Of a stretch of DNA of 64,000 bases, positions 1-64,000 are shown piece after piece (within the stretch, counting starts at the first letter, position 1; each line of letters opens with the position of its first letter). The DNA is from Vicinamibacterales bacterium (lineage in GTDB: Bacteria; Acidobacteriota; Vicinamibacteria; Vicinamibacterales; UBA2999): assembly GCA_035512515.1 (NCBI GenBank), contig DATKDY010000261.1, positions 33,575 to 97,574 of the forward strand, read 5' to 3'. Under the pieces are notes generated by a model. That model was not told where the DNA came from and ran no database searches. It saw only the letters and a list, made by a program, of their open reading frames with translations. The translations under genes and the position numbers were made by a program.

Positions 1-694
1 ACGACGCCTGCCAGTTGTCGAAGTAGCTGGCTCGTCCACGGGCCAGCGACGCCGCCAGCGGCGCCGCGGTTTCGGGCTCGGCCGCGTAAACCTGCACGCC
101 GGGCCGTCTCGCCCGCATCACCGCGCCGATGCCGGACAGCAGTCCGCCGCCGCCGAGCGGCGCGATGACCGTGTCCACGTCCGGCAGGTCCTCGAGAATC
201 TCGAGTCCCGCCGTGCCATTGCCGGCGATGAACCGGTCATCGTCGAACGGATGCACGAACGTGCCTTCCATGCGGTCGGACTCGTGCTGCTCGACGGTCC
301 TCCACGCCTCGTCGTACGTCGCGCGGACGATGCGGGCGCCGAGCCGCTCGATCGCCGCGATCTTGGTCTGCGGTGCCGTGTCCATCACCATGACGGAGCA
401 GGGGGCGCCGGCTCGCCGTGCGGCGAAGGCGACGCCTTGCGCGGCATTGCCCGCGCTCACCGTCCAGACTCCGCCCTGCAGTTGCTCGCGCGTAAGCGCA
501 CGAACCGCGTTCCAGGCCCCGCGGATCTTGAACGATCCAATCGGCTGAAGCGATTCGAGCTTGAGATAGATCTCCGCGGGCGCCTCGTCACGGGTCGCAA
601 ACGGGAGGTCAAGGCGCACGAGTGGTGTACGGACGGCAGCCTCGTAAACAGTTCGCGACGCCTCTTCGATTGCGGTGATGGGGATGTGGCGCAT
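1..694 (-). CDS. PLP-dependent threonine/serine dehydratase family enzyme (N-terminal ~231 aa; gene runs off the window start)
   Basis: Reverse translation from ATG (cat at 692-694) gives MRHIPITAIEEASRTVYEAAVRTPLVRL..YLKLESLQPIGSFKIRGAWN..SAGNAAQGVAFAAR..APLGGGGLLSGI. It has the SFKxRG PLP-lysine motif and the Gly-rich loop of fold-type II PLP enzymes. The ORF is open to the window edge, so it is absent from the ORF track. Confidence 0.8.
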   Translation of the reverse strand, partial: MRHIPITAIEEASRTVYEAAVRTPLVRLDLPFATRDEAPAEIYLKLESLQPIGSFKIRGAWNAVRALTREQLQGGVWTVSAGNAAQGVAFAARRAGAPCSVMVMDTAPQTKIAAIERLGARIVRATYDEAWRTVEQHESDRMEGTFVHPFDDDRFIAGNGTAGLEILEDLPDVDTVIAPLGGGGLLSGIGAVMRARRPGVQVYAAEPETAAPLAASLARGRASYFDNWQAS

Positions 695-762
695 AGTTCT
701 GGCCCGACACGGCCTGGCGGCGCGCGGGGTGGCGAAAAGCGGTGCGATCGTATCATGCTCGC

Positions 763-1902
763 ATGCGCGACTTCTCAAGTGCGGTGCTCGTCTTTGCGCT
801 CGTCGTGACCGCCGTTTCGGCACAGCCGGGGCGGCCGCGTGCCCGTGACATCGGTCTCGCGACTGGTGTGCTCACCCCAGGTCCACTCAACGCCATTACC
901 GATGTCGCTGGTGTGCACGTGGGACACACGACACTCGTCGTCGGTGACCACGTCCGGACCGGCGTCACGGTCGTCCTCCCGCATCCCGGCAACGTCTTTC
1001 AGGACAAGGTTCCGGGGGCCGTGTACGTCGGCAACGCGTTCGGCAAGCTGGCCGGCTCGACGCAGGTCGACGAGCTCGGGACCATCGAAACACCGATTGT
1101 GCTCACCAACACGCTCAGCGTGGGAGCGGCGCTGGAAGGCATCGTGCGCTGGACGCTCGCACAACCTGGCAACGAGCAGGTGCGATCGGTCAATGCCCTG
1201 GTTGGGGAAACCAACGATGGCGGTCTCAACGATATCCGCGGACTGCACGTGCGCCCCGAGCATGTGGCGTCGGCCCTCGGCGCGGCGCGTGGCGGCCCGG
1301 TCGAGGAGGGAACCGTGGGCGCCGGCACTGGCACCCGGGCCTTCTCCTGGAAGGGGGGCATCGGGACGTCGTCACGGCGTCTCGATGCGCGCGCCGGCGG
1401 TTACACGGTGGGTGTGCTGGTGCAAAGCAACTACGGCGGCAACCTGACCATGGGCGGGGCGCCCGTCTGGCGCGAACTCATTCGAAAACCGACCGGCATC
1501 GCGGATCCGGCCTCTGCGGATCACGATGGCTCGTGCATGGTCGTCGTCGCCACCGATGCGCCGCAAGACGCACGCGACCTGAAGCGGCTGGCGGCGCGCG
1601 CCATTTTCGGTCTGGCGCGGACCGGGTCCGCGTACAGCAACGGCAGCGGCGACTACGCGATCGCCTTTTCAACCGCGCAGGATCTGCGCGTGCGGTTTGG
1701 AGCATCCGCGCCGCAGCCCAGAACGCTGCTGCCGACCGATGGCGTCTCGGCGTTGTTTCTGGCGGCGCTGGAGGCGACGGAGGAAGCCGTCTACAACTCG
1801 ATGTTGCGGGCTACTACCGTGACGAGCCGGAGCGGCAGCGCTGAAGCGATTCCCGTCGATCGCGTGATCGACGTGCTCCGGCGCTACCGCGTGATCTCCT
1901 GA
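763..1902 (+). CDS. DmpA/L-aminopeptidase-D-esterase family (P1/S58) peptidase, secreted
   Basis: In ORF 742..1902 the ATG at 763 gives the signal peptide MRDFSSAVLVFALVVTAVSAQ. It carries family motifs GNAFGKLAGS, GETNDGGLND and GAGTGT..KGGIGTSS. Confidence 0.8.
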   Translation: MRDFSSAVLVFALVVTAVSAQPGRPRARDIGLATGVLTPGPLNAITDVAGVHVGHTTLVVGDHVRTGVTVVLPHPGNVFQDKVPGAVYVGNAFGKLAGSTQVDELGTIETPIVLTNTLSVGAALEGIVRWTLAQPGNEQVRSVNALVGETNDGGLNDIRGLHVRPEHVASALGAARGGPVEEGTVGAGTGTRAFSWKGGIGTSSRRLDARAGGYTVGVLVQSNYGGNLTMGGAPVWRELIRKPTGIADPASADHDGSCMVVVATDAPQDARDLKRLAARAIFGLARTGSAYSNGSGDYAIAFSTAQDLRVRFGASAPQPRTLLPTDGVSALFLAALEATEEAVYNSMLRATTVTSRSGSAEAIPVDRVIDVLRRYRVIS

Positions 1903-1903
1903 A

Positions 1904-2206
1904 TCAGGCGACCAGGCGACCGCGTACCGCGCGGAGCCGATCCGGGTCGCCCGGGATGCTGCGGGCCCGACGCGGCGAGCCGACGACCCATCCGGGCGAT
2001 GTATGCCCGCACGCCACGCAACGCAACGCCATGCGCTCAGGTTCGGTGTGGAGCACCTTGTAGTGCCCGCCATTGACCACACACCATGTGCTTTGGAGTG
2101 CGCGCACGAGGCGAGTCCAGACGGACGTTCTCCGGGCACAGGCAGTCGTGCTGGTCAGTCTCGCCGGGTTGGACGCCCTGATGGAGATCGTCGTCATATC
2201 GTTCAC
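1904..2206 (-). CDS. hypothetical small Cys-containing protein
   Basis: This is a 100-aa ORF with high third-position GC typical of coding sequence in this window. It has a CxxC (CVAC) plus two further Cys residues. I recognise no family. Confidence 0.35.
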   Translation of the reverse strand: MNDMTTISIRASNPARLTSTTACARRTSVWTRLVRALQSTWCVVNGGHYKVLHTEPERMALRCVACGHTSPGWVVGSPRRARSIPGDPDRLRAVRGRLVA

Positions 2207-2369
2207 ATCGCTCCCGCGGCCGCCTCTGCAAGGAGCGGACCGACTATCAACTCGAGCTTTTCCAAGCTCGTGGAAAGGGAAATGAGGAGCCGGCTGCCAC
2301 GTCGTGTGTAGTCAATTGCCGACCTTACTTTACGGGTGGGGTCAAACGGGATGCAGTTCGCCGTTTCTT

Positions 2370-3110
2370 CTACGGCTTCAGCTCAGCCGTCAGTGCGGTG
2401 GCCGGCACTGCGCGGCCGTTCACTTCCTGGTAGCGATACCGCATCGTGAAGGTCGATTTGCCGAACAGTTTGAGATCGGCGTGCGACTCGATGACCGTCG
2501 GCAGGGCGATGCCGGCAATCCGGCCATATCGCTTGACGATCCGGACGGATTTCACCCAGAAGGACGGACTCCTGGCCAAGGTGCCCTCGAGCTGGAGCGG
2601 GTAACCGTCGGGGCTCACGATCAAGACACCGTCGATGAGTTTCGAGTCGCCACGCCGTGGCGTCAGCCGAATCTGCACCTGGCGGGCACTGGCGGAGGAG
2701 AGACGGGTGAACGTGTAGTTCTCGGGGGTCAGGGCCGCGGCGTCGCGGGCCCCGGCGCGCCAGGCCGCCGCCTCAGTGTCGAGCACGGCCCGAAACACCT
2801 TCTCGCGAGTGCGATTCGAGCCGCCCTCGGTCAGCACATTCCAGGAAAACGCGCCGCTCGGTGAGGCGGAGGTTTCGACCGTCATCCAGCCCTGGTGCTT
2901 TCCGCTCGCGGTGCCTGCGCGCAGCTCCCGGACCGCGCGAATCGCCAGCCCTGATCGCGTCGTCTGCGCGACCACCTGTTGAATGAACCTGTCCGGAGGA
3001 ACCGAATCGTTCGCCCGAACTGTGATGTCGGGCACGGCCAGCCCGCCGATCGCGACCGCGGCGCGGATGGCCGAAATCCAGACATCGGTAGGGCGCGGGT
3101 GCCGGCTCAT
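2370..3110 (-). CDS. hypothetical secreted protein
   Basis: In ORF 2370..3182 the internal ATG at 3110 is preceded by AAGGA. The N-terminus has a hydrophobic segment ISAIRAAVAIGGLAVP. I recognise no family motif with confidence. Confidence 0.55.
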   Translation of the reverse strand: MSRHPRPTDVWISAIRAAVAIGGLAVPDITVRANDSVPPDRFIQQVVAQTTRSGLAIRAVRELRAGTASGKHQGWMTVETSASPSGAFSWNVLTEGGSNRTREKVFRAVLDTEAAAWRAGARDAAALTPENYTFTRLSSASARQVQIRLTPRRGDSKLIDGVLIVSPDGYPLQLEGTLARSPSFWVKSVRIVKRYGRIAGIALPTVIESHADLKLFGKSTFTMRYRYQEVNGRAVPATALTAELKP

Positions 3111-3219
3111 ATCGGTCCTTACCCTTTGGAATAGCAATACCCGCGCCGCTCGCTTCGGCCGCAGGCCGCCATCGCTGGCCACCGACTTGCTTCTGCAGGG
3201 CTTTCAGTAGGACTTGCCT

Positions 3220-3408
3220 ATGTGGACGCGCGCAGCACGATGGGCAGTCGCGGCACTGATGGGGTCGGCGATGACCACGATTGGCTGCGGACGAGCCATG
3301 GTGCCGGATGAGCCGCGATGGTCCCGACAGCCCATCATCGCAGACGAGAGCCTGACCCATGCCTTCATTGATGTCGCCAACCATCTCGGGGTCCGGCCGC
3401 CTGGGTGA
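3220..3408 (+). CDS. putative small lipoprotein
   Basis: In ORF 3214..3408 the ATG at 3220 gives MWTRAARWAVAALMGSAMTTIGC, with a lipobox-like TIGC. The ORF is short, so coding status is uncertain. Confidence 0.3.
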   Translation: MWTRAARWAVAALMGSAMTTIGCGRAMVPDEPRWSRQPIIADESLTHAFIDVANHLGVRPPG

Positions 3409-3594
3409 CTCGGCGACGCTCGGCGGAGTGGCGCGCATCGGCTGCTCCGGGGCACCAACGGACGAAGTGCTCGATGAGTGGGCACGTGGATCCACTCGCT
3501 CGCGCCGCGTATCCGTCCTACCCCACCCGACACGGGCGGCCGCTGCGGCCGGCGCGCCGCACTCGAACGGTCGCGTGATTCCAAGGAGACAGTT

Positions 3595-3822
3595 GTGACT
3601 CGCATGAAGACGACATTCTTGAACGGCCTGGTGATTGGCAGCGCCTTCGGCGCCGTGACGGCGTTGCTGTGTGCGCCCAGGCCCGGCTACGCCATCACCG
3701 CCATCCGCCACCGCCGCAAGCGGCGACAGCAGGAGCCGCGAGTGGACGAAATCCTCGATGAATCCTTCCCGGCGAGCGATCCGCCATCGTGGACGCCTTC
3801 GACCAGCACGACGGGGGTGTAA
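3595..3822 (+). CDS. small membrane protein (YtxH-like N-terminal helix, C-terminal SFPASDPPSW motif)
   Basis: A GTG at 3595 lies 5-6 nt after AAGGAGA. The product begins VTRMKTTFLNGLVIGSAFGAVTALLCAP and ends ..DESFPASDPPSWTPS. Confidence 0.6.
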   Translation: MTRMKTTFLNGLVIGSAFGAVTALLCAPRPGYAITAIRHRRKRRQQEPRVDEILDESFPASDPPSWTPSTSTTGV

Positions 3823-3823
3823 C

Positions 3824-4090
3824 GTGAGCGAGCCTCGAAAGGACCAGCAGCCGGCGACGACCGCCCAGGCGAAGCAGACGCGTGCCCGCGATGTCGCCGC
3901 CGACAAGCCGACGCCGCCGTTTCCGCCACAGCACCAGGATCATCCTGGCCTCGAGCAGCGCATGACGCCGCAGCCAGCCCAGCCCGAGGAAGTGGCTCCG
4001 GCGTTCGTCTTCTTTGCGTCGCAAGGCGATTCGAGCTATATCACCGGGGAAGTGCTGACGCTCCTGGGCGGCGAGACCAGGGCGGGGTAG
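3824..4090 (+). pseudogene. short-chain dehydrogenase (YghA/YhxC-type) remnant with the Rossmann core deleted in frame
   Basis: The translation is ..PPFPPQHQDHPGLEQRMTPQPA|QPEEVAPAFVFFASQGDSSYITGEVLTLLGGETRAG. An N-terminal leader typical of YghA-type SDRs is joined directly to the extreme C-terminal SDR segment. No TGxxxGxG or YxxxK region is present. Confidence 0.6.
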
Positions 4091-4154
4091 CATTCCCGCT
4101 GACCCGCCGTTGGGCTATAATTGGAAGTTCCTGCCTGAGACAGTTCACTTCAGT

Positions 4155-4241
4155 GCGGAAGTGGCGGAATTGGCAGACGCGCAAGCCTCAGGAGCTTGTG
4201 CCCGCGAGGGCGTGGAGGTTCGAGTCCTCTCTTCCGCACCA
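4155..4241 (+). tRNA. tRNA-Leu (anticodon CAG), class II with long variable arm, encoded CCA
   Basis: It folds by hand: acceptor GCGGAAG/CTTCCGC, anticodon stem CAAGC/GCTTG with loop CTCAGGA, variable arm GCCC-GCGA-GGGC, T-arm GGAGG-TTCGAGT-CCTCT, and a 3' ACCA. Confidence 0.93.
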
Positions 4242-4402
4242 TATCAATCGATGTCATCGGACCTTCCCCAACATTCTTGCCGGTCTTTTCTTGACGGCTC
4301 TCTACGGCTCACGGCCTCGTCGCAGCGCCACATGTGCAGCGCGCGTACGTACGAGGCACCGATGGCGCGTCGGTAACGCGCCGATCAGTCAGAGGAACAA
4401 CT
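4242..4402 (+). promoter_or_regulatory. long untranslated leader upstream of the cold-shock gene (promoter not pinned down)
   Basis: A 160-nt non-coding gap separates the tRNA from the csp ATG, with AGAGGA 8 nt before the ATG. Long structured 5' UTRs are typical of csp mRNAs, which is established knowledge. The structure was not computed. Confidence 0.3.
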
Positions 4403-4606
4403 ATGGCGGCAACAAACGGCACTATCAAGCGGCTTACCGATAAGGGCTTTGGCTTTATCGCGGCGGCCGACGGCACCGAGTACTTCTTCCATCAGTCCGC
4501 GGTGCAGGGGTCGTCCTACAACGAACTGCGGGAAGGTCAGCGGGTCAGCTTCACGGTCGGCCAGGGTCCAAAGGGGCCGCGGGCCGAGAACGTGCGACCG
4601 GAGTAA
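4403..4606 (+). CDS. cold-shock protein (CspA family)
   Basis: The product is MAATNGTIKRLTDKGFGFIAAADGTEYFFHQSAV.., with the RNP1-like KGFGFI and RNP2-like FFH motifs, 67 aa in total. Confidence 0.95.
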   Translation: MAATNGTIKRLTDKGFGFIAAADGTEYFFHQSAVQGSSYNELREGQRVSFTVGQGPKGPRAENVRPE

Positions 4607-4806
4607 TCGCGTCGTCGGTTGGCCGGCCAGGACGTCGGCTCCTGTCGTGGCGTGCTCGAGATTCCCGGCAAGTTTCTCGAGCCGCCGCACGACGTCTTTG
4701 AGATCTCGCTCCGCTTCCCCTAGTCGATACGGGGGACTCACGCCTGAGCTTCTCGAGTCAGGTACAATCCAAAGTCCCCTTCATTCATCAAATGGGAGTT
4801 TCCGCA

Positions 4807-5802
4807 ATGCGTAGTCGCACGCTCATAACCGTGGCACTTGTCCTCTTCGCGTCGTATGGGGTGCTGGCCGACGTCCGCACTGAGCAGAAAACGCAAGTGC
4901 AATTCGGCGGCATGCTCGGCCGCGTCATGAATCTCTTCGGCGGCAAGGCCGCCCGCGAAGGGATCACGTCCACCGTACTCGTCAAGGGCGACCGGAAAGT
5001 CACGGCGACCGACAACACGAGCCAGATCATCGACCTGTCCGAAGAAAAGGTGTACGACCTCGATCTGCGACGGCGCGCCTACAAGGTCACCACGTTTGCG
5101 GAGATGCGCCGCCAGATCGAAGAAGCGCAGCGCCGCGCGGAAGACGACGCACGCAGACAGCAAGAGCGCGGGTCGCCGGAAGCGGCCGAGGGTGACCAAC
5201 GCGAGGTCGAAGTGGACTTCGATGTGAAGAACACCGGTGAGACGAGGACGATCAACGGGTTCGATACTAAACAGGCCCTGGTCATCATCACGGTCCGGGA
5301 GAAAGGCAAGACGCTCGACGAGAGCGGCGGTCTGGTGTTGACTTCCGACATGTGGCTCGCACCGCAGCAGGCGGCGCTCAAAGAGGTCGAGGAATTCGAT
5401 CGGCGGTACGCGGACAAACTCTACGGCGGTCTGGCCGGCGTATCAGCCGATCAGATGGCGATGGCTGTGGCGATGTACCCCATGCTGCGTCAGGCGATGG
5501 AGCGGTTGAGCGCGGAGGGCGACAAGATCGAAGGGACGGCTATCCTGACGACCCTCACGTTCGACGCCGTGCGATCCGCCGAGCAGGTGAAGTCGGAGGC
5601 CAAGGACGAGGCACAGCCGACCACCGGGCGCGGCATCGGCGGCGTGCTGGGCGGACTGGCCCGCCGCGCGCGCAAGCCCGCGGACGAAGAGCCGAAACAG
5701 CGGACCACGTTCATGAGCAGCACCGTCGAAGTGCTCAACGTCTCAACGGACGTGCCGGCAGACGCGGTGGCTGTTCCGCCCGGCTTCAAAGAATCGAAAT
5801 AG
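4807..5802 (+). CDS. hypothetical secreted protein
   Basis: In ORF 4792..5802 the ATG at 4807 follows GGGAG. The signal peptide is MRSRTLITVALVLFASYGVLA, and a charged coiled region sits in the middle. Confidence 0.6.
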   Translation: MRSRTLITVALVLFASYGVLADVRTEQKTQVQFGGMLGRVMNLFGGKAAREGITSTVLVKGDRKVTATDNTSQIIDLSEEKVYDLDLRRRAYKVTTFAEMRRQIEEAQRRAEDDARRQQERGSPEAAEGDQREVEVDFDVKNTGETRTINGFDTKQALVIITVREKGKTLDESGGLVLTSDMWLAPQQAALKEVEEFDRRYADKLYGGLAGVSADQMAMAVAMYPMLRQAMERLSAEGDKIEGTAILTTLTFDAVRSAEQVKSEAKDEAQPTTGRGIGGVLGGLARRARKPADEEPKQRTTFMSSTVEVLNVSTDVPADAVAVPPGFKESK

Positions 5803-6096
5803 TCAGGCCGCGGCGTTGCGCCCGCCGCGCCGAACCGCCCGGAGCGCGGCGCCCCACGCGAGCACCTGATCGAGCATCTGCTCGACGGTTCGTTCATGCT
5901 GGGGCGCCGGCTTGAACGTCGAGTAGTTTTCGAAGTCTGTGAACAGCGAGAGCATGACCTGCGCGCGGACGTCGGCAACCTGCAGCTCAGCCATGATCAG
6001 GCGCAGGTGCTCGACCGCACGCACACCGCCGGCGCTGCCGTAGGACACAAAGCCAGCCGCCTTGTTGTTCCATTCCTTGATGAAGGACCGGCGCAT
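5803..6096 (-). pseudogene. NADPH-dependent FMN reductase, C-terminal half only
   Basis: Only the last 97 aa of ORF 5803..6699 look like the family (..EWNNKAAGFVSYGSAGGVRAVEHLRLIMAELQVADVRAQV..). The N-terminal flavodoxin-like half is missing, and the upstream part of the ORF overlaps a better gene on the other strand. Confidence 0.6.
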
Positions 6097-6132
6097 CGGA
6101 GGTAAAATTGCCGCCTCACAAGGAGACGTCGA

Positions 6133-6777
6133 ATGCGCAAGGGATGTGTCATCGCGGCGGCTGCCGTTCTCGCCCTTCAGGGCGGCTCGGTACTCGCACA
6201 GAACAAGACTCCATTGGGTTTTTTCATCACCAGCGTAGGCAGCGGTGATGGCGCCAATCTCGGCGGCCTCGCTGGTGCTGACGCTCACTGTCAGAAGCTG
6301 GCTGCTGCTGCCGGTGCCGGTAATCGCACGTGGCGCGCCTATCTGAGCGGCACCGAGAAGGGCAAGCCCGTCAATGCCAGAGATCGAATTGGATCGGGAC
6401 CGTGGTTCAATGCCAAAGGCGTGCAGATTGCCGCCAACGTCGAGGAACTCCATAGCGAGGCGGCGAAGACCGGAAAGGAAAACTCGCTGACTGAAAAGGG
6501 CGAGCAAGTCCCCGGGCGCGGCGACAAGCCGAACCAACACGACATCCTCAGCGGATCGCAGGTGGACGGCACGGCGTTCACCGATGGTGAGGATCACACC
6601 TGTAACAACTGGACCAGCAACAGTACCGGTGCCGCACAAGTGGGTCATCACGATCGCCAGGGCGGCGGCGCCAATCCGACGTCCTGGAACAGCGCGCATG
6701 CTTCGAAGGGCTGCAGCCAGCCGGCGTTGGTTGGCACGGGCGGCAATGGGTACTTCTACTGCTTCGCGGCGAAATAG
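6133..6777 (+). CDS. secreted Cys-containing protein (possibly endostatin/lectin-fold, DUF1554-like)
   Basis: The signal peptide is MRKGCVIAAAAVLALQGGSVLAQ. The motif FFITSVGSGDGANLGGLAGADAHC resembles DUF1554-type proteins, but this is from memory and unverified. Confidence 0.6.
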   Translation: MRKGCVIAAAAVLALQGGSVLAQNKTPLGFFITSVGSGDGANLGGLAGADAHCQKLAAAAGAGNRTWRAYLSGTEKGKPVNARDRIGSGPWFNAKGVQIAANVEELHSEAAKTGKENSLTEKGEQVPGRGDKPNQHDILSGSQVDGTAFTDGEDHTCNNWTSNSTGAAQVGHHDRQGGGANPTSWNSAHASKGCSQPALVGTGGNGYFYCFAAK

Positions 6778-6803
6778 GCCCTTCGACTCGCTTCGCTCGC
6801 TCA

Positions 6804-6879
6804 GGGCAGGTGGGGCAGGTAGGGCAGGTAGGGCAGGTAGGGAGGCGACACCCGGCCAACCCAGGCCCTGCCTGCCTGC
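6804..6879. repeat. tandem 9-mer GGGCAGGTN x4-5 followed by a C-rich complementary tract (CCCTGCCTGCCTGC)
   Basis: A direct read gives gggcaggtg gggcaggta gggcaggta gggcaggta ggg ... ccctgcctgcctgc. It lies between convergent genes. Confidence 0.9.
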
Positions 6880-6881
6880 GA

Positions 6882-7511
6882 TTAGCGGCTTAGCGATCGG
6901 CCGGCGGCCGCCGTACTCCAGGGCGGGCGTCTCGTCGATTCGAATCGCCTGATTTCGTCCTCGTGCTGCAGAACCAGCGTGATGTCATCGAGCCCGTTCA
7001 AGAGACGGTATCGTGTGGCATCGTCGATCGCGAACGGCGCGTGCCACCCGGCAGCGTCGCGCACCTGCGACGCCTCCAGGTCGATTTCGAGCGTATAGCC
7101 GGCTCCGGCGGCCGCGTTCGCCGCGAGAAGGGCCACCGTGGGTTCGGCGAGCACGACCGGGAGCACACCGTTGGTGACGGCGTTGTCTCTGAAGATGTCG
7201 GCAAATGACGGCGCGATGATGACGCGGATGCCGAAGTCGTGCAGCGCCCACGCCGCATGCTCGCGTGACGAACCGCAACCGAAGTTGGCGCCGGCGACGA
7301 GCACCGAGGCGCCTTCGTAGCGGGCGTCGTTCAGCACGAAGTCGGGGTCGGGGGAGCCATCGGCACGGCAGCGCCAGTCGAAGAAGAGATAGCGGCCAAA
7401 CCCACTGCGCTCCACCGACTTGAGAAATTGTTTCGGAATGATTTGATCCGTGTCGATATCGCGGCGGAGCAGCGGCAGGGCACGACCCCGATGGACGCGC
7501 AGTGGCTGCAC
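6882..7511 (-). CDS. leuD: 3-isopropylmalate dehydratase small subunit
   Basis: The product contains ..LLRRDIDTDQIIPKQFLK..VLVAGANFGCGSSREHAAWAL.. The GTG start overlaps the leuC stop by 1 nt. Confidence 0.9.
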   Translation of the reverse strand: MQPLRVHRGRALPLLRRDIDTDQIIPKQFLKSVERSGFGRYLFFDWRCRADGSPDPDFVLNDARYEGASVLVAGANFGCGSSREHAAWALHDFGIRVIIAPSFADIFRDNAVTNGVLPVVLAEPTVALLAANAAAGAGYTLEIDLEASQVRDAAGWHAPFAIDDATRYRLLNGLDDITLVLQHEDEIRRFESTRRPPWSTAAAGRSLSR

Positions 7512-8998
7512 TAGCGGTACTCCCAGTCGCGCACGTCGTCGAAGTGCCCGCGGACCGCCGCCGCGGCAGCCATCGCCGGGCTCACGAGATGCGTGCGCCC
7601 GCCGCGACCCTGCCGGCCTTCGAAGTTGCGGTTGCTGGTGGAGGCAGATCGCTCGCCAGGCTGCAGTGTATCGGGATTCATGCCGAGACACATCGAACAG
7701 CCCGGCTCCCGCCACTCGAATCCGGCGTCGAGGAATACGCGGTGCAAGCCTTCCCGCTCTGCGGCGTGCTTGACCCGCTCCGAGCCGGGTACCACCATCG
7801 CCCGCACGCCATCGTGGATTCGGTGGCCGCGTGCCACGCCTGCCGCCTCGCGGAGGTCCTCGAGTCGCGCATTCGTGCACGACCCGATGAACACGCGATC
7901 GATCGCAATCCGGCGCATGGGCGTTCCGGGTTCGAGCCCCATGTAGGCGAGCGCGCGCGTCATCGCGTCGCGCTCGGCACTGTCTCGTGCGGCCTGCGGA
8001 TCGGGCACCGCGCCGGTGATAGGCATCACCATGTCCGGCCGCGTGCCCCAGGTGACCAGCGGCGTGAGATCCGAGACGTCGATTTGCAGCGTCCGTGAGA
8101 ACGACGCGCCGGCATCGCTGGCGAGTTGACGCCATCGCGTGACGGCGGCCGGCCACGCGACTTCCCGGGGGGCATAGCGGCGGCCAGCGACATAGCTGAA
8201 CGTCACATCATCCGGTGGCACGATCGACGCGGTCGCGCCAGCCTCGATGCTCATGTTGCAAAGCGTCATGCGTTGCTCCATGGAGAGCTTCGGGATGAGC
8301 GTCCCGGCAAACTCAATCACGTGGCCGGTTCCGCCGGCCATTCCGAGCCGGCCGACGACGGCGAGCGCCACATCCTTCGCGGTGACACCGGGAGTCAGCT
8401 GCCCGTCGAGCACCACCCGCATCGCCTGCGGCTTGCGCCGAACGAGGCACTGGGTCGCCAGCACCTGCTCGACTTCCGTCGTGCCGATGCCGAACGCCAG
8501 GGCGCCAAAGGCGCCATGGGTCGTCGTATGACTATCGCCACAGACGATCGTCATGCCGGGCTGCGTCAATCCGAGCTCTGGACCGATGACGTGCACGATG
8601 CCCTGGTTGCCGGATGCCAGGTCGAAAAGAGGAATGCCGTGCGCGGCGGCGTGCCGGCGCAACGCCTCGAGTTGCGCCCTGGCGAGCTGGTCGGTGATCG
8701 GCAATCGGCGGTCCGTCGTCGGGACGTTGTGATCGACCGTGGCGAAGGTGCGATCTGGACGTCGCACCGCGCGGCCCGCGGCGGCCAGCCCGCTGAACGC
8801 CTGGGGCGATGTCACCTCATGAACGAGATGCAGGTCCACGTAGAGCAGCGTCCGCCCCTGGTCGAGCTCAGTGACCGTATGCGCGTCCCACAGACGATCG
8901 AGCAGTGTCCGCGCAGTCGCCGGGGCTGCGCCGGCGCGGCGCTCACGATACGCGGCGTCAGGAGTCTTGACGGCTGAAAGGTGTGGTGAATGAGTCAA
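7511..8998 (-). CDS. leuC: 3-isopropylmalate dehydratase large subunit
   Basis: The product contains [70 protein letters not shown]. The start is set at TTG 8998, behind GGAG. The ORF continues to 9121, but that extension has no homology. Confidence 0.88.
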
Positions 8999-9096
8999 GT
9001 TTTCTCCGTCAAGACGACCGCCCCGCCGGCCGGACTTCCCCGCCGCGCGGACTTTGCGCGGTGGGGTGGTGGAGCCGGGGCAAAACAACGTAGTGG

Positions 9097-9151
9097 CTAG
9101 CGAGGCGGCGCGACCCTCCATGCTTGCGGGTCTGAAGCGCCGCCTCGCTAG
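9097..9151 (-). terminator. 15-bp GC-rich hairpin enclosing the leuB stop codon (possible intra-operon attenuator or processing site)
   Basis: On the sense strand CTAGCGAGGCGGCGC, then 25 nt, then GCGCCGCCTCGCTAG, followed about 10 nt later by TTGTTTT. Stability was not computed. Confidence 0.4.
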
Positions 9152-10242
9152 ACAGCATGGTAGGCGTGCTGGCGATCGATCAGTTCTTCGAGGGCGCGGA
9201 CGACGGCCTCGCCGACCTCTGTCGTGGAGGCCGCATACCGGCCCATCCGCGCCAGATCTTGCGGCCGCAGACCCGCATCCAGGACCGCCGCGATGGCGTC
9301 CTCGACGAAGTCGGCTTCACGCGTCAGGCCCGCGGTGTGGCGCAGCAGCATGGCCACCGAACCGATCGCGCCGAGCGGGTTGGCGCAGTTGCGTCCCGCG
9401 ATATCCGGGGCCGAGCCGTGCACGGGCTCGTACAAGCCGATACGACCTCCGATGGACGCCGACGGCAGCATGCCGATGGACCCCGCGACAGCGGCCGCCT
9501 GGTCGCTCAAGATGTCGCCAAACAGGTTCTCGGTGACGATGACGTCGAAATGTGTCGGCTGGAGTGCCAGGCGCATGGCGCAGGCATCGACATACATGTG
9601 CTCGAGTCTGACGTCCGGATAGTCGTGTGCCAGATCCGTCACAGTCGTACGCCAGAGCTGCGAGGTCTCGAGAACATTGGCCTTGTCGACCGAGGTCAGC
9701 AAGCCTCGCCGATGGCGCGCTTGTTCGAAGGCGACCCGTGCGACGCGGACAATCTCGTCACGCGTGTAGCGCATGGTGTTCTCGGCGGCATCCGCCGTGA
9801 GGCGTCGCGGCTCGCCGTAGTACAAGCCGCCGAGCAGTTCGCGCACGATCAGGAGGTCCGCGCCGGCGACTGTCTCCGGCCGGTACGGTGTCGCGTCGAT
9901 GAGCGCCGCGTAGGTTCGCGCCGGCCTGAGGTTGGCAAACGCGCCCAGACGTTGACGCAGCACGAGGAGCGCGGCTTCGGGACGCCGCGGGCGGGGCAGG
10001 TGATCGGCCGACGGGTCACCCACGGCGCCGAGGAGCACGGCGTCGGCCGCCAGACATCCCTCGAGGGTTTCGTCGGGCAGCGCCACATCGTGCTGGCGAA
10101 TCGCCGCCGCGCCGATGGGCCATTCGCGCCACTCGAACGTGTGCCCGCAGGTTTCGCCAATCAGGGTGAGCACGCGCTGCGCCTGGGCGATCACTTCGGG
10201 ACCGATTCCGTCCCCGGGAAGAACCGCAATCGTCACACGCAC
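9148..10242 (-). CDS. leuB: 3-isopropylmalate dehydrogenase
   Basis: The product contains [58 protein letters not shown]. The GTG start is at 10242 or 10236. Confidence 0.9.
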
Positions 10243-11402
10243 CGTCTCAACTCCGTTTCGTAGTGGACCGCCTCGAGGACGTGAGCGTCTTCGATCGTTT
10301 TGACGCGGTCGGCAGTGGCCACCAGTTGCGCGTAGACCCGCGCCAGCGCATCCTGACGCAGGGTGAAGCCGAGCGCCCGGCAACGCGCGTCCACTCCCCG
10401 TGTCCCGGAGTGCTTGCCCAGGACGAGGCGGGTGCCCGCGGCCCCGACGGCCTCCGGACGCATGATCTCGTAGGTGAGCGGGTTCTTCAGCACGCCATCC
10501 TGATGAATGCCCGCTTCATGCGCGAACGCGTTGGCTCCCACGATCGCCTTGTTCGGCGGAACGGGCACGGCAACGATGTCACTCAGGAGCCGGCTCGTCG
10601 CGCAGAGTTCCGATGCCTGGATCGCGGTGGTGAACGGCAGCCGGTCCTGCCGCACGCGCAGCGCCATGACGATCTCTTCGAGCGATGCGTTGCCAGCCCG
10701 CTCGCCAATCCCGTTGATCGTGCACTCGACCTGACGGGCGCCAGCCTGGATGGCAGCCAGCGAATTGGCGACCGCCAGCCCCAGGTCGTCGTGGCAATGG
10801 GCGGACAGCCTGGCGCGTCCGCCGAGGCGCTCACCGACAGCCCCGAACATCTGTGCGACGTCCTGAGGCATGGCATATCCGACGGTATCCGGCAGGTTGA
10901 TCGTGGACGCGCCGGCGTCCACGACCGCGCTGGCGACGTCGCACAAGAACGCGAGATCGCTTCGCGTCGCATCTTCCGCCGAAAACTCGACGTCGTCGAC
11001 GTGGAGGCGGGCCAGCCGCACGGCGGCCGCCGCCTGATCGAGGCACTCGGCGCGCGTGATGCGCAGTTTGTCATGCAGATGCAGATCGGACGTCGCGAGA
11101 AAGACGTGGATGCGAGGACGTGCGGCACACTCGAGCGCGCGCGCCGTGCGCTCGACATCGGCCGTGACCGCGCGGGCGAGGCCGGCCACCACCGGCCGCT
11201 TCAGTTCGGCGGCGATGGTCCGGACGGCGGCGAAGTCGCCGTCAGACGCGATCGGAAAACCCGCTTCGATGATGTCGACCCCCAGCCGGTCGAGTTGCCG
11301 CGCGAGCCGCACCTTTTCGGGCGTGGTCATGCTGAAGCCAGGCGCCTGTTCGCCATCCCGCAGGGTGGTGTCGAAGACACGAACGATCGCCGGGTCCGCC
11401 AT
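10233..11402 (-). CDS. leuA: 2-isopropylmalate synthase, short form lacking the C-terminal LeuA-dimer/regulatory domain
   Basis: The product contains [87 protein letters not shown]. It ends about 390 aa in, just after the linker. Confidence 0.85.
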
Positions 11403-11492
11403 GGGTGGCAGTGTGCCCTCCCCGCAGGGCATAAATCAAATTGATATTTGTTTCATGGCAATAAGCTGAACTAATATAGACACGAATCGCCC

Positions 11493-12407
11493 ATGGATCT
11501 GTTCGAGCTCGAGGTGTTTCTCGCGATCGTTAGGGAGGGAAGCTTCTCCAAGGCCGGCAAGGCCGTTTATCGCACGCAACCCGCGGTCACCCAGATCGTT
11601 CACCGCCTCGAATCCGAGCTGGGCCAGCCGCTGTTCGACCGCTCGAGCCGTAGGGGCGTACTCACGGACGCCGGTCGCGTGTTGCTTGAGCACGGCGAGC
11701 GGCTGATGAATTTCAAAGAGCAGGCATTGGCGGCCGTGGCCGACGTTCGCCACTTGCGGCGCGGCCAGCTCGTTCTCGCCACCAATGAGCTCACCTGCCT
11801 GTATGTGTTGCCGCTGCTGCGCGAATACCGCCGCCGCTATCCCGACGTTGCCGTGTCGGTACGACGTGGGCTCGCCAGCCGCATTCCGGCCGATGTCCGC
11901 GATTACGGCGCCGATCTCGGCGTCGTGACGTACCAGCCGGCCGACGCCGCGCTCGCCTCGGTCGTCGTCTACCGTGATCAGCTCGCATTCGTCGTGCCGC
12001 AGGGCCATCGCTTCGCCAAGCGACGCGAGGTCCGCATCAAGGATCTGGGCGGGGAGGCCTTCGTGGCGCACCACGTCGCCTCGCCCTACCGGGCGAAGGT
12101 GGTCGAAACCTTCCGCCGGCGGCGCGTCACGCTGTGGATGCCGGTCGAGATGCCGACGATCGAGGCGATCAAGAAGTTCGTGGCAACGGGGCACGGCGTG
12201 GCGCTGCTGCCTGCCATCGCTGTCGAAAGCGAGTTGAGTCGCGGGGAACTGGTGCGCGTGCGCGTCGCCGAGCTGTCGTTCGAACGGCCCGTCCGTGTGG
12301 TCTGGCGGAAGGCGGGTGTACTGTCGCACGCCGCCGCCGCGTTTCTCCAGGTTGCGGAAGCGCACGCCGGCAAGGTTCGTGAGCCCTACTCCTTCGTGCG
12401 CGATTAG
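11493..12407 (+). CDS. LysR-family transcriptional regulator (divergent from leuA)
   Basis: The product begins MDLFELEVFLAIVREGSFSKAGKAVYRTQPAVTQIVHRLESELGQPLFDR, a winged HTH, and continues into a LysR substrate-binding domain. Confidence 0.9.
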   Translation: MDLFELEVFLAIVREGSFSKAGKAVYRTQPAVTQIVHRLESELGQPLFDRSSRRGVLTDAGRVLLEHGERLMNFKEQALAAVADVRHLRRGQLVLATNELTCLYVLPLLREYRRRYPDVAVSVRRGLASRIPADVRDYGADLGVVTYQPADAALASVVVYRDQLAFVVPQGHRFAKRREVRIKDLGGEAFVAHHVASPYRAKVVETFRRRRVTLWMPVEMPTIEAIKKFVATGHGVALLPAIAVESELSRGELVRVRVAELSFERPVRVVWRKAGVLSHAAAAFLQVAEAHAGKVREPYSFVRD

Positions 12408-12416
12408 CGCCTCTGC

Positions 12417-12827
12417 TCATCGCGTGAGGAGCCCGCGATCGGGCATCACAAACGTCTGTCGCGCAAACTCGGACCACAACGTCTCGGGCGTGTAGTAGTC
12501 GTCCAGAATCGACGGCTTCCACGCCAGCAGGTCGGTGTTGGCGGTCGCGAAGTCCTCCCAACCGGCTGCGTGGCAGGCCTGCTGACGGGCGTGAATCAGC
12601 AGCAGATAGGCCCATGTGATGGTCACGTGATACAGGTGCGGCGCGCCCTGTGCGAGAGCGAAGCGGCCTAACGCCGCCGGGAAGGCCTCCAGTGCACCAG
12701 GCAGTCCATAGCGACGCACGTACAGCCACGCGACCCGTACGTGCTGCGCATGGTGAAACTGACCGGCCGCGAGCGTGGCACGTTCGAACTGCTCGACCAG
12801 ATCGGCGTCCGTCAATGGCGCGGTCAT
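12417..12827 (-). CDS. hypothetical helical protein (136 aa), 4-nt overlap with the upstream RHH gene
   Basis: An internal ATG in ORF 12417..13286 gives MTAPLTDADLVEQFERATL... It forms an ATGA overlap with the upstream gene. I recognise no family. Confidence 0.5.
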   Translation of the reverse strand: MTAPLTDADLVEQFERATLAAGQFHHAQHVRVAWLYVRRYGLPGALEAFPAALGRFALAQGAPHLYHVTITWAYLLLIHARQQACHAAGWEDFATANTDLLAWKPSILDDYYTPETLWSEFARQTFVMPDRGLLTR

Positions 12828-13093
12828 CGCGACCTCACGTCCCCGGCCTCCGTCAGGCCATGTGCATGGCGTGCATCGAGCGTCAGATTGAACACCTGTT
12901 TGAGCTCCGCGATCTTCGAGAGCGATTCGTCGCCAAACGGCGTCGTGCCGTCGAACGCATGCAGAACGATGCCCTCGAGGAGGTCGCCGAGCGTCATGTC
13001 GTGGTAGTCGGCCAGCGCTTTGAGCACCTTGAGCAGCCGTTTCTCGAGACGCACGCCAGTTTGAACGCGTTCGACGACCGTCGTTGGTATCAT
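12824..13093 (-). CDS. ribbon-helix-helix (CopG/Arc-like) DNA-binding protein
   Basis: The product begins MIPTTVVERVQTGVRLEKRLLKVLKALADYHDMTLGDLLEGIVLHAF, a beta-strand plus two-helix pattern. Three TACCA direct repeats at 8-nt spacing straddle its ATG. Confidence 0.5.
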   Translation of the reverse strand: MIPTTVVERVQTGVRLEKRLLKVLKALADYHDMTLGDLLEGIVLHAFDGTTPFGDESLSKIAELKQVFNLTLDARHAHGLTEAGDVRSR

Positions 13094-13330
13094 GGTAACT
13101 TGGTACCAAACTACCACATTGCGCACGTTTATGCTCGCTGTGGCGCAATACATGCAACGGTTCAGCTGCCGCGGCCCGAGAAGACACCATCCACATTGTG
13201 AAAACGCCTGTAGAATCAAGAGGTTGCGTCCGTCTGTGTCGTGGGCGCAAGGTGCGCGGAGTGAGGCTGTTTTCCGCGAGGTGCACACGAGAGGCGGGGC
13301 AAATTACCCCAGTTCGAGCGTCGGTGACTT

Positions 13331-14080
13331 ATGAACAAGAGCACCCCAGTGAAACCCACGCTCCCCAATGGCAGATTGCCCGAGTCGCCGCCCGTGGAGG
13401 TCACTGACATCGACACCTTGCGGGGGCGAATCCAGGAGCTGGAACTTCTCTGCGCGGAGGTCTATGTCGCAGCGGTCGAGATCGGCCTGCCGCAGCCCCT
13501 CCTGAACCGGCTGTGGACGGTCGCGGCGCATGGAAGCACCCCGCACGCATTCGCTCTGGATCTGCCGCCGTCTCCGCCGGCTCGTGCCGCGGTCGCGCCG
13601 ATACCGCTCCCCGATATCAAGCTGACGGACCGACCGGGGCGCGATGCGCAGGCGCGTCCCAAGGCCGTCAAGCCCGAGCTGGATCCGCTGCCCGTGCGGC
13701 GCCACGTCATGGTGGTCGACGACGACCCGATGATGATGGAAGTCCTCGTGCGGATCTTGCAGCGTGAGAATTACGAGTTGACGGTCGCCGCGAGCGGCTC
13801 TGAAGCGCTCCACAAGGCGGCCGCCCTGCCGCACCCCCTGGAGTTGCTCATCACCGACTACGCGATGCCTGGAATGAGGGGTCACGAGCTGGCCGAACGA
13901 ATGCGCGAACGGTATCCCGGTTTGCGCGTGCTCTACCAGACGGGGTTCAGCGACATGTTGTTCGAGAACAAGGTGGAGCTGGAAGAAGGGGCGGCCTTTC
14001 TGGAAAAGCCCTTCACCGCCCGTGGCTTGCGCGAAGCGGCCCGTTTCATTCTGTTTGGCGCCATCAACCCGATCGCTTGA
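13331..14080 (+). CDS. response regulator with C-terminal receiver domain and unknown N-terminal region
   Basis: The C-terminal part reads RHVMVVDDDPMMMEVLVRIL..LLITDYAMPGMRGHELAERMR..LYQTGFSD..FLEKPF. Confidence 0.8.
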   Translation: MNKSTPVKPTLPNGRLPESPPVEVTDIDTLRGRIQELELLCAEVYVAAVEIGLPQPLLNRLWTVAAHGSTPHAFALDLPPSPPARAAVAPIPLPDIKLTDRPGRDAQARPKAVKPELDPLPVRRHVMVVDDDPMMMEVLVRILQRENYELTVAASGSEALHKAAALPHPLELLITDYAMPGMRGHELAERMRERYPGLRVLYQTGFSDMLFENKVELEEGAAFLEKPFTARGLREAARFILFGAINPIA

Positions 14081-14127
14081 CGTTCCCCCGTCAGCGCCGA
14101 AAGCTGGGCGCTGATCGCCGATCGCAT

Positions 14128-14985
14128 TCACGTGTCATCGGCGGTTCGGAAGGCACCCAGTAACTTGAACGACGTCGTCACACGCTGCAACTCGTCGTAC
14201 ACCGCGGCCGGAATGGTCCCGCCGTCGGGTGCGATCATCTCGACGACGAATCGGTACTCGAAGTCGGTGCCCGCAATCGGGCGCCCCTCGATTTTCGTCA
14301 CGCTCAATCCGTAGGCGGCGATCGGTTGTAGCGCCGACACGAGGGCTCCGGGCTGGTGCCGCAGGCCACAGGCGATGACCGCTTTTTGCGCCTCTCGGGC
14401 CGCGGCGCTGTGAGCGCGATGCGACAGTCGCAGAAATCGATTCCAGTTGTCCTGCTGATCCTGAATGTGCTCGGCGAGCACCACCGCTCCGTACAAGGCG
14501 GCCGCGCGGCGTGACGAAATCGCGGCGGTCTTCGTGTCGGCGCCGGCGAGAATCATGCGCACCGCCCCGGCGGTATCAAACACGGAGACTGCCTCGATGC
14601 TCCGGTTCTGGCGAAAGAAATCTGCGCATTGTGCGAGCGCGAGCGGGTGGGACAGGACGCGCCGGACGTCCTCGCGCCGCGTCCCCTCAGGCGCAACGAG
14701 CACGTAATCGATGTTGATGATCGTTTCGCCAGTGACGACGAGGTCGTGGGTGAGCAGCAGCTCATAGACACTCGGCACGGTGCCGGACACCGCGTTTTCG
14801 ACCGGGACGACCGCGTGGCTCGCCCGGCCGTCGACGACGGCCTCGAAGGTCTGCTCGAGCGTCGCGCAGGGCATCAGCCGGGCCTCGGGGCCCAGCAATG
14901 CCAGAGCCGCCTCTTCACTATAAGCGCCGGGTGCCCCTTGGTACGCCGCATCCGCGTCGGATTTGTAGATGTCGAACTGTTGCAT
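14128..14985 (-). CDS. pheA: prephenate dehydratase (PDT + ACT domains)
   Basis: The product contains AYQGAPGAYSEEAA..AVVPVENAVSGTV..SHPLALAQC..NWNRFLRL. The C-terminal ACT-like segment reads ALQPIAAYGLSVTKIEGRP. The start is ATG 14985. Confidence 0.9.
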   Translation of the reverse strand: MQQFDIYKSDADAAYQGAPGAYSEEAALALLGPEARLMPCATLEQTFEAVVDGRASHAVVPVENAVSGTVPSVYELLLTHDLVVTGETIINIDYVLVAPEGTRREDVRRVLSHPLALAQCADFFRQNRSIEAVSVFDTAGAVRMILAGADTKTAAISSRRAAALYGAVVLAEHIQDQQDNWNRFLRLSHRAHSAAAREAQKAVIACGLRHQPGALVSALQPIAAYGLSVTKIEGRPIAGTDFEYRFVVEMIAPDGGTIPAAVYDELQRVTTSFKLLGAFRTADDT

Positions 14986-15039
14986 CGGGTTGACGATATG
15001 ATTGATCGGACGCGGCCAGGGGCCGCGCCACCATTGTCT

Positions 15040-16818
15040 ATGAAACGCGGCCTCGGTCTCGTCGCCCTTTTGATCGGCCTTGCAGTGCTCGCGTCGGCCG
15101 CGGCCATGGTCGTCCTTTACCTCATGGTGGCGCCCGGCGCTCGCATCCCCGACAGCTCCACGCTGGTCCTGCGGCCTGGCGGCGAGCTGTTCGAGGTCGC
15201 GCCCGACGACGTGCTGCAACTGGTGTCGCGGTCAGACGCGCGCACCGTCCGCGGGTATGTCGAGTCGTTGCGCAAAGCGAAAGTGGACCGGCGCATCAGC
15301 GCCGTGTTGCTGGCGCCACGTCCGCTGAGCTCGCCGTTCTGGGGCAAGGTGCAGGAGCTGCACGAGGCCATCCTCGACTTCAAGACGTCGGGCAAGCCGG
15401 TTTATGCATTCCTGGAATACGGCGGCGACCGCGAGTATTACCTCGCGACGGCCGCCGATAAGATTTTTCTGGTCCCCACCGCGACGCTCGATTTGACCGG
15501 CGTGGCTACCTACGAAGTGTTTCTGCGCGGGACCCTGGACTGGATTGGCACCTACCCGGACTTGATGCACATCGGCGATTACAAGACGGCGATCAACGTG
15601 TTTACGGAAAAGACGTTTACGCCGGCGCATCACGAAATGAGCGCGTCGCTCAACCGCGACCAATTCGACCAGTTGGTGCGCACCATCGCTGACGGCCGTC
15701 ACAAGACCGAGGCTGACGTCCGCACCGCCATCGACGAAGGCCCGCACCTGCCAGAAGATGCCTTGCGGCATGGGCTGGTGGATGATCTGGCCTACGCGGA
15801 CGAATTGGACGACCTGGTGGGTGAGCTCGGCGGCCCGGGAACATTGCGGCTTGTGGAAAGCGACGACTACGCCCGCGTGTCGTGGGAATCGCTTGGCGTG
15901 CCGCGCCGCCACAAGATTGCGGTGCTGAATGCCGTCGGCGCCATCACCGGCGGCAAGAGCGGATACGACCCCATCAACGGCGCCGTTCTGGGCTCGGATT
16001 CCCTCGTCGAGTCCATCAGACGGATTCGCGCCGACTCGTCAATTCGCGCCATCATCCTCCGCATCGACAGCCCCGGCGGATCGTCGACGGCCTCGGACGT
16101 GATCTGGCGTGAGCTGATGATCACCAAGAACGGCTCGAACGGCAAGCCGATCGTGGTGTCGATGTCCGATCTCGCCGCTTCTGGTGGCTATTACATTGCC
16201 ATGGCCGGTGATGTTCTGGTCGCACAACCCGGGACGCTCACCGGTTCGATCGGCATCTACACGGGTAAGTACGTCACCAGCGGCTCGTTCGAGAAGCTCG
16301 GCGCGAACATCGAGGCGACCAGCGATGGACGACACGCTGAGATCTACTCGCCCGAACGGCGGTTCACGCCCGAAGAGCGCGACAAGATGCAGGAGTCGAT
16401 GCAGGCCTTCTACGACCAATTCGTCGAGAAGGTCGCGGTGGCGCGCCAAACCACGCCCGAGAAAGTCGATCAGATAGCGCAGGGCCGCGTTTGGACGGGA
16501 CAGCAGGCGAAGCGGGTGGGATTGGTGGACGAGCTCGGCGGGATGCAGGTGGCGGTCGCCGCCGCGAAGCAGCGCGCACGCATTGCGGCCGAGGAAGAGG
16601 TGGAGCTGGTCGTCTATCCGCCGCGCCGGAGCTTCTACGAGCTCCTCAGCGAATCATTCGATCAACCTACCACAACGCGGGAAACGTCCACGGCCGAAGC
16701 AATCCTCACGTTGCTCGGCCCGCGCGACCGCAAGGTCCTGGCCGCCATCCTGGCGCCCTCCCGGTTGTTCCGTTCCGGCGAGGTCCTCGCCCACATGCCA
16801 TACGTGTTCCTCCGCTAA
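15040..16818 (+). CDS. sppA: signal peptide peptidase SppA, 67K type (two S49 domains)
   Basis: The ATG at 15040 gives a membrane anchor [25 protein letters not shown]. The product contains [13 protein letters not shown] and [17 protein letters not shown], a duplicated S49 fold. Confidence 0.9.
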
Positions 16819-16927
16819 GGGTTCCAGGGTTCCAGGGTTCCAAGGTTCCAAGGTTCCAAGGTTCCAAGGTTCCAAGGTTCTTAGAACTCTCGAACCTTGG
16901 AACTCTGGAACCCTGGAACTCTAAGCG
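16813..16927. repeat. 8-mer tandem-repeat palindrome: 7 x TTCCA(G/A)GG, short loop, about 4 reverse-complement units
   Basis: A direct read gives cgctaag ggttccag x2, ggttccaa x5, ttcttagaactctc, then gaaccttggaactctggaaccctggaactctaagcg. It lies between the convergent sppA and ppiD genes, and the sppA stop sits in the stem base. Confidence 0.92.
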
Positions 16928-18895
16928 TTAGAAAATGGGCGGGCCGCTCGGCGGCGCGCCTGGCGGGGTGGCCGGCGCCGGGCCCACCGCGCGCTGCAGG
17001 GTTTCCTGGTTGATTTGAATCCGCAGGTTCTTTTTCGCCTCGACCATGTAGCCGCTGAAGAAGCGGTCGCGCCGCTGGTTGATCAGCTCGTCGCGCATCT
17101 GGTCCATGCCCTCGGCGACTTGGGCGTCGGTGACGCCTTCCTTGTCCACGACGCGGATGATGGCGGTTCCTTGGGGAGTCGGGACTGGATCGCTGACGCC
17201 GCCCTCGGGAAGCGTGAATGCAACGGCGTCGACCTCTGGACTCACGCCCAGGTCCGGGATGGGTGAGCCGCGCGGGATCAGCTCGGTTGGCTTCACTTCG
17301 AGTCCCGCCTTCGCGGCCGCGGCGGCAAAATCCTTGGAACTCTTCAACATGGCGGCGATGTCCGCGGCCTTGGTCTTCGCCAGCTCCGCCGCGCGCTCGC
17401 GCGTGAGATCATCGCGAACCCGCTCGCGAACTTCGGCGAGCTCGGGCAGGCGCGGCTCTTCTTTGCCGATCACCGTCGCCAGCACCCAGCCGCGCGACAC
17501 CCGCAGTGCGGGGCTGACGGCGCCATCGGCGAGCTGAAATGCCTGCGCCGCGACTTCGGGGGCGGGGCCGAGACCATCAATCGGTTCGTCGCGCAGAAAG
17601 GCGCCGGTGTCCTGGACGTGCAGGCCGCGTTCTTTGGCCATGCGATCGAGGTCGTCGGGCGACGTGATCTGCGCTTCGAGCGCCTTGGCGATCGATTCGG
17701 CCTGCTCCTGCGCTTCCTGCCACTTCACCTGGTCTTCGATTTCGGCGCGCACCTCGTCGAGCGTGCGCGTGGTGGCGGGCTCGTTCTTCTCGACCTTGAT
17801 GATGTGATAGCCGAACGACGTCTTGACCAGGTCGCTGATCTCGCCCGGCTTCAAGGCAAACGCGGCCTGCTCGAATTCCGGCACCATCGTGCCGCGGCCA
17901 AACTCGCCCAGCGAGCCGCCGGTCGTGTTGTTGGAGTCGTCCTGGGAAAACTGTTTGGCGAGCGCGGCGAAATCCTCCCCGGCTTTGGCGCGTTTGAGCA
18001 CCTCTTCGGCCTGCTTGCGCACGGCTTCTTCGTCGGTGTCCTCGAGCCGGAAGAGGATGTGGCTGGCGGCGAGCTGCTCGGGCGTGGTGTACTGCGCGAT
18101 GTTCTGTTGGTAAAACGCCTGCAATTCGGCCTCGGGCACCGTGATCTGCTGGCGCACCTGATCGACGTCCACGAGCGCGTAGCGCAGGCGGCGCTTCTCG
18201 CCGATCCGGTACATCTCCTTGCTCGCTTCGAAATATGCCGCCACATCCGCGTCGTTGAGGGTGACCTGGCTGCGGAACGCATCCGGCGTCAGCGGCACGA
18301 CGTCGAGCTGCACTTTCTCGTTGCGGCGGCGGAATTCGTCGGCGACCTCGCCGTCGGTCACCGACATCCAGCCGGTCACGGCGTTTCGCAGCTTTTCGAC
18401 CAGCAACGCGCGCCGGAGGTTGTTTTCGAACTCGGTCGTGGTGAGCGGCGGGTTGTTCATCTGCAGCATCTGGCGGTAGCGCTGCTCGCCGATGAACTGC
18501 CCGTTTTCCTGAAAGGCCGGAATCGCGAGAATGCGCTCGCGGACCTCCACGTCACTGACACGGATGCCCTGGCGGCGGGCCTCGGCGACCATCGCCTCTT
18601 CGTCCACCATTTGCTGAAGAATCTGCTGCTCGATGCCGAGCTGGCGCAGGAGCTGTTCGCTCAACTGCGACCCGTAGGCGCTGCGATACGCCTGCAGTTG
18701 TGCGGTGTACCGACGCTGGAAGGCGCCCACGGTGATGTCCTCGCCTTCGACTTCGGCGAGGATTTCGTTCGGCGCCGCGCCCGCGGTGGGCGTGATGAAA
18801 TCGGGGATGTAAAACACCACAAACGTCAAGACGACAAGGGCCAGGCTCCACTTGAGCCAGCCCTTGTGGCGCCGCATCTGGTCGAGCATCGTCAT
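16928..18895 (-). CDS. ppiD: periplasmic chaperone / peptidyl-prolyl isomerase PpiD-like (SurA_N + parvulin domain)
   Basis: The product begins MTMLDQMRRHKGWLKWSLALVVLTFVVFY, an N-terminal anchor. It has a parvulin segment ASHILF..GGSLGEFGRGTMVPEFEQAAF..SFGYHIIKV. Confidence 0.85.
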   Translation of the reverse strand: MTMLDQMRRHKGWLKWSLALVVLTFVVFYIPDFITPTAGAAPNEILAEVEGEDITVGAFQRRYTAQLQAYRSAYGSQLSEQLLRQLGIEQQILQQMVDEEAMVAEARRQGIRVSDVEVRERILAIPAFQENGQFIGEQRYRQMLQMNNPPLTTTEFENNLRRALLVEKLRNAVTGWMSVTDGEVADEFRRRNEKVQLDVVPLTPDAFRSQVTLNDADVAAYFEASKEMYRIGEKRRLRYALVDVDQVRQQITVPEAELQAFYQQNIAQYTTPEQLAASHILFRLEDTDEEAVRKQAEEVLKRAKAGEDFAALAKQFSQDDSNNTTGGSLGEFGRGTMVPEFEQAAFALKPGEISDLVKTSFGYHIIKVEKNEPATTRTLDEVRAEIEDQVKWQEAQEQAESIAKALEAQITSPDDLDRMAKERGLHVQDTGAFLRDEPIDGLGPAPEVAAQAFQLADGAVSPALRVSRGWVLATVIGKEEPRLPELAEVRERVRDDLTRERAAELAKTKAADIAAMLKSSKDFAAAAAKAGLEVKPTELIPRGSPIPDLGVSPEVDAVAFTLPEGGVSDPVPTPQGTAIIRVVDKEGVTDAQVAEGMDQMRDELINQRRDRFFSGYMVEAKKNLRIQINQETLQRAVGPAPATPPGAPPSGPPIF

Positions 18896-19055
18896 AGGTA
18901 GATTTCCTGGGAGGAAACCGTGATCGTACCACAGGCTCAACCCCCGATGATGGTTCTTCGCGGGGGCCTCATGAAGGTGGTTGACGGCCGTTCGCCCGCG
19001 GCGGCCCGGGAGGAGGGTTTGGGTTGGCGGGCGGCTTCGGTCGCGAACATTGTGG

Positions 19056-19094
19056 GAACCGCTGTGCAGAACCGCTGTGCAGAACCGGCGTGAC
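19056..19094. repeat. 13-mer direct repeat GAACCGCTGTGCA x2 plus one variant, in a divergent promoter region
   Basis: A direct read gives gaaccgctgtgca gaaccgctgtgca gaaccggcgtgac. Confidence 0.9.
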
Positions 19095-19165
19095 GACCTC
19101 TTTTCGTCCTACGCTGTGCGTGGTCGTGATATATTCCTTCGCTATAGAAGGACTTACGGCGGTTT

Positions 19166-21290
<2,125 letters not shown>

Positions 21291-21322
21291 TCACCGGGTC
21301 GACACTCCGCTGCGACGATAAC

Positions 21323-21422
21323 CACGATGGGTACGAAGTCCACGAAGGACACGAAGGTTTGGAATAAATTGTCCCCGCCCTTGGTGTCCATCGTGACCTT
21401 CGTGACCTTCGTGACCTTCGTG
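21323..21422. repeat. 9-mer tandem-repeat palindrome: 4 x CACGAAGGN-type units, 19-nt AT-rich loop, 5 x NCCTTCGTG-type units
   Basis: A direct read gives cacgatggg tacgaagtc cacgaagga cacgaaggt | ttggaataaattgtccccg | cccttggtg tccatcgtg accttcgtg x3. It lies inside the mreB-mreC spacer. Confidence 0.92.
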
Positions 21423-21433
21423 TTGGGGAACTG

Positions 21434-22423
21434 ATGGCATCTGTTCAACTCTCCCAGCGGCCGCTGCTCGTCTTCGCCGGCGCCGTCGTGCTTCACGTCA
21501 TCCTCATCTCGGCGCAAGTGAGTACGACCGCCGGCATCCCCTTCATTCAGGTCGTCACCTTCGGCGTGTTTTCCGAAGTGCAGCGCGGCACGATGACCAG
21601 CGTCGACAGCGTGCGCGGCGTCTGGACCGGTTACGTGGCGCTGCGCGACGTCCAGGAAGAAAACGAGGCGCTCAAGCGCGAGTTGCAGACGCTGCAAGTG
21701 CGCCTTCAGGAAGAACGCGCCCAGGCCCAGCGCGCGGAGAATTTCCGGCAGCTCCTCGAATTGCGGGAGCGCGCGGGTGTCGACACCCTGGCCGCGGAGA
21801 TCATCGCCGGGCCGGCGGATCTCGAATTTCGCGATATGACCATCGACAAGGGCAGCGTCGACGGGATTGCACGCGACATGGCGGTGGTCTCTCCGGCCGG
21901 CGTCGTCGGCCGCGTGACGCTGACGAGCCCGCGAGCCGCACGCGTGCAGATGTTGATCGACCGCAATGCCGCTGCGGGAGCGATGATCGAGCGCACGCGC
22001 GCCCAGGGCCTGGTCAGGGGTAAAGGAACGACGCTCAGCATGGACTATGTGCCGGGCACGGCCGACGTGAGGCAGGGGGACCTGGTCGTCACCTCCGGGA
22101 TCGACAAGATTTATCCGAAAGGATTCGTGATCGGGACGGTCGAGGCGATCGAACGGGGCCGGGGGACGTTCCACGAGATCGTGGTGCAACCGTCAGTCGA
22201 CTTCTCGCGGCTGGAAGAGGTCCTGGTCGTCACGACGCCCCCACCAGCAATTACGGCGGAGCAGATCGCCAGGGAAGCCGAGGCGATCGCCGCCGAGCAG
22301 CGGCAACCCCAGAAGAACCAGTCCCCGGCGCCTCAGACCCCACCGTCGGACGCCGCGCCCCCGGCCCGCGCGCCCGCCAACACCACCCCGCGGCGGGTGA
22401 GCCCTGGGGAGCCAGGCGCGTGA
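21434..22423 (+). CDS. mreC: rod shape-determining protein MreC
   Basis: It has an N-terminal anchor, a coiled coil (ENEALKRELQTLQVRLQEE), beta domains (VVSPAGVVGRV.., GDLVVTSGIDKIYPKGFVIG) and a Pro-rich tail. Confidence 0.9.
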   Translation: MASVQLSQRPLLVFAGAVVLHVILISAQVSTTAGIPFIQVVTFGVFSEVQRGTMTSVDSVRGVWTGYVALRDVQEENEALKRELQTLQVRLQEERAQAQRAENFRQLLELRERAGVDTLAAEIIAGPADLEFRDMTIDKGSVDGIARDMAVVSPAGVVGRVTLTSPRAARVQMLIDRNAAAGAMIERTRAQGLVRGKGTTLSMDYVPGTADVRQGDLVVTSGIDKIYPKGFVIGTVEAIERGRGTFHEIVVQPSVDFSRLEEVLVVTTPPPAITAEQIAREAEAIAAEQRQPQKNQSPAPQTPPSDAAPPARAPANTTPRRVSPGEPGA

Positions 22424-22926
22424 AGGTGGTGACGTCGCTGCTGGCCATTGCCGCCGCGCTGGCTTTGCAGACGACGCTGGCAAGTCTCGTGATTCGTGGG
22501 ACGGCCGCCCTCGATCTCGTGCTCATCGTCGTGGTGTATCTGGCGCTGATTTCGGGGCCGGTCACGGGGTTGCTGCTCGGCAGCGCCGCCGGCCTCGTCC
22601 AGGACGCGTTGTCGAGCGGCATCATCGGCATTGGCGGGCTGGCCAAGACCGTCGTGGGGTTTGTGGCCGGCGTCCTCGGGACGCAGTTCATCGTCACGGC
22701 GCCGCTGTCACGGTTTGTCGTGTTTCTGCTCGCGACCGTGCTGCATGCGGCGGTGTTCATGGGCCTGTATAGCCTGCTTGGCCTCCGACAGTTCGACAAC
22801 CCCTGGGGCGCGGTGCTCGGCCAGGCCGTCGGCAATGGTTTCCTCGGGGTCGTCGGAGCGCAACTCATCGAGCTGCTGCCCGGTCTGAGGGAGCGCCGCA
22901 AGGCCAAGCGAATGGTTCGGCATTGA
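22420..22926 (+). CDS. mreD: rod shape-determining protein MreD
   Basis: It is a polytopic 168-aa membrane protein. Its start overlaps the mreC stop (GTGA), and it sits in the canonical position. Confidence 0.8.
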   Translation: MKVVTSLLAIAAALALQTTLASLVIRGTAALDLVLIVVVYLALISGPVTGLLLGSAAGLVQDALSSGIIGIGGLAKTVVGFVAGVLGTQFIVTAPLSRFVVFLLATVLHAAVFMGLYSLLGLRQFDNPWGAVLGQAVGNGFLGVVGAQLIELLPGLRERRKAKRMVRH

Positions 22927-22947
22927 CGTAAACTGGTGATTACAGGG

Positions 22948-23093
22948 GGCTTTCGGCTCACAGCTTTCAGCGCTGGCAGGCGATAGCTGAACCCAGAAGG
23001 CTTCCGGCTCACAGTCTTCAGTGCTGACAGCCGATAGAGCTGATAGCCGATAGAGCTGATAGCGCTGATAGCTGATAGCTGATAGCAGAAAGC
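22948..23093. repeat. complex 7-mer array (GGCTNTC/AGCTNTC units, then GCTGATA units) containing a ~44-bp duplication
   Basis: A direct read shows 22948-22990 and 22999-23043 to be about 85% identical copies. The 3' end reads gctgatagcgctgatagctgatagctgatagcagaaagc. The outermost segments are about 21/25 complementary if one unit loops out. Confidence 0.9.
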
Positions 23094-23098
23094 TTACG

Positions 23099-25039
23099 AT
23101 GGCAGTTGCCGAAGACAAACGTCGGTTGAGCGTCCGGGTCACCGCCATCCAGACGCTGGTTCTCGTCGCCTTCGTCCTGCTCGCGGGCGGGTTCTGGTTC
23201 TTCCAGATCGCGCAGGGCGACAGATTCAAGGAGATGGCGGAGAACAACCACACGCGCACGCTGCCGCTGCGCGCGCCGCGCGGGATCATCGTCGATCGTC
23301 ATGGGCGCGTGGTCGTCGAGAACCGCAACTCATTCAACATTTCCATCCTTCGCGAGCACAGCAAGGATCTCGATCGTACGGTCCGTCTGCTGGCCGAGCT
23401 GACCGGTGTGCCCGAGTCACAGCTCCGCGATACGATCGCGCGCCATCGACACGAGCCCAGCTACCGTCCCATCGTCGTCATCAACGACGCCACGCTCGAT
23501 CAGACGGCAGCCGTCGAGGCGAGAAGCCTCGATCACGAGCTGCCAGACGTGGTCGTGCAGGGAGTACCCACGCGCAAATATCCGCCCGACGCGCTGGCGG
23601 CCCATCTCATCGGCTACGTGGGCGAAGCCAACGAAGTGCAGGTCAATGTCGGCGGCTATGCACTCGGTGCCATCGTCGGCCAGACCGGTGTCGAGAAAAG
23701 TTACAACGATGCGCTGATGGGTCGCGATGGCGCACGGGTCGTGGTCGTCAACAGCCTGGGCCGCGAGATCGAAGAACTCGACGAGCTCCTCATACCGCCG
23801 CTCGAGGGCCAGCGTGTGCAGTTGACCCTGAGCCTGGCGATGCAGAAAGCCGCGGAAGACGCCTTCCGCGCGATGGGGTTCTGGGGCTCGGCGATTGTGC
23901 TCGATCCACGCAACGGTGATGTGCTGACTCTGGTGAGCCTGCCATCGTACGACCCCAACGCGTTTGCCGCGGGTATCGACCGCGCCGCCTATCAGGCGCT
24001 CATCACCGACCAGTTGCGGCCGCTGCAGAACCGCGCCATTCAAGGACGCTATTCTCCAGGGTCCACGTTCAAGGTCCTGGTCGCGACCGCCGGACTGGAA
24101 GAAGGGCTCATCACACCGTCGTTTCGCGTGAACTGTCCCGGGGGCGGCAACTTTTACGGACGCTGGTTCCAGTGCCACTTGAAAACCGGCCACGGGAGCG
24201 TGGATCTGCGCGAGGCTCTCGCGAGGTCGTGCAACACCTACTTTTACACCCTGGGCAACATGCTCGGTGTCGATCGCATTCACAAGTGGGCGGTCAATCT
24301 CGGGTTGCACGGCAAGAGCGGCATCGATCTCCCGAACGAGCAGGACAGCCTGGTGCCGTCAAGCGAGTGGAAGAAACAGCGGACGGGCGAACGGTGGTAT
24401 CCGGGTGAGACGATCTCGGTTGCGATTGGGCAGGGCCAGAACGCGGTCACGCCCATGAGCCTGGCCGTCATGATGGCGTCGGTAGCCAACGGCGGGATCC
24501 GTCATATTCCGCGGCTCGTGAGGGCCGTGGACGACGGGGAGGGGTGGGATGAAGTGCCGCCGGCCCCCAATCCTCATCCGCCGGCGCTGCTGAAGCCCGA
24601 GACGGTGCAAGCGGTGCACGACGGATTGTGGATGGCGGTCAATGGCGCGGGCACCGCCTCGCGCGCGCGGATCGCCGGCCGCGACGTCGCGGGCAAGACC
24701 GGCACCGCACAGGTCATCTCGCTGCAGGGTCGTGAACGCGCACGGGGCAGCGGTCTCGACCATCGCGATCACGGCTGGTTCGTGTTCATGGCGCCGCGGG
24801 ACAATCCCGAGCTGGCCGGCGTCGTCTTCGGCGAGCACAGCGAAGGCGGTGGACGGACGGCGCCCATCGCCAGGCACATCATCGAAACCTATTACGCCGA
24901 GAAAGAAGGCCGCCCCCTCCCGGTGTTCCAGAACCCCTTTGCCCCGCTGCCAGCTCCATCCCCTAGCGCGGTGGCCACGGCGGCGAGCGCAAGCGAGGCG
25001 CCCAGGCCGGCTGGGGGCGTTGGCGCAGTGCGCCGCTGA
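23099..25039 (+). CDS. mrdA: penicillin-binding protein 2 (elongasome transpeptidase)
   Basis: It has the PBP dimerisation region, then the transpeptidase motifs STFK (PGSTFKV), a SxN region and KTGTAQ. Confidence 0.9.
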   Translation: MAVAEDKRRLSVRVTAIQTLVLVAFVLLAGGFWFFQIAQGDRFKEMAENNHTRTLPLRAPRGIIVDRHGRVVVENRNSFNISILREHSKDLDRTVRLLAELTGVPESQLRDTIARHRHEPSYRPIVVINDATLDQTAAVEARSLDHELPDVVVQGVPTRKYPPDALAAHLIGYVGEANEVQVNVGGYALGAIVGQTGVEKSYNDALMGRDGARVVVVNSLGREIEELDELLIPPLEGQRVQLTLSLAMQKAAEDAFRAMGFWGSAIVLDPRNGDVLTLVSLPSYDPNAFAAGIDRAAYQALITDQLRPLQNRAIQGRYSPGSTFKVLVATAGLEEGLITPSFRVNCPGGGNFYGRWFQCHLKTGHGSVDLREALARSCNTYFYTLGNMLGVDRIHKWAVNLGLHGKSGIDLPNEQDSLVPSSEWKKQRTGERWYPGETISVAIGQGQNAVTPMSLAVMMASVANGGIRHIPRLVRAVDDGEGWDEVPPAPNPHPPALLKPETVQAVHDGLWMAVNGAGTASRARIAGRDVAGKTGTAQVISLQGRERARGSGLDHRDHGWFVFMAPRDNPELAGVVFGEHSEGGGRTAPIARHIIETYYAEKEGRPLPVFQNPFAPLPAPSPSAVATAASASEAPRPAGGVGAVRR

Positions 25040-26130
25040 TGTCCATGCTCGAGCGGCGTCTCTACTTCCACTTCGACTGGGCGCTGATCGCGGCGATCGC
25101 GGCGCTCTGTGCGATCGGGCTCGCCATGATATTCAGCACGACCGGCGGCGCGACGCGTCTCTACTGGACGCAGATCTACGCCATCGTGATTGGGCTGATG
25201 ATCATGGTCGCGGCAGTCGCGATCGACTATCGATCGCTGGCTGACAAGTCGCATCTGCTGTACATCGGCTTCATCCTCGCTCTCGTCGCCGTGATGCTGG
25301 TCGGATCGCGGCAGATGGGCGCGCAGCGCTGGCTCAACCTCGGCTTCTTCAATCTGCAGCCCTCGGAATTCGGAAAGGCTGTGCTGGCATTGGTGCTCGC
25401 GAAGATGCTCGGCGAAAGCCGGCGGCCGGCGCTCACCAACAACGAGTTGTTTCTCGCCTGCGTCTTGACCGCCATTCCGTTGCTGCTCATTGCCAGACAG
25501 CCGGACCTCGGCACCGCGGTGACGCTGCTGCCGGTATTGCTCGTCGTGACGTTTGCGGCTGGACTGCCGCTGAAATATCTCGGTGCGATCGCGGTCATCG
25601 GCGTGCTGTCCGCGCCGGTGGCCTGGCAGTTCGCGCTCGAGGATTACCAGAAGGAACGAATTGAAACGTTCCTCGATCCGGCGCAGGATCCGCGCGGGGC
25701 GGGTTACCAGCAGATTCAGGCACGCATCACGGTCGGGTCGGGCGGACTGTGGGGCAAAGGGTTTCGCGAAGGCACGCAGGGCCAGTTGCGGTTTCTCCCG
25801 GTGGCGCACAACGACTTCATTTTCTCGGTGCTTGCCGAGGAGCAGGGATTTGTCGGCGTCATCGCCGTCCTCGGCTTGTACTTGTTCGTGATCGTGCGGT
25901 CTCTCGAGGCGGCCAAGCTGGCCAAGGATCGCCTCGGCGCGTACTTGGTTCTGGGCGTGCTCGCGACCTTCACGTTCCAGGTTATCTACAACATCACCAT
26001 GTCGGCTGGCCTCGCGCCGGTCAAGGGATTGACGCTGCCGCTCATGAGCTATGGCGGGTCGTCCATGATCGCGACGCTGGCCGGCTTCGGCCTCATTCTG
26101 AACGTCAGGATGCGGCGGTTCACAAACTAG
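25039..26130 (+). CDS. rodA: SEDS glycosyltransferase RodA
   Basis: It belongs to the FtsW/RodA/SpoVE family: QPSEFGK, RQPDLGTA, HNDFIFSVLAEEQGF, LPLMSYGGSS. Its ATG overlaps the mrdA stop. Confidence 0.9.
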   Translation: MSMLERRLYFHFDWALIAAIAALCAIGLAMIFSTTGGATRLYWTQIYAIVIGLMIMVAAVAIDYRSLADKSHLLYIGFILALVAVMLVGSRQMGAQRWLNLGFFNLQPSEFGKAVLALVLAKMLGESRRPALTNNELFLACVLTAIPLLLIARQPDLGTAVTLLPVLLVVTFAAGLPLKYLGAIAVIGVLSAPVAWQFALEDYQKERIETFLDPAQDPRGAGYQQIQARITVGSGGLWGKGFREGTQGQLRFLPVAHNDFIFSVLAEEQGFVGVIAVLGLYLFVIVRSLEAAKLAKDRLGAYLVLGVLATFTFQVIYNITMSAGLAPVKGLTLPLMSYGGSSMIATLAGFGLILNVRMRRFTN

Positions 26131-26209
26131 GGCAGGTCGGGCGGGTAGGGCTGGTGGGCCGGGTCCTGCCCGCCCAGCCCCACCAGCCGCACCAGCCCCA
26201 CCAGGCCCA
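26130..26209. repeat. 9-mer array: 4 x GGGCNGGTN followed by 5 x CCAGCCCCA-type units, all in 9-nt phase
   Basis: A direct read gives gggcaggtc gggcgggta gggctggtg ggccgggt | cctgcccgc ccagcccca ccagccgca ccagcccca ccaggccca. It starts on the G of the rodA TAG and ends 4 nt before the rng ATG. Confidence 0.92.
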
Positions 26210-26213
26210 GACC

Positions 26214-27797
26214 ATGAACAAAGAAATGATCATTGCCTCGAATGGCCACGAAACCCGTGTGGCGATCCTCGAGGACGATCTCGTCGCCGAGATCTTCGTC
26301 GAGCGCGAGCGCAATCGTGGAGTGGCAGGCAACGTTTACAAGGGACGCGTGTCGAAAGTCCTGCCCGGCATGCAGTCGTCCTTCGTGGACATCGGGCTCG
26401 AGCGCGACGGGTTCTTGTATGTCTCCGACGTCGTCAGCCCCGCCGATCTTTTCGACGATGACGAAGAGGAGGACGACGGCCCGGACCAGGCCCGGGAGAA
26501 AGCGAAGCGCGCGGGCCGTGGCCGCGGCGATCAAGCGCGCGGGGCGGCGCAAATCAGGAGTGAACGCGTGGAAGGGCGGATCGAAGATCTGCTGAAGGAG
26601 GGCCAGGAGATTCTGGTCCAGGTGGCCAAGGAGCCGCTCGGCACCAAAGGCGCCCGTCTGACGTCACATGTGACCCTGCCCGGCCGATTCCTGGTCTTCA
26701 TGCCGACCGTCGATCACATCGGGGTCTCGCGCAAGATCGCAAGCCGCGAAGAACGCGGACGGCTGCGCGGCATCGTGCGCGAATTCCGGGAGCAGCATTC
26801 GTTCAGCGGCGGCGTCATCATCCGCACGGCGGCCGAGGAGCGCTCCAAGGAGGACATCCTGGCCGACCTCCAGTACTTCTATCGCATCTGGACCGACATG
26901 CGGCAGAAGATGGAGTCGCATCGCGCACCGGCTGTCGTTTACCAGGAGCCAAGCCTCGTGGCCAAGCTGCTCCGCGACCTGCTGACGGACGATTACACCG
27001 CCATCCGGATCGATCATCGGGAAGAACACCAGCGCGTCGTCGAGTTCATCGAGCGCATCATGCCGGCCCTGGCCAGCAAGGTGAGGCTCTACGACAAGGA
27101 TTTCCCGATCTTCGAGGAATACGGCGTTCAGGCCGAGCTCGAGAAGGCGCTGCGCAGCAAGGTGTGGCTCAAGTCCGGCGGCTCGATCGTGATCAACCAG
27201 ACCGAAGCGCTGGTCGCCGTCGACGTCAACACCGGCCGTTACGTGGGGAAAAAGACGGCCGGTCGGCTCGAGGACACAATTCTCAAAACCAACCTCGAAG
27301 CGGTCAAGGAGATCGTTCGCCAGATCCGGCTCCGCGACCTCGGCGGCATCATCGTCCTCGACTTCATCGACATGGAGGAGAAGAAAAACCGCCAGAAGGT
27401 GTTCCAGACCGTGGAGCAGGAACTGCGCAAGGATCGCGCGCCGTCCAAACCGCTTCAGGTACAGGACTTCGGCCTCGTGATCATCACGCGCAAGCGAGTG
27501 AAACAGAGCCTCGAACGGGTGTTGACCGAACCGTGTCCCTACTGCGCCGGCGGCGGCACCATCAAGTCGAGCTCGACGATTTGCTATGAGATTCTTTCAG
27601 AGGTGAAGAAGGTCGGCGGCGACATGGATGGCCCTGGCGTGCTGCTGCGCGTGAACCCGGACATCGCTCGCGCGCTCAAGGAAGAGGAGCGGAACGTCGT
27701 CAAGGACCTCAGGCATTTGCTGGGCAAGGACGTCATCGTCAAGCCCGACGTGCACCTGCATCACGAGCAGTTCGACGTGATGTCGATCGGCGGCTGA
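26214..27797 (+). CDS. rng: ribonuclease G / RNase E-G family endoribonuclease
   Basis: The product begins MNKEMIIASNGHETRVAILEDD.. and has an S1 domain (GNVYKGRVSKVLPGMQSSFVDIG). It also contains LGTKGARLT, EALVAVDVNTG, LRDLGGIIVLDFIDM and CPYCAGGG. Confidence 0.9.
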   Translation: MNKEMIIASNGHETRVAILEDDLVAEIFVERERNRGVAGNVYKGRVSKVLPGMQSSFVDIGLERDGFLYVSDVVSPADLFDDDEEEDDGPDQAREKAKRAGRGRGDQARGAAQIRSERVEGRIEDLLKEGQEILVQVAKEPLGTKGARLTSHVTLPGRFLVFMPTVDHIGVSRKIASREERGRLRGIVREFREQHSFSGGVIIRTAAEERSKEDILADLQYFYRIWTDMRQKMESHRAPAVVYQEPSLVAKLLRDLLTDDYTAIRIDHREEHQRVVEFIERIMPALASKVRLYDKDFPIFEEYGVQAELEKALRSKVWLKSGGSIVINQTEALVAVDVNTGRYVGKKTAGRLEDTILKTNLEAVKEIVRQIRLRDLGGIIVLDFIDMEEKKNRQKVFQTVEQELRKDRAPSKPLQVQDFGLVIITRKRVKQSLERVLTEPCPYCAGGGTIKSSSTICYEILSEVKKVGGDMDGPGVLLRVNPDIARALKEEERNVVKDLRHLLGKDVIVKPDVHLHHEQFDVMSIGG

Positions 27798-28007
27798 TGG
27801 CGCGGATTACGACGGGATTACGCAGATGAATGGTATCCGCAGATTGCGCAGATTACGCAGATTCTCGCTTTTCATGTTGGCAGATGTCCTCACGGCGTGC
27901 GGAGTCGGACGGTTCCAGAACGGATCCGATGGTAAGTAATCTGCGCAATCTGCGGAATCTGCGCATACCATTTCATCTGCGTAATCCCGTCGTAATCCGC
28001 GTCATCA
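27795..28007. repeat. long inverted repeat: ~62-nt arms (~90% complementary) built from 9-mers (GCAGATTNC, GGATTACGN), 73-nt loop
   Basis: The left arm is 27802-27863 and the right arm is 27937-28000. The palindrome extends outward to include the rng TGA (27795-97) and the stop of the convergent gene (28005-07). Confidence 0.93.
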
Positions 28008-28778
28008 ACGCTTCGCGAACGTCAAGGAAAAGCCAATCAGGTTCTGACTCGGATCGAGCCCGAGCGGGACGTTTCGCACGCCGTGCACGGTAGCGCGTGC
28101 GACGTTGATGTGCAGGTTGGCTTCGCGCTTGACCCAGGGAAACGCAAAACTGGTCAGACGATAGCCAATGCCAAACACGGTCGCCGGCTTCCATTCGTAG
28201 CCGCCGCTGCCGTCGGCAAGCGCCATCAACCCGACTCCTACCGCCGGCAGCGTGACGCGGCCGACCTCGACGATGCCGACCTGCATGCCGGCCACGAGAT
28301 AGACCTTCGGCGCGGGCAGTTGTGCAGGGACCCATCCTCCCGACAGGTGAACGCGCTGCAGGAATGAGCTTTTCGGTACGACGTCGGTCTGTGGCTGTCC
28401 GCTGGCATGCCGGCCGCTCAACAGGAACGGGCTCACATCCCGCCATCGCGAGAGGATGCTGCATGCCCGGGCAAGCGCGCCCTCCGCCCCGATCACCGAC
28501 TGGCAGTCGGCCCACAGCCACGCGGGCGGCTCGGGTCGCAACGGTCTCTTTTTGACGATGCCCCCCGCCGAGTTATAGGCGACTCTGTTGCCCCATTTCA
28601 TCGCCCACGCTTCCCAGCTCGCGTACTCATCGAGCCAGCTCAGGAGTTCCTGGTAACGAAGGTCCAGTAGCGGCTGCGGGGGTGACGCTTGCGCGAGGCA
28701 CACCGACGGCGCGAACAGCAGAAGAACGAGGAGGATTGCCGGAGCAACTTGGCGCTGCACGTTCCTGGCCGCAAACAA
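28005..28778 (-). CDS. hypothetical secreted protein (possible beta-barrel C-terminal part)
   Basis: The signal peptide is MFAARNVQRQVAPAILLVLLLFAPSVCLAQA. The C-terminal half has alternating hydrophobic residues and ends ..IGFSLTFAKR. Confidence 0.55.
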   Translation of the reverse strand: MFAARNVQRQVAPAILLVLLLFAPSVCLAQASPPQPLLDLRYQELLSWLDEYASWEAWAMKWGNRVAYNSAGGIVKKRPLRPEPPAWLWADCQSVIGAEGALARACSILSRWRDVSPFLLSGRHASGQPQTDVVPKSSFLQRVHLSGGWVPAQLPAPKVYLVAGMQVGIVEVGRVTLPAVGVGLMALADGSGGYEWKPATVFGIGYRLTSFAFPWVKREANLHINVARATVHGVRNVPLGLDPSQNLIGFSLTFAKR

Positions 28779-28856
28779 TGCCTGAAAGCCGCGCCGCTTT
28801 CAAGCAGTTTCCGGCCAGGCCCGGGGTCCGTGCGAAAACGCGATCGGTCAGGGTCC

Positions 28857-29324
28857 TTAGCCCTGCGGGGGCAGGTGGAGCAGGTAATTGTGTCCGTTGC
28901 GCGCAATCCAGATACGGAGGAACTCGCCGCCCTTGAGCATTTCGACGCGCGAGCCCGTCCGGCCCACCCGGCCGGGCATGTCAGGCCCAGGCATCGTGTC
29001 CTTCACTTCATCAGCCGGGACGATACTGGCAATTTCGCGTCCACGCACCTGACCGCCCTGGACGAACTCGACCCAGCGATTGAGGTCAGTCTGCTGGCCG
29101 GGGACTGGGGTCGCCGCCTCGCCAGTGAGCCGAACGGTATAGCGACCGGCGGGCAGGGGCTTGCCGTCGGCCAGAACGGCGCGCGGGATGGTAATGGTGC
29201 CGAGTCCGGTTGGACCCGCCGGCACCGGCGCGCTCGTTTGTCGGGTCTCGGTTGCCATCGGCGCTGCCATGTTGGTCATGAACAGCACACCCGCCACGGC
29301 TCCGACGAGCCACATCTGCGTCAT
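28857..29324 (-). CDS. hypothetical small secreted protein
   Basis: This 155-aa ORF has an N-terminal hydrophobic segment MTQMWLVGAVAGVLFMTNMAAPMA. I recognise no family. Confidence 0.5.
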   Translation of the reverse strand: MTQMWLVGAVAGVLFMTNMAAPMATETRQTSAPVPAGPTGLGTITIPRAVLADGKPLPAGRYTVRLTGEAATPVPGQQTDLNRWVEFVQGGQVRGREIASIVPADEVKDTMPGPDMPGRVGRTGSRVEMLKGGEFLRIWIARNGHNYLLHLPPQG

Positions 29325-29453
29325 CCCAGTCCTCCCTGCGTGAACGTCTGTGTCGATTATAGCTGGATACGGGGTGCGGAAAGCGCGAACCGGATGGTAG
29401 CGCTACCAGCTCATGTTGAGGCGTGCGTGCCGGGCGGCTCAGCCCTTCTATCG

Positions 29454-30488
29454 CTATCGCTTGGTGATGACGACGTTGCCGGAAAAGCTCCGGAGCGCGA
29501 GAATCGCGCCTGCGTCGCCGTACGTGCCGCGAATGGCGCGGGTGGCGGTTCCGCGGCGTCCTGGCCCGTCGTTGGTCGATCGCAACGTGATGGGGAAGTC
29601 GGACCGGACGCTTCCGCTGAACGTGCTCGCGTCGAGCTCGAACCCCGGGGCGTTCGACGTCAGCATCACACGCACGTCGCCCGAATGGGCATTGAACTCG
29701 TATCGCCCTCCGCGGGCCAGCGCGCCTTCAAAGGTAATCACGCCGCTGAGCGTCTTGGCCGTCAAGCGCTCGACCTGCAGACTCGACAGCTGCAGGTCGC
29801 CGCTGACGCTGCTCGCGTCAAGCGTACGGACCTTCAGCCCCGATGCGACGACCGTGCCGCTCACGGTGCCGAGCGTGAGCGAGGGGGACGCGATGTCCCG
29901 CGCGCGCACATCGCCGGACACGGTTTTTGCCAGCGCGAGATTGGGCGTGCCGATTGCCTCGACGTCGCCGCTGATGCTTTCGGCCCGCACTTCGCCGCGG
30001 ACCCCGTTGACCGAGATGTCGCCCGACACCGTTTTGAGCGACACGCCGGCGTTTTGCGGAACGGTGATGGTGTAATCCACGCTGCCATTGAAGCCGCGAT
30101 TCACGCGTGGATAGATCGTGCGAACCTCGATGCGTCCGCCCACCTGCGCCACTTCAATCCGTAATGCGGTCAGCAGGCGCTTCGCTTCCGCGGCGTCGCG
30201 CTGGCGGACGCGCTTGATGGCGTCGATCTTCACTTCGTTCCCGGGACCTGTCGTGACGCGGATGTCGCCGGAGATGTGGGTGAGATCCAGTGAGCCGTCG
30301 CTGCCCAACGTGTAGGTTCCGCTGAATGTCTCGGTTTGCTCAGGGCCCTGCCGGGATTCCTGGAAGCGCTCGAGCCACGCCAGGCGGGGGTTCTTCTCGC
30401 CGGCCGCATCGGCGCCGAAAGCGGCCATCGCCGGCGCGTGGACGGCAACGAGCGCAGCGGCGAGGAAGAGCGTTCGAAGTGAAATCAT
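29454..30488 (-). CDS. DUF4097-family beta-strand repeat protein (putative adhesin)
   Basis: It has a signal peptide and reiterated SGDIxV/SGDVxx strands (HISGDIRV, TVSGDISV, SISGDVEA, TVSGDVRA, SVSGDLQL, HSGDVRV). It sits in the typical position behind an anti-sigma gene. Confidence 0.75.
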   Translation of the reverse strand: MISLRTLFLAAALVAVHAPAMAAFGADAAGEKNPRLAWLERFQESRQGPEQTETFSGTYTLGSDGSLDLTHISGDIRVTTGPGNEVKIDAIKRVRQRDAAEAKRLLTALRIEVAQVGGRIEVRTIYPRVNRGFNGSVDYTITVPQNAGVSLKTVSGDISVNGVRGEVRAESISGDVEAIGTPNLALAKTVSGDVRARDIASPSLTLGTVSGTVVASGLKVRTLDASSVSGDLQLSSLQVERLTAKTLSGVITFEGALARGGRYEFNAHSGDVRVMLTSNAPGFELDASTFSGSVRSDFPITLRSTNDGPGRRGTATRAIRGTYGDAGAILALRSFSGNVVITKR

Positions 30489-30490
30489 GA

Positions 30491-31231
30491 TTACTGGTTC
30501 AGCCCTTGAATGAGTCGTCCCGCTTCGGCCTGGTTGCCTTTGCGCATTTCGTTGATGAGTTCGACTGTCTGCTGCAGCAGCGCCACCTTCGACCGCATGG
30601 CGTCGAACAGGCCTTCCTGCACCGCGGCGCTCGCCGGCTGCATCTGCAACGCGGCCCGGCTTTCGTCGATCGCCTGGTCAATCACCTGCAGATTTTTCTG
30701 GAACACGGCGGCGACCTGCGGGTCGAGCGTGCCGTCGTCGCTGCGTGCGATCTGTTCGAGTTGCTGGATCGCCTTTTCGTAGTGCTCGGTTGCCAGCTGC
30801 AGTTCGGCTTGCACTGAGGCGACCGGGTCTACAGGCGCCTCGGCGGGTACCGCGATTGCCTGCTGAGTGCCGGAGGGGTCTGCCGAACGCGTCAACGACA
30901 TGATGCCGGCCGTGGTGATTATGAGCAACGCCGCCGCCGCGGCAAGCCAGGCGGTGCGCGCTGTACGTGATTCGGGAAACGCCAGGAGGCGGCCCCGCGC
31001 CGACGGTCGTGGTTCGGCGGCGAGGCGGGCGCGCACGGCCGCGAGAAGATGCGGCGGCAGCTCCAGGCGGTCGAGCGTGAAGGCCGCGGCTTGAATCGTT
31101 TTCAGGTCAGCCACCAGCGCGCGACAGGCCGGACAGCCCTCGACGTGACGCTCGAGCTCCCGCTGACGGGCGGGGGCCAGCGCGCCGTCGACGAACTCGG
31201 CAATCGCTTCGCGGTAATCGTGGCAACTCAT
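30491..31231 (-). CDS. anti-sigma factor (zf-HC2 type, single-pass membrane)
   Basis: The product begins MSCHDYREAIAEFVDGALAPARQRELERHVEGCPACRAL, the H-x3-C-x2-C motif, and has a central TM segment. Confidence 0.8.
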   Translation of the reverse strand: MSCHDYREAIAEFVDGALAPARQRELERHVEGCPACRALVADLKTIQAAAFTLDRLELPPHLLAAVRARLAAEPRPSARGRLLAFPESRTARTAWLAAAAALLIITTAGIMSLTRSADPSGTQQAIAVPAEAPVDPVASVQAELQLATEHYEKAIQQLEQIARSDDGTLDPQVAAVFQKNLQVIDQAIDESRAALQMQPASAAVQEGLFDAMRSKVALLQQTVELINEMRKGNQAEAGRLIQGLNQ

Positions 31232-31233
31232 AA

Positions 31234-31284
31234 CGGCTTTCGGCTCTCAGCTATCGGCGCTCTCAGCTCCCGGCTTCAGCGCTT
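31234..31284. repeat. 7-mer array ([AG]GCTNNC on the + strand, GCTGA[GA]A-type on the sense (-) strand) filling the sigma/anti-sigma spacer
   Basis: A direct read gives ggctttc ggctctc agctatc ggcgctctc agctccc ggcttc agcgctttc agctcac ggctctc. The last codons and TGA of the sigma gene lie in the array. Confidence 0.9.
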
Positions 31285-31860
31285 TCAGCTCACGGCTCTC
31301 GGCTGTGTCAAATACGCACGGATTCGTAAGCGGGCCTTGTGGACCTGTGATTTCGACGTCCCTTCCGAAATACCCAGAATCGCGCCCACCTCGCCGTGTC
31401 CAAACCCCTCGACGTCGTGGAGCAGAAACGCCGCGCGGCAGGCAGGAGGCAAGCGGTGAATCGCCCGATCCAGATCAATCCGGCTGACCGCACCGAGCGC
31501 CGGGGTGCCGGTGGGTTCCTGCGCGCCATCTTCGTCGAGTGAGTCAGTCTGCTGACCCATCCGCGACTGCCGGCTGCGCAGTGCGTCGAGACAATGATTC
31601 ATGGCGAGCCGGTACAACCACGTCCCCAGCGACGACTCACCGCGAAAGCTCCCAAGCTTCCGGTACGCGAGAAGGAAGATGTCCTGCAAGAGGTCGTCGG
31701 CATCGTTCGCCGTTCCCGCCATCCGATACGCCAGATTGTAAAGGCGCGGCGCATGCTGCCGGTAGAGCTCTTCGAACGCCGCCCCGTCTCCGGATCTGAT
31801 TTTTCCGGCCAGCTCCAGGTCGGCGTTTTTCACGTCTCCTATGGGTTTAGACGAGGCCAT
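31285..31860 (-). CDS. ECF (sigma-70 family, group 4) RNA polymerase sigma factor
   Basis: Region 2 reads DDLLQDIFLLAYRKLGSFRGESSLGTWLYRLAMNHCLD. Region 4 reads AFLLHDVEGFGHGEVGAILGISEGTSKSQVHKAR. The start is ATG 31860 or 31881. Confidence 0.9.
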   Translation of the reverse strand: MASSKPIGDVKNADLELAGKIRSGDGAAFEELYRQHAPRLYNLAYRMAGTANDADDLLQDIFLLAYRKLGSFRGESSLGTWLYRLAMNHCLDALRSRQSRMGQQTDSLDEDGAQEPTGTPALGAVSRIDLDRAIHRLPPACRAAFLLHDVEGFGHGEVGAILGISEGTSKSQVHKARLRIRAYLTQPRAVS

Positions 31861-31943
31861 CTGGAAAGGGGTTGATTGCATTGATCGCGGGACCGGTCGA
31901 AGGCCTGCCCCCTTTGCGATACGGGAATGCGGCCGATTTAGTT

Positions 31944-32249
31944 CTACGGCCACTTGACCTTGTCGAAGTGGTGAACCCTGGTCGCGGTGCTGGAGAGCCC
32001 CTCAGCGGCCAGCAGGGCCCGCTTGAGGCTCAGATTGCCACCGTAGCCACCGAGCAGACCGCCTGAGGCGATGACGCGATGGTAGGGCACGTGTGGAGCA
32101 CGCGCCGCCCGCATGATGTTACCTACCGCTCGCGCGGCGCGTGGCTTGCCGGCAAGCCGCGCCACGGTCCCATAGGTCGTGACGCGGCCGACGGGGATAC
32201 GTCGCACCACCGTCAGGACGCGGCGCGTGAACGCGGATTCACTGGCCAA
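31944..32249 (-). CDS. MGMT-family DNA-binding domain protein with active-site Cys replaced by Tyr (alkyltransferase-like, ATL)
   Basis: The product reads ..IPVGRVTTYGTVARLAGKPRAARAVGNIMRAARAPHVPYHRVIASGG.. The canonical PCHRV is PYHRV here. Confidence 0.8.
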   Translation of the reverse strand: MASESAFTRRVLTVVRRIPVGRVTTYGTVARLAGKPRAARAVGNIMRAARAPHVPYHRVIASGGLLGGYGGNLSLKRALLAAEGLSSTATRVHHFDKVKWP

Positions 32250-32871
32250 CGCTGATCTTCAATCGCAGGGTTGTGCCCCCGAGATTGTCTTCGTTGAACG
32301 TTGCGGACACGCCGCCGCCAAGCGCGTCCGGAATCGACGCCCAGGAGACCTCGCCGCCGACCGCCAGCCAGCGACGCGGCTGATACTCGGCGCCGCCGAT
32401 GATGTGAAAGCCTGCGAAGCGTTCGTCCACGTTTTCGTCCGGGTCGGCGAAATCGGACGTCTCGCGATACCGATACGAGCTATAACCGACGCCGCCATAC
32501 GGCACCACGCGCGGCCATTTGCGGAAGCGCCAGCCGCCCGTGATTTCGAGAGGCGTGATCGTCACGGCCACTGGAATGCCCAGCCGAAACACGTCGCCGG
32601 TTGCCGTCACGAACGCCCGCTCGCCTTCCTGTGCGAACTGCGAGGCGGCCACTTCGACGAAGATCCCCCAGGGCAGCAGCGCCTGCCCCCCGCCGCCGAT
32701 AATCGGTCCTGCGTGCCGATCGAAGATGGCGTCGAAGCTGCTCTGGGACTGAAATGTGATGTGGCCGAAGGTCGCAAAACCACGAACGCCGATGGCATTG
32801 TCGCGCGGCTGCGCGTAGGCCGGCGCCGCCGCCAGTGCGGTGACCGTGAGGAGCGTGAGAAGTCCCGCCAT
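32239..32871 (-). CDS. outer-membrane beta-barrel protein (OmpW/porin-like small barrel)
   Basis: The ATG at 32871 gives the signal MAGLLTLLTVTALAAAPAYAQ. It has alternating beta-strand patterns and aromatic girdle residues. Confidence 0.65.
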   Translation of the reverse strand: MAGLLTLLTVTALAAAPAYAQPRDNAIGVRGFATFGHITFQSQSSFDAIFDRHAGPIIGGGGQALLPWGIFVEVAASQFAQEGERAFVTATGDVFRLGIPVAVTITPLEITGGWRFRKWPRVVPYGGVGYSSYRYRETSDFADPDENVDERFAGFHIIGGAEYQPRRWLAVGGEVSWASIPDALGGGVSATFNEDNLGGTTLRLKISVGQ

Positions 32872-32873
32872 GT

Positions 32874-34457
32874 CTATTTCGCCAGACCAAGCCCACGCAG
32901 TGTGGCGCGTGGCTGGATCAAGCCGTGTCCGTACTGGTTGTCGACGCCGGGAGGGCCCAGGTCCCTGGCGAATTGCTTCATGGCCGCCTCGATCGCCGCG
33001 GGGCTCGTGATGCCCTGCTGCATCAGCAGCGCGGCAAATGCCGAGACGTGCGGCGTCGCCATCGACGTGCCCTGGAAGAAGTAATACGCAAACATGTCGG
33101 CCCGCGGGGCGCCGAAGCTGTCGGGACCGAGTTCGTACGTATGCAGGACGTCGAGGTCCAGCGTCTGCTGCAGGATCCCGCCTGTTCCGCCATCGCGGCG
33201 TTGATCGCCGCCGGGCGCGGCGATTTCCACATAGCTGTTTGTCGTCGAGTAAAACGCACGCTCGAGCGCGCGGCCCACTGCACCGACTGCCACCATCCCC
33301 GGGATACCGGGTGCGGACTCCGCGGTCCGGCTCGGCGCGTTGCCGGCCTCGGCGGTGTTGCCGGCCGCCACGGCGACAAAGACGCCGCGCGAGATCGCAT
33401 AGCGAATCGCGTCGTCGACCACCGTGGAGGGGCCACCTTCCGATCGCCCGATGCTCATGTTGATGACCTGGGCGCCGTTCTCGGCGGCGTAACGGATCCC
33501 TCGAGCCACGGTATCGTCGGATCCGACGTTGGGAGAGCCAAAAATGAAATCCCACACGTCGTCGATCACCTTGATCGGCATGATCCGGACGTTGTACGCC
33601 ATGCCGGCGACACCGATGCCGTTGTTGGTGAGCTGGCCGATCGTGCCGCTGACGTGTGTGCCATGGCCGTCCAGGTCGAGCGGAAGATCGTCCTCCCAGA
33701 TGAAGTCGCGCGGCATCTCGAACTTGGCATCGCCGAGTTCGGGCGCCACGGCGAAGGGCATCTCGATCCGGCCCAGCGCGGGAAACACGGGCCCGTCCTC
33801 GCTCAAGCGGAACGGTGAGACGTCATAGCCAACGGTCAGGGTGCGAAACGCGACGCCGCTGTCAAGCACAGCGACGACGATCTCGCTGCCGGCCTCCGGT
33901 TGAATGTCCCACGCGCGTTCCATGTCGATGGCCGGGAAGTTCCACTGCCGGTCGTAGAACGGATCGTTCGGACGCAGCATCGGGTAGTTGCGATATCGCG
34001 GCTGGGCGTATTCGACGTCCGGATTGAGGCGCAGCCGGGCTGCGACCGCTTCCGGATCGGCGTCCGGCGGGATCTGCATGATCTCGAAGTTCGCGTAGGA
34101 GGGCCGCTCGATGCCCGACGCCGCCGCCACCCGCATCGCCGAGCTCACGGCGTTGCCCCCGGTGCCCGCGCGAAATTTGACGATGACCGAGCCGGTCAGA
34201 AACAGCCGCTCGTTCGGCGTGCCGTCGAGCCGCTCCATCTGCACGCGAATCCCGCGGCTGCCACGCCTGCTCGGCTCAATCGGGACGTCGTGTTCGCGCA
34301 ATCCACGATCGATGCCGGGCAAGCCCGTCGTCTTCAGCACGACGCGACCAGCGGCACTTCGCACATCCTGTCCGCGTCCGGGAATGACGAGCAGCGTGGC
34401 ACATGCGGCCAGCGTGACGCCGGCTCGCGCCCACCTTGTCGATCCAGGCGATGTCAT
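32874..34457 (-). CDS. S8 family (subtilisin-like) serine peptidase, secreted
   Basis: The catalytic triad motifs are VAVLDSGV (Asp), HGTHVSGTIG (His) and GTSMATPHVSA (Ser). Confidence 0.9.
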   Translation of the reverse strand: MTSPGSTRWARAGVTLAACATLLVIPGRGQDVRSAAGRVVLKTTGLPGIDRGLREHDVPIEPSRRGSRGIRVQMERLDGTPNERLFLTGSVIVKFRAGTGGNAVSSAMRVAAASGIERPSYANFEIMQIPPDADPEAVAARLRLNPDVEYAQPRYRNYPMLRPNDPFYDRQWNFPAIDMERAWDIQPEAGSEIVVAVLDSGVAFRTLTVGYDVSPFRLSEDGPVFPALGRIEMPFAVAPELGDAKFEMPRDFIWEDDLPLDLDGHGTHVSGTIGQLTNNGIGVAGMAYNVRIMPIKVIDDVWDFIFGSPNVGSDDTVARGIRYAAENGAQVINMSIGRSEGGPSTVVDDAIRYAISRGVFVAVAAGNTAEAGNAPSRTAESAPGIPGMVAVGAVGRALERAFYSTTNSYVEIAAPGGDQRRDGGTGGILQQTLDLDVLHTYELGPDSFGAPRADMFAYYFFQGTSMATPHVSAFAALLMQQGITSPAAIEAAMKQFARDLGPPGVDNQYGHGLIQPRATLRGLGLAK

Positions 34458-34502
34458 CGGAGAGGTCCTGTCAGTCTGGGGCAGATGGCTCGTCTATGTT
34501 AC

Positions 34503-34690
34503 CCGCTTCGCGGGGCCGGCTTCGCCCGCAGGCCACGCTGCGCGTGGAAGGCCGCTTCGCGGCGGGCCGCGCTACGCGCGGGAAGGCCCGGCGCGCCTGC
34601 GGCGCGAGAGGGTGTGATCGGCGCGAAGCGCCTGGCGCGAAGCGCCGCCCTCGCGGCGAAGCCGCGCCTGCCCGGCCGCAGGCCGGCCGT
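34503..34690. repeat. GC-rich REP-like element(s); the 3' part is an inverted copy of the 48.3-kb/56.9-kb family
   Basis: The reverse complement of 34610-34690 contains caggcgcggcttcgccgcgaggg and cgccgatcac, shared with 56890-56945 and 48300-48384. It has many GCTTCGC/GCGAAGC mini-hairpins. Confidence 0.8.
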
Positions 34691-36330
34691 CAATGCAGCG
34701 CGTCGGTGAGCACGCGCCCGTCGATATCGGTCATCGCGAGTCTGATCAACGACGCCAGTGTCGGCGCGAGGTCCGCGGGCGAGGCGGCTGTCGTGTAACG
34801 GCCGCGCTTGAAGGCGGGCCCCATGAAGATCACCGGCACGTGCTGGTCGTACCAATGACCGGAGCCGTGTGTCGCCGCCGACGTGTTCGTGCCAATCCAG
34901 TTGCGCCACAACACGACTACGATTTCCCCGCTTTCCTCCGGATGGTGCCCGAGCGCTGCGGCGCGCTCGACTGGGTCCACACTCTCGCGCTTCGAGGGCA
35001 GATCGTGCGCCGGAAACACGCGCAGAACACCAGGCATCTGTGAGACGGCTGTCACCAGCGGCTGCACGAACGCGCGGTCCTGCTGGGCACGGTGCCTGGC
35101 CTCGTCGGTCAAATACACGTTCGAGTATTCGACGTGTGCGACATACGACCCCGGGCCGTGTGCCGCGATCATCGCCGCCTCGGCCGCCTTCTGCACTTCG
35201 GTGTTCAGCACACGGCCGGCATCGCCGCCCGCGGCGCGAAGCGCTTCGGGAATGGCTGACACACCGTGATCCGCCGACACCGCGACTGCATATCGATCAC
35301 GCCCGACGGTCGCGTCGAGCACGTCGAAAAGGTCGCCAAGCGTCCGATCGAGACGGAACAGCGTGTCCTGCACTTCGTGACTCGCGGGACCGAAGTCGTG
35401 GCCGACGTAATCGAGCGCCGAAAAACTGATCGCGAGATAGTCCACCGCGTCACGCTGACCGAGCTGGTAGGTGCGCGTCAGCGCGGCCGCCATCCGCCCC
35501 AGGTATGCATCCGAGTACGGACTGCGCTCCCAGAAGTCGAAGAACCTGTCGGCCGCGGTCCCGGCTGCGCCGGACAGCGGGTGTGGGAACGTTGACGTCC
35601 AGCCGGTGCGCGGCCGCTCGTGGGCGCTTGCATCGGTCCCCACGTAGTCGCTTGCCGGGCGCACGCGTTGCCAGACCTCGTTGCGTTCGCGCTCGACCGG
35701 ATTGGCGGTGACGAACTGTTGCACTGCGGCGACCGGCGCAGGCGCGTAGGCCGTGGAGGTGGCCCACACGTTCGTATCGGCAAACCAGGACACGGCGGTG
35801 CCGCGACGGCCAGCCAGCATCACCGTGCTGCGCGGCTTCATCGACAGCACGACGGCGCGTGACGTGGGCGAGACGTCGCGGAGCCGATCGCCCAGTGTCG
35901 GCACGCGAAGGCGATTGGGGCTGTGCCCAATCGGTTCTGCGGGCGCCGTATACGGGACGCTCCTCGCGGTTGGGTCGTCCGTGCACGACATGCGTCGCTG
36001 CGAGGGGCGCCGGTACCACTCGTTCATGATGACGCCGTGGCGGTAGGGCAGCGTGCCGGTCCCAATGGTGGCATGGCCCGCACACGTGACCGTGTTGAGG
36101 TACGGATAGAATGCGCGTTCGAAGACGGCACCCTCGGTGACCAGGCGATCGAGCCCGCGGTTCCATGTCTTGCCGTAGCGGTCGATGTAGTCGAAGCGCA
36201 TCTGGTCCACGACCAGCATCACGATCAGTTTGGGCGCAGACGGGGGCTCTCGCGTCGGTTGCGTCGCCGGCTGGCCATCAGCGCCCAGGCCCAGCGCCAG
36301 CGCAACCGAGGCCGCGGCGGCGAATCGCAT
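34690..36330 (-). CDS. alkaline-phosphatase superfamily phosphatase/phosphodiesterase (PafA/NPP-like), secreted
   Basis: The product contains KLIVMLVVDQMRFDY, then NTVTCAGHATIGTG (nucleophile Thr region), then ISFSALDYVGHDFGP and SADHG. Confidence 0.85.
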   Translation of the reverse strand: MRFAAAASVALALGLGADGQPATQPTREPPSAPKLIVMLVVDQMRFDYIDRYGKTWNRGLDRLVTEGAVFERAFYPYLNTVTCAGHATIGTGTLPYRHGVIMNEWYRRPSQRRMSCTDDPTARSVPYTAPAEPIGHSPNRLRVPTLGDRLRDVSPTSRAVVLSMKPRSTVMLAGRRGTAVSWFADTNVWATSTAYAPAPVAAVQQFVTANPVERERNEVWQRVRPASDYVGTDASAHERPRTGWTSTFPHPLSGAAGTAADRFFDFWERSPYSDAYLGRMAAALTRTYQLGQRDAVDYLAISFSALDYVGHDFGPASHEVQDTLFRLDRTLGDLFDVLDATVGRDRYAVAVSADHGVSAIPEALRAAGGDAGRVLNTEVQKAAEAAMIAAHGPGSYVAHVEYSNVYLTDEARHRAQQDRAFVQPLVTAVSQMPGVLRVFPAHDLPSKRESVDPVERAAALGHHPEESGEIVVVLWRNWIGTNTSAATHGSGHWYDQHVPVIFMGPAFKRGRYTTAASPADLAPTLASLIRLAMTDIDGRVLTDALH

Positions 36331-38009
36331 TACTGCTGCCTGTGATACACGACTTCGCCGCCGACGATCGTCACCAGTGGACGTGTCGAGAGGATCTCCT
36401 GCGGTTCGACGGTCATCACGTCCTTGTCGAGCAGCACCATGTCGGCCAGCTTGCCCACCTCGAGCGAGCCCAGGTCTTGTTCCGCGTGGGCGGCATAGGC
36501 GGCGTTCCAGGTGAACGACTTCAGCATCTCGTCACGCGACAGACGTTCGTCCGGCATCCAGCCGCCCGGCGGCTGTCCGGTGGGATCCTGGCGCGTGATC
36601 GCTGCGTAAAACCCGAGCATGGGGTTGGGTTCCTCGACGGGGAAGTCCGAGCCGTTGGCGAGCACGACGCCGCTCTGGATGAGCCGCTGCCAGACGTAGG
36701 CGCCTTCGTCGGCCCGGGCATCGCCGATGCGTGCGGGCACCCAGGGCATGTCCGATGTCGCGTGGGTGGCTTGCATCGACGCGATGACGTTCAGCTGGGC
36801 AAACCGCGGGATCTCGGCCGCGTCGAGGATCTGCGCGTGCTCGATGCGCATCCGGAGGTTGCGTGCGCCAGAGATCTCGGCCTGGACCCGTTCGAAGACG
36901 TCCAGCGCCACTCGATTGCCGCGGTCGCCGATGGCGTGAATGCATGTCTGAAAACCGGCGCGTGAGGCCGCCAGGGTCTGGGCGTAGATCTCTTCCGGCG
37001 GCGTCGTCATCAGCCCGCTGGTGGACGGTTCGTCGCTGTATGGTTCGAGCAGCGCGGCACCACGGGAACCCAGCGCGCCGTCTGCGCCGATCTTGATCGC
37101 GCGCACGGACAGGCGGTGTCCTCCATAGTTGATGAGCGGCCCTTTCTTGAATTCCAGTTCGAGCATCGACAGCGGTCCACGCAACATCACGTAGAGTCGC
37201 GTCTTGAGCCTGCCCGCATCGATCAGCCGCTGGTAGGCCGTGACGTTCTCGGGGGTCGTGCCCGCATCATGCACCATCGTCAGGCCCAATTTGCGCGTCT
37301 CCGTATCCGCGAGCAGAATCTGCTCTTCGAGCTGCGCCGTGCTGACTGGCGGGATCTTCGACCCGACGAGATCCTGCGCGCTGTCGATGAGGACGCCGGC
37401 GGGATCGCCATTGGCATCGCGAATGATCCGTCCGCCCGGCGGGTCCTGCGTGCTGCGGGTGACGCCGGCGGCGTCGAGGGCGGCCTTGTTGACCAGCGCC
37501 GCGTGCCCGTCCACCCGCGTCAGGTACACGGGGTTGTTGGGGGCCGCGGCGGTCAGTTGCGCGTGGTGTGGCCAATCCTTGACTGGCCACAGGTTCTGAT
37601 CCCAGCTGCGGCCCTGGATCCACTCGCCCGGCCGCGCCGTGGCCGCTCGCGCACGGACCATTTCGACGATCCGTTCGTAGCTGGTCGTGCCTCGCAGCGG
37701 CAGGATCTGCAGGCTCGCGCCGAGATTCGTGAAATGCCCGTGTGAGTCCTGGATGCCGGGAATCAGCGTCGCGCCCTTGGCATCGATGACGCGTGTCTCT
37801 GGCCCGCGCAGGGCGAGCGCAGCGTCGGTCGAGCCCACGAGCACGATGCGATCCCCGCGCACGGCCACGGCCTCGGCTTGCGGCTGCGCCGCGTTGACCG
37901 TGTAGACCTTCGCGTTGTGGACAATCAACGTGACGGGTTCCACGGGCCCACGTGCCTGACAGGCGGCGAGCGCCATCGCGATTGCGGCGACGAAAACACG
38001 AACCATCAT
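36330..38009 (-). CDS. amidohydrolase-family metallohydrolase (Amidohydro_3/YtcJ-like), lipoprotein
   Basis: The ATG at 38009 gives MMVRVFVAAIAMALAAC, a lipobox. It has the IPGIQDSHGHF HxH motif, and its stop overlaps the downstream start. Confidence 0.85.
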   Translation of the reverse strand: MMVRVFVAAIAMALAACQARGPVEPVTLIVHNAKVYTVNAAQPQAEAVAVRGDRIVLVGSTDAALALRGPETRVIDAKGATLIPGIQDSHGHFTNLGASLQILPLRGTTSYERIVEMVRARAATARPGEWIQGRSWDQNLWPVKDWPHHAQLTAAAPNNPVYLTRVDGHAALVNKAALDAAGVTRSTQDPPGGRIIRDANGDPAGVLIDSAQDLVGSKIPPVSTAQLEEQILLADTETRKLGLTMVHDAGTTPENVTAYQRLIDAGRLKTRLYVMLRGPLSMLELEFKKGPLINYGGHRLSVRAIKIGADGALGSRGAALLEPYSDEPSTSGLMTTPPEEIYAQTLAASRAGFQTCIHAIGDRGNRVALDVFERVQAEISGARNLRMRIEHAQILDAAEIPRFAQLNVIASMQATHATSDMPWVPARIGDARADEGAYVWQRLIQSGVVLANGSDFPVEEPNPMLGFYAAITRQDPTGQPPGGWMPDERLSRDEMLKSFTWNAAYAAHAEQDLGSLEVGKLADMVLLDKDVMTVEPQEILSTRPLVTIVGGEVVYHRQQ

Positions 38010-38135
38010 CCTCTCACTGTTGCACACTGCTGACTCCGGGGCGGATGTCCGGGGGCGCAAGGCATCCACGACGTCGAATTTCATCACGATTGCCCCTGGG
38101 TGTGCCACCGTTTCTGAGGCCGGCGGCCCGATCGC

Positions 38136-39530
38136 TCAGAGATAGGTGAGCGGGTCGATCCCTGCCACGGCGGGATCGACGGGGCTGACGACGGTCTGGG
38201 GTCCGCCGGTTTCGCCCGTGGTTTCCCACAGGTTCACGTCGTAGGGGCGCTGAAGTTTCTCGGCCTCGGCGCCGACGATGACGCGCACTTTGGGCCGATA
38301 GGGATCCGGGGCGTAGACCCGAAGCACGACTCCCAGCTCCCCCGTGTCGAGCCGCACGAGATTGCCGGGCGGGTAGATCCCCATCAGTTGCGAGAAGCGC
38401 CGCACCAGGTGCTGGTCGAACTGGATGCCATCGTTTCGTTTGAGCACGGCCAGGATGCGCTCGGACGGGAACGATTGCTGATAGGCGCGCTGCGACCGCA
38501 TCGCGTCATAGACGTCCGCAATGCTGCACAGCATCGTCCCGACGTTGAGCGCGTTGCGCGTGACGCCAAAGGGGTAGCCCGTGCCGTCGAGCCGCAGATG
38601 ATGCTCGAATGCCACCACCGCCGCCAGCGGCGGCATTTCCGGCGTGCGGCGCAGAATCTCTGCGCCGTCCACCACGTGCCTGCGCATGATATCGAATTCC
38701 TGATCCGTCAGCCGGTCCGGTTTGTTCAGGATTTCGACGGGCGTGCGCACCTTGCCGATATCGTGCATCAGGGCGGCGAGGCCGAATTCGCGGAGCAACG
38801 CTCCCTCGATGCCAAGCGCCCGGGCTTGCGCCATGGTCAGGATCGAGACGTTCACCATGTGGGTGAACGTGTAGTTGTCGTACTCCTTCAATGCCGTCAG
38901 CGCCACGAGCGCCGTCCGGTTCTGTGCGACTGCCTGCGCCAGGTTGTCGACCAGTTGCTGCGCCTTCTGAGGGTCGAGATCGCCGTCCTGCTGCGTACCT
39001 TCCCAGAGCGTCCCGGCCAGGTTGACGGCATCGGAGTACAGGCGCCGGATGGTGGCGACATCGGCGGCCGACGTGCTGACGCGATCGTCCAGGCTGATCC
39101 GCCCGACCTTGATGTGAGGCAGCGACTGCAACAGCCCCAGCGGATCGGCGGGCTGGACCCCAGGCCGCCCGGACGAAGTGGCGCGTTCCGGGTGCGCGAG
39201 CGTAGCGATGAGGGTTCGGAGTGCCTCCGCCGTGACGCCACGCTCGAACGCGATGCGCTCGATGCCCACCCCCTGCAAGCGCCGAATGAACTCGCCGTAC
39301 TGCTCGGCCCCCTTCGGCAGCGGCGTGTCGCCGACGACGATTTCCTGTTCGATCAGACCAATGGCAATCGACGGTTGGTCGGCGACCAACTGGGTGATGG
39401 TTTCACCCAACGCATCGAGCGATCGCTGAACGAGGGGATGGCCGCTTGCGTACAGCTGCGCGCTCCGCACGGCGGCGGCAAAGCGCCGCACCGCCTCCTC
39501 CGAGAGCCGCGATCTCCGCCCGGCTTCCAT
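38136..39530 (-). CDS. HD-GYP domain c-di-GMP phosphodiesterase with N-terminal sensor-like domain
   Basis: The product contains ..LMHDIGKVRTP..RRHVVDGAEIL..FEHHLRLDGTGYPFG... The ATG at 39530 overlaps the upstream stop (ATGA-type coupling). Confidence 0.85.
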   Translation of the reverse strand: MEAGRRSRLSEEAVRRFAAAVRSAQLYASGHPLVQRSLDALGETITQLVADQPSIAIGLIEQEIVVGDTPLPKGAEQYGEFIRRLQGVGIERIAFERGVTAEALRTLIATLAHPERATSSGRPGVQPADPLGLLQSLPHIKVGRISLDDRVSTSAADVATIRRLYSDAVNLAGTLWEGTQQDGDLDPQKAQQLVDNLAQAVAQNRTALVALTALKEYDNYTFTHMVNVSILTMAQARALGIEGALLREFGLAALMHDIGKVRTPVEILNKPDRLTDQEFDIMRRHVVDGAEILRRTPEMPPLAAVVAFEHHLRLDGTGYPFGVTRNALNVGTMLCSIADVYDAMRSQRAYQQSFPSERILAVLKRNDGIQFDQHLVRRFSQLMGIYPPGNLVRLDTGELGVVLRVYAPDPYRPKVRVIVGAEAEKLQRPYDVNLWETTGETGGPQTVVSPVDPAVAGIDPLTYL

Positions 39531-41770
39531 CAGCCCGTCCTCCGCTGTATCCGCGGCGCCGGCGCGCTCAATGCCGTCCGGGCGGCACGCCGGACCCCGC
39601 GTCGCCCGTCGCTGGCGGCGTCTTCGAGCGCGCGCTGCGCAGCGTCGGACCCTGCGGCGCGCAACGCGAGGGCGGCCGCGCTGCGTAACCGGTTCGTCCG
39701 TCGTGGCGCCCACCACTCTCCGCGATAGAGGACGTTCTTCAGGGCCTTGACCGATTCAGGATCGCCTCCCAGCTTGCCCAGCGCGTCGATGGCAGACAGA
39801 CAGACCGACTCGAGACGGCCACGGTGGTCGCTATGCTCGAGGATGTAGACGAACAGCGGCGCGGCGCGATCGTCACGGGTCGCCACGAGCACCTGCATGA
39901 TCACGTCACGGGTGCGCGTGTTGCCCGACTTGAGCGCTTCCTGCAAGGTGGCGTAGGCTTCCGCGGTGCCAATTTGAACGATCGCGCGCAGGGCTTCACG
40001 CTGCACGGCGGGCTCCGCATCGTCGAGGAGCCTGGCCAGATCGGGAAGCGCATCGGCACCGCCAAAGGCGCGCAACAGTTCGACGGCGGTTCGTCGCACC
40101 GCGGGATTGGCCGACGAGCGCAATTCATCGGCGTAGCCGCGCCCGGCGGCGCCGAAGCTCAGCAGGACGTCGCGCAACCGCTTGACCGCGGCGCCCTGCT
40201 CACTCGCCAAGGCTTCGGCAAGCGGCCCGATGACCGACGGCCCCAGCGCGCGGCAGAATGCTGAAATGGCCTGCACTTCCGAATCCTGCGCCTGGCGGAT
40301 GAAGAGCACCACGTGGCGCGTCAGAGGTCCGCTGCGCAGGCGCTCGAGACCGCTCCGCGCCGTGTCGGCAAACGGCTGCCCGTCTTCTGCGGCGCCGAGG
40401 ATCGCGTCGAGAACCGGCTGGGCCAATGCTAGATCCCCCGTCAGCACGTGCTGGTGGATGCTCCGAATCGCCGATTCGAGCACGTGCGTCCACGCATCGG
40501 GCCGCGTCTCCAGGGCCAGCAGATCGAGCAGCACCTGATGATCGTGCTGGCGGATGGCCGCTTCGCTCACCGTGGCCAGCCAGGCGCTGACCCGTTCCGG
40601 CGGGTCGTCGCTGACGCGTTCCACTTCGATGGCATGGGCGCGGGCGGTCGCCAACTCACGTCCGTACTCGTCCGACACGAACTTCGAATCGGAGTACGTC
40701 GTCAGCAGATCGGCCGCGCTCTTCCACAGATGCGGGAACTCAGGCTGCCGGCCGATGGGGAGGTTGGCTGCTTCACGTTCGGCCATCTCGAGCAGTTCGC
40801 TGCGCTTGCTTTCGTCCGCGACGAGTGCCTGAAAGGCCTGGGCCAATCGGCCTGTGGCGCCCTGTTCGCGCGATACCGACTGCGCGACGAATTCGGCCAC
40901 CGTCTGGTCCGACAGTCGCGCGCGTACTTCGCCGGGCAGATCGATGCCGGGCGGTCCGCCCTCCTTCGGTGCGCCGGTGGTAATCAGCGTGACGACGAGA
41001 TCCGGGGTCAGGCGCGGCAACACGCCAGAAACCTGCGTCAGAATCCGATCGAGCTGTTCGGGATGGTGGGTTGCCACGAAGTCGGCCAGCGCCTGCAGGA
41101 TGCGCAAGACGACTTCCTTGTTGCCGGCGGCGTTCGACTCCGCCGCTTTCGACACCAACTGCTCGGTGAAGTCCTTGAAACGGTTCGTTTCACCAGCAAT
41201 GTCGAGCAGCGCCGTCATGGCCTCGTCGTTCAGATTGGAGAACTCGCCCTCGAGGTAATTGGCGACGATGCGATCCCAGCCGCCATCGAGTCCACCCGCG
41301 CGTTCGCGCAACACCTCGTTGTAATCAATCTGGCGAATTTCGATCGGGCCGCCGCCGCTCGACATCCACACCCGCTCGATGCCGCCCTCGCCACGGATGT
41401 CCTCGGCCGAGCGGGACAACAGCATCAGAAACGCATGCCACGCCGTATGAGAGACCTCGCCGGTCACGCGCAGTTCGCCGATCAGGTGCAGATGAAGCAG
41501 CGCCGCGAGCTCGCCCAGTGCGCTGTCGGGCTTCACCGCCGAACGGCCATCGAGGAGCACCGCATCCGGGAGCACGGTCAGCACCGCCGCCCCCTGGGAT
41601 CGGAGCCGTTCAGCCGACTCGGCGACGCGGCTGAGTGACGTCTGAATGGCAGGATGCGTCGCGGGGTAGAGCGCCACGACGCGCACGGCCGCCTTGCAGG
41701 CACGCGCGAATTCCGCCAGTCGTGAGGCGTCGTCCGGGGAGAGCGCTTCAGCGGGATCGATCGCGGCCAT
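39530..41770 (-). CDS. large HEAT/ARM-repeat protein whose N-terminus is homologous to the N-terminus of the downstream HD-GYP protein
   Basis: This is a 746-aa helical-repeat protein. The C-terminal part has HEAT-like units (NPAVRRTAVELLRAFG, EPAVQREALRAIVQIG). The N-terminal LAEFARACKAAVRVVALYPATHPAIQTSL aligns with VRRFAAAVRSAQLYASGHPLVQRSL of the next gene. Confidence 0.7.
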   Translation of the reverse strand: MAAIDPAEALSPDDASRLAEFARACKAAVRVVALYPATHPAIQTSLSRVAESAERLRSQGAAVLTVLPDAVLLDGRSAVKPDSALGELAALLHLHLIGELRVTGEVSHTAWHAFLMLLSRSAEDIRGEGGIERVWMSSGGGPIEIRQIDYNEVLRERAGGLDGGWDRIVANYLEGEFSNLNDEAMTALLDIAGETNRFKDFTEQLVSKAAESNAAGNKEVVLRILQALADFVATHHPEQLDRILTQVSGVLPRLTPDLVVTLITTGAPKEGGPPGIDLPGEVRARLSDQTVAEFVAQSVSREQGATGRLAQAFQALVADESKRSELLEMAEREAANLPIGRQPEFPHLWKSAADLLTTYSDSKFVSDEYGRELATARAHAIEVERVSDDPPERVSAWLATVSEAAIRQHDHQVLLDLLALETRPDAWTHVLESAIRSIHQHVLTGDLALAQPVLDAILGAAEDGQPFADTARSGLERLRSGPLTRHVVLFIRQAQDSEVQAISAFCRALGPSVIGPLAEALASEQGAAVKRLRDVLLSFGAAGRGYADELRSSANPAVRRTAVELLRAFGGADALPDLARLLDDAEPAVQREALRAIVQIGTAEAYATLQEALKSGNTRTRDVIMQVLVATRDDRAAPLFVYILEHSDHRGRLESVCLSAIDALGKLGGDPESVKALKNVLYRGEWWAPRRTNRLRSAAALALRAAGSDAAQRALEDAASDGRRGVRRAARTALSAPAPRIQRRTG

Positions 41771-41821
41771 TCTCGAGATAACTCAGTGGATCCACCGCAT
41801 ACGATATATCCTTTCTTCGGT

Positions 41822-43150
41822 TTGAGAGTCGTCGACATCATCCGGTCCAAACGCGACGGCCATGCGCTCTCGCGTGACGCGATCGAGGCGTTCATCCAAG
41901 GCATCACCGACGGATCGTGGACGGACTATCAGGCGTCGGCCCTGCTGATGGCTATCGTGCTGCGGGGCATGACGGCGGAGGAAACCAGCCGGTTGACCGA
42001 TGCCATGGTCCGCTCCGGCCAGCGGGTGGACCTGTCGTCGATTCCGGGCATCAAGGTCGGCAAACACAGCACCGGCGGGGTGGGCGACAAGGTCTCCATT
42101 GTCCTGGCGCCGGTGGCCGCGGCGTGCGGCGTGATCGTGCCGAAGATGTCGGGCCGCGGCCTGGGCCACACCGGTGGCACTCTCGACAAACTGGAATCCA
42201 TTCCGGGGTTTCGCGTCGCCCTTTCGCTCGACGAGTTCATCGCCATCCTGCGCGACGTCGGGTGTTGCCTCATCAGCCAGACCAGGGACGTCGCGCCCGC
42301 TGACAAACGGCTGTACGCGCTTCGGGACGTGACCGCGACGATTGAGAGCATTCCGCTCATCTCCGCGTCGGTCATGAGCAAAAAACTCTCCGAGGGCAGC
42401 GACGCCGTCGTGCTCGACGTCAAGTGCGGGAGCGGAGCCTTCATGAAGGGCCGCGACGAGGCGTTGGCGCTGGCCCGATCACTGGTGTCCATCGGGGAAT
42501 CGCACGGCGTGCGCACCGAAGCCTTCATCACCAACATGGACACGCCGCTCGGGGGCGCTGTTGGCAATGCCCTGGAGATTGCGGAGTGCATCGACACGCT
42601 CAAGGGCGCGGGCCCCCCCGATCTCGTGGCGCTCATCGTCCGGCTCGGAACGCGCATGGTGCAGTTGGCGAACCGGGCCAATAGCGAGGCCGAGGCCGAG
42701 GCCTGCGTGCGCAACGCGCTCGAGTCCGGCGCGGCCTTGGGCAAGTTTCAGGAGATGCTCGTGCGGCAGGGGGGAGACGCCGGCGTGATCGACGATGCTG
42801 GCAAGCTGCCGCAGGCGCGGAGCCGCAAGTACATCGAAGCGGCCGCCGCCGGTTACATCACCCGCCTGGATGCCGAAGCGGTGGGGCGCGCGGCCGTCAT
42901 GCTGGGCGCCGGGCGCGCCCGCGTGGATGCGCCAATCGATCTGGCCGCTGGCGTCACGGTGTTGAAGAAACCAGGCGATGCGATCAATCAGGGTGACTCT
43001 GTGCTCGCCTTGCATTACAACGAGGGGCGCCAACTGGACGAAGCCATTCGGCTCGCCGAATCCGGCATCGACATCGGCGACACGCCGCCCCCGGCGACGC
43101 CGCTGGTACTCGGCTGGGTCCATGCACAAGGGGAGATGAGCTATGTATGA
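41822..43150 (+). CDS. deoA: thymidine/pyrimidine-nucleoside phosphorylase
   Basis: The product contains IIRSKRDGHALS..DYQASALLMAI..KHSTGGVGDKVS..KMSGRGLGHTGGTLDKLESIPGF. The start is TTG 41822, or GTG 41786. Confidence 0.9.
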   Translation: MRVVDIIRSKRDGHALSRDAIEAFIQGITDGSWTDYQASALLMAIVLRGMTAEETSRLTDAMVRSGQRVDLSSIPGIKVGKHSTGGVGDKVSIVLAPVAAACGVIVPKMSGRGLGHTGGTLDKLESIPGFRVALSLDEFIAILRDVGCCLISQTRDVAPADKRLYALRDVTATIESIPLISASVMSKKLSEGSDAVVLDVKCGSGAFMKGRDEALALARSLVSIGESHGVRTEAFITNMDTPLGGAVGNALEIAECIDTLKGAGPPDLVALIVRLGTRMVQLANRANSEAEAEACVRNALESGAALGKFQEMLVRQGGDAGVIDDAGKLPQARSRKYIEAAAAGYITRLDAEAVGRAAVMLGAGRARVDAPIDLAAGVTVLKKPGDAINQGDSVLALHYNEGRQLDEAIRLAESGIDIGDTPPPATPLVLGWVHAQGEMSYV

Positions 43151-44490
43151 CTGACGCGGCGCCGGTTCGAACCGATGGACGATTGCGCCTCCTCGCCGTC
43201 GCCGTGGCGATCGTGGTGCCCGCTATCGCCTGGGCGATGGCCGACGTGATCGGCTACCGCGGGCAAGCGGGCGCCGGCGCGATCTGCTTCATCGCCATTT
43301 GTGCCGCGTGCTCGACCAATCTAAGCGCGGTCAGCTGGCGAACCGTGCTCTGGGGCATTGCCCTGCAGTTGACCCTCGCCCTCTTCATCCTGAAATTTCA
43401 GATCGGCGATTTTCGACCCGGGTATGCCCTGTTCAGCGCTGTCGCGAACATCGTCAGGCGGTTTCTCGAGTTCACCAACGCGGGTTCGTACTTCGTGTTC
43501 GGCGCGCTGGCGAATCAGGAGGTGATGGGGAAGGTGCTGGGGCCTGAGAACGGCTTCATCTTCGCGTTTGCCGCGCTGCCGACCATCATCTTCATCTCGG
43601 CGTTCTTCACCGTCCTTTACTACTTCGGGGTCCTCCAGGTCATCGTGTGGCTGATGGCGCGCGGGATGATGTACGCGCTGCGGACGAGCGGCGCGGAAAC
43701 CCTGGCGAGCGCGGCCAATGTGTTCATGGGGCAGACCGAAGCTCCCATCATTGTCAAACCCTATGTGGCGGCGATGACACGGTCCGAGCTGCTGGCAATG
43801 ATGGTGGGCGGGATGGCGACGATCTCCGGCGGCGTGATGGCGGTCTACATTGGGCTGGGCGCGGACCCGATCGCCATTTTGACCACCAGCGTGATGGCGG
43901 CGCCCTGCGGGCTGTATCTCGCCAAGCTGCTCCTGCCCGAAACGGAAGAACCCGAAACCCGCGGTGACATTCAGCTGCGCATCGAGCGACGGCACGTCAA
44001 CGTCATCGATGCCGCGGCCTCGGGTGCCAGCGACGGTCTGAGCCTCGCGCTGAACGTCGCTGCCATGCTAATCGCGTTTCTCGCCTTCATCGCGCTGGTC
44101 GATGCCCTGCTCGGCTGGGCCTGGCCCGGGCTGACGCTGGCATCGATCTTTTCCATCGTGTTTGCTCCGGTGGCGTTTCTGATGGGGGTGCCGTCGCAGG
44201 ACATCCCGGCCGTGGCAGACCTGCTGGGGACCAAGCTTGTCGCCAACGAGTTCGTCTCGTTCGTAAAGCTCACGACGGAGTATCGGGACATCGATCCGCG
44301 CAGTTACATCCTCGCGACGTATGCGCTGACGGGGTTCGCCAATCTTGGCTCGATTGGCATTCAGCTGGGCGGCATTGGCGCGATGGCCCCGAGCCGGCGC
44401 GGCGATTTGGCGCGGCTGGGGTTCCGCGCGTTGCTGGCCGGGTTCATCGCGACGCTGGTCAACGCATGCGTCGCCTCCATGCTGTTGTAG
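43147..44490 (+). CDS. nupC: NupC/NupG-family concentrative nucleoside transporter
   Basis: It is a polytopic membrane protein with CNT motifs (GTKLVANEFVSF, ALTGFANLGSIGIQLGGIG). Its ATG overlaps the deoA stop. Confidence 0.9.
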   Translation: MTDAAPVRTDGRLRLLAVAVAIVVPAIAWAMADVIGYRGQAGAGAICFIAICAACSTNLSAVSWRTVLWGIALQLTLALFILKFQIGDFRPGYALFSAVANIVRRFLEFTNAGSYFVFGALANQEVMGKVLGPENGFIFAFAALPTIIFISAFFTVLYYFGVLQVIVWLMARGMMYALRTSGAETLASAANVFMGQTEAPIIVKPYVAAMTRSELLAMMVGGMATISGGVMAVYIGLGADPIAILTTSVMAAPCGLYLAKLLLPETEEPETRGDIQLRIERRHVNVIDAAASGASDGLSLALNVAAMLIAFLAFIALVDALLGWAWPGLTLASIFSIVFAPVAFLMGVPSQDIPAVADLLGTKLVANEFVSFVKLTTEYRDIDPRSYILATYALTGFANLGSIGIQLGGIGAMAPSRRGDLARLGFRALLAGFIATLVNACVASMLL

Positions 44491-44492
44491 GT

Positions 44493-45326
44493 GTGCGCGC
44501 ATTGACCACTGAATATTTCGATCAGGTCACCGAAGCCGCCGAGTGGCTTCGCGGTAAGGGATTTGGCGGCGGAGACGTGGCGCTGGTGCTCGGTTCCGGC
44601 CTCGGCTCGTTTGCCGAAACGATGCCGGAAGCGTTCGGCGTCGACTATGCGGAGATCCCGCATTTTCCGGCCTCGCCCGTCATCGGCCATGCCGGGCGGT
44701 TCGTCGGCGGCACGGTGCGCGGCCGTCATGTGCTGGCGTTGTCGGGACGCGCGCATTATTACGAAGGGCACGACCTGCGCACGGTGACGTTTGCGGTGCG
44801 CGTGCTGGGCCGACTCGGCATTCGCACGCTCATCCTGACCAACGCGGCCGGTGGGATCAACACCGCCCTCACGTCGGGCTCGCTCATGATCATCGACGAC
44901 CACATCAATCTGCTCGGAAGCAACCCGCTCGTGGGACAGCACGACGACCGATTCGGCCTGAGGTTTCCTGACATGACCGAAGTGTACTCGGCGCGGCTGC
45001 GGGGGCTGGCCGACGCCACGGCGGGCGAAATCGGGTTGCCCGTCCGGCACGGCGTGTACATCGCCGTTCACGGGCCAAGTTACGAAACGCCGGCCGAGAT
45101 CCGCGCGTTCCGCACCCTGGGCGCCGATGCGGTCGGGATGTCCACGGTCCCGGAGGCCATCGTGGCGCGGCAGATGAACCTCGAGGTGCTGGGAATCTCG
45201 TGCATCTCGAACATGGCGGCTGGCGTCCTGCCGCAGCCGTTGCACCATGACGAGGTGATGCAGACGACGCGTCGCGTGCGCGAGCAGTTCATCGCGCTGC
45301 TGGAGGGCATCATTGGCCGGCTCTGA
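44493..45326 (+). CDS. punA: purine nucleoside phosphorylase (trimeric PNP/PunA family)
   Basis: The product contains LVLGSGLGSFAE..HFPASPVIGHAGRFVGG..GRAHYYEG..LILTNAAGGIN..IIDDHINLLGSNPL..GPSYETPAE..GADAVGMSTVPE. Confidence 0.9.
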   Translation: MRALTTEYFDQVTEAAEWLRGKGFGGGDVALVLGSGLGSFAETMPEAFGVDYAEIPHFPASPVIGHAGRFVGGTVRGRHVLALSGRAHYYEGHDLRTVTFAVRVLGRLGIRTLILTNAAGGINTALTSGSLMIIDDHINLLGSNPLVGQHDDRFGLRFPDMTEVYSARLRGLADATAGEIGLPVRHGVYIAVHGPSYETPAEIRAFRTLGADAVGMSTVPEAIVARQMNLEVLGISCISNMAAGVLPQPLHHDEVMQTTRRVREQFIALLEGIIGRL

Positions 45327-45708
45327 CGCGCTCTTTGACGCCGCCCGCGCGGCCCGCGATCACGCGATTGCCGACTACTCGCAGTTCAGAGTCGGCGCCG
45401 CGCTCGAGACCACCGACGGCCGCGTCATCTCCGGCTGCAATATCGAAAACGCGTCCTACGGGCTCACGATGTGCGCGGAACGCGTCGCGATGTTCAAGGC
45501 GCTGTCGGAGGGGCATCGTGATTTTCCGCGGATCCTCATCCTCGCGGACACGGCCGAGCCGACGCCGCCGTGCGGCGCCTGCCGCCAGATACTTTGGGAG
45601 TTCGGCGGCAACATGGAGATCCTTCTCGCCAACCTCACGCGCGTCACCGCCGCCCACCGGCTCGGCGAACTTCTCCCCGCCGCCTTCGACCGGCGGTTCC
45701 TTCGCTAA
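45313..45708 (+). CDS. cdd: cytidine deaminase
   Basis: The product contains FRVGAAL..GCNIENASYGLTMCAERVA..PCGACRQ, the zinc motifs CAE and PCGxCRQ. The start is TTG. Confidence 0.9.
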   Translation: MAGSDALFDAARAARDHAIADYSQFRVGAALETTDGRVISGCNIENASYGLTMCAERVAMFKALSEGHRDFPRILILADTAEPTPPCGACRQILWEFGGNMEILLANLTRVTAAHRLGELLPAAFDRRFLR

Positions 45709-45760
45709 CCAGCCAGGGGCTCTGCCCTTGATATCCCCTCGGGAGACGTCTTGGCTGGTT
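45707..45760 (+). terminator. hairpin after cdd (9-bp outer stem AACCAGCCA/TGGCTGGTT with inner AGGGG/CCCCT stem); no U-tract
   Basis: This is a direct read. The function is uncertain because mtnA follows in the same orientation. Confidence 0.3.
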
Positions 45761-45811
45761 GGCTATTACTCTCGGCGCGCTCCGCGCGCTGAGTCGGCGT
45801 GAGAGAATCCG

Positions 45812-46876
45812 GTGGAGATGCTTCCGACGATTGAGTGGAGGGGCGATGTGATCGTGATGGTGGACCAGCGCAAGCTGCCATCGCATGAGGTGTATGTGCA
45901 ATGCAAGACCGCCACCGACGTCGCCAAAGCCATCAGGACGATGGTCATTCGGGGTGCGCCCGCAATCGGGGTTGCGGCGGGGATGGGCATCGCGCTCGGG
46001 ATGGAGCGGAGCAAGCAGACCGGCACCCGGCAGTTCGCGACGGAGTTCCAGAAAACGTGCGATCTGATGGCCAGCACTCGTCCGACAGCCGTCAACCTGT
46101 TCTGGGCCATCGACCGGATGAAACAATGCTTCTCGGACGGGGCGCTGGCCGGCGAATCGGTCGATCAGCTGAAAGCGCGGCTCAAAACCGAAGCGGTGAA
46201 AATCCACGACGAAGATGTGGCGGGCTGCCGGGCAATCGGCGCGTACGGCGCGACGCTGGTCCCGGCCGAGGCTCGCATCCTCACACACTGCAACGCCGGC
46301 GCCCTGGCGACGGCCGGTTATGGCACCGCCCTGGGCGTGATTCGTGGGGCCATCGAAGCCGGCAAGCGCGTCAAGGTGCTGGCGGACGAAACGCGGCCGT
46401 TTCTTCAGGGATCACGATTGACGGCCTGGGAGTTGATGAAGGACGGTATCGACACGACCGTGATCACCGACAGCATGGCCGGGGCGCTGATGCGCGACGC
46501 CCAAATCGATCTCGTCGTCGTCGGGGCGGATCGGATTGCGGCCAACGGGGATACGGCCAACAAGATCGGCACGTACACGGTTGCGGTTCTCGCCCGCGAG
46601 CATGGAATTCCGTTCTATGTCGCGGCGCCGTGGTCCACTGTCGATCTGTCGACGAGCGACGGCAGCGACATCCCGATCGAGGAGCGGCACAGAAAAGAGG
46701 TGACGCACGTCGGCAGCATTCAGCTCGCGCCAGACGGCGCGCAGATCCGCAACCCCGCATTTGACGTCACGCCGCATCGGTTCATCACGGCCATCATCAC
46801 CGAACGCGGAATTTTTCACCCGCCCTTTGGAAAGACCCTGGCGGGAGGGAACCAAGAACTAAGAACTAAGAACTAA
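45812..46876 (+). CDS. mtnA: S-methyl-5-thioribose-1-phosphate isomerase
   Basis: The product contains [71 protein letters not shown]. The last 7 codons and the TAA are supplied by the GAACTAA repeat. Confidence 0.9.
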
Positions 46877-47126
46877 GAACGGAACTAAGAACGACACGAA
46901 CGACGGAACGACGGAACGACATGAACGACGGAACGACACGAACAGCGGAACGACACGAACAGCGGAACGACATGAACAGCGGAACGACATGAACAGCGGA
47001 ACGACACGAACAGCGGCACGAGGAACGACCCGAAAGAACGGCACGAGGAACCATACGAGGAACGACACGAGGAACGACACGAGGAACGAACCGACACGAG
47101 GTACGAAGCAGCGCCGAGAGCCGAGA
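46849..47126. repeat. ~280-nt strand-asymmetric, nearly T-free array of GAAC-initiated units (GAACTAA x4, GAACGAC(G/AC/AT), 17-mer GAACAGCGGAACGACAY x4.5, GAGGAACGACAC x3) ending in GCCGAGAGCCGAGAG
   Basis: This is a direct read. The 17-mer copies are at 46940-47016. There is no reverse-complement partner nearby. Confidence 0.92.
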
Positions 47127-47131
47127 GTCGA

Positions 47132-48193
47132 ATGCTGGTGCTAGGTATCGAAACGTCGTGTGACGAAACGGCCGCTGCCGTCGTGAGCGCAGGTGAAGGG
47201 GGGGTGCCTCCGTGGCAGTTGCGGTCCAGCATCGTTGCGTCTCAGGTGGACATTCATCGGGAATGGGGAGGCGTGGTGCCTGAGCTGGCCGCGCGGCAGC
47301 ACGTGCGCGACATTTGTGGCACCGTCGAGCGGGCGTTGCACGAAGCCGCGGTCACTTGGGCCGACCTCGACGCCGTGGCGGTCACGCAGGGCCCCGGATT
47401 GGTCGGATCGCTGCTGGTCGGCGTCGCCTTCGCGAAGACTGCGGCGTGGGCCGCAGGCACCCCTCTCGTCGCCGTCAACCATCTGGCCGGCCATATCGAA
47501 TCGTTGTGGCTGCAAAACGGCGAGCTTCCGGCACCGGCCGTGGTCCTCGTGGTCTCGGGCGGCCACACCAGCCTGTATCTCGTGCCGCGCCCCGGAGAGT
47601 ATCGTCCAATTGGACGAACGCGGGACGACGCGGCTGGGGAGGCGTACGACAAAGTGGCGAAGCTCCTTGGCCTGGGATATCCCGGCGGACCGATCATCGA
47701 CCGGTTGGCGAGAGGCGTGGATCCAGGCGCCATCGCGTTGCCGGCGACGCGGCTGACGCATCCGGATCGCAACGCGCCCACGCGCGAATACCGCTTCGAT
47801 TTCAGCTTCAGCGGGCTCAAAACCGCGGTGCTGCGGCACGTGCGCGACCGGCAGGCTCGAATCGGGAGCGACCACTTGCCCGAAGAGGAGATTCGCCTGC
47901 TGGCGGCGAGCTTCCAGGCCCGCGTCGTGGACACGCTGGTGAAGCGGACGTTTGCCGCCGCGCGCTGGCACAACGCCCGGTCCATCGGCATCGCCGGCGG
48001 CGTGTCGGCGAACTCGCGCTTGCGCGAGGTCGCCCAGGCGCGCGGTGAGCGCGTCGGCACGCCGGTGTTCGTGCCCAGTCCGCACCTGTCCACCGACAAC
48101 GCCGCGATGATTGCGGCCGCCGGGCTGCGAAAACTCGCGCGCGGTCAGTTTGCCGCGCATGACCTCAACGCGGCGGCGTCGCTTCCGCTCTGA
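47132..48193 (+). CDS. tsaD: tRNA N6-adenosine threonylcarbamoyltransferase
   Basis: The product contains MLVLGIETSCDETAAAVV..VAVTQGPGLVGSLLVG..VNHLAGH..VSGGHT..GEAYDKVAKLLGLGYPGGP..GGVSANSRLR. Confidence 0.95.
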   Translation: MLVLGIETSCDETAAAVVSAGEGGVPPWQLRSSIVASQVDIHREWGGVVPELAARQHVRDICGTVERALHEAAVTWADLDAVAVTQGPGLVGSLLVGVAFAKTAAWAAGTPLVAVNHLAGHIESLWLQNGELPAPAVVLVVSGGHTSLYLVPRPGEYRPIGRTRDDAAGEAYDKVAKLLGLGYPGGPIIDRLARGVDPGAIALPATRLTHPDRNAPTREYRFDFSFSGLKTAVLRHVRDRQARIGSDHLPEEEIRLLAASFQARVVDTLVKRTFAAARWHNARSIGIAGGVSANSRLREVAQARGERVGTPVFVPSPHLSTDNAAMIAAAGLRKLARGQFAAHDLNAAASLPL

Positions 48194-48280
48194 GCAGCGA
48201 TGGAAGCGCCTCCTGCCGGTAGGCGAAGATCCGCCCGACGTCGCGCCGGACAAACGCGCTGCTCACCCATCGCATCCGCA

Positions 48281-48384
48281 GAACCTCGCTCCTCGTCGAG
48301 GGCCGGCTTCGCCGGTGGGCCGCGCTTCGCGCGGGGGGCGGGGCCTTCGGCCCGCGGGCGGCGCTGACGCGCCGATCACCGCCT
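48281..48384 (+). repeat. GC-rich REP-like element, copy 1 (three consecutive GC stems closed over TTC loops plus a GGCGC-TGAC-GCGCC stem)
   Basis: A direct read gives ..gagggCCGGCttcGCCGGtgggCCGCGCttcGCGCGGggggcgGGGCCttcGGCCCgcgggcGGCGCtgacGCGCCgatcaccgcct. Confidence 0.9.
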
Positions 48385-48441
48385 CGCGCCACGGCGCGCC
48401 CTTCCGGCGCGAAGCTCCGCCTTCGGCCTGGCGCGCATACA

Positions 48442-48540
48442 GGACCTCGCGCCTCGAGGGCCGGCTTCGCCGGTGGCCGCGCTTCGCGCGGGGGGCGGGC
48501 CTTCGGCCTGCGGGCGGCGCTGACGCGCCGATCACCGCCT
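48442..48540 (+). repeat. GC-rich REP-like element, copy 2 (direct repeat of 48281-48384, ~93% identical)
   Basis: This comes from a direct by-eye alignment with copy 1. Related copies are at 56860-57075 (same orientation) and 34610-34690 (inverted). Confidence 0.9.
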
Positions 48541-48677
48541 AACGCCGTGACTTATCCCAACCTGGTTCGGCCGTTCGCCGAAATCGGCATCCAGACCCAG
48601 CCGTCGGACATGTCGTTCTCGGTGGCGTGCCCGCCGTGATTGTGCCCGGGACCACCCAGTCAACAGGCCAGGTTGCA

Positions 48678-48952
48678 TTAGCCGAGCACTCGAAGGCCGG
48701 GGATCGCGTCGAAGTGCCTGCGGTTCGCGGTTACGAGCGTGGCGTCGTCGACAACGGCACCCGTCGCGATGAGCAGGTCCATCGCGCCAACGGTCTTCCC
48801 CGTTCGCTGCAGCTTGACGAGCGTGTCGCCATAGACCGGCGGCGAAACGCTCGTCGGGGTACACGACGGTCAGGACCTGGGAACAACGCCCGCACGCGCG
48901 CCAGCTCGCGAAGCAGATCGATCAGGTACGACGAATCGGCGTGGATCACCAT
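48678..48952 (-). pseudogene. vapC: PIN-domain toxin VapC, degraded (two frame changes, ~40 aa missing)
   Basis: Frame 1 gives MVIHADSSYLIDLLRELARVRA.. A second frame gives ..VLTVVYPDERFAAG.. A third gives ..VYGDTLVKLQRTGKTVGAMDLLIATGAVVDDATLVTANRRHFDAIPGLRVLG*. The span is 275 nt, which is not a multiple of 3. Confidence 0.6.
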
Positions 48953-49179
48953 GTCGGAACGCGCGCGGCACTGCGGCGGCGCGCCCGAATCTGCGACCCC
49001 ACCGCGTCAAGGGTTTCCTCGGAGATCGAGAGCCGCTTCACGGCCTCCAGCAGGTCCTGTCCCGTCGAGCCGCCGGCAAAATGTTGCTTGATCACCTCGG
49101 AGAAGGACTGGCCGGGGCGTTTCCGGCGCGCCAGAGTCTCGTACGCTTCGAGGTCGATCGTGATGGTCTTGACAGCCAT
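48946..49179 (-). CDS. vapB: VapB-type antitoxin (PF02697-like, MxxKTITIxxEAYExL)
   Basis: The product begins MAVKTITIDLEAYETLARRKRPGQSFSEVIKQHF.. Its stop overlaps the vapC ATG (ATGGTGA). Confidence 0.65.
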   Translation of the reverse strand: MAVKTITIDLEAYETLARRKRPGQSFSEVIKQHFAGGSTGQDLLEAVKRLSISEETLDAVGSQIRARRRSAARVPTW

Positions 49180-49384
49180 GCACTTAGCGTGCACTTTCGG
49201 TGCGCTCGGGTCAACGAATCCTCGATGTACACGTCCTCGATGGAGACCTCCAAGCTCCATGCCTGACGCGTGGCGGCGGCCATTGTCGCGGCCGTCAGGT
49301 CCCGGCCTGACGCCGGCGTCGCGTCCAGTCGCCACTTTGCGGCCGTCGCCGTCAGCATCCCGCCGTAGCTCTTTGACACCGCGC

Positions 49385-49414
49385 TTGACTGAGCATACGC
49401 AGCTTGCGTAGGAT
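49385..49414 (+). promoter_or_regulatory. putative higBA promoter (TTGACT, 18 nt, TAGGAT) with an embedded 6-3-6 palindrome TACGCA-GCT-TGCGTA (operator candidate)
   Basis: This is a direct read. The -10 ends 7 nt before the GTG start at 49421, which suggests a leaderless transcript. Confidence 0.4.
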
Positions 49415-49420
49415 CGAGTA

Positions 49421-49769
49421 GTGGAGTTCATTGAGGCGCCGCTATTCACGCAGCTCCTCCAGGACTTCCTAACGGACGACGAATATCGCGCGCTTCAGCA
49501 GCATCTGAGCCGCGACCCCGAAGCCGGCGACATGATCCCTGGCACCGGCGGCTTCCGGAAGCTGCGGTGGGCGGATGCGCAAAGGCAAGCGCGGCGGACT
49601 CCGCTTGATTTACTACTACTTCCTCGCGGATTCGCAGATCTGGCTGATGACCGTTTATGACAAGGATTTGATGGCCGACCTGAGCCCCGCCGAGAAGCGC
49701 GTTCTCAAGTCAGCAGTCGAACGCGAGACGCGAGAGCGCGCGAGACGTAGGGCGGAACGGAGCAAATAG
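49421..49769 (+). pseudogene. higB: HigB-2/RelE-family toxin split by a single-base frameshift near 49580
   Basis: ORF 49421..49660 gives MEFIEAPLFTQLLQDFLTDDEYRALQQHLSRDPEAGDMIPGTGGFRKLRWADA. ORF 49575..49769 (+1 frame) continues KGKRGGLRLIYYYFLADSQIWLMTVYDKDLMADLSPAEK.. Together they match the HigB-2 pattern GTGGLRKxR..GKGKRGGxRxIYY. Confidence 0.7.
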
Positions 49770-49771
49770 CG

Positions 49772-50125
49772 ATGGCAAAGAGGACCAAGCGAGGCACGAC
49801 ACCGAAAAAGCGGAGCCTGTTCCGCGAACTCATGTCAGGTGTGCAGGCGATGCGCGACCATCGCGAGGGGCGCCTTACGTTGCGGACTCATCAGGTAGAG
49901 CCCATCACCGTTCCCACCGTCGATCCGGATTTCGTTCGGGAGACACGCGAAGCGCTCCACATGTCCCGACAGGTGTTCGCGTTCAAGATCGGCGTCAACC
50001 CCCGGACTCTTGAAAGGTGGGAGCAGGGACGCAGCAAACCCAACGAGCAGGCTTCCGCGCTGATCAGACTCGTTCGAAAATACCCGGACACGCTTGAACG
50101 TCTGGAGTCGCTAAGCATATCGTGA
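49772..50125 (+). CDS. higA: HigA-2-type HTH (XRE family) antitoxin
   Basis: The product contains ..LFRELMSGVQAMRDHREG.. and ..MSRQVFAFKIGVNPRTLERWEQGRSKPNEQASALIRLV... It lies 2 nt after the toxin stop. Confidence 0.8.
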   Translation: MAKRTKRGTTPKKRSLFRELMSGVQAMRDHREGRLTLRTHQVEPITVPTVDPDFVRETREALHMSRQVFAFKIGVNPRTLERWEQGRSKPNEQASALIRLVRKYPDTLERLESLSIS

Positions 50126-50134
50126 GGAACACCC

Positions 50135-50548
50135 GTGACCGTACTGACCGAGTATCTCTGGTTCACCACTGAAAAACGCCAGGAGTTCGTCCGCATCACG
50201 GACGAAGTCGCTGCCATCGTGACGAAAAGCGGCGTCCACGAAGGCATGGTGCTGGTCTCGGCGATGCACATCACGGCGGCCGTCTACGTCAACGACTGGG
50301 AAGACGGCCTCATTCACGATTTTCAGGTCTGGCTCGAAAAGCTGGCGCCGGCCGGCCTCAATTACAGGCATCACCAGACCGGCGAGGACAACGCCGATGC
50401 GCACCTCAAGCGCACCCTGATGGGTCATCAGGTGATCCTGCCCATCACCAAAGGCCAACTCGATCTCGGTCCCTGGGAGCAGGTCTTCTACGCCGAGTTC
50501 GATGGCCAGCGCAAGAAGCGCGTCGTCGTCAAGGTCATGGGGGAGTGA
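50135..50548 (+). CDS. YjbQ/UPF0047 family protein (secondary thiamine-phosphate synthase fold)
   Basis: The product contains ..[73 protein letters not shown]. Confidence 0.9.
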
Positions 50549-50550
50549 AG

Positions 50551-50610
50551 CCAGGTGCGGCCGGGTGCGATCGGGTGCGACCGGGTGCGGGCAGGTGCGG
50601 CCGAGGTGTC
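50551..50610. repeat. six phased 10-mers (CCGGGTGCGN type), followed to ~50720 by GC-rich GCCGAAGGC/GCCTTCGGC-type REP fragments
   Basis: A direct read gives ccaggtgcgg ccgggtgcga tcgggtgcga ccgggtgcgg gcaggtgcgg ccgaggtgtc. Confidence 0.9.
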
Positions 50611-50731
50611 CGGGCGTGAGCCCGGCCCGCTCGCCGAAGGCGTGCCCTCGCGCCGCAGGCGCGCCCTCGGCCGAAGGCCGCCGAGGCTGCGGGCGGGTGC
50701 GGTGGCACGCGTGGCGCGGTAAGGTAATGAC

Positions 50732-50959
50732 ATGACGCGCGAGCAGCAGAAGGCCTACGTGAAGAACTGGGGCGAGACGGGTCGCTGGCTCGAGGAGATT
50801 CGCTGGCGGGAACTGGCCAGCCTTGACGACACTGCCGCGTTGCGGGCGACCAAGGACCTTCTGGAGCTGGGATTATTGACACCGCTGCCGCCCCATCGTC
50901 ACACGTGGTCCGGCCTGATCGACCTTCAGGATCTCCTGCATTCGCGACAGGACCCATGA
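50732..50959 (+). CDS. hypothetical 75-aa protein, ATGA-coupled to the nucleotidyltransferase stub (possible antitoxin-like partner)
   Basis: The product begins MTREQQKAYVKNWGETGRWLEEIRWRELASLDD... Small ORFs of this style precede nucleotidyltransferase genes, but this is from memory and unverified. Confidence 0.45.
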   Translation: MTREQQKAYVKNWGETGRWLEEIRWRELASLDDTAALRATKDLLELGLLTPLPPHRHTWSGLIDLQDLLHSRQDP

Positions 50960-51070
50960 CTCGGCTGCTGTTGGCGGCCCTTGATGTGCAGACGTTCTGC
51001 GAATCGCGAGGTGGCGGTTGTGTATCATCGGCGGCATCGCCGTACAGCGGTGGGGCGAGCCCCGTGCCCG
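50956..51070 (+). pseudogene. nucleotidyltransferase-family gene stub (first ~40 codons, frameshifted)
   Basis: The sequence reads MTRLLLAALDVQTFCESR, then after a frame change RWRLCIIGGIAVQRWGEPR. There is no continuation of the fold. The identification is tentative. Confidence 0.4.
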
Positions 51071-51081
51071 AGCGCTCGCAC

Positions 51082-52014
51082 CTGGAGATCCGCTTTCCAC
51101 GCGTTGAGGGCTACCGCCAAGCGATCCGCAATCGTGTCAGCGTTGACTGGGACCGGGTGCCGCCGCTCTGGCTCGATCCCGGCAAGATTCCGCCGGAGGT
51201 CGAGGTCAAGGCCTCGCTGCCCACCAACACTGGTCGGCCGTCGTTGATGGGTCCCGGTCGGCACGAAAGTCTCAACCTCAATCCCTACCGCAAGGGCCGT
51301 CGCGTGCAGGAATTGGTGTTCGAGATGGCGAAGGACCTGACGCGTGAGTACGTGAAGAACCAGGCCGAAGTGCCTGCGCACGTGCTCTTTCCGCAGCTTG
51401 CGATCATCGTGCAGCGGTATGTCCAGGACAAGGTCGTCCCGATCGCGCCGGCAGAGAAGGTGGATCTGTACCTGTCCCCGTACTACGGCTGGGCGATCGA
51501 GCAGCTCGTGAGCGCCATTCGCCCCGACGCCAGCAGGGGCGAGGCGCCGGAAGTGCCGCGCTACGAAACGAACCGGGAACCGGGCTCCACCGCCGAAGTT
51601 GATTACTGGACCTCCAAGGACGTACGCGAAACGCTGAAAAGTCATGTCAACTACGTCGTCGCCGATACCAAGGTGTGGGAGCAGTCAGCCGCCTACATTC
51701 TCGACACGCACCCGTTGGTGCAGGCGTTTGTCAAGAACGCAGGACTTGGGTTCGCGATCCCTTACCTGCACAACGGCCAGACGCACGACTACGTGCCGGA
51801 TTTCGTCGTCCGACTGGAGTCCGTGGAGCCGCGACATCTCATCGTGGAAACCAAGGGGTTCGATCCGCTCGCGGAGATCAAAGCAGCGTCGGCGGAGCGT
51901 TGGGTGGCGGCCGTCAATGCGGACGGCCAGTTCGGGCGCTGGGAATTCCGAATGGCGCGCAGCGTCGGTGCCGTCCGGCAAGCGCTCGACGAGGTGAGTG
52001 CCGAAAGCCGATAG
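51082..52014 (+). pseudogene. C-terminal ~310 aa of a type III-like restriction enzyme (Res/BPTD_3080-type), helicase part absent
   Basis: The product contains ..FPRVEGYRQAI.. and ends with a PD-(D/E)xK-like endonuclease module ..HDYVPDFVVRLESVEPRHLIVETKGFDPLAEIKAASAERWVAAVNADGQFGRWEF.. The reading frame is fused upstream to unrelated sequence. Confidence 0.6.
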
Positions 52015-52075
52015 CGCTGATAGCTGATAGCTGATAGCTGATAGCTGTAAGCTGAAAGCCGAAAGCCCAGAGCTG
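52001..52075. repeat. 7-mer array GC[CT]GA[AT]A x~11 (core GCTGATA x4)
   Basis: A direct read gives gccgaaa gccgata gcgctgata gctgata gctgata gctgata gctgtaa gctgaaa gccgaaa gcccaga gctg. It supplies the stop of the preceding ORF and ends 2 nt before the NUDIX GTG. Confidence 0.92.
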
Positions 52076-52077
52076 CT

Positions 52078-52509
52078 GTGTCGAACGAGTTTCCCTCCTC
52101 GCCCATCCTCGGCGTCGGTGCTGTCATCGTCAAGGACGGCAAGGCGCTCATCGTCAAACGTGCGAACGATCCGTATAAAGGCCAGTGGTCGATTCCCGGC
52201 GGACGGGTCGAACTCGGCGAGACGCTGACCGATGCCGTGCGACGCGAGATGCGTGAAGAGACCGGACTCGAGGTCCGCGTCGGGTCGGTGATTGAGGTGT
52301 TCGAGCGCGTCGAACGCGAAGACGACCGCATCCGGCACCACTTCGTGATCGTCGATTACCTCTGCACATGCGTGGGCGGGGCTCTCTGCGCCGGCGACGA
52401 TGCGGTCGATGCCGTGTGGGTGACGAGTGAAGGGCTCGAAGCGTATCGAGTCAGCGAATCTGCGGTGGCGGTAATCCGGAAAGCATTGTCGACTGGTTGG
52501 CCGGGCTGA
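52078..52509 (+). CDS. NUDIX hydrolase
   Basis: The Nudix box is GGRVELGETLTDAVRREMREETGL. Confidence 0.85.
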   Translation: MSNEFPSSPILGVGAVIVKDGKALIVKRANDPYKGQWSIPGGRVELGETLTDAVRREMREETGLEVRVGSVIEVFERVEREDDRIRHHFVIVDYLCTCVGGALCAGDDAVDAVWVTSEGLEAYRVSESAVAVIRKALSTGWPG

Positions 52510-52576
52510 AGCCCGGCCCCGCGCATTCACGTGGCCCGCGCACTCGCAAGCTGGCCGGTTGTTGTAAGGTGTGCAC

Positions 52577-53149
52577 ATGCAGGTGTCGAGGGATCTCGCG
52601 TGGCAGTTGCTGACGGAGTGGACCGCGAGCGAGAGCTTGCGCAAGCACGCGCTCGCCGTCGAGGCGGCCGTCTGTGGCTACGCGCGCCAGTTTGGTGAGA
52701 ACGAAGAAGAGTGGGGCGTCGTCGCGCTGCTGCACGACTACGATTACGAGCGCTACCCGACGCTGGGCGATCATCCGCACAAAGGATGTGAGCATCTGCG
52801 GTCTCTCGGCTACCCCGAGTGGGTGATGCGCGCGATCCTCTCGCACGCGTCCGAGATCACCGGGATCGAGCCGGAGACGCCTCTGGAAAAAACCCTCGTC
52901 GCCTGCGACGAGATGGCCGGGTTCGTGACCGCCGCCTCGCTGGTGCGGCCATCCAAGAGCGTGTTGGACCTCGAGGCGGCATCGGTCATCAAGCGAATGA
53001 AAGACAAGGCGTTTGCCCGGCAGGTGCCGCGCGATCACCTCGCGCGCGGGGCGGAGCTCATGGGGTTGCCACTCGACCGGCACGTCACCAATGTCATTGT
53101 CTTCATGCGCGAGAAGGCTGACGATTTGGGACTCCGAGGAACGCTGTAG
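52577..53149 (+). CDS. HD-domain (HDIG-like) metal-dependent phosphohydrolase
   Basis: The product contains ..LRKHALAVEAAV.. and ..ALLHDYDYE..GDHPHKG.. The start is ATG 52577 after AAGG. Confidence 0.8.
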   Translation: MQVSRDLAWQLLTEWTASESLRKHALAVEAAVCGYARQFGENEEEWGVVALLHDYDYERYPTLGDHPHKGCEHLRSLGYPEWVMRAILSHASEITGIEPETPLEKTLVACDEMAGFVTAASLVRPSKSVLDLEAASVIKRMKDKAFARQVPRDHLARGAELMGLPLDRHVTNVIVFMREKADDLGLRGTL

Positions 53150-53175
53150 CGCAGGGTTCCGTATACTTCAACAGC

Positions 53176-54204
53176 ATGCCGGAGCCGATCGGCGGGGCGG
53201 AATCCCCGCCCTCCCCGCCTCAATTTCACCCTACGCCCCCTGTCCTGAGCGACGCGCAGCGAATCGAAGGCACTGATCCGACCCAACCGGTGGTGCACTG
53301 CGAAAACCTCAGCGTGCGGTTCGGCAAGCAGTGGGCGCTCGAGGACGTGTCAGCGCAATTCATGGGCGGCGCCGTGGGTCTGCTTGGGCCAAACGGCGCA
53401 GGGAAGAGCACGCTCATCAAAACCCTGCTGGGTTTCGTGAAGCCGGATCGGGGCAGCATGTCGGTCCTGGGTATGAACGTCGCCGAGCGCCCGCTCGATA
53501 TCCGCGCGCGCATCGGCTACATGCCGGAGAGCGACGGTCACATCCCCGGCATGAATGCGGTCTCGTTTGTCGCCTATTGCGCCCAGTTGTCCGGCCTTCC
53601 CGTGTCGGATGCCATGCAGCGCGCGCACGAGGTGCTCTACTACGTTGGCCTGGGCGAGGCACGCTATCGCAACCTCGAAACCTACTCGACCGGCATGAAG
53701 CAGCGCATCAAGCTCGCACAAGCCCTGGTGCACGATCCGGACCTGCTGTTCCTCGACGAACCCACCAACGGCATGGATCCGAAAGGCCGTGACGAGATGC
53801 TGGAGCTGATTCGCGACCTTGCGCACAACAAGGGCGTCAACCTGATCCTCTCGTCGCATCTGCTTCCGGACGTCGAATACACCTGCGAGCGCGTCGTGGT
53901 GATGGACAAGGGCACCATTGCCGCGGCCGGACCGATCGAAGCGCTCAAGGGGCCGGCCGGGCGCGTCTACGAACTGCGAATCAAAGGCGACAGCGCCGAA
54001 TTCATCGCCGTGCTGCGGCGGGAGGGGTACGAGTGCCACGACACGGAAGAAGACGTGATGCGCGTCTTCGTGCCGGGCACGTCGGCTGAGGGTGCGCTCG
54101 TGCTGTTCCAGCTTGCGGCGCGCGAGGGCGCGCAAATCCGGCACCTGCGTCCCAGCGTCCCGACGCTCGAAGACGTGTTTGCCCGTGCCGTGGGTGAGAT
54201 CTAG
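53176..54204 (+). CDS. ABC transporter ATP-binding protein (ABC-2 type, with C-terminal extension)
   Basis: It has Walker A GPNGAGKST, the signature YSTGMKQR and Walker B LLFLDEPTNGMD. Confidence 0.9.
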   Translation: MPEPIGGAESPPSPPQFHPTPPVLSDAQRIEGTDPTQPVVHCENLSVRFGKQWALEDVSAQFMGGAVGLLGPNGAGKSTLIKTLLGFVKPDRGSMSVLGMNVAERPLDIRARIGYMPESDGHIPGMNAVSFVAYCAQLSGLPVSDAMQRAHEVLYYVGLGEARYRNLETYSTGMKQRIKLAQALVHDPDLLFLDEPTNGMDPKGRDEMLELIRDLAHNKGVNLILSSHLLPDVEYTCERVVVMDKGTIAAAGPIEALKGPAGRVYELRIKGDSAEFIAVLRREGYECHDTEEDVMRVFVPGTSAEGALVLFQLAAREGAQIRHLRPSVPTLEDVFARAVGEI

Positions 54205-54206
54205 CG

Positions 54207-55046
54207 ATGCCCATTCACGATCAGGGCTACCGCCGCTATCTCGGATCGAAGGCAGCCGTTGGCAAGTCGTGGCAAGTGATTGCGCGCGCCGGCATCAGGA
54301 CCGTCCTGTCGAAGCGCAGCTTCATCGCGCTGATGCTGCTGGCCTGGGCGCCGTTCCTCGTCCGGGCAGTGCAGGTCTATATCGCCGCCAACTTCCAGCA
54401 GGCCTCGTTTCTCGCGCCGCGTGCCGAGACGTTCCGGGAATTCCTCGAACAACAGGGCGTCTTCGTCTTCTTCGTGACGATCTACGTTGGCGCCGGGCTC
54501 ATCGCCAACGACCGTCGCGCCAACGCGTTGCAGGTGTACCTCTCGAAGCCGCTCACGCGCGCCGAGTATGTCGCCGGCAAGTTCGCGATCCTGTTTCTGT
54601 TCCTCGCGAGCGTCACCTGGCTCCCCGCGATTCTGCTGCTGCTCGTCCAGACCATGTTTGCCGGCAACTTCGCGTTCGTCCAGGAGAATGTTTTCCTGCT
54701 TCCGGCCATCACGTTGTTTTCGCTGCTGCAGGTCCTGGTCTCGGCGATGACCATGCTGGCGCTGTCTTCGATGTCGAAGAGCAGCCGGTTCGTGGGCATC
54801 ATGTATGCCGGTCTCATTTTCTTCACGGCGGCGTTCTTTCAGGCATTGCGCGGCATCACCGGGCGCAGTTCCTGGGCGTGGCTGTCGCCGACCGACACCC
54901 TCGAGCAGATTGGCGCCTATATTTTCCGGATCGATCCCCCGTACCAGCTGTCGCCGCTCGTGGCGATTGCGACCATCGTCGTCCTCATTGCCGGATCGGC
55001 GTGGATCCTCGAGCGCAACGTACGTGGCGTCGAGGTGGTGAAATGA
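54207..55046 (+). CDS. ABC-2 family transporter permease
   Basis: It has six predicted hydrophobic segments and sits directly after the ATPase. Confidence 0.8.
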   Translation: MPIHDQGYRRYLGSKAAVGKSWQVIARAGIRTVLSKRSFIALMLLAWAPFLVRAVQVYIAANFQQASFLAPRAETFREFLEQQGVFVFFVTIYVGAGLIANDRRANALQVYLSKPLTRAEYVAGKFAILFLFLASVTWLPAILLLLVQTMFAGNFAFVQENVFLLPAITLFSLLQVLVSAMTMLALSSMSKSSRFVGIMYAGLIFFTAAFFQALRGITGRSSWAWLSPTDTLEQIGAYIFRIDPPYQLSPLVAIATIVVLIAGSAWILERNVRGVEVVK

Positions 55047-55981
55047 GCGGGGGGCCGGGTGGGGCCATCGTGCACGCGACGCAATTGTCGAAGTGGTACG
55101 GTCAGGTGAGCGGCCTCAACGACGTCACCGTGGCGATTCCGCCGGGCATCACCGGCCTGCTCGGCCCGAACGGCGCCGGCAAGTCCACGTTCATGAAGCT
55201 CATCACGGGCCAGATCAAGCCGAGCAAGGGTTCCGTCACCGTGTTCGGCGAGCCGATGTGGGGCAATCCCACCATCTACCGCCGCATCGGGTTCTGCCCC
55301 GAGCAGGATGCCTTCTACGACCGGATGACCGGTCTCGAGTGGGTCACGGCGCTGGTTCGGCTCAACGGGCTCACGGAGCCGGAGGCCGCGGCCGCCGCCA
55401 CGAGCGCCCTCGAGCGAGTCGAGTTGATGGATGCCGCCAACAAGAAGATCGGTGCTTACAGCAAGGGCATGCGCCAGCGCGTGAAGCTGGCGCAGGCGCT
55501 CGTCCACGATCCGGAGCTGCTGATTCTCGACGAGCCGCTGAGCGGCATGGATCCGCTGATGCGGCGCAAGACCGTGCGGCTCATCAAGGACTGGGCCCGG
55601 GCCGGCAAGCACATCGTCGTGTCGAGCCATATCCTGCACGAGATCGAGGCGATGACGTCGAACATCCTGTTGATCAACAACGGGCGTATTCTCGCCGAAG
55701 GCAACGTGCATTCGATTCGCGAGCTGATCGATACGCATCCCCACACCGTGTATGTGCGCGGCGCCGACCCGCGCGCGCTGGCGCGCAAGTTCCTCGCGGA
55801 AGACGACGTGCTCAGCCTGCGGTTCGAGCCGGGCGCCGTCGTCATCGAGACGTCGAAGCCGGACTCGTTCTACGCGAGGCTGACGCACCTGGCGACGACG
55901 GGTGAGGCGGGAACGGTCGACGAGGTGACCTCGCCCGACGACAACCTGCAGGCGGTGTTCCGCTATCTGGTGAAACAATGA
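55043..55981 (+). CDS. ABC transporter ATP-binding protein (second copy)
   Basis: The ATG at 55043 overlaps the upstream stop. It has Walker A GPNGAGKST, the signature YSKGMRQR and Walker B LLILDEPLSGMD. Confidence 0.9.
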   Translation: MSGGPGGAIVHATQLSKWYGQVSGLNDVTVAIPPGITGLLGPNGAGKSTFMKLITGQIKPSKGSVTVFGEPMWGNPTIYRRIGFCPEQDAFYDRMTGLEWVTALVRLNGLTEPEAAAAATSALERVELMDAANKKIGAYSKGMRQRVKLAQALVHDPELLILDEPLSGMDPLMRRKTVRLIKDWARAGKHIVVSSHILHEIEAMTSNILLINNGRILAEGNVHSIRELIDTHPHTVYVRGADPRALARKFLAEDDVLSLRFEPGAVVIETSKPDSFYARLTHLATTGEAGTVDEVTSPDDNLQAVFRYLVKQ

Positions 55982-56859
55982 CGGACCGCTTCGACGCCGC
56001 TGGCGCGACCCCGCCGTCCACGCCTGTTTCGGCGACCGCCGGCCGCCCGCTGTCATTCTGGGCCGCGTCGCGGCGCATCTTCGACCTCTCGCTCGGGGAA
56101 ATGTTGTGGTCACGCCGCTCGATCTTCATGGTGCTGGTGGTCGGAGGGCCTGTCCTGCTGGCGCTGATTGTCCGCGTGCTCGAGTCGTTTGGCATGCCCG
56201 CGCTGCGCGTCAACGGTCAACGGATCGGCGGGATGGGCGTGTTCGGCATCATGATTTGGATGCTGTATCTGCGGTTTGCCATCCCGATCCTGGGGGTGTT
56301 TTACGGCACCGCGCTGATGGCCGATGAGGTCGAAGACAAAACGATCACTTATCTCTTCACCCGTCCGGTGCCGCGCGGTGCCGTGCTGGTTGGCAAGTAC
56401 CTGGCGTATCTCGCCTGCACCTCGCTGGTGGTGCTGCCGGCGGTGATGGTGGTGTATTTTCTGCTGGTCCGGCCCGCGGAGATTCCCGCGACCTTCCCGC
56501 AACTGGTGACCGATCTGGGACTGTTGTTTGTCGGCCTCGCCGCCTACGGCGCCCTGTTTGCCTTTGTCGGCGCGTTTTTCAAGCGGCCGCTCGTCATTGG
56601 CCTGGTGTTCGTCACCGGCTGGGAACAGACCGCCATGGCCATGCCGGGCTACATGAAGCGGTTTACCGTCGCCTACTACCTGCAGTCGCTGGTGCCGCAC
56701 AGCATGCCGTCGGATGGGGTGGTCAGCATTCTCCAGGGCATGTTCCGGGACACGCCGCCGGCCTCGGTCTCCTTGTTCTGGCTGGTCATGTATGTGGTCG
56801 TTTTCCTGTATCTGGCAGCAAAAATCGTCGACCGCAAGGAATACATTCTCGAGCAGTAG
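55978..56859 (+). CDS. ABC-2 family transporter permease (second copy)
   Basis: It is polytopic, with the ADEVEDKTITYLFTRP motif common in this permease type. Its start overlaps the upstream stop. Confidence 0.8.
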   Translation: MTDRFDAAGATPPSTPVSATAGRPLSFWAASRRIFDLSLGEMLWSRRSIFMVLVVGGPVLLALIVRVLESFGMPALRVNGQRIGGMGVFGIMIWMLYLRFAIPILGVFYGTALMADEVEDKTITYLFTRPVPRGAVLVGKYLAYLACTSLVVLPAVMVVYFLLVRPAEIPATFPQLVTDLGLLFVGLAAYGALFAFVGAFFKRPLVIGLVFVTGWEQTAMAMPGYMKRFTVAYYLQSLVPHSMPSDGVVSILQGMFRDTPPASVSLFWLVMYVVVFLYLAAKIVDRKEYILEQ

Positions 56860-57075
56860 GGCTGGCTTGACCGTTGGGCCGGCTTCGCCGGTAGGCGCGG
56901 CTTCGCCGCGAGGGGCGGGCTCGCCGGCTCGCGCGGATCACCGGTCGGGCTGAGGGCGGCCGCTTCGCGACCGCAGGCGGGCCGTTGGCCTGATCTCCCC
57001 ATCGGCACGCAGTGCGGCCCGCGCGGCGCGGCCGCGCCCACCGCGCGCAGCGCGGCCCCCCGGCCGAAGGCCGGC
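56860..57075. repeat. GC-rich REP-like element cluster (same family and orientation as 48281-48540)
   Basis: The segment gggccggcttcgccggtaggcgcggcttcgccgcgaggggcggg..gcgcggatcaccgg aligns by eye with the 48.3-kb copies. Confidence 0.85.
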
Positions 57076-57135
57076 AAATATTGGGAACATTGCCCTTAGC
57101 TGACTTCGTATAATCCATCAGGGGGGTCCGGATCG

Positions 57136-58119
57136 ATGTCGAAGAAGACGCGGTATTTCGTGATCACGGCAGCGGCAATCCTGGCAGTGGGGTTGACGAC
57201 TGGTTTGGTGGCCTCCTACATGGGCTTTCCAGTGGCGTTTTCACGAGCCGCCGGTCCCGATGAGCTTCAATACGTTCCCGCCGACGCGGCCGTGGTGGCG
57301 TATGCCAATGTCCGAGAAATCATGGACTCGCAGTTCCGCGAGAGCTTCCGACAGTTCGAGCCCGACACCAGGGAGCGCGACGAGTTCGAGGCCAAGACCG
57401 GAGTCAACATCGACCACGACATCAACTCTGTCGTGGCGGTGCTCACCACGGGTGCGACCCAGGCGACGAGCCCGCACAATGGCATGCTGATTCTCGCGCG
57501 CGGCCGCTTCGAACAGTCACGGCTCGAGGCGCTGGCCCTCGAGCACGGCGGCCACGTCGAGGACTACAACGGCAAGCGACTCCTCCTTCACCGCCACGAG
57601 GCTGGCCACTCCGAGATGGCTATCGGCTTTCTCGAGGCCGACCTGATCGCCCTTGGCGGCTACGAGGCCATCAAGCAGTCGATTGACGCCAATGGCGGTC
57701 GCAACATCGTCTCGACCAACGCGGACCTGATGCGCCAGATCGGCGAGCTCGACGCAAGCAACGCCTGGGCGGTCGGCCGGTTCGACGCCATCGCTGACAG
57801 CGCCCACGTCCCCTCCGAAATTCAGGCCCATCTGCCCGCGATTCAGTGGTTCTCTGCGGCGACTCACATCAACGGAGGTGTGAGCGGCGTCTTCAAGGCC
57901 GAAGCGCGCGACGAAGAGTCCGCCAAGAACATGCGTGACGTACTCAACGGCTTCCTGGCGCTGGCCAGGATGCAGTCCTCAGCGCAACCCGAACTGAAGA
58001 CCATGGTCGATTCGCTGCAGTTGTCGGGTGACGGCAAGAACGTCGCGGTGTCCTTCACGCTGCCGTCGGAGCTGTTCGACGCCCTCGCGCAGCTGAAGAA
58101 GCTCGAACAGCCGCGATAG
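57136..58119 (+). CDS. hypothetical membrane-anchored periplasmic protein (last gene of the ABC cluster)
   Basis: It has an N-terminal anchor MSKKTRYFVITAAAILAVGLTTGLVASYM. I recognise no catalytic motif. Confidence 0.6.
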   Translation: MSKKTRYFVITAAAILAVGLTTGLVASYMGFPVAFSRAAGPDELQYVPADAAVVAYANVREIMDSQFRESFRQFEPDTRERDEFEAKTGVNIDHDINSVVAVLTTGATQATSPHNGMLILARGRFEQSRLEALALEHGGHVEDYNGKRLLLHRHEAGHSEMAIGFLEADLIALGGYEAIKQSIDANGGRNIVSTNADLMRQIGELDASNAWAVGRFDAIADSAHVPSEIQAHLPAIQWFSAATHINGGVSGVFKAEARDEESAKNMRDVLNGFLALARMQSSAQPELKTMVDSLQLSGDGKNVAVSFTLPSELFDALAQLKKLEQPR

Positions 58120-58203
58120 CACGAAGGGCACGAAGGGCACGAAGGAGACGAACGATCAATAGATTGGTTCTTCTTCGTGTCCATTGTGTCCATCGTGTCC
58201 ATC
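58120..58203. repeat. 9-mer tandem-repeat palindrome of the CACGAAGGN family: 4 units, 12-nt loop, 4 reverse-complement units
   Basis: A direct read gives cacgaaggg cacgaaggg cacgaagga gacgaacga | tcaatagattgg | ttcttcgtg tccattgtg tccatcgtg tccatcgtg. It starts immediately after the TAG at 58117-19. Confidence 0.92.
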
Positions 58204-58240
58204 GTGAGGCCGGATGTATAATCCGCCCAGGTCATAACCT

Positions 58241-58648
58241 GTGGCGGATTTCGTCTTTTTTTACGGCACGCTGATGACGCCCTTCAATCGTCCCGGGCGC
58301 TTGCGCGTCGATCCGCAGATGTCCTTTGCCGGGCGCGGCACGATCCGCGCGGCCCTGTTCGACCTGGGCATCTATCCGGCGGCCGTTCCGACACATGATC
58401 GCAGCACGGTCTGGGGCGAGGTCTACGAGATGCTCGACCCGACGACGGTGCTCGCGACGCTCGACGAGATTGAAGGGTATCGAGCGGCAGAACCCGAGCG
58501 CAGTCTGTACACGCGCGTCCTCACAGAGGTGACGCTCGATGAGGGCGGCAACGTACAGGCGTGGGCGTACTTCTACAACGCCCCGTTGGGCCGGGCACAG
58601 CGGATCGAGTCTGGCGATTATCTCGAACACCTGAACGTCAAGGGGTAG
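58241..58648 (+). CDS. gamma-glutamylcyclotransferase (GGACT/AIG2-like) family protein
   Basis: The product contains FVFFYGTLM..AALFDLGIYPAAV..VWGEVY..LDEIEGY. The start is GTG, and a TATAAT lies at 58217-58222. Confidence 0.85.
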   Translation: MADFVFFYGTLMTPFNRPGRLRVDPQMSFAGRGTIRAALFDLGIYPAAVPTHDRSTVWGEVYEMLDPTTVLATLDEIEGYRAAEPERSLYTRVLTEVTLDEGGNVQAWAYFYNAPLGRAQRIESGDYLEHLNVKG

Positions 58649-58662
58649 GCGCTACGCCGCCG

Positions 58663-59010
58663 ATGTCTAAATCCAACAAGCGTGGTTCGGAACGGCTCGA
58701 CCTGCTGGGTTCCCTCGGCGGCGAAGTGATGGTGTATCAGCCCACCGCCATCCGGCAGATCAGCACAGGCGGCATGCAGATCGAGACCGGGTTCCCACTG
58801 CAATTGGATTCACTGCACGATTTTCGATTGACCCTGGGGGAGCGGTCGATTGTGGTGAAGGGCCGCGTCGCGCATTCCCGCATCAGCGACGTGGATCAGG
58901 ATATCGTGACCTACCGCTCGGGTATCGAGTTCATCGAGCCTTCTGAAGGCGTCGCGTCGGTCATTGCCGAATTCATTGAACTGCTCCGACAAGAACGCCA
59001 GAACGCTTAG
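58663..59010 (+). CDS. PilZ-domain protein (c-di-GMP receptor candidate)
   Basis: It has RxxxR (RGSER) near the N-terminus and an xxSxxG element (QISTGGM), in a ~115-aa beta-barrel-sized protein. Confidence 0.7.
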   Translation: MSKSNKRGSERLDLLGSLGGEVMVYQPTAIRQISTGGMQIETGFPLQLDSLHDFRLTLGERSIVVKGRVAHSRISDVDQDIVTYRSGIEFIEPSEGVASVIAEFIELLRQERQNA

Positions 59011-59138
59011 TCCGCCAGAGCGCATTGTCCACAGGGTTCCACGCCCCCCGTCGCTTCAGAACTTCGTCCCTCAGAATTCCACACCGGGTCACCACGTTCT
59101 CCTGCTGCCCGCGGCCCCGGCTTGCAACCAGTCAGCGA

Positions 59139-59513
59139 TCAGTGCCGCTGCGCGCGTGTTATATGCGTGGCTGGCAGGCGCATTGGACTGTGCTCCACGC
59201 TGGCGTCTCCACTGCCTGACATGTCGTCCTGGTGGACGTAAGACAGCACAGGGATTTGTGCGGTCTCGGGATCGAGTCGAAGCATCGTCAGCAACTGGAA
59301 CCCGGCGTCGTTTTCGAGATCGAGATTGACCACGATCATGTCCGGCTTGAGCGCGGCGACCGTCGCGTAGGGCTCGTCGTCCATGGCGACGAATTCAACG
59401 TCGTAGGCTCGCCCGATCAGGATCGGTTCGACGTGGGTGAGTGCTTCGATCCCGCCCCCGATGAAGACGGCGAGCTGCCTGTTGGCGTCACGGAGCAGTA
59501 GGTTCGGCGTCAT
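59139..59513 (-). CDS. receiver-like (pseudo-receiver) domain protein
   Basis: The ATG at 59513 gives LAVFIGGG in place of the acidic DD pair. The PDMIVVNLDL..GFQLL..IPVL pattern is retained. Confidence 0.5.
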   Translation of the reverse strand: MTPNLLLRDANRQLAVFIGGGIEALTHVEPILIGRAYDVEFVAMDDEPYATVAALKPDMIVVNLDLENDAGFQLLTMLRLDPETAQIPVLSYVHQDDMSGSGDASVEHSPMRLPATHITRAQRH

Positions 59514-59644
59514 GTCGGCCTCGGCCTTTTGGGATTCAAGAACCGCGCCACTCTTACGCACGAGGTCACGGTAGCGAATCTGGAACAAAATGGCGCAAAG
59601 CGAAGATTTGGCGTCAGGCAGGGGGGACACGCCGGCCGGGGCAA

Positions 59645-59672
59645 TTGTGGGTGCGCGGCGGGCAGGTAAGAT
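59645..59672 (+). promoter_or_regulatory. putative promoter (TTGTGG, 16 nt, TAAGAT) placed for a leaderless aldehyde dehydrogenase mRNA
   Basis: The -10 ends 7 nt before the ATG at 59680, and there is no SD sequence. Confidence 0.3.
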
Positions 59673-59679
59673 CGTGCGC

Positions 59680-61176
59680 ATGTCCAAACCTACTGTGCCG
59701 ATGTTCGACAATTACATCGGCGGCCGTTGGACGCGCTCGGCGTCTGGCGCCACGTTCGAGAATCGAAACCCCGCGAACACCGAGGATTTCATCGGGAATT
59801 TCCCCGAATCCTCCGCGGAGGATGGATTGGCGGCCATCGCGGCGGCGAAGGCCGCGTATCAATCCTGGCGCCTGGTGCCGGCGCCGAAACGGGCCGAGAC
59901 GCTGTTCCGGGCCGCGCAATTGCTCGTGGAGCGGAAGGAGCAGTGTGCCCGCGACATGACCCGCGAAATGGGCAAGGTCCTCGACGAGACCCGCGGGGAT
60001 GTCCAGGAAGCCATCGATATGACGTACTTTCTGGCCGCCGAAGGCCGACGAATGTACGGCCAGACCGTTCCGTCGGAACTGCCGGACAAGTGGGCGATGT
60101 CCATGCGCCAGTCGATGGGCGTCTGCTCCATCATCACTCCCTGGAACTTCCCGATGGCGATCCCCTCATGGAAGATCATTCCGGCGCTGGTGTGCGGTAA
60201 CACGGTTGTCTTCAAGCCCTCAGAACTGACGCCGCTGTCGGCGCTCAACTTCGTGCGGATTCTGGACGATGCGGGGGTGCCGCCCGGCGTCGTCAATCTG
60301 GTGACTGGAGGACCCATCATTGGGGAGCTGTTTAGCACCCATCAGGACGTCTCCGTGGTGTCGTTCACGGGATCAACCGCCGTCGGCCGGATCGTCAATC
60401 AGAACGCCGCGCCCTACTTCAAGAAGGTCCACCTCGAGATGGGCGGCAAGAACTGCATCATGATCATGGACGACGCCAATCTGGAGCTGGCGCTCGAAGG
60501 GTGTCTATGGGGTGGGTTCGGAACGACAGGGCAGCGCTGCACGGCGGCCAGCCGCGTCATCGTGCACGAGCGCGTGCACGATCGCTTCGTGGAACAGTTC
60601 GTGGCGCGCGCAGGAGCGTTACGCGTGGGCGACGGATTGGATCCGACGACCCAAATGGGCCCGTCCGTGAGTGAGAAGCAGCTGTCCAAAGTCATGAGCT
60701 ACGTTGACATTGGGCAACAGGAAGGTGCGCGGATCGCGTGCGGTGGGAAGCGCTTGACCGACGGGACGAGATCGAAGGGTTGTTTTCACGAACCGACGGT
60801 ATTCGTCGACGTGACGCCACACATGCGCATTGCGAGGGAAGAGATCTTCGGGCCGGTGGTGTCGGTCCTCAAATGCCGGTCGCTGGATGAAGCGATTGCG
60901 ATCGGCAATGACGTCGACTATGGTCTGTCCGCGTCGCTGTACACGCAGGACATCAATCGGGCGTTCCGGGCGATGCGGGAAATGTATACCGGAATTTTTT
61001 ACGTCAACGCCCCGACGATTGGGGCCGAGGTGCACTTGCCATTTGGCGGGACGAAAGCCACGGGCAACGGCCACCGTGAGGCGGGGACCGCTGCCCTGGA
61101 TGTGTTTTCGGAGTGGAAGTCGATCTATGTGGACTTCAGCGGCAAGCTGCAGCGCGCGCAGATCGACAACAACTGA
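59680..61176 (+). CDS. NAD(P)-dependent aldehyde dehydrogenase
   Basis: The product contains [52 protein letters not shown]. Confidence 0.9.
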
Positions 61177-61180
61177 CGTC

Positions 61181-61233
61181 GCGGCTTCGCCTTCGGCGAA
61201 GCGGCCCTCCATGGGCCCTCCGCCGAAGGCGGC
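61181..61233. terminator. GC-rich bidirectional hairpin region between convergent genes
   Basis: One stem is GCTTCGCC-ttc-GGCGAAGC (8 bp). The alternative is CGCCTTCGGCG...CGCCGAAGGCG (11 bp). There is no U-tract. Confidence 0.45.
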
Positions 61234-61239
61234 CGTTGT

Positions 61240-64000
61240 CTAGAACTTCATACGAAGACCCAGGAAGGCGCGGCGTGGTGTCACCCACTGGATGGGATCG
61301 CTGAACGCGGTGGTGCCCAGGCCTGCGACCAGGTCCTGCGTCCGAATCGCTCCCTGAGTGTTCGCGATGTTGAAGACATCGACGAACAGTTCTGCGGCGA
61401 CTTCACCGGCGAGCCTTTGGGTGTACTGGGCGCGCACGTCCAGTGTGCCCCACGAAGGATTCTCGATGGTGCCGACCGTGTCCGGTGCGATCCAGCGCTG
61501 CACCGTTCCGGCATAATCGAATGCGTCAGCCGGATCGACCCGGATCGGCAGGTTGCGGCCCGACGCCCGGAACGTGCGGCTCGCGAATGTGCCCGAGTTC
61601 CAGTTGAGGAACCCGCCCAACTGCAGACCGAAGTCGAACGTGTAGGAGCCGCCGCCCTTCAGCAGGTGCGTGATGCTGCCGGGCTGACGCCCAAACTGAT
61701 TGGGCGCGCGCGGGTCGAGAAAGAGCACGTCTCCCTGGAAGTCGGCGTTGGAGTCGGAGTTCGTGTTGCCATCGGCGTCGTTCCAGTTGTAAGACGCGAG
61801 CGTCTGCCAGCGGTCCGAGAAGCGCTTGCGGAACACGAATTCGAGGCCTTGATAATTGCGCTCGCCGCCCGCCAGGGTGGCGATGACAAAGTTCGATCCT
61901 GGATTCTGTGTGTAGCCGAAGTAATCCAGACCGAGAAACAGTGTGTTCGGATCGTCAATCGAACCGGGGTAGTGGATCTCGCCATCCTGTGCGGTGGCAT
62001 ACAGCTCGAGGTCGTAGTCCTCGAGGATGTCCCGGGTACGGCGGTTGATGTACAGTGCCTCGAAGCTCATGTTCTGCCCAAGGTCTACTGCGTAGCCCAC
62101 TTGAACGTCGTCGGTATAGGGGGTTTGCGTCGTCGGCGAGAAGAACGCGTCCTGCACCGCAGGGCCGCCGCGGGTGCGGTACGTGATCCACTCACCGCCG
62201 GCGAAGACCTGCTCTTCGAAGATCGAACCGGTGAGGGTCCCGGCGAAGTTGGTCATGTTGTTGCGGATTGGGTCGTAGTAGCGGCCGAAATAGCCCGAGA
62301 GCTTGTGCCGGCCGTCGCCCATGAGGTCATACACCGCGCTCAGCCTTGGGGCGAACTCCCACGGGAACGTGTAGATGTTCTCGCCCGTCGTCGCGAAGTG
62401 TTCCCAGCGTTCCGCACGGACACCCACGTTGAGGGTCATGCGATTGAAGGTGACCGAGTCCTGCACGAAGAAACTCATCCCACGCGAGCTGGTTTCCTGC
62501 GGACCGGTGGCGGACTGCAGCGTCCGGTCGTAATTCACCATGTTGCTCGGATTGCCCGAGGAGCTGTTGAAGACCAGCGCCTGACCGAGTTCCGTCTGAC
62601 TGATCGTGCCGTCGCCGTTGAGGTCGAACATGCTGTAGAACCGTGCCCGATCGCTGCGCCCGTCGATTGTCCGGAGGAAGCCGGCGTAATCGCTCGGGTT
62701 CGAATGGTCAAAGCGAAGCAGCGTCCAGCTCCCGCCGACGACGTTCGCGGCCGTTACGCCAGCGTCAGCGTAGCGCGAAGAGATCGACCGGTAGATGGCC
62801 TCCCCGACGTACAAGGTGTCGCGATAGTTGATGTTCTTGGACCAGTCCACGCCCCCCTTGACAGTGTGGCGTCCGGCAATGTACGACACCGCGCCGCGGA
62901 ACCCGATTGTGTCGCGCTCACTGATGGAGTCGATGCCAAACCCGCCGAGCTGTTCTTCGGAGAGCGTGCGTCCATCGGTGCGCTGGAACAGGACGTCGTT
63001 CGAGGGCTGCCGGATCGCGGAGAATTGCGAAACCTCGCCGTTGTGCTTGTTGGCGCCAATCTCGAACAGCAGGCCGCCGGTCACGCGGGTATACAAGGCG
63101 CCGAAGCGGTGCCCACCTTGTTCCTGCGCCCGATCGCGCGCATTGGTGATGTCGCGGTCGCGACGGCCGCTGATCTCGGTCGGATCGCTCAGGTAGGTGA
63201 AGCTGATGAGGTCGCTATTCGCCGGGGACCAGGTACCCTTGGCGAAGCCTTGATGCTGGGTGTTCTCGACGGTGCGCAGGAACTCCTGCGTATCGAGGGT
63301 CGAGACGTCGTCTTCGCGGTTGGTGAAGCGATAACTGCCGAAGAACCATGCCTTGTCGCGGAACAGCGGTCCACCGAAGGTGTAACCATTGTCTTTGGTC
63401 GCGAATTCATCGGACGCGCCGTTGATGTTTTCCGCTACCAGATTCGAGTTCTGGAAAAAATAGTTCACCGAGCCCGAGAAGCGGTTGGACCCCGATTTCG
63501 TGATGACGTTCGAGATGAGCCCTGGCGTTCCGACGAACTCTGCGGGGATGCCACCGGTGATGACTTTCTGCTCCTGAATGATTTCCGTGTTGAGGTTGGC
63601 GCCAAACGTGCCGGTCAGCGGGTCGGTGACGTTGATGCCGTCGAAGTAGTAGGCGTTGTCCGTGGACACGCCCATATTGCCGGCAATGTCACTGTAGTTG
63701 ACGCCGCCGCGCGCGGCCGGATTACCGCTCGTGGTCGGATCGTCGGGCATGACGCCGGGAACGATCTGCAGGTAGCTCTGATAGCTCCGGCCCGTCGGCA
63801 GCGATTCGGTCAGCTGCAGGGTGATGTCCTGGCCGGTGGTGGCGCTGCGGGTATCGACGACCGGCGAGGCCGCCGTGACGGTCACCGCTTCGGTGACGCT
63901 GCCGAGCGCAAGGGTTAGCGGCACCGAGACCGTCTGACCTGACCGGACAAGGATGTTCGGCCGGATCAGATCTTGGAAGCCAGACAGCTGGGCCGAAATT
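61240..64000 (-). CDS. TonB-dependent outer-membrane receptor (N-terminal CarboxypepD_reg-type region runs off the window end)
   Basis: The plug region reads SYQSYLQIVPGV..YFDGINVTD..ITGGIPAEFVG. A long barrel follows, ending in the C-terminal ..AFLGLRMKF with terminal Phe. The ORF is open beyond 63924. Confidence 0.85.
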   Translation of the reverse strand, partial: ISAQLSGFQDLIRPNILVRSGQTVSVPLTLALGSVTEAVTVTAASPVVDTRSATTGQDITLQLTESLPTGRSYQSYLQIVPGVMPDDPTTSGNPAARGGVNYSDIAGNMGVSTDNAYYFDGINVTDPLTGTFGANLNTEIIQEQKVITGGIPAEFVGTPGLISNVITKSGSNRFSGSVNYFFQNSNLVAENINGASDEFATKDNGYTFGGPLFRDKAWFFGSYRFTNREDDVSTLDTQEFLRTVENTQHQGFAKGTWSPANSDLISFTYLSDPTEISGRRDRDITNARDRAQEQGGHRFGALYTRVTGGLLFEIGANKHNGEVSQFSAIRQPSNDVLFQRTDGRTLSEEQLGGFGIDSISERDTIGFRGAVSYIAGRHTVKGGVDWSKNINYRDTLYVGEAIYRSISSRYADAGVTAANVVGGSWTLLRFDHSNPSDYAGFLRTIDGRSDRARFYSMFDLNGDGTISQTELGQALVFNSSSGNPSNMVNYDRTLQSATGPQETSSRGMSFFVQDSVTFNRMTLNVGVRAERWEHFATTGENIYTFPWEFAPRLSAVYDLMGDGRHKLSGYFGRYYDPIRNNMTNFAGTLTGSIFEEQVFAGGEWITYRTRGGPAVQDAFFSPTTQTPYTDDVQVGYAVDLGQNMSFEALYINRRTRDILEDYDLELYATAQDGEIHYPGSIDDPNTLFLGLDYFGYTQNPGSNFVIATLAGGERNYQGLEFVFRKRFSDRWQTLASYNWNDADGNTNSDSNADFQGDVLFLDPRAPNQFGRQPGSITHLLKGGGSYTFDFGLQLGGFLNWNSGTFASRTFRASGRNLPIRVDPADAFDYAGTVQRWIAPDTVGTIENPSWGTLDVRAQYTQRLAGEVAAELFVDVFNIANTQGAIRTQDLVAGLGTTAFSDPIQWVTPRRAFLGLRMKF

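Follow-up and report, generated by a model that had tools for sequence, protein, structure and literature searches.

The window analyzed here, a stretch of 64,000 nucleotides of DNA from a Vicinamibacterales bacterium, contains a cell-shape gene cluster in which Pfam searches identify mreB, mreC, MreD and PBP2 (Table 1). It belongs to a MAG from a soil metagenome; the best named homologue, 78% identical, is from 'Acidobacteria bacterium', and a place in Acidobacteriota is probable. An inverted array of nonamers is found between mreB and mreC, 33 nt from the mreB stop and 11 nt from the mreC start. The earlier note had described four tandem units, a 19-nt loop and five complementary units at 21323-21422, and the sequence indeed reads so. 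It had also placed the array outside the coding regions, and the Pfam assignments agree, with the mreB stop at 21290 and the mreC start at 21434. The unit pattern of the element is CACGAWGNN; the core word CACGAAG recurs in both arms with a 9-nt period, and TRF reports period-9 arrays in both. The estimate in the earlier note of about 80% complementarity between the arms was reproduced by a repeat search, in which arms of 35 nt showed 80% complementarity, rising to 94% in the best sub-register of 18 nt.

Table 1. Coordinates of the genes, the two CACGAAG elements and the other repeat arrays of the window.
Feature	Position	Strand	Sequence, unit or assignment	Location
mreB, upstream gene	20223..21290	+	Pfam PF06723, E 7e-148	
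mreC, downstream gene	21434..22423	+	Pfam PF04085, E 1e-44	
MreD	22420-22926		Pfam	
PBP2	23099-25039		Pfam	
Copy 1, 5' arm	21323..21358	+	4 tandem 9-mers: CACGATGGG TACGAAGTC CACGAAGGA CACGAAGGT	mreB-mreC
Copy 1, loop, 19 nt	21359..21377	+	ttggaataaattgtccccg	mreB-mreC
Copy 1, 3' arm	21378..21422	+	5 inverted 9-mers: CCCTTGGTG TCCATCGTG ACCTTCGTG x3	mreB-mreC
Copy 2, 5' arm	58120..58146	+	CACGAAGGG x2 + CACGAAGGA	
Copy 2, loop region	58147..58171	+		
Copy 2, 3' arm	58172..58206	+	TCTTCGTG TCCATTGTG TCCATCGTG TCCATCGTG; first word CTTCGTG	
Array	6803-6880		unit AGGGCAGGT	
Array	16820-16922		unit GGTTCCAA	sppA-ppiD
Array	22948-23094		GCTGATA type	mreD-mrdA
Array	26128-26209		G-rich and C-rich 9-mers	rodA-rng
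Array	27802-28000		CGCAGATTA	palindrome between convergent stops
Array	31234-31304		heptamers	
Array	46849-47131		GAAC-type words	
Array, direct	50550-50608		10-mer GCCGGGTGCG	
Array	52000-52067		GCTGATA type	

As RNA, the plus strand of the mreB-mreC element is predicted to fold with -58.9 kcal/mol (z -5.3), into a stem of about 45 bp with periodic internal loops. This stem ends 3 nt upstream of GGGGAA at 21425-21430, the Shine-Dalgarno-like sequence of mreC, and its 3' flank reads TTGGGGAACTG. A U-tract is absent after the stem of either copy in the window, and a terminator scan returned no site there; lacking this tract, the mreB-mreC element is ruled out as an intrinsic terminator. Neither copy matches any Rfam family, the only similarities being sub-threshold miRNA-hairpin look-alikes.

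The earlier note had also assigned the same set of units to an array at 58120-58203. A second copy is indeed present, at 58120-58206; the open reading frame at 57136-58119 ends in a TAG stop whose final base is where this copy begins. With at most two mismatches, the dimer pattern gives 14 matches in the window, 13 of which fall inside the two copies; because 100 shuffles gave a mean of only 0.34, a chance occurrence is excluded. The arms lie 19-30 nt apart, on opposite strands and in convergent orientation. Copy 2 folds as plus-strand RNA with -58.6 kcal/mol (z -8.5), which is 12.6 kcal/mol more stable than the minus strand owing to G·U pairs; the DNA folds are -27.4 for copy 1 and -25.3 for copy 2. 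TRF and direct reading reveal hairpins or arrays of other 7-9-nt units in about 10 further spacers of the window. All window arrays sit 3' of genes, at co-directional or convergent junctions, and hairpin arrays were found at none of the roughly six divergent junctions.

The window elements were compared with two established classes of extragenic repeats. An identity with REP/BIME-REPIN was rejected, since in place of a single palindrome of 20-40 nt with a GTAG head, the arms consist of tandem 9-mers that begin with CAC. The two arms of the window element do constitute terminal inverted repeats, as in a MITE. The target-site duplication and near-identical dispersed copies of a MITE, on the other hand, were not seen: the flanks carry no direct repeat, and both the loops and the numbers of units differ between the window copies and among loci.

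A scan of species-representative genomes with CACGAWGGNCACGAWGG returned at least 120 loci, and the same architecture was seen in about 30 loci among the matches listed. Under a strict definition (at least two units per arm, arms no more than 200 nt apart), the matches listed include at least 23 elements in 18 loci, from Acidobacteriota, Desulfobacterota-type lineages, Binatia, Verrucomicrobiia, Planctomycetota, and Alpha- and Gammaproteobacteria. The groups represented in this strict set are Acidobacteriota, Geobacteraceae, Desulfobacterales, Syntrophobacteraceae, other 'delta' MAGs, Binatia, Verrucomicrobiia, Tepidisphaeraceae, Caulobacteraceae, Stellaceae and Lysobacterales. A looser set adds the Chloroflexota (Chloroflexaceae and Herpetosiphon), and the architecture extends over at least six bacterial phyla, in MAGs as well as genomes. 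Contigs from a viral collection, whose viral nature is taken from their membership in that collection, contributed at least 42 further hairpins in 1.07 Mb. Four loci (L053, L094, L117 and L068) have two to three copies of the family each within 8 kb, and loci of the family carry hairpins of other units too.

The elements of this family share a defined orientation and a defined end. Forward-reverse pairs of arms outnumber reverse-forward pairs by 51 to 1, in the order 5'-(CACGAAGNN)n ... (NNCTTCGTG)n-3', which is also the order of both window copies. Since a hairpin reads identically on both strands, this asymmetry is real. The arms have two to four units, most frequently three, and enclose loops that are variable rather than conserved (median 35 nt, range 11-178). 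Most of 102 ends show TT(C)AC in the five positions that flank the first unit on its outer side, with CACGAAGGACACGAAGG as the outermost dimer. The consensus terminus is TT(C)AC followed by CAC on the left, and GTG followed by GT(G)AA on the right; the corresponding bases are ATAAC and TTGGG in copy 1, and GATAG and AGGCC in copy 2. The proposal of the earlier note that the array belongs to a dispersed family, rather than being a one-off expansion, is therefore upheld by the spread over at least six phyla, the fixed polarity and the conserved termini. The two variable bases between the words are complementary to those of the partner arm at a rate of 0.50, versus 0.50 when shuffled, a comparison that is uninformative because these bases are mostly GA or GG. 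The excess of G·U pairs on the sense strand of the window copies, considered as a sign of selection at the RNA level, is not a general feature, since only 12 of 20 co-directional cases across loci agree with the direction of transcription.

Read data are in line with this dispersal. In soil runs, the arms are covered 5-10 times as deeply as the unique flanks, and their loose ends bear no relation to one another, so the arms must be common to many other loci. The runs that contain the organism of the window are all of DNA. Five metatranscriptomes have about 5% of their words in common with the window, from other organisms; they show only that arms of the family, next to unrelated sequence, are present in contigs from RNA libraries.

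To follow the mreB-mreC junction in relatives, 17 metagenome loci were gathered by MreC, and closer contigs were added via protein look-ups. In a near-identical strain (X2 contig, three differences in 185 nt), the 3' arm reaches six units through an additional TCGTGACCT. At 90% MreC identity (L150), the same element is present, with a GATAAC boundary, a homologous loop and 4+4 units. Two loci at 83% (L121/L122) have the same 5' arm, a longer loop of which only the first bases align, and a diverged 3' arm. In L151, at 84%, six direct units remain while the rest of the loop and the 3' arm are deleted, and the spacer does not fold (z +1.6). The 5' arm and the GATAAC boundary that precedes it are kept in L150, L121 and L151. 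Other relatives carry other word families at this position: CTCCCGG and the GCTGATAGC type at 85% (L153), GCTATCAGC at 82% (L127), and CCGGGAG at 66% (L130). Plain GC-rich stem-loops occupy the spacer at 83% and 76% (L123 and L128), and in L124 and L125 (77% and 81%) the spacers are 31 and 13 nt long and the repeat is absent. Among all relatives, the length of the mreB-mreC spacer ranges from 5 to 172 nt; the z of the predicted fold is at most -1.8 in 9 of the 17 orthologous spacers and at most -2.5 in 7 of these 9, whose sequences differ. Taken together, these data demonstrate that the element at this junction is inherited yet unstable, in that it gains and loses units, loses an arm, and is replaced by other families. 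They also demonstrate that it is dispensable in close relatives, and this particular CACGAAG element is not required between mreB and mreC. The changes in unit number would be explained by replication slippage.

Other junctions behave in a similar manner. At the site of copy 2, a locus that is 91% identical (L274) has only two direct units, CGCGAAGGG CACGAAGGA, another (L275) has one, and L277 and L278 have unrelated sequence. The junction between rng and the next gene reads TGAggcgccTCA in L122 and is a 195-bp palindrome in the window, and the rodA-rng spacer measures 18 nt in L122 versus 80 nt, with a hairpin, in the window. No target-site duplication was seen at these filled and empty pairs; the insert lies in the middle of a short palindrome. 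Between sppA and ppiD there are two units per arm in L121 versus 7+4 in the window, and a hairpin between mreD and mrdA is present in all relatives, its right arm being expanded in the window only. Within the mre cluster, the family of units found at a given junction is retained among the relatives, which is also compatible with growth in place.

In one locus of the family, from a Gemmatimonadaceae MAG (L097), a gene lies between the arms. The order is CCACTAAGG CACAGAGGG CACGAAGGA, an open reading frame of 121 aa, and then CCTTCGTG CCCTTCGTG CCTTAGTGG, with arms of the CACGAAGG type. The encoded protein belongs to the GxxExxY family (PF13366, E 4e-39; TIGR04256, E 5e-40). Among 478 homologues of this frame, four were taken with the length of the sequence record as the sole criterion (L138, L143, L147 and L148), and all four lie within inverted tandem arrays, co-directional with both neighboring genes. 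The words are CACAAAGG and CACAGAG in L138, three copies of CACAGAGGA with TTCAC ... GTGAA ends in L147, and 8-mers GGAAGGGC in L143. In L148, the cassette is situated between carA and carB and reads AAC, CACGAAGG ... CCTTCGTG, GTGA. Thus, all five GxxExxY genes examined lie between inverted tandem arrays, and in four of the five, namely three of the four sampled homologues plus L097, the words are of the CACNNAGG type.

The D/E/K catalytic residues of the GxxExxY family are invariant, and the AF2 model has a pLDDT of 94.5. A search of the PDB by sequence returned no relative, and a search by fold returned only weak PD-(D/E)XK matches, with E of 7e-3 or worse; because these matches are weak, the functional inference stops at the fold. 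To our knowledge, no GxxExxY protein has been shown to cut or move anything. PF13366 has been described as a family of unknown function with multiple transfers between divisions (PMC3424549), and a tie between this family and repeats was not found in the literature searched. A six-frame HMM search detected no remnant of the gene in the long loops or in the window, and the gene itself is present neither in these 64 kb nor in about 150 kb of close relatives. With the exception of L097, the gene is also absent from about 2 Mb of repeat-bearing loci, and gene-less copies therefore outnumber gene-carrying ones by about 80 to 1.

On balance, we favor, with a confidence not far above even, the interpretation that the mreB-mreC element represents one gene-less copy from a fold-back family dispersed among phyla, and not a device specific to the mre genes. 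The family is probably selfish, and probably varies by slippage of its units. Its elements may be miniature selfish cassettes, or remnants of such cassettes, that settle in the few bases separating a stop codon from the following gene. In the full form, the arms would enclose the small GxxExxY gene (PF13366/TIGR04256), predicted to have a PD-(D/E)XK fold, and both window copies would have lost this gene, or never had it. The nuclease may recognize the tandem words. Once placed, an element is passed on vertically, gains or loses whole units, loses arms and gives way to other families. In the mreB-mreC transcript, a stem as stable as this (about -59 kcal/mol) could, by analogy with REP/BIME in operons of E. 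coli, protect the mreB segment from 3'-to-5' decay or offer a site to a double-strand RNase. A generic effect of the hairpin on mRNA stability or polarity is plausible, and any change in the mreB:mreC ratio would then be a by-product of such a hairpin and not the reason for the element. Since about half of the orthologous spacers have a stable structure, a generic benefit from a hairpin at this position, or tolerance of it, is possible.

More tentatively, and in our estimate with a probability short of even, the CACGAAG fold-backs and their sister families of 7-9-nt words could be the non-autonomous form of an undescribed, pan-bacterial class of miniature cassettes. In such cassettes, a GxxExxY nuclease of the PD-(D/E)XK type would recognize 9-bp words in terminal inverted arrays, and the cassettes would colonize stop-to-gene gaps inside operons and move between phyla. 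Among the observations counted against the favored interpretation of a gene-less copy are the rarity of the GxxExxY gene among the copies and the retention of a separate unit family at each junction of the mre cluster. Further, the loops differ between copies and no target-site duplication was seen, unlike in typical MITEs, and the window copies do not have the TTCAC terminus, except for ATAAC on one side.

An alternative is that the hairpin is a dedicated device for differential expression, acting by attenuation after mreB or by protection from 3' exonucleases, providing MreB in excess over MreC and MreD, and maintained by selection. The very stable stem (-58.9 kcal/mol, z -5.3) is positioned precisely after the mreB stop and before the mreC ribosome-binding site, 9 of 17 orthologous spacers fold at z of -1.8 or below (7 at -2.5 or below) with differing sequences, and four relatives retain the 5' arm. 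In E. coli, moreover, mreB mRNA is reportedly more abundant than the mreBCD read-through transcripts, and REP/BIME elements underlie differential expression in malEFG; both precedents were counted for the device. We nonetheless regard this explanation as unlikely, because no U-tract follows the stem, because relatives with 77-85% MreC identity have structureless spacers of 13-31 nt or an array of direct units that cannot fold (z +1.6), and because relatives with 75-85% identity also have different repeat families or simple GC-rich stem-loops at the same place. Near-identical strains differ, in addition, in the number of units, and the same type of element is found at unrelated junctions in many phyla, as between carA and carB in L148. 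A neutral hairpin might instead have grown in place, from a terminator-like palindrome that expands by slippage and template switching, in which case CACGAAG would reflect a bias of the process and neither a mobile element nor a cognate protein would exist. Orthologous junctions do retain their unit family while the copy number shifts (sppA-ppiD and mreD-mrdA), a near-identical strain is one unit apart, and the rodA-rng spacer of L122 contains a possible two-unit seed, TAGGCCCG TAGGCCG. But slippage alone predicts no polarity, whereas 51 to 1 is observed, and growth in place leaves unexplained the TT(C)AC bases outside the repeat, the presence of one word in six or more phyla, loops of 75-180 nt that are not repetitive, and the same arms around GxxExxY genes in five cases out of five. 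We thus consider this explanation quite unlikely.

It is improbable, in our assessment, that the words act at the level of DNA, as pairs of sites to which a global regulator or nucleoid protein binds. Such sites would account for a core word that is conserved while the two bases between words vary, for the fixed polarity relative to the center, and for arrays without a partner arm, as in L151, L274 and L030. However, a period of 9 bp does not keep phase with the DNA helix, the elements are found at 3' ends of genes and not at promoters (at none of about six divergent junctions in the window), the many words in a single genome would need as many regulators, and sites appear and vanish between close relatives. 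Lastly, the element could have been produced by the collapse of repeats during assembly or binning, and short-read contigs of the source run do break inside the arms. The same element is nevertheless present between the same genes in independent assemblies, namely L150, L121/L122 and the Logan contigs of runs X1 and X2, the X2 contig spanning 21354-21538. The element is therefore no artifact of assembly, and we assign a negligible probability to this origin. The reading that we prefer remains that of a dispersed fold-back family, of which the mreB-mreC copy is an ordinary member; that regulation is the purpose of the element is unlikely.

The significance of the family is both biological and practical. 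The paired arrays of Geobacter (2009) and Xanthomonas (2015) were reported without an explanation, and here a word that is nearly identical over at least six phyla is accompanied by a fixed polarity and a defined terminus. If the link between the arms and the nuclease is causal, the family would represent a novel type of miniature element, mobile or selfish, and a large protein family of unknown function would gain one. The CACGAAG-type elements break short-read assemblies, and they introduce very stable hairpins into essential operons, where they may alter operon polarity and should not be taken as gene-specific regulation. The kind of element is known, as paired inverted arrays of 7-8 nt have been reported in Geobacter and Xanthomonas and a cross-phylum heptamer has been described. 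A literature search by exact words did not find the dimer of the unit, and a description of the CACGAAG nonamer family, or of its polarity, its terminus, its distribution among phyla or its tie to PF13366, was likewise not found.

Among known systems, intrinsic terminators resemble the mreB-mreC element in that a stable, GC-containing stem directly follows a stop codon; the element differs from Rho-independent terminators in its far longer stem and in lacking a U-tract. REP/BIME elements and REPINs are abundant extragenic hairpins at the 3' ends of genes and inside operons, where they can stabilize the upstream mRNA. The gene of the putative cognate enzyme, RAYT, is moreover flanked by REPs, and gene-less copies far outnumber it, in likeness to the CACGAAG family. 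A REP, however, is a single imperfect palindrome headed by GTAG, while the arms here are built of tandem words; RAYT is a Y1 (IS200-like) transposase, while the enzyme linked to CACGAAG is a PD-(D/E)XK protein; and REP families are restricted to single species or genera, while the CACGAAG word is common to several phyla.

A short word that is repeated in tandem in the intergenic DNA of distant phyla is also seen in the TAACTGA heptamers and the cyanobacterial STRR. Direct repeats of TAACTGA occur in Beggiatoaceae, Cyanobacteria and Bacteroidetes, with no known mechanism of transfer (MacGregor 2015, PMC4679880). In contrast to the fold-backs described here, they are nearly all direct and lie just upstream of start codons, with only 1 of 170 inverted in the Maribeggiatoa genome (PMC4679880).

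The closest counterparts are the paired arrays of Geobacter and Xanthomonas, with which the mreB-mreC element shares units of 7-9 nt, convergent arrays, intergenic 3' ends of genes and poor conservation. In Geobacter metallireducens, paired tandem octa- and heptanucleotides were proposed to be binding sites of global regulators (Aklujkar et al. 2009, PMC2700814). These arrays likewise have four to five tandem units of 7-8 nt, mostly in opposite-strand pairs at variable distance and at many intergenic sites; their words, GTTGCTYN and MTYCTGA, are different and specific to that genome, and are not linked to a nuclease gene (PMC2700814). In Xanthomonas campestris and X. axonopodis pv. citri, arrays of the heptamer GGGAATC form convergent pairs (Rehm et al. 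2015, PMC4692102), and they resemble the present family in their short tandem units and in the proximity of two opposite-strand arrays capable of forming a stem-loop. About 90% of them are intergenic, nearer to the upstream open reading frame and more common at co-directional or convergent junctions than at divergent ones, and they are poorly conserved between related species (PMC4692102). The Xanthomonas unit, on the other hand, is a G-rich heptamer that was studied for quadruplex formation and was described from one genus, plus direct arrays in Nostoc (PMC4692102). Unlike the CACGAAG family, with its fixed terminus, its word common to several phyla and its associated gene, the arrays of that report were described with none of these three features (PMC4692102).

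The hairpin in the spacer between sppA and ppiD was compared in the window and in the contigs of relatives L150 and L121. Its units, as listed in the table, are related yet distinct in each lineage; therefore, the unit sequence has been altered jointly in both arms. At the mreD-mrdA junction, a heptamer hairpin of the GCTTTCG/GCCGATA type was found in every relative examined, namely L121, L150, L151, L153 and L125. Only in the window is the left part duplicated and the right arm grown to about 9 units.

In four lineages (the window, L150, L151 and L153), hairpins built from G-rich and C-rich 9-mers occupy the spacer between rodA and rng. The same spacer of L122, a further relative, is only 18 nt long and resembles two direct units starting at the stop codon (TAGGCCCG TAGGCCG), which may be either a seed or a remnant. 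In the window, rng and the gene that follows it are convergent, and their stop codons are separated by a 195-bp palindrome whose arms consist of CGCAGATTA units. Shorter versions are present in L151 and L153, and the counterpart in L122 is cleanly empty. The insert splits a 6-bp palindrome at its midpoint, and comparison of the filled site of the window with the empty site of L122 shows no target duplication.

Coordinates of the repeat features and adjoining motifs
Feature	Contig	Position	Units or sequence
sppA-ppiD hairpin	window	16820-16922	GGTTCCAA 8-mers, x7
sppA-ppiD hairpin	L150	5515-5578	ACGTTCCT/ACGTTCCA-type 8-mers
sppA-ppiD hairpin	L121	1383-1436	AGTTCAA 7-mers
mreD-mrdA hairpin	window	22948-23094	
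rodA-rng hairpins	window	26128-26209	
Palindrome after rng	window	27795-28007	
Empty counterpart	L122	6430-6459	TGAggcgccTCA
Direct array	window	46849-47131	GAAC-type words
Direct array	L030	7192-7272	CCTTCGTG, 9 consecutive
Composite array	L046	3296-3796	
Reverse-polarity pair	L071	2764-2839	CCTTCGTG x3, then CACGAAGG x3
Nested element	L111	3395-3724	
Motif before GGACT-family gene	window	58207-58250	TATAATCCGCC...GGCGGATTTCGTC
Motif before ORF 57136	window	57095-57135	TTCGTATAATCCATCAGGGGG

Some arrays are direct. That of the window is long, T-poor and without an inverted partner; it contains CACGAGGAACGA and TACGAAG units, i.e., one mismatch from the CACGAAG core. That of a Vicinamibacteria MAG (L030) lies on a single strand, with no partner arm inside the 8-kb locus. 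In a Lysobacterales MAG (L046), a composite unit roughly 150 nt long, comprising AAGCCGAAGCC-type hexamers at its start and then 2-3 CACGAAG units, occurs in three tandem copies, with one CTTCGTG arm at the far end. The element of a Kiritimatiellia MAG (L111) is nested, with CACGAAG arms outermost, CACGGAG arms within these, and another long hairpin innermost. A Terriglobales MAG (L071) holds the only reverse-polarity pair among the matches listed. Because the 24 nt separating its two arrays bear the outer-end motif of the family (GTGGTTA...ATAACCAC), this pair may represent two abutting half-elements, rather than an inverted version. Four IMG/VR contigs (L226, L196, L251 and L252), which are viral by their filing only and may be misfiled cellular DNA, carry 3-5 CACGAAG fold-backs within 10-15 kb.

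Beside the second CACGAAG copy of the window, a conserved motif lies immediately upstream of the GGACT-family gene, and a similar one precedes ORF 57136. Neither has a match in Rfam. Both persist in relatives (88-93% identity) in which the adjoining repeat changes; these motifs may constitute a promoter or leader.
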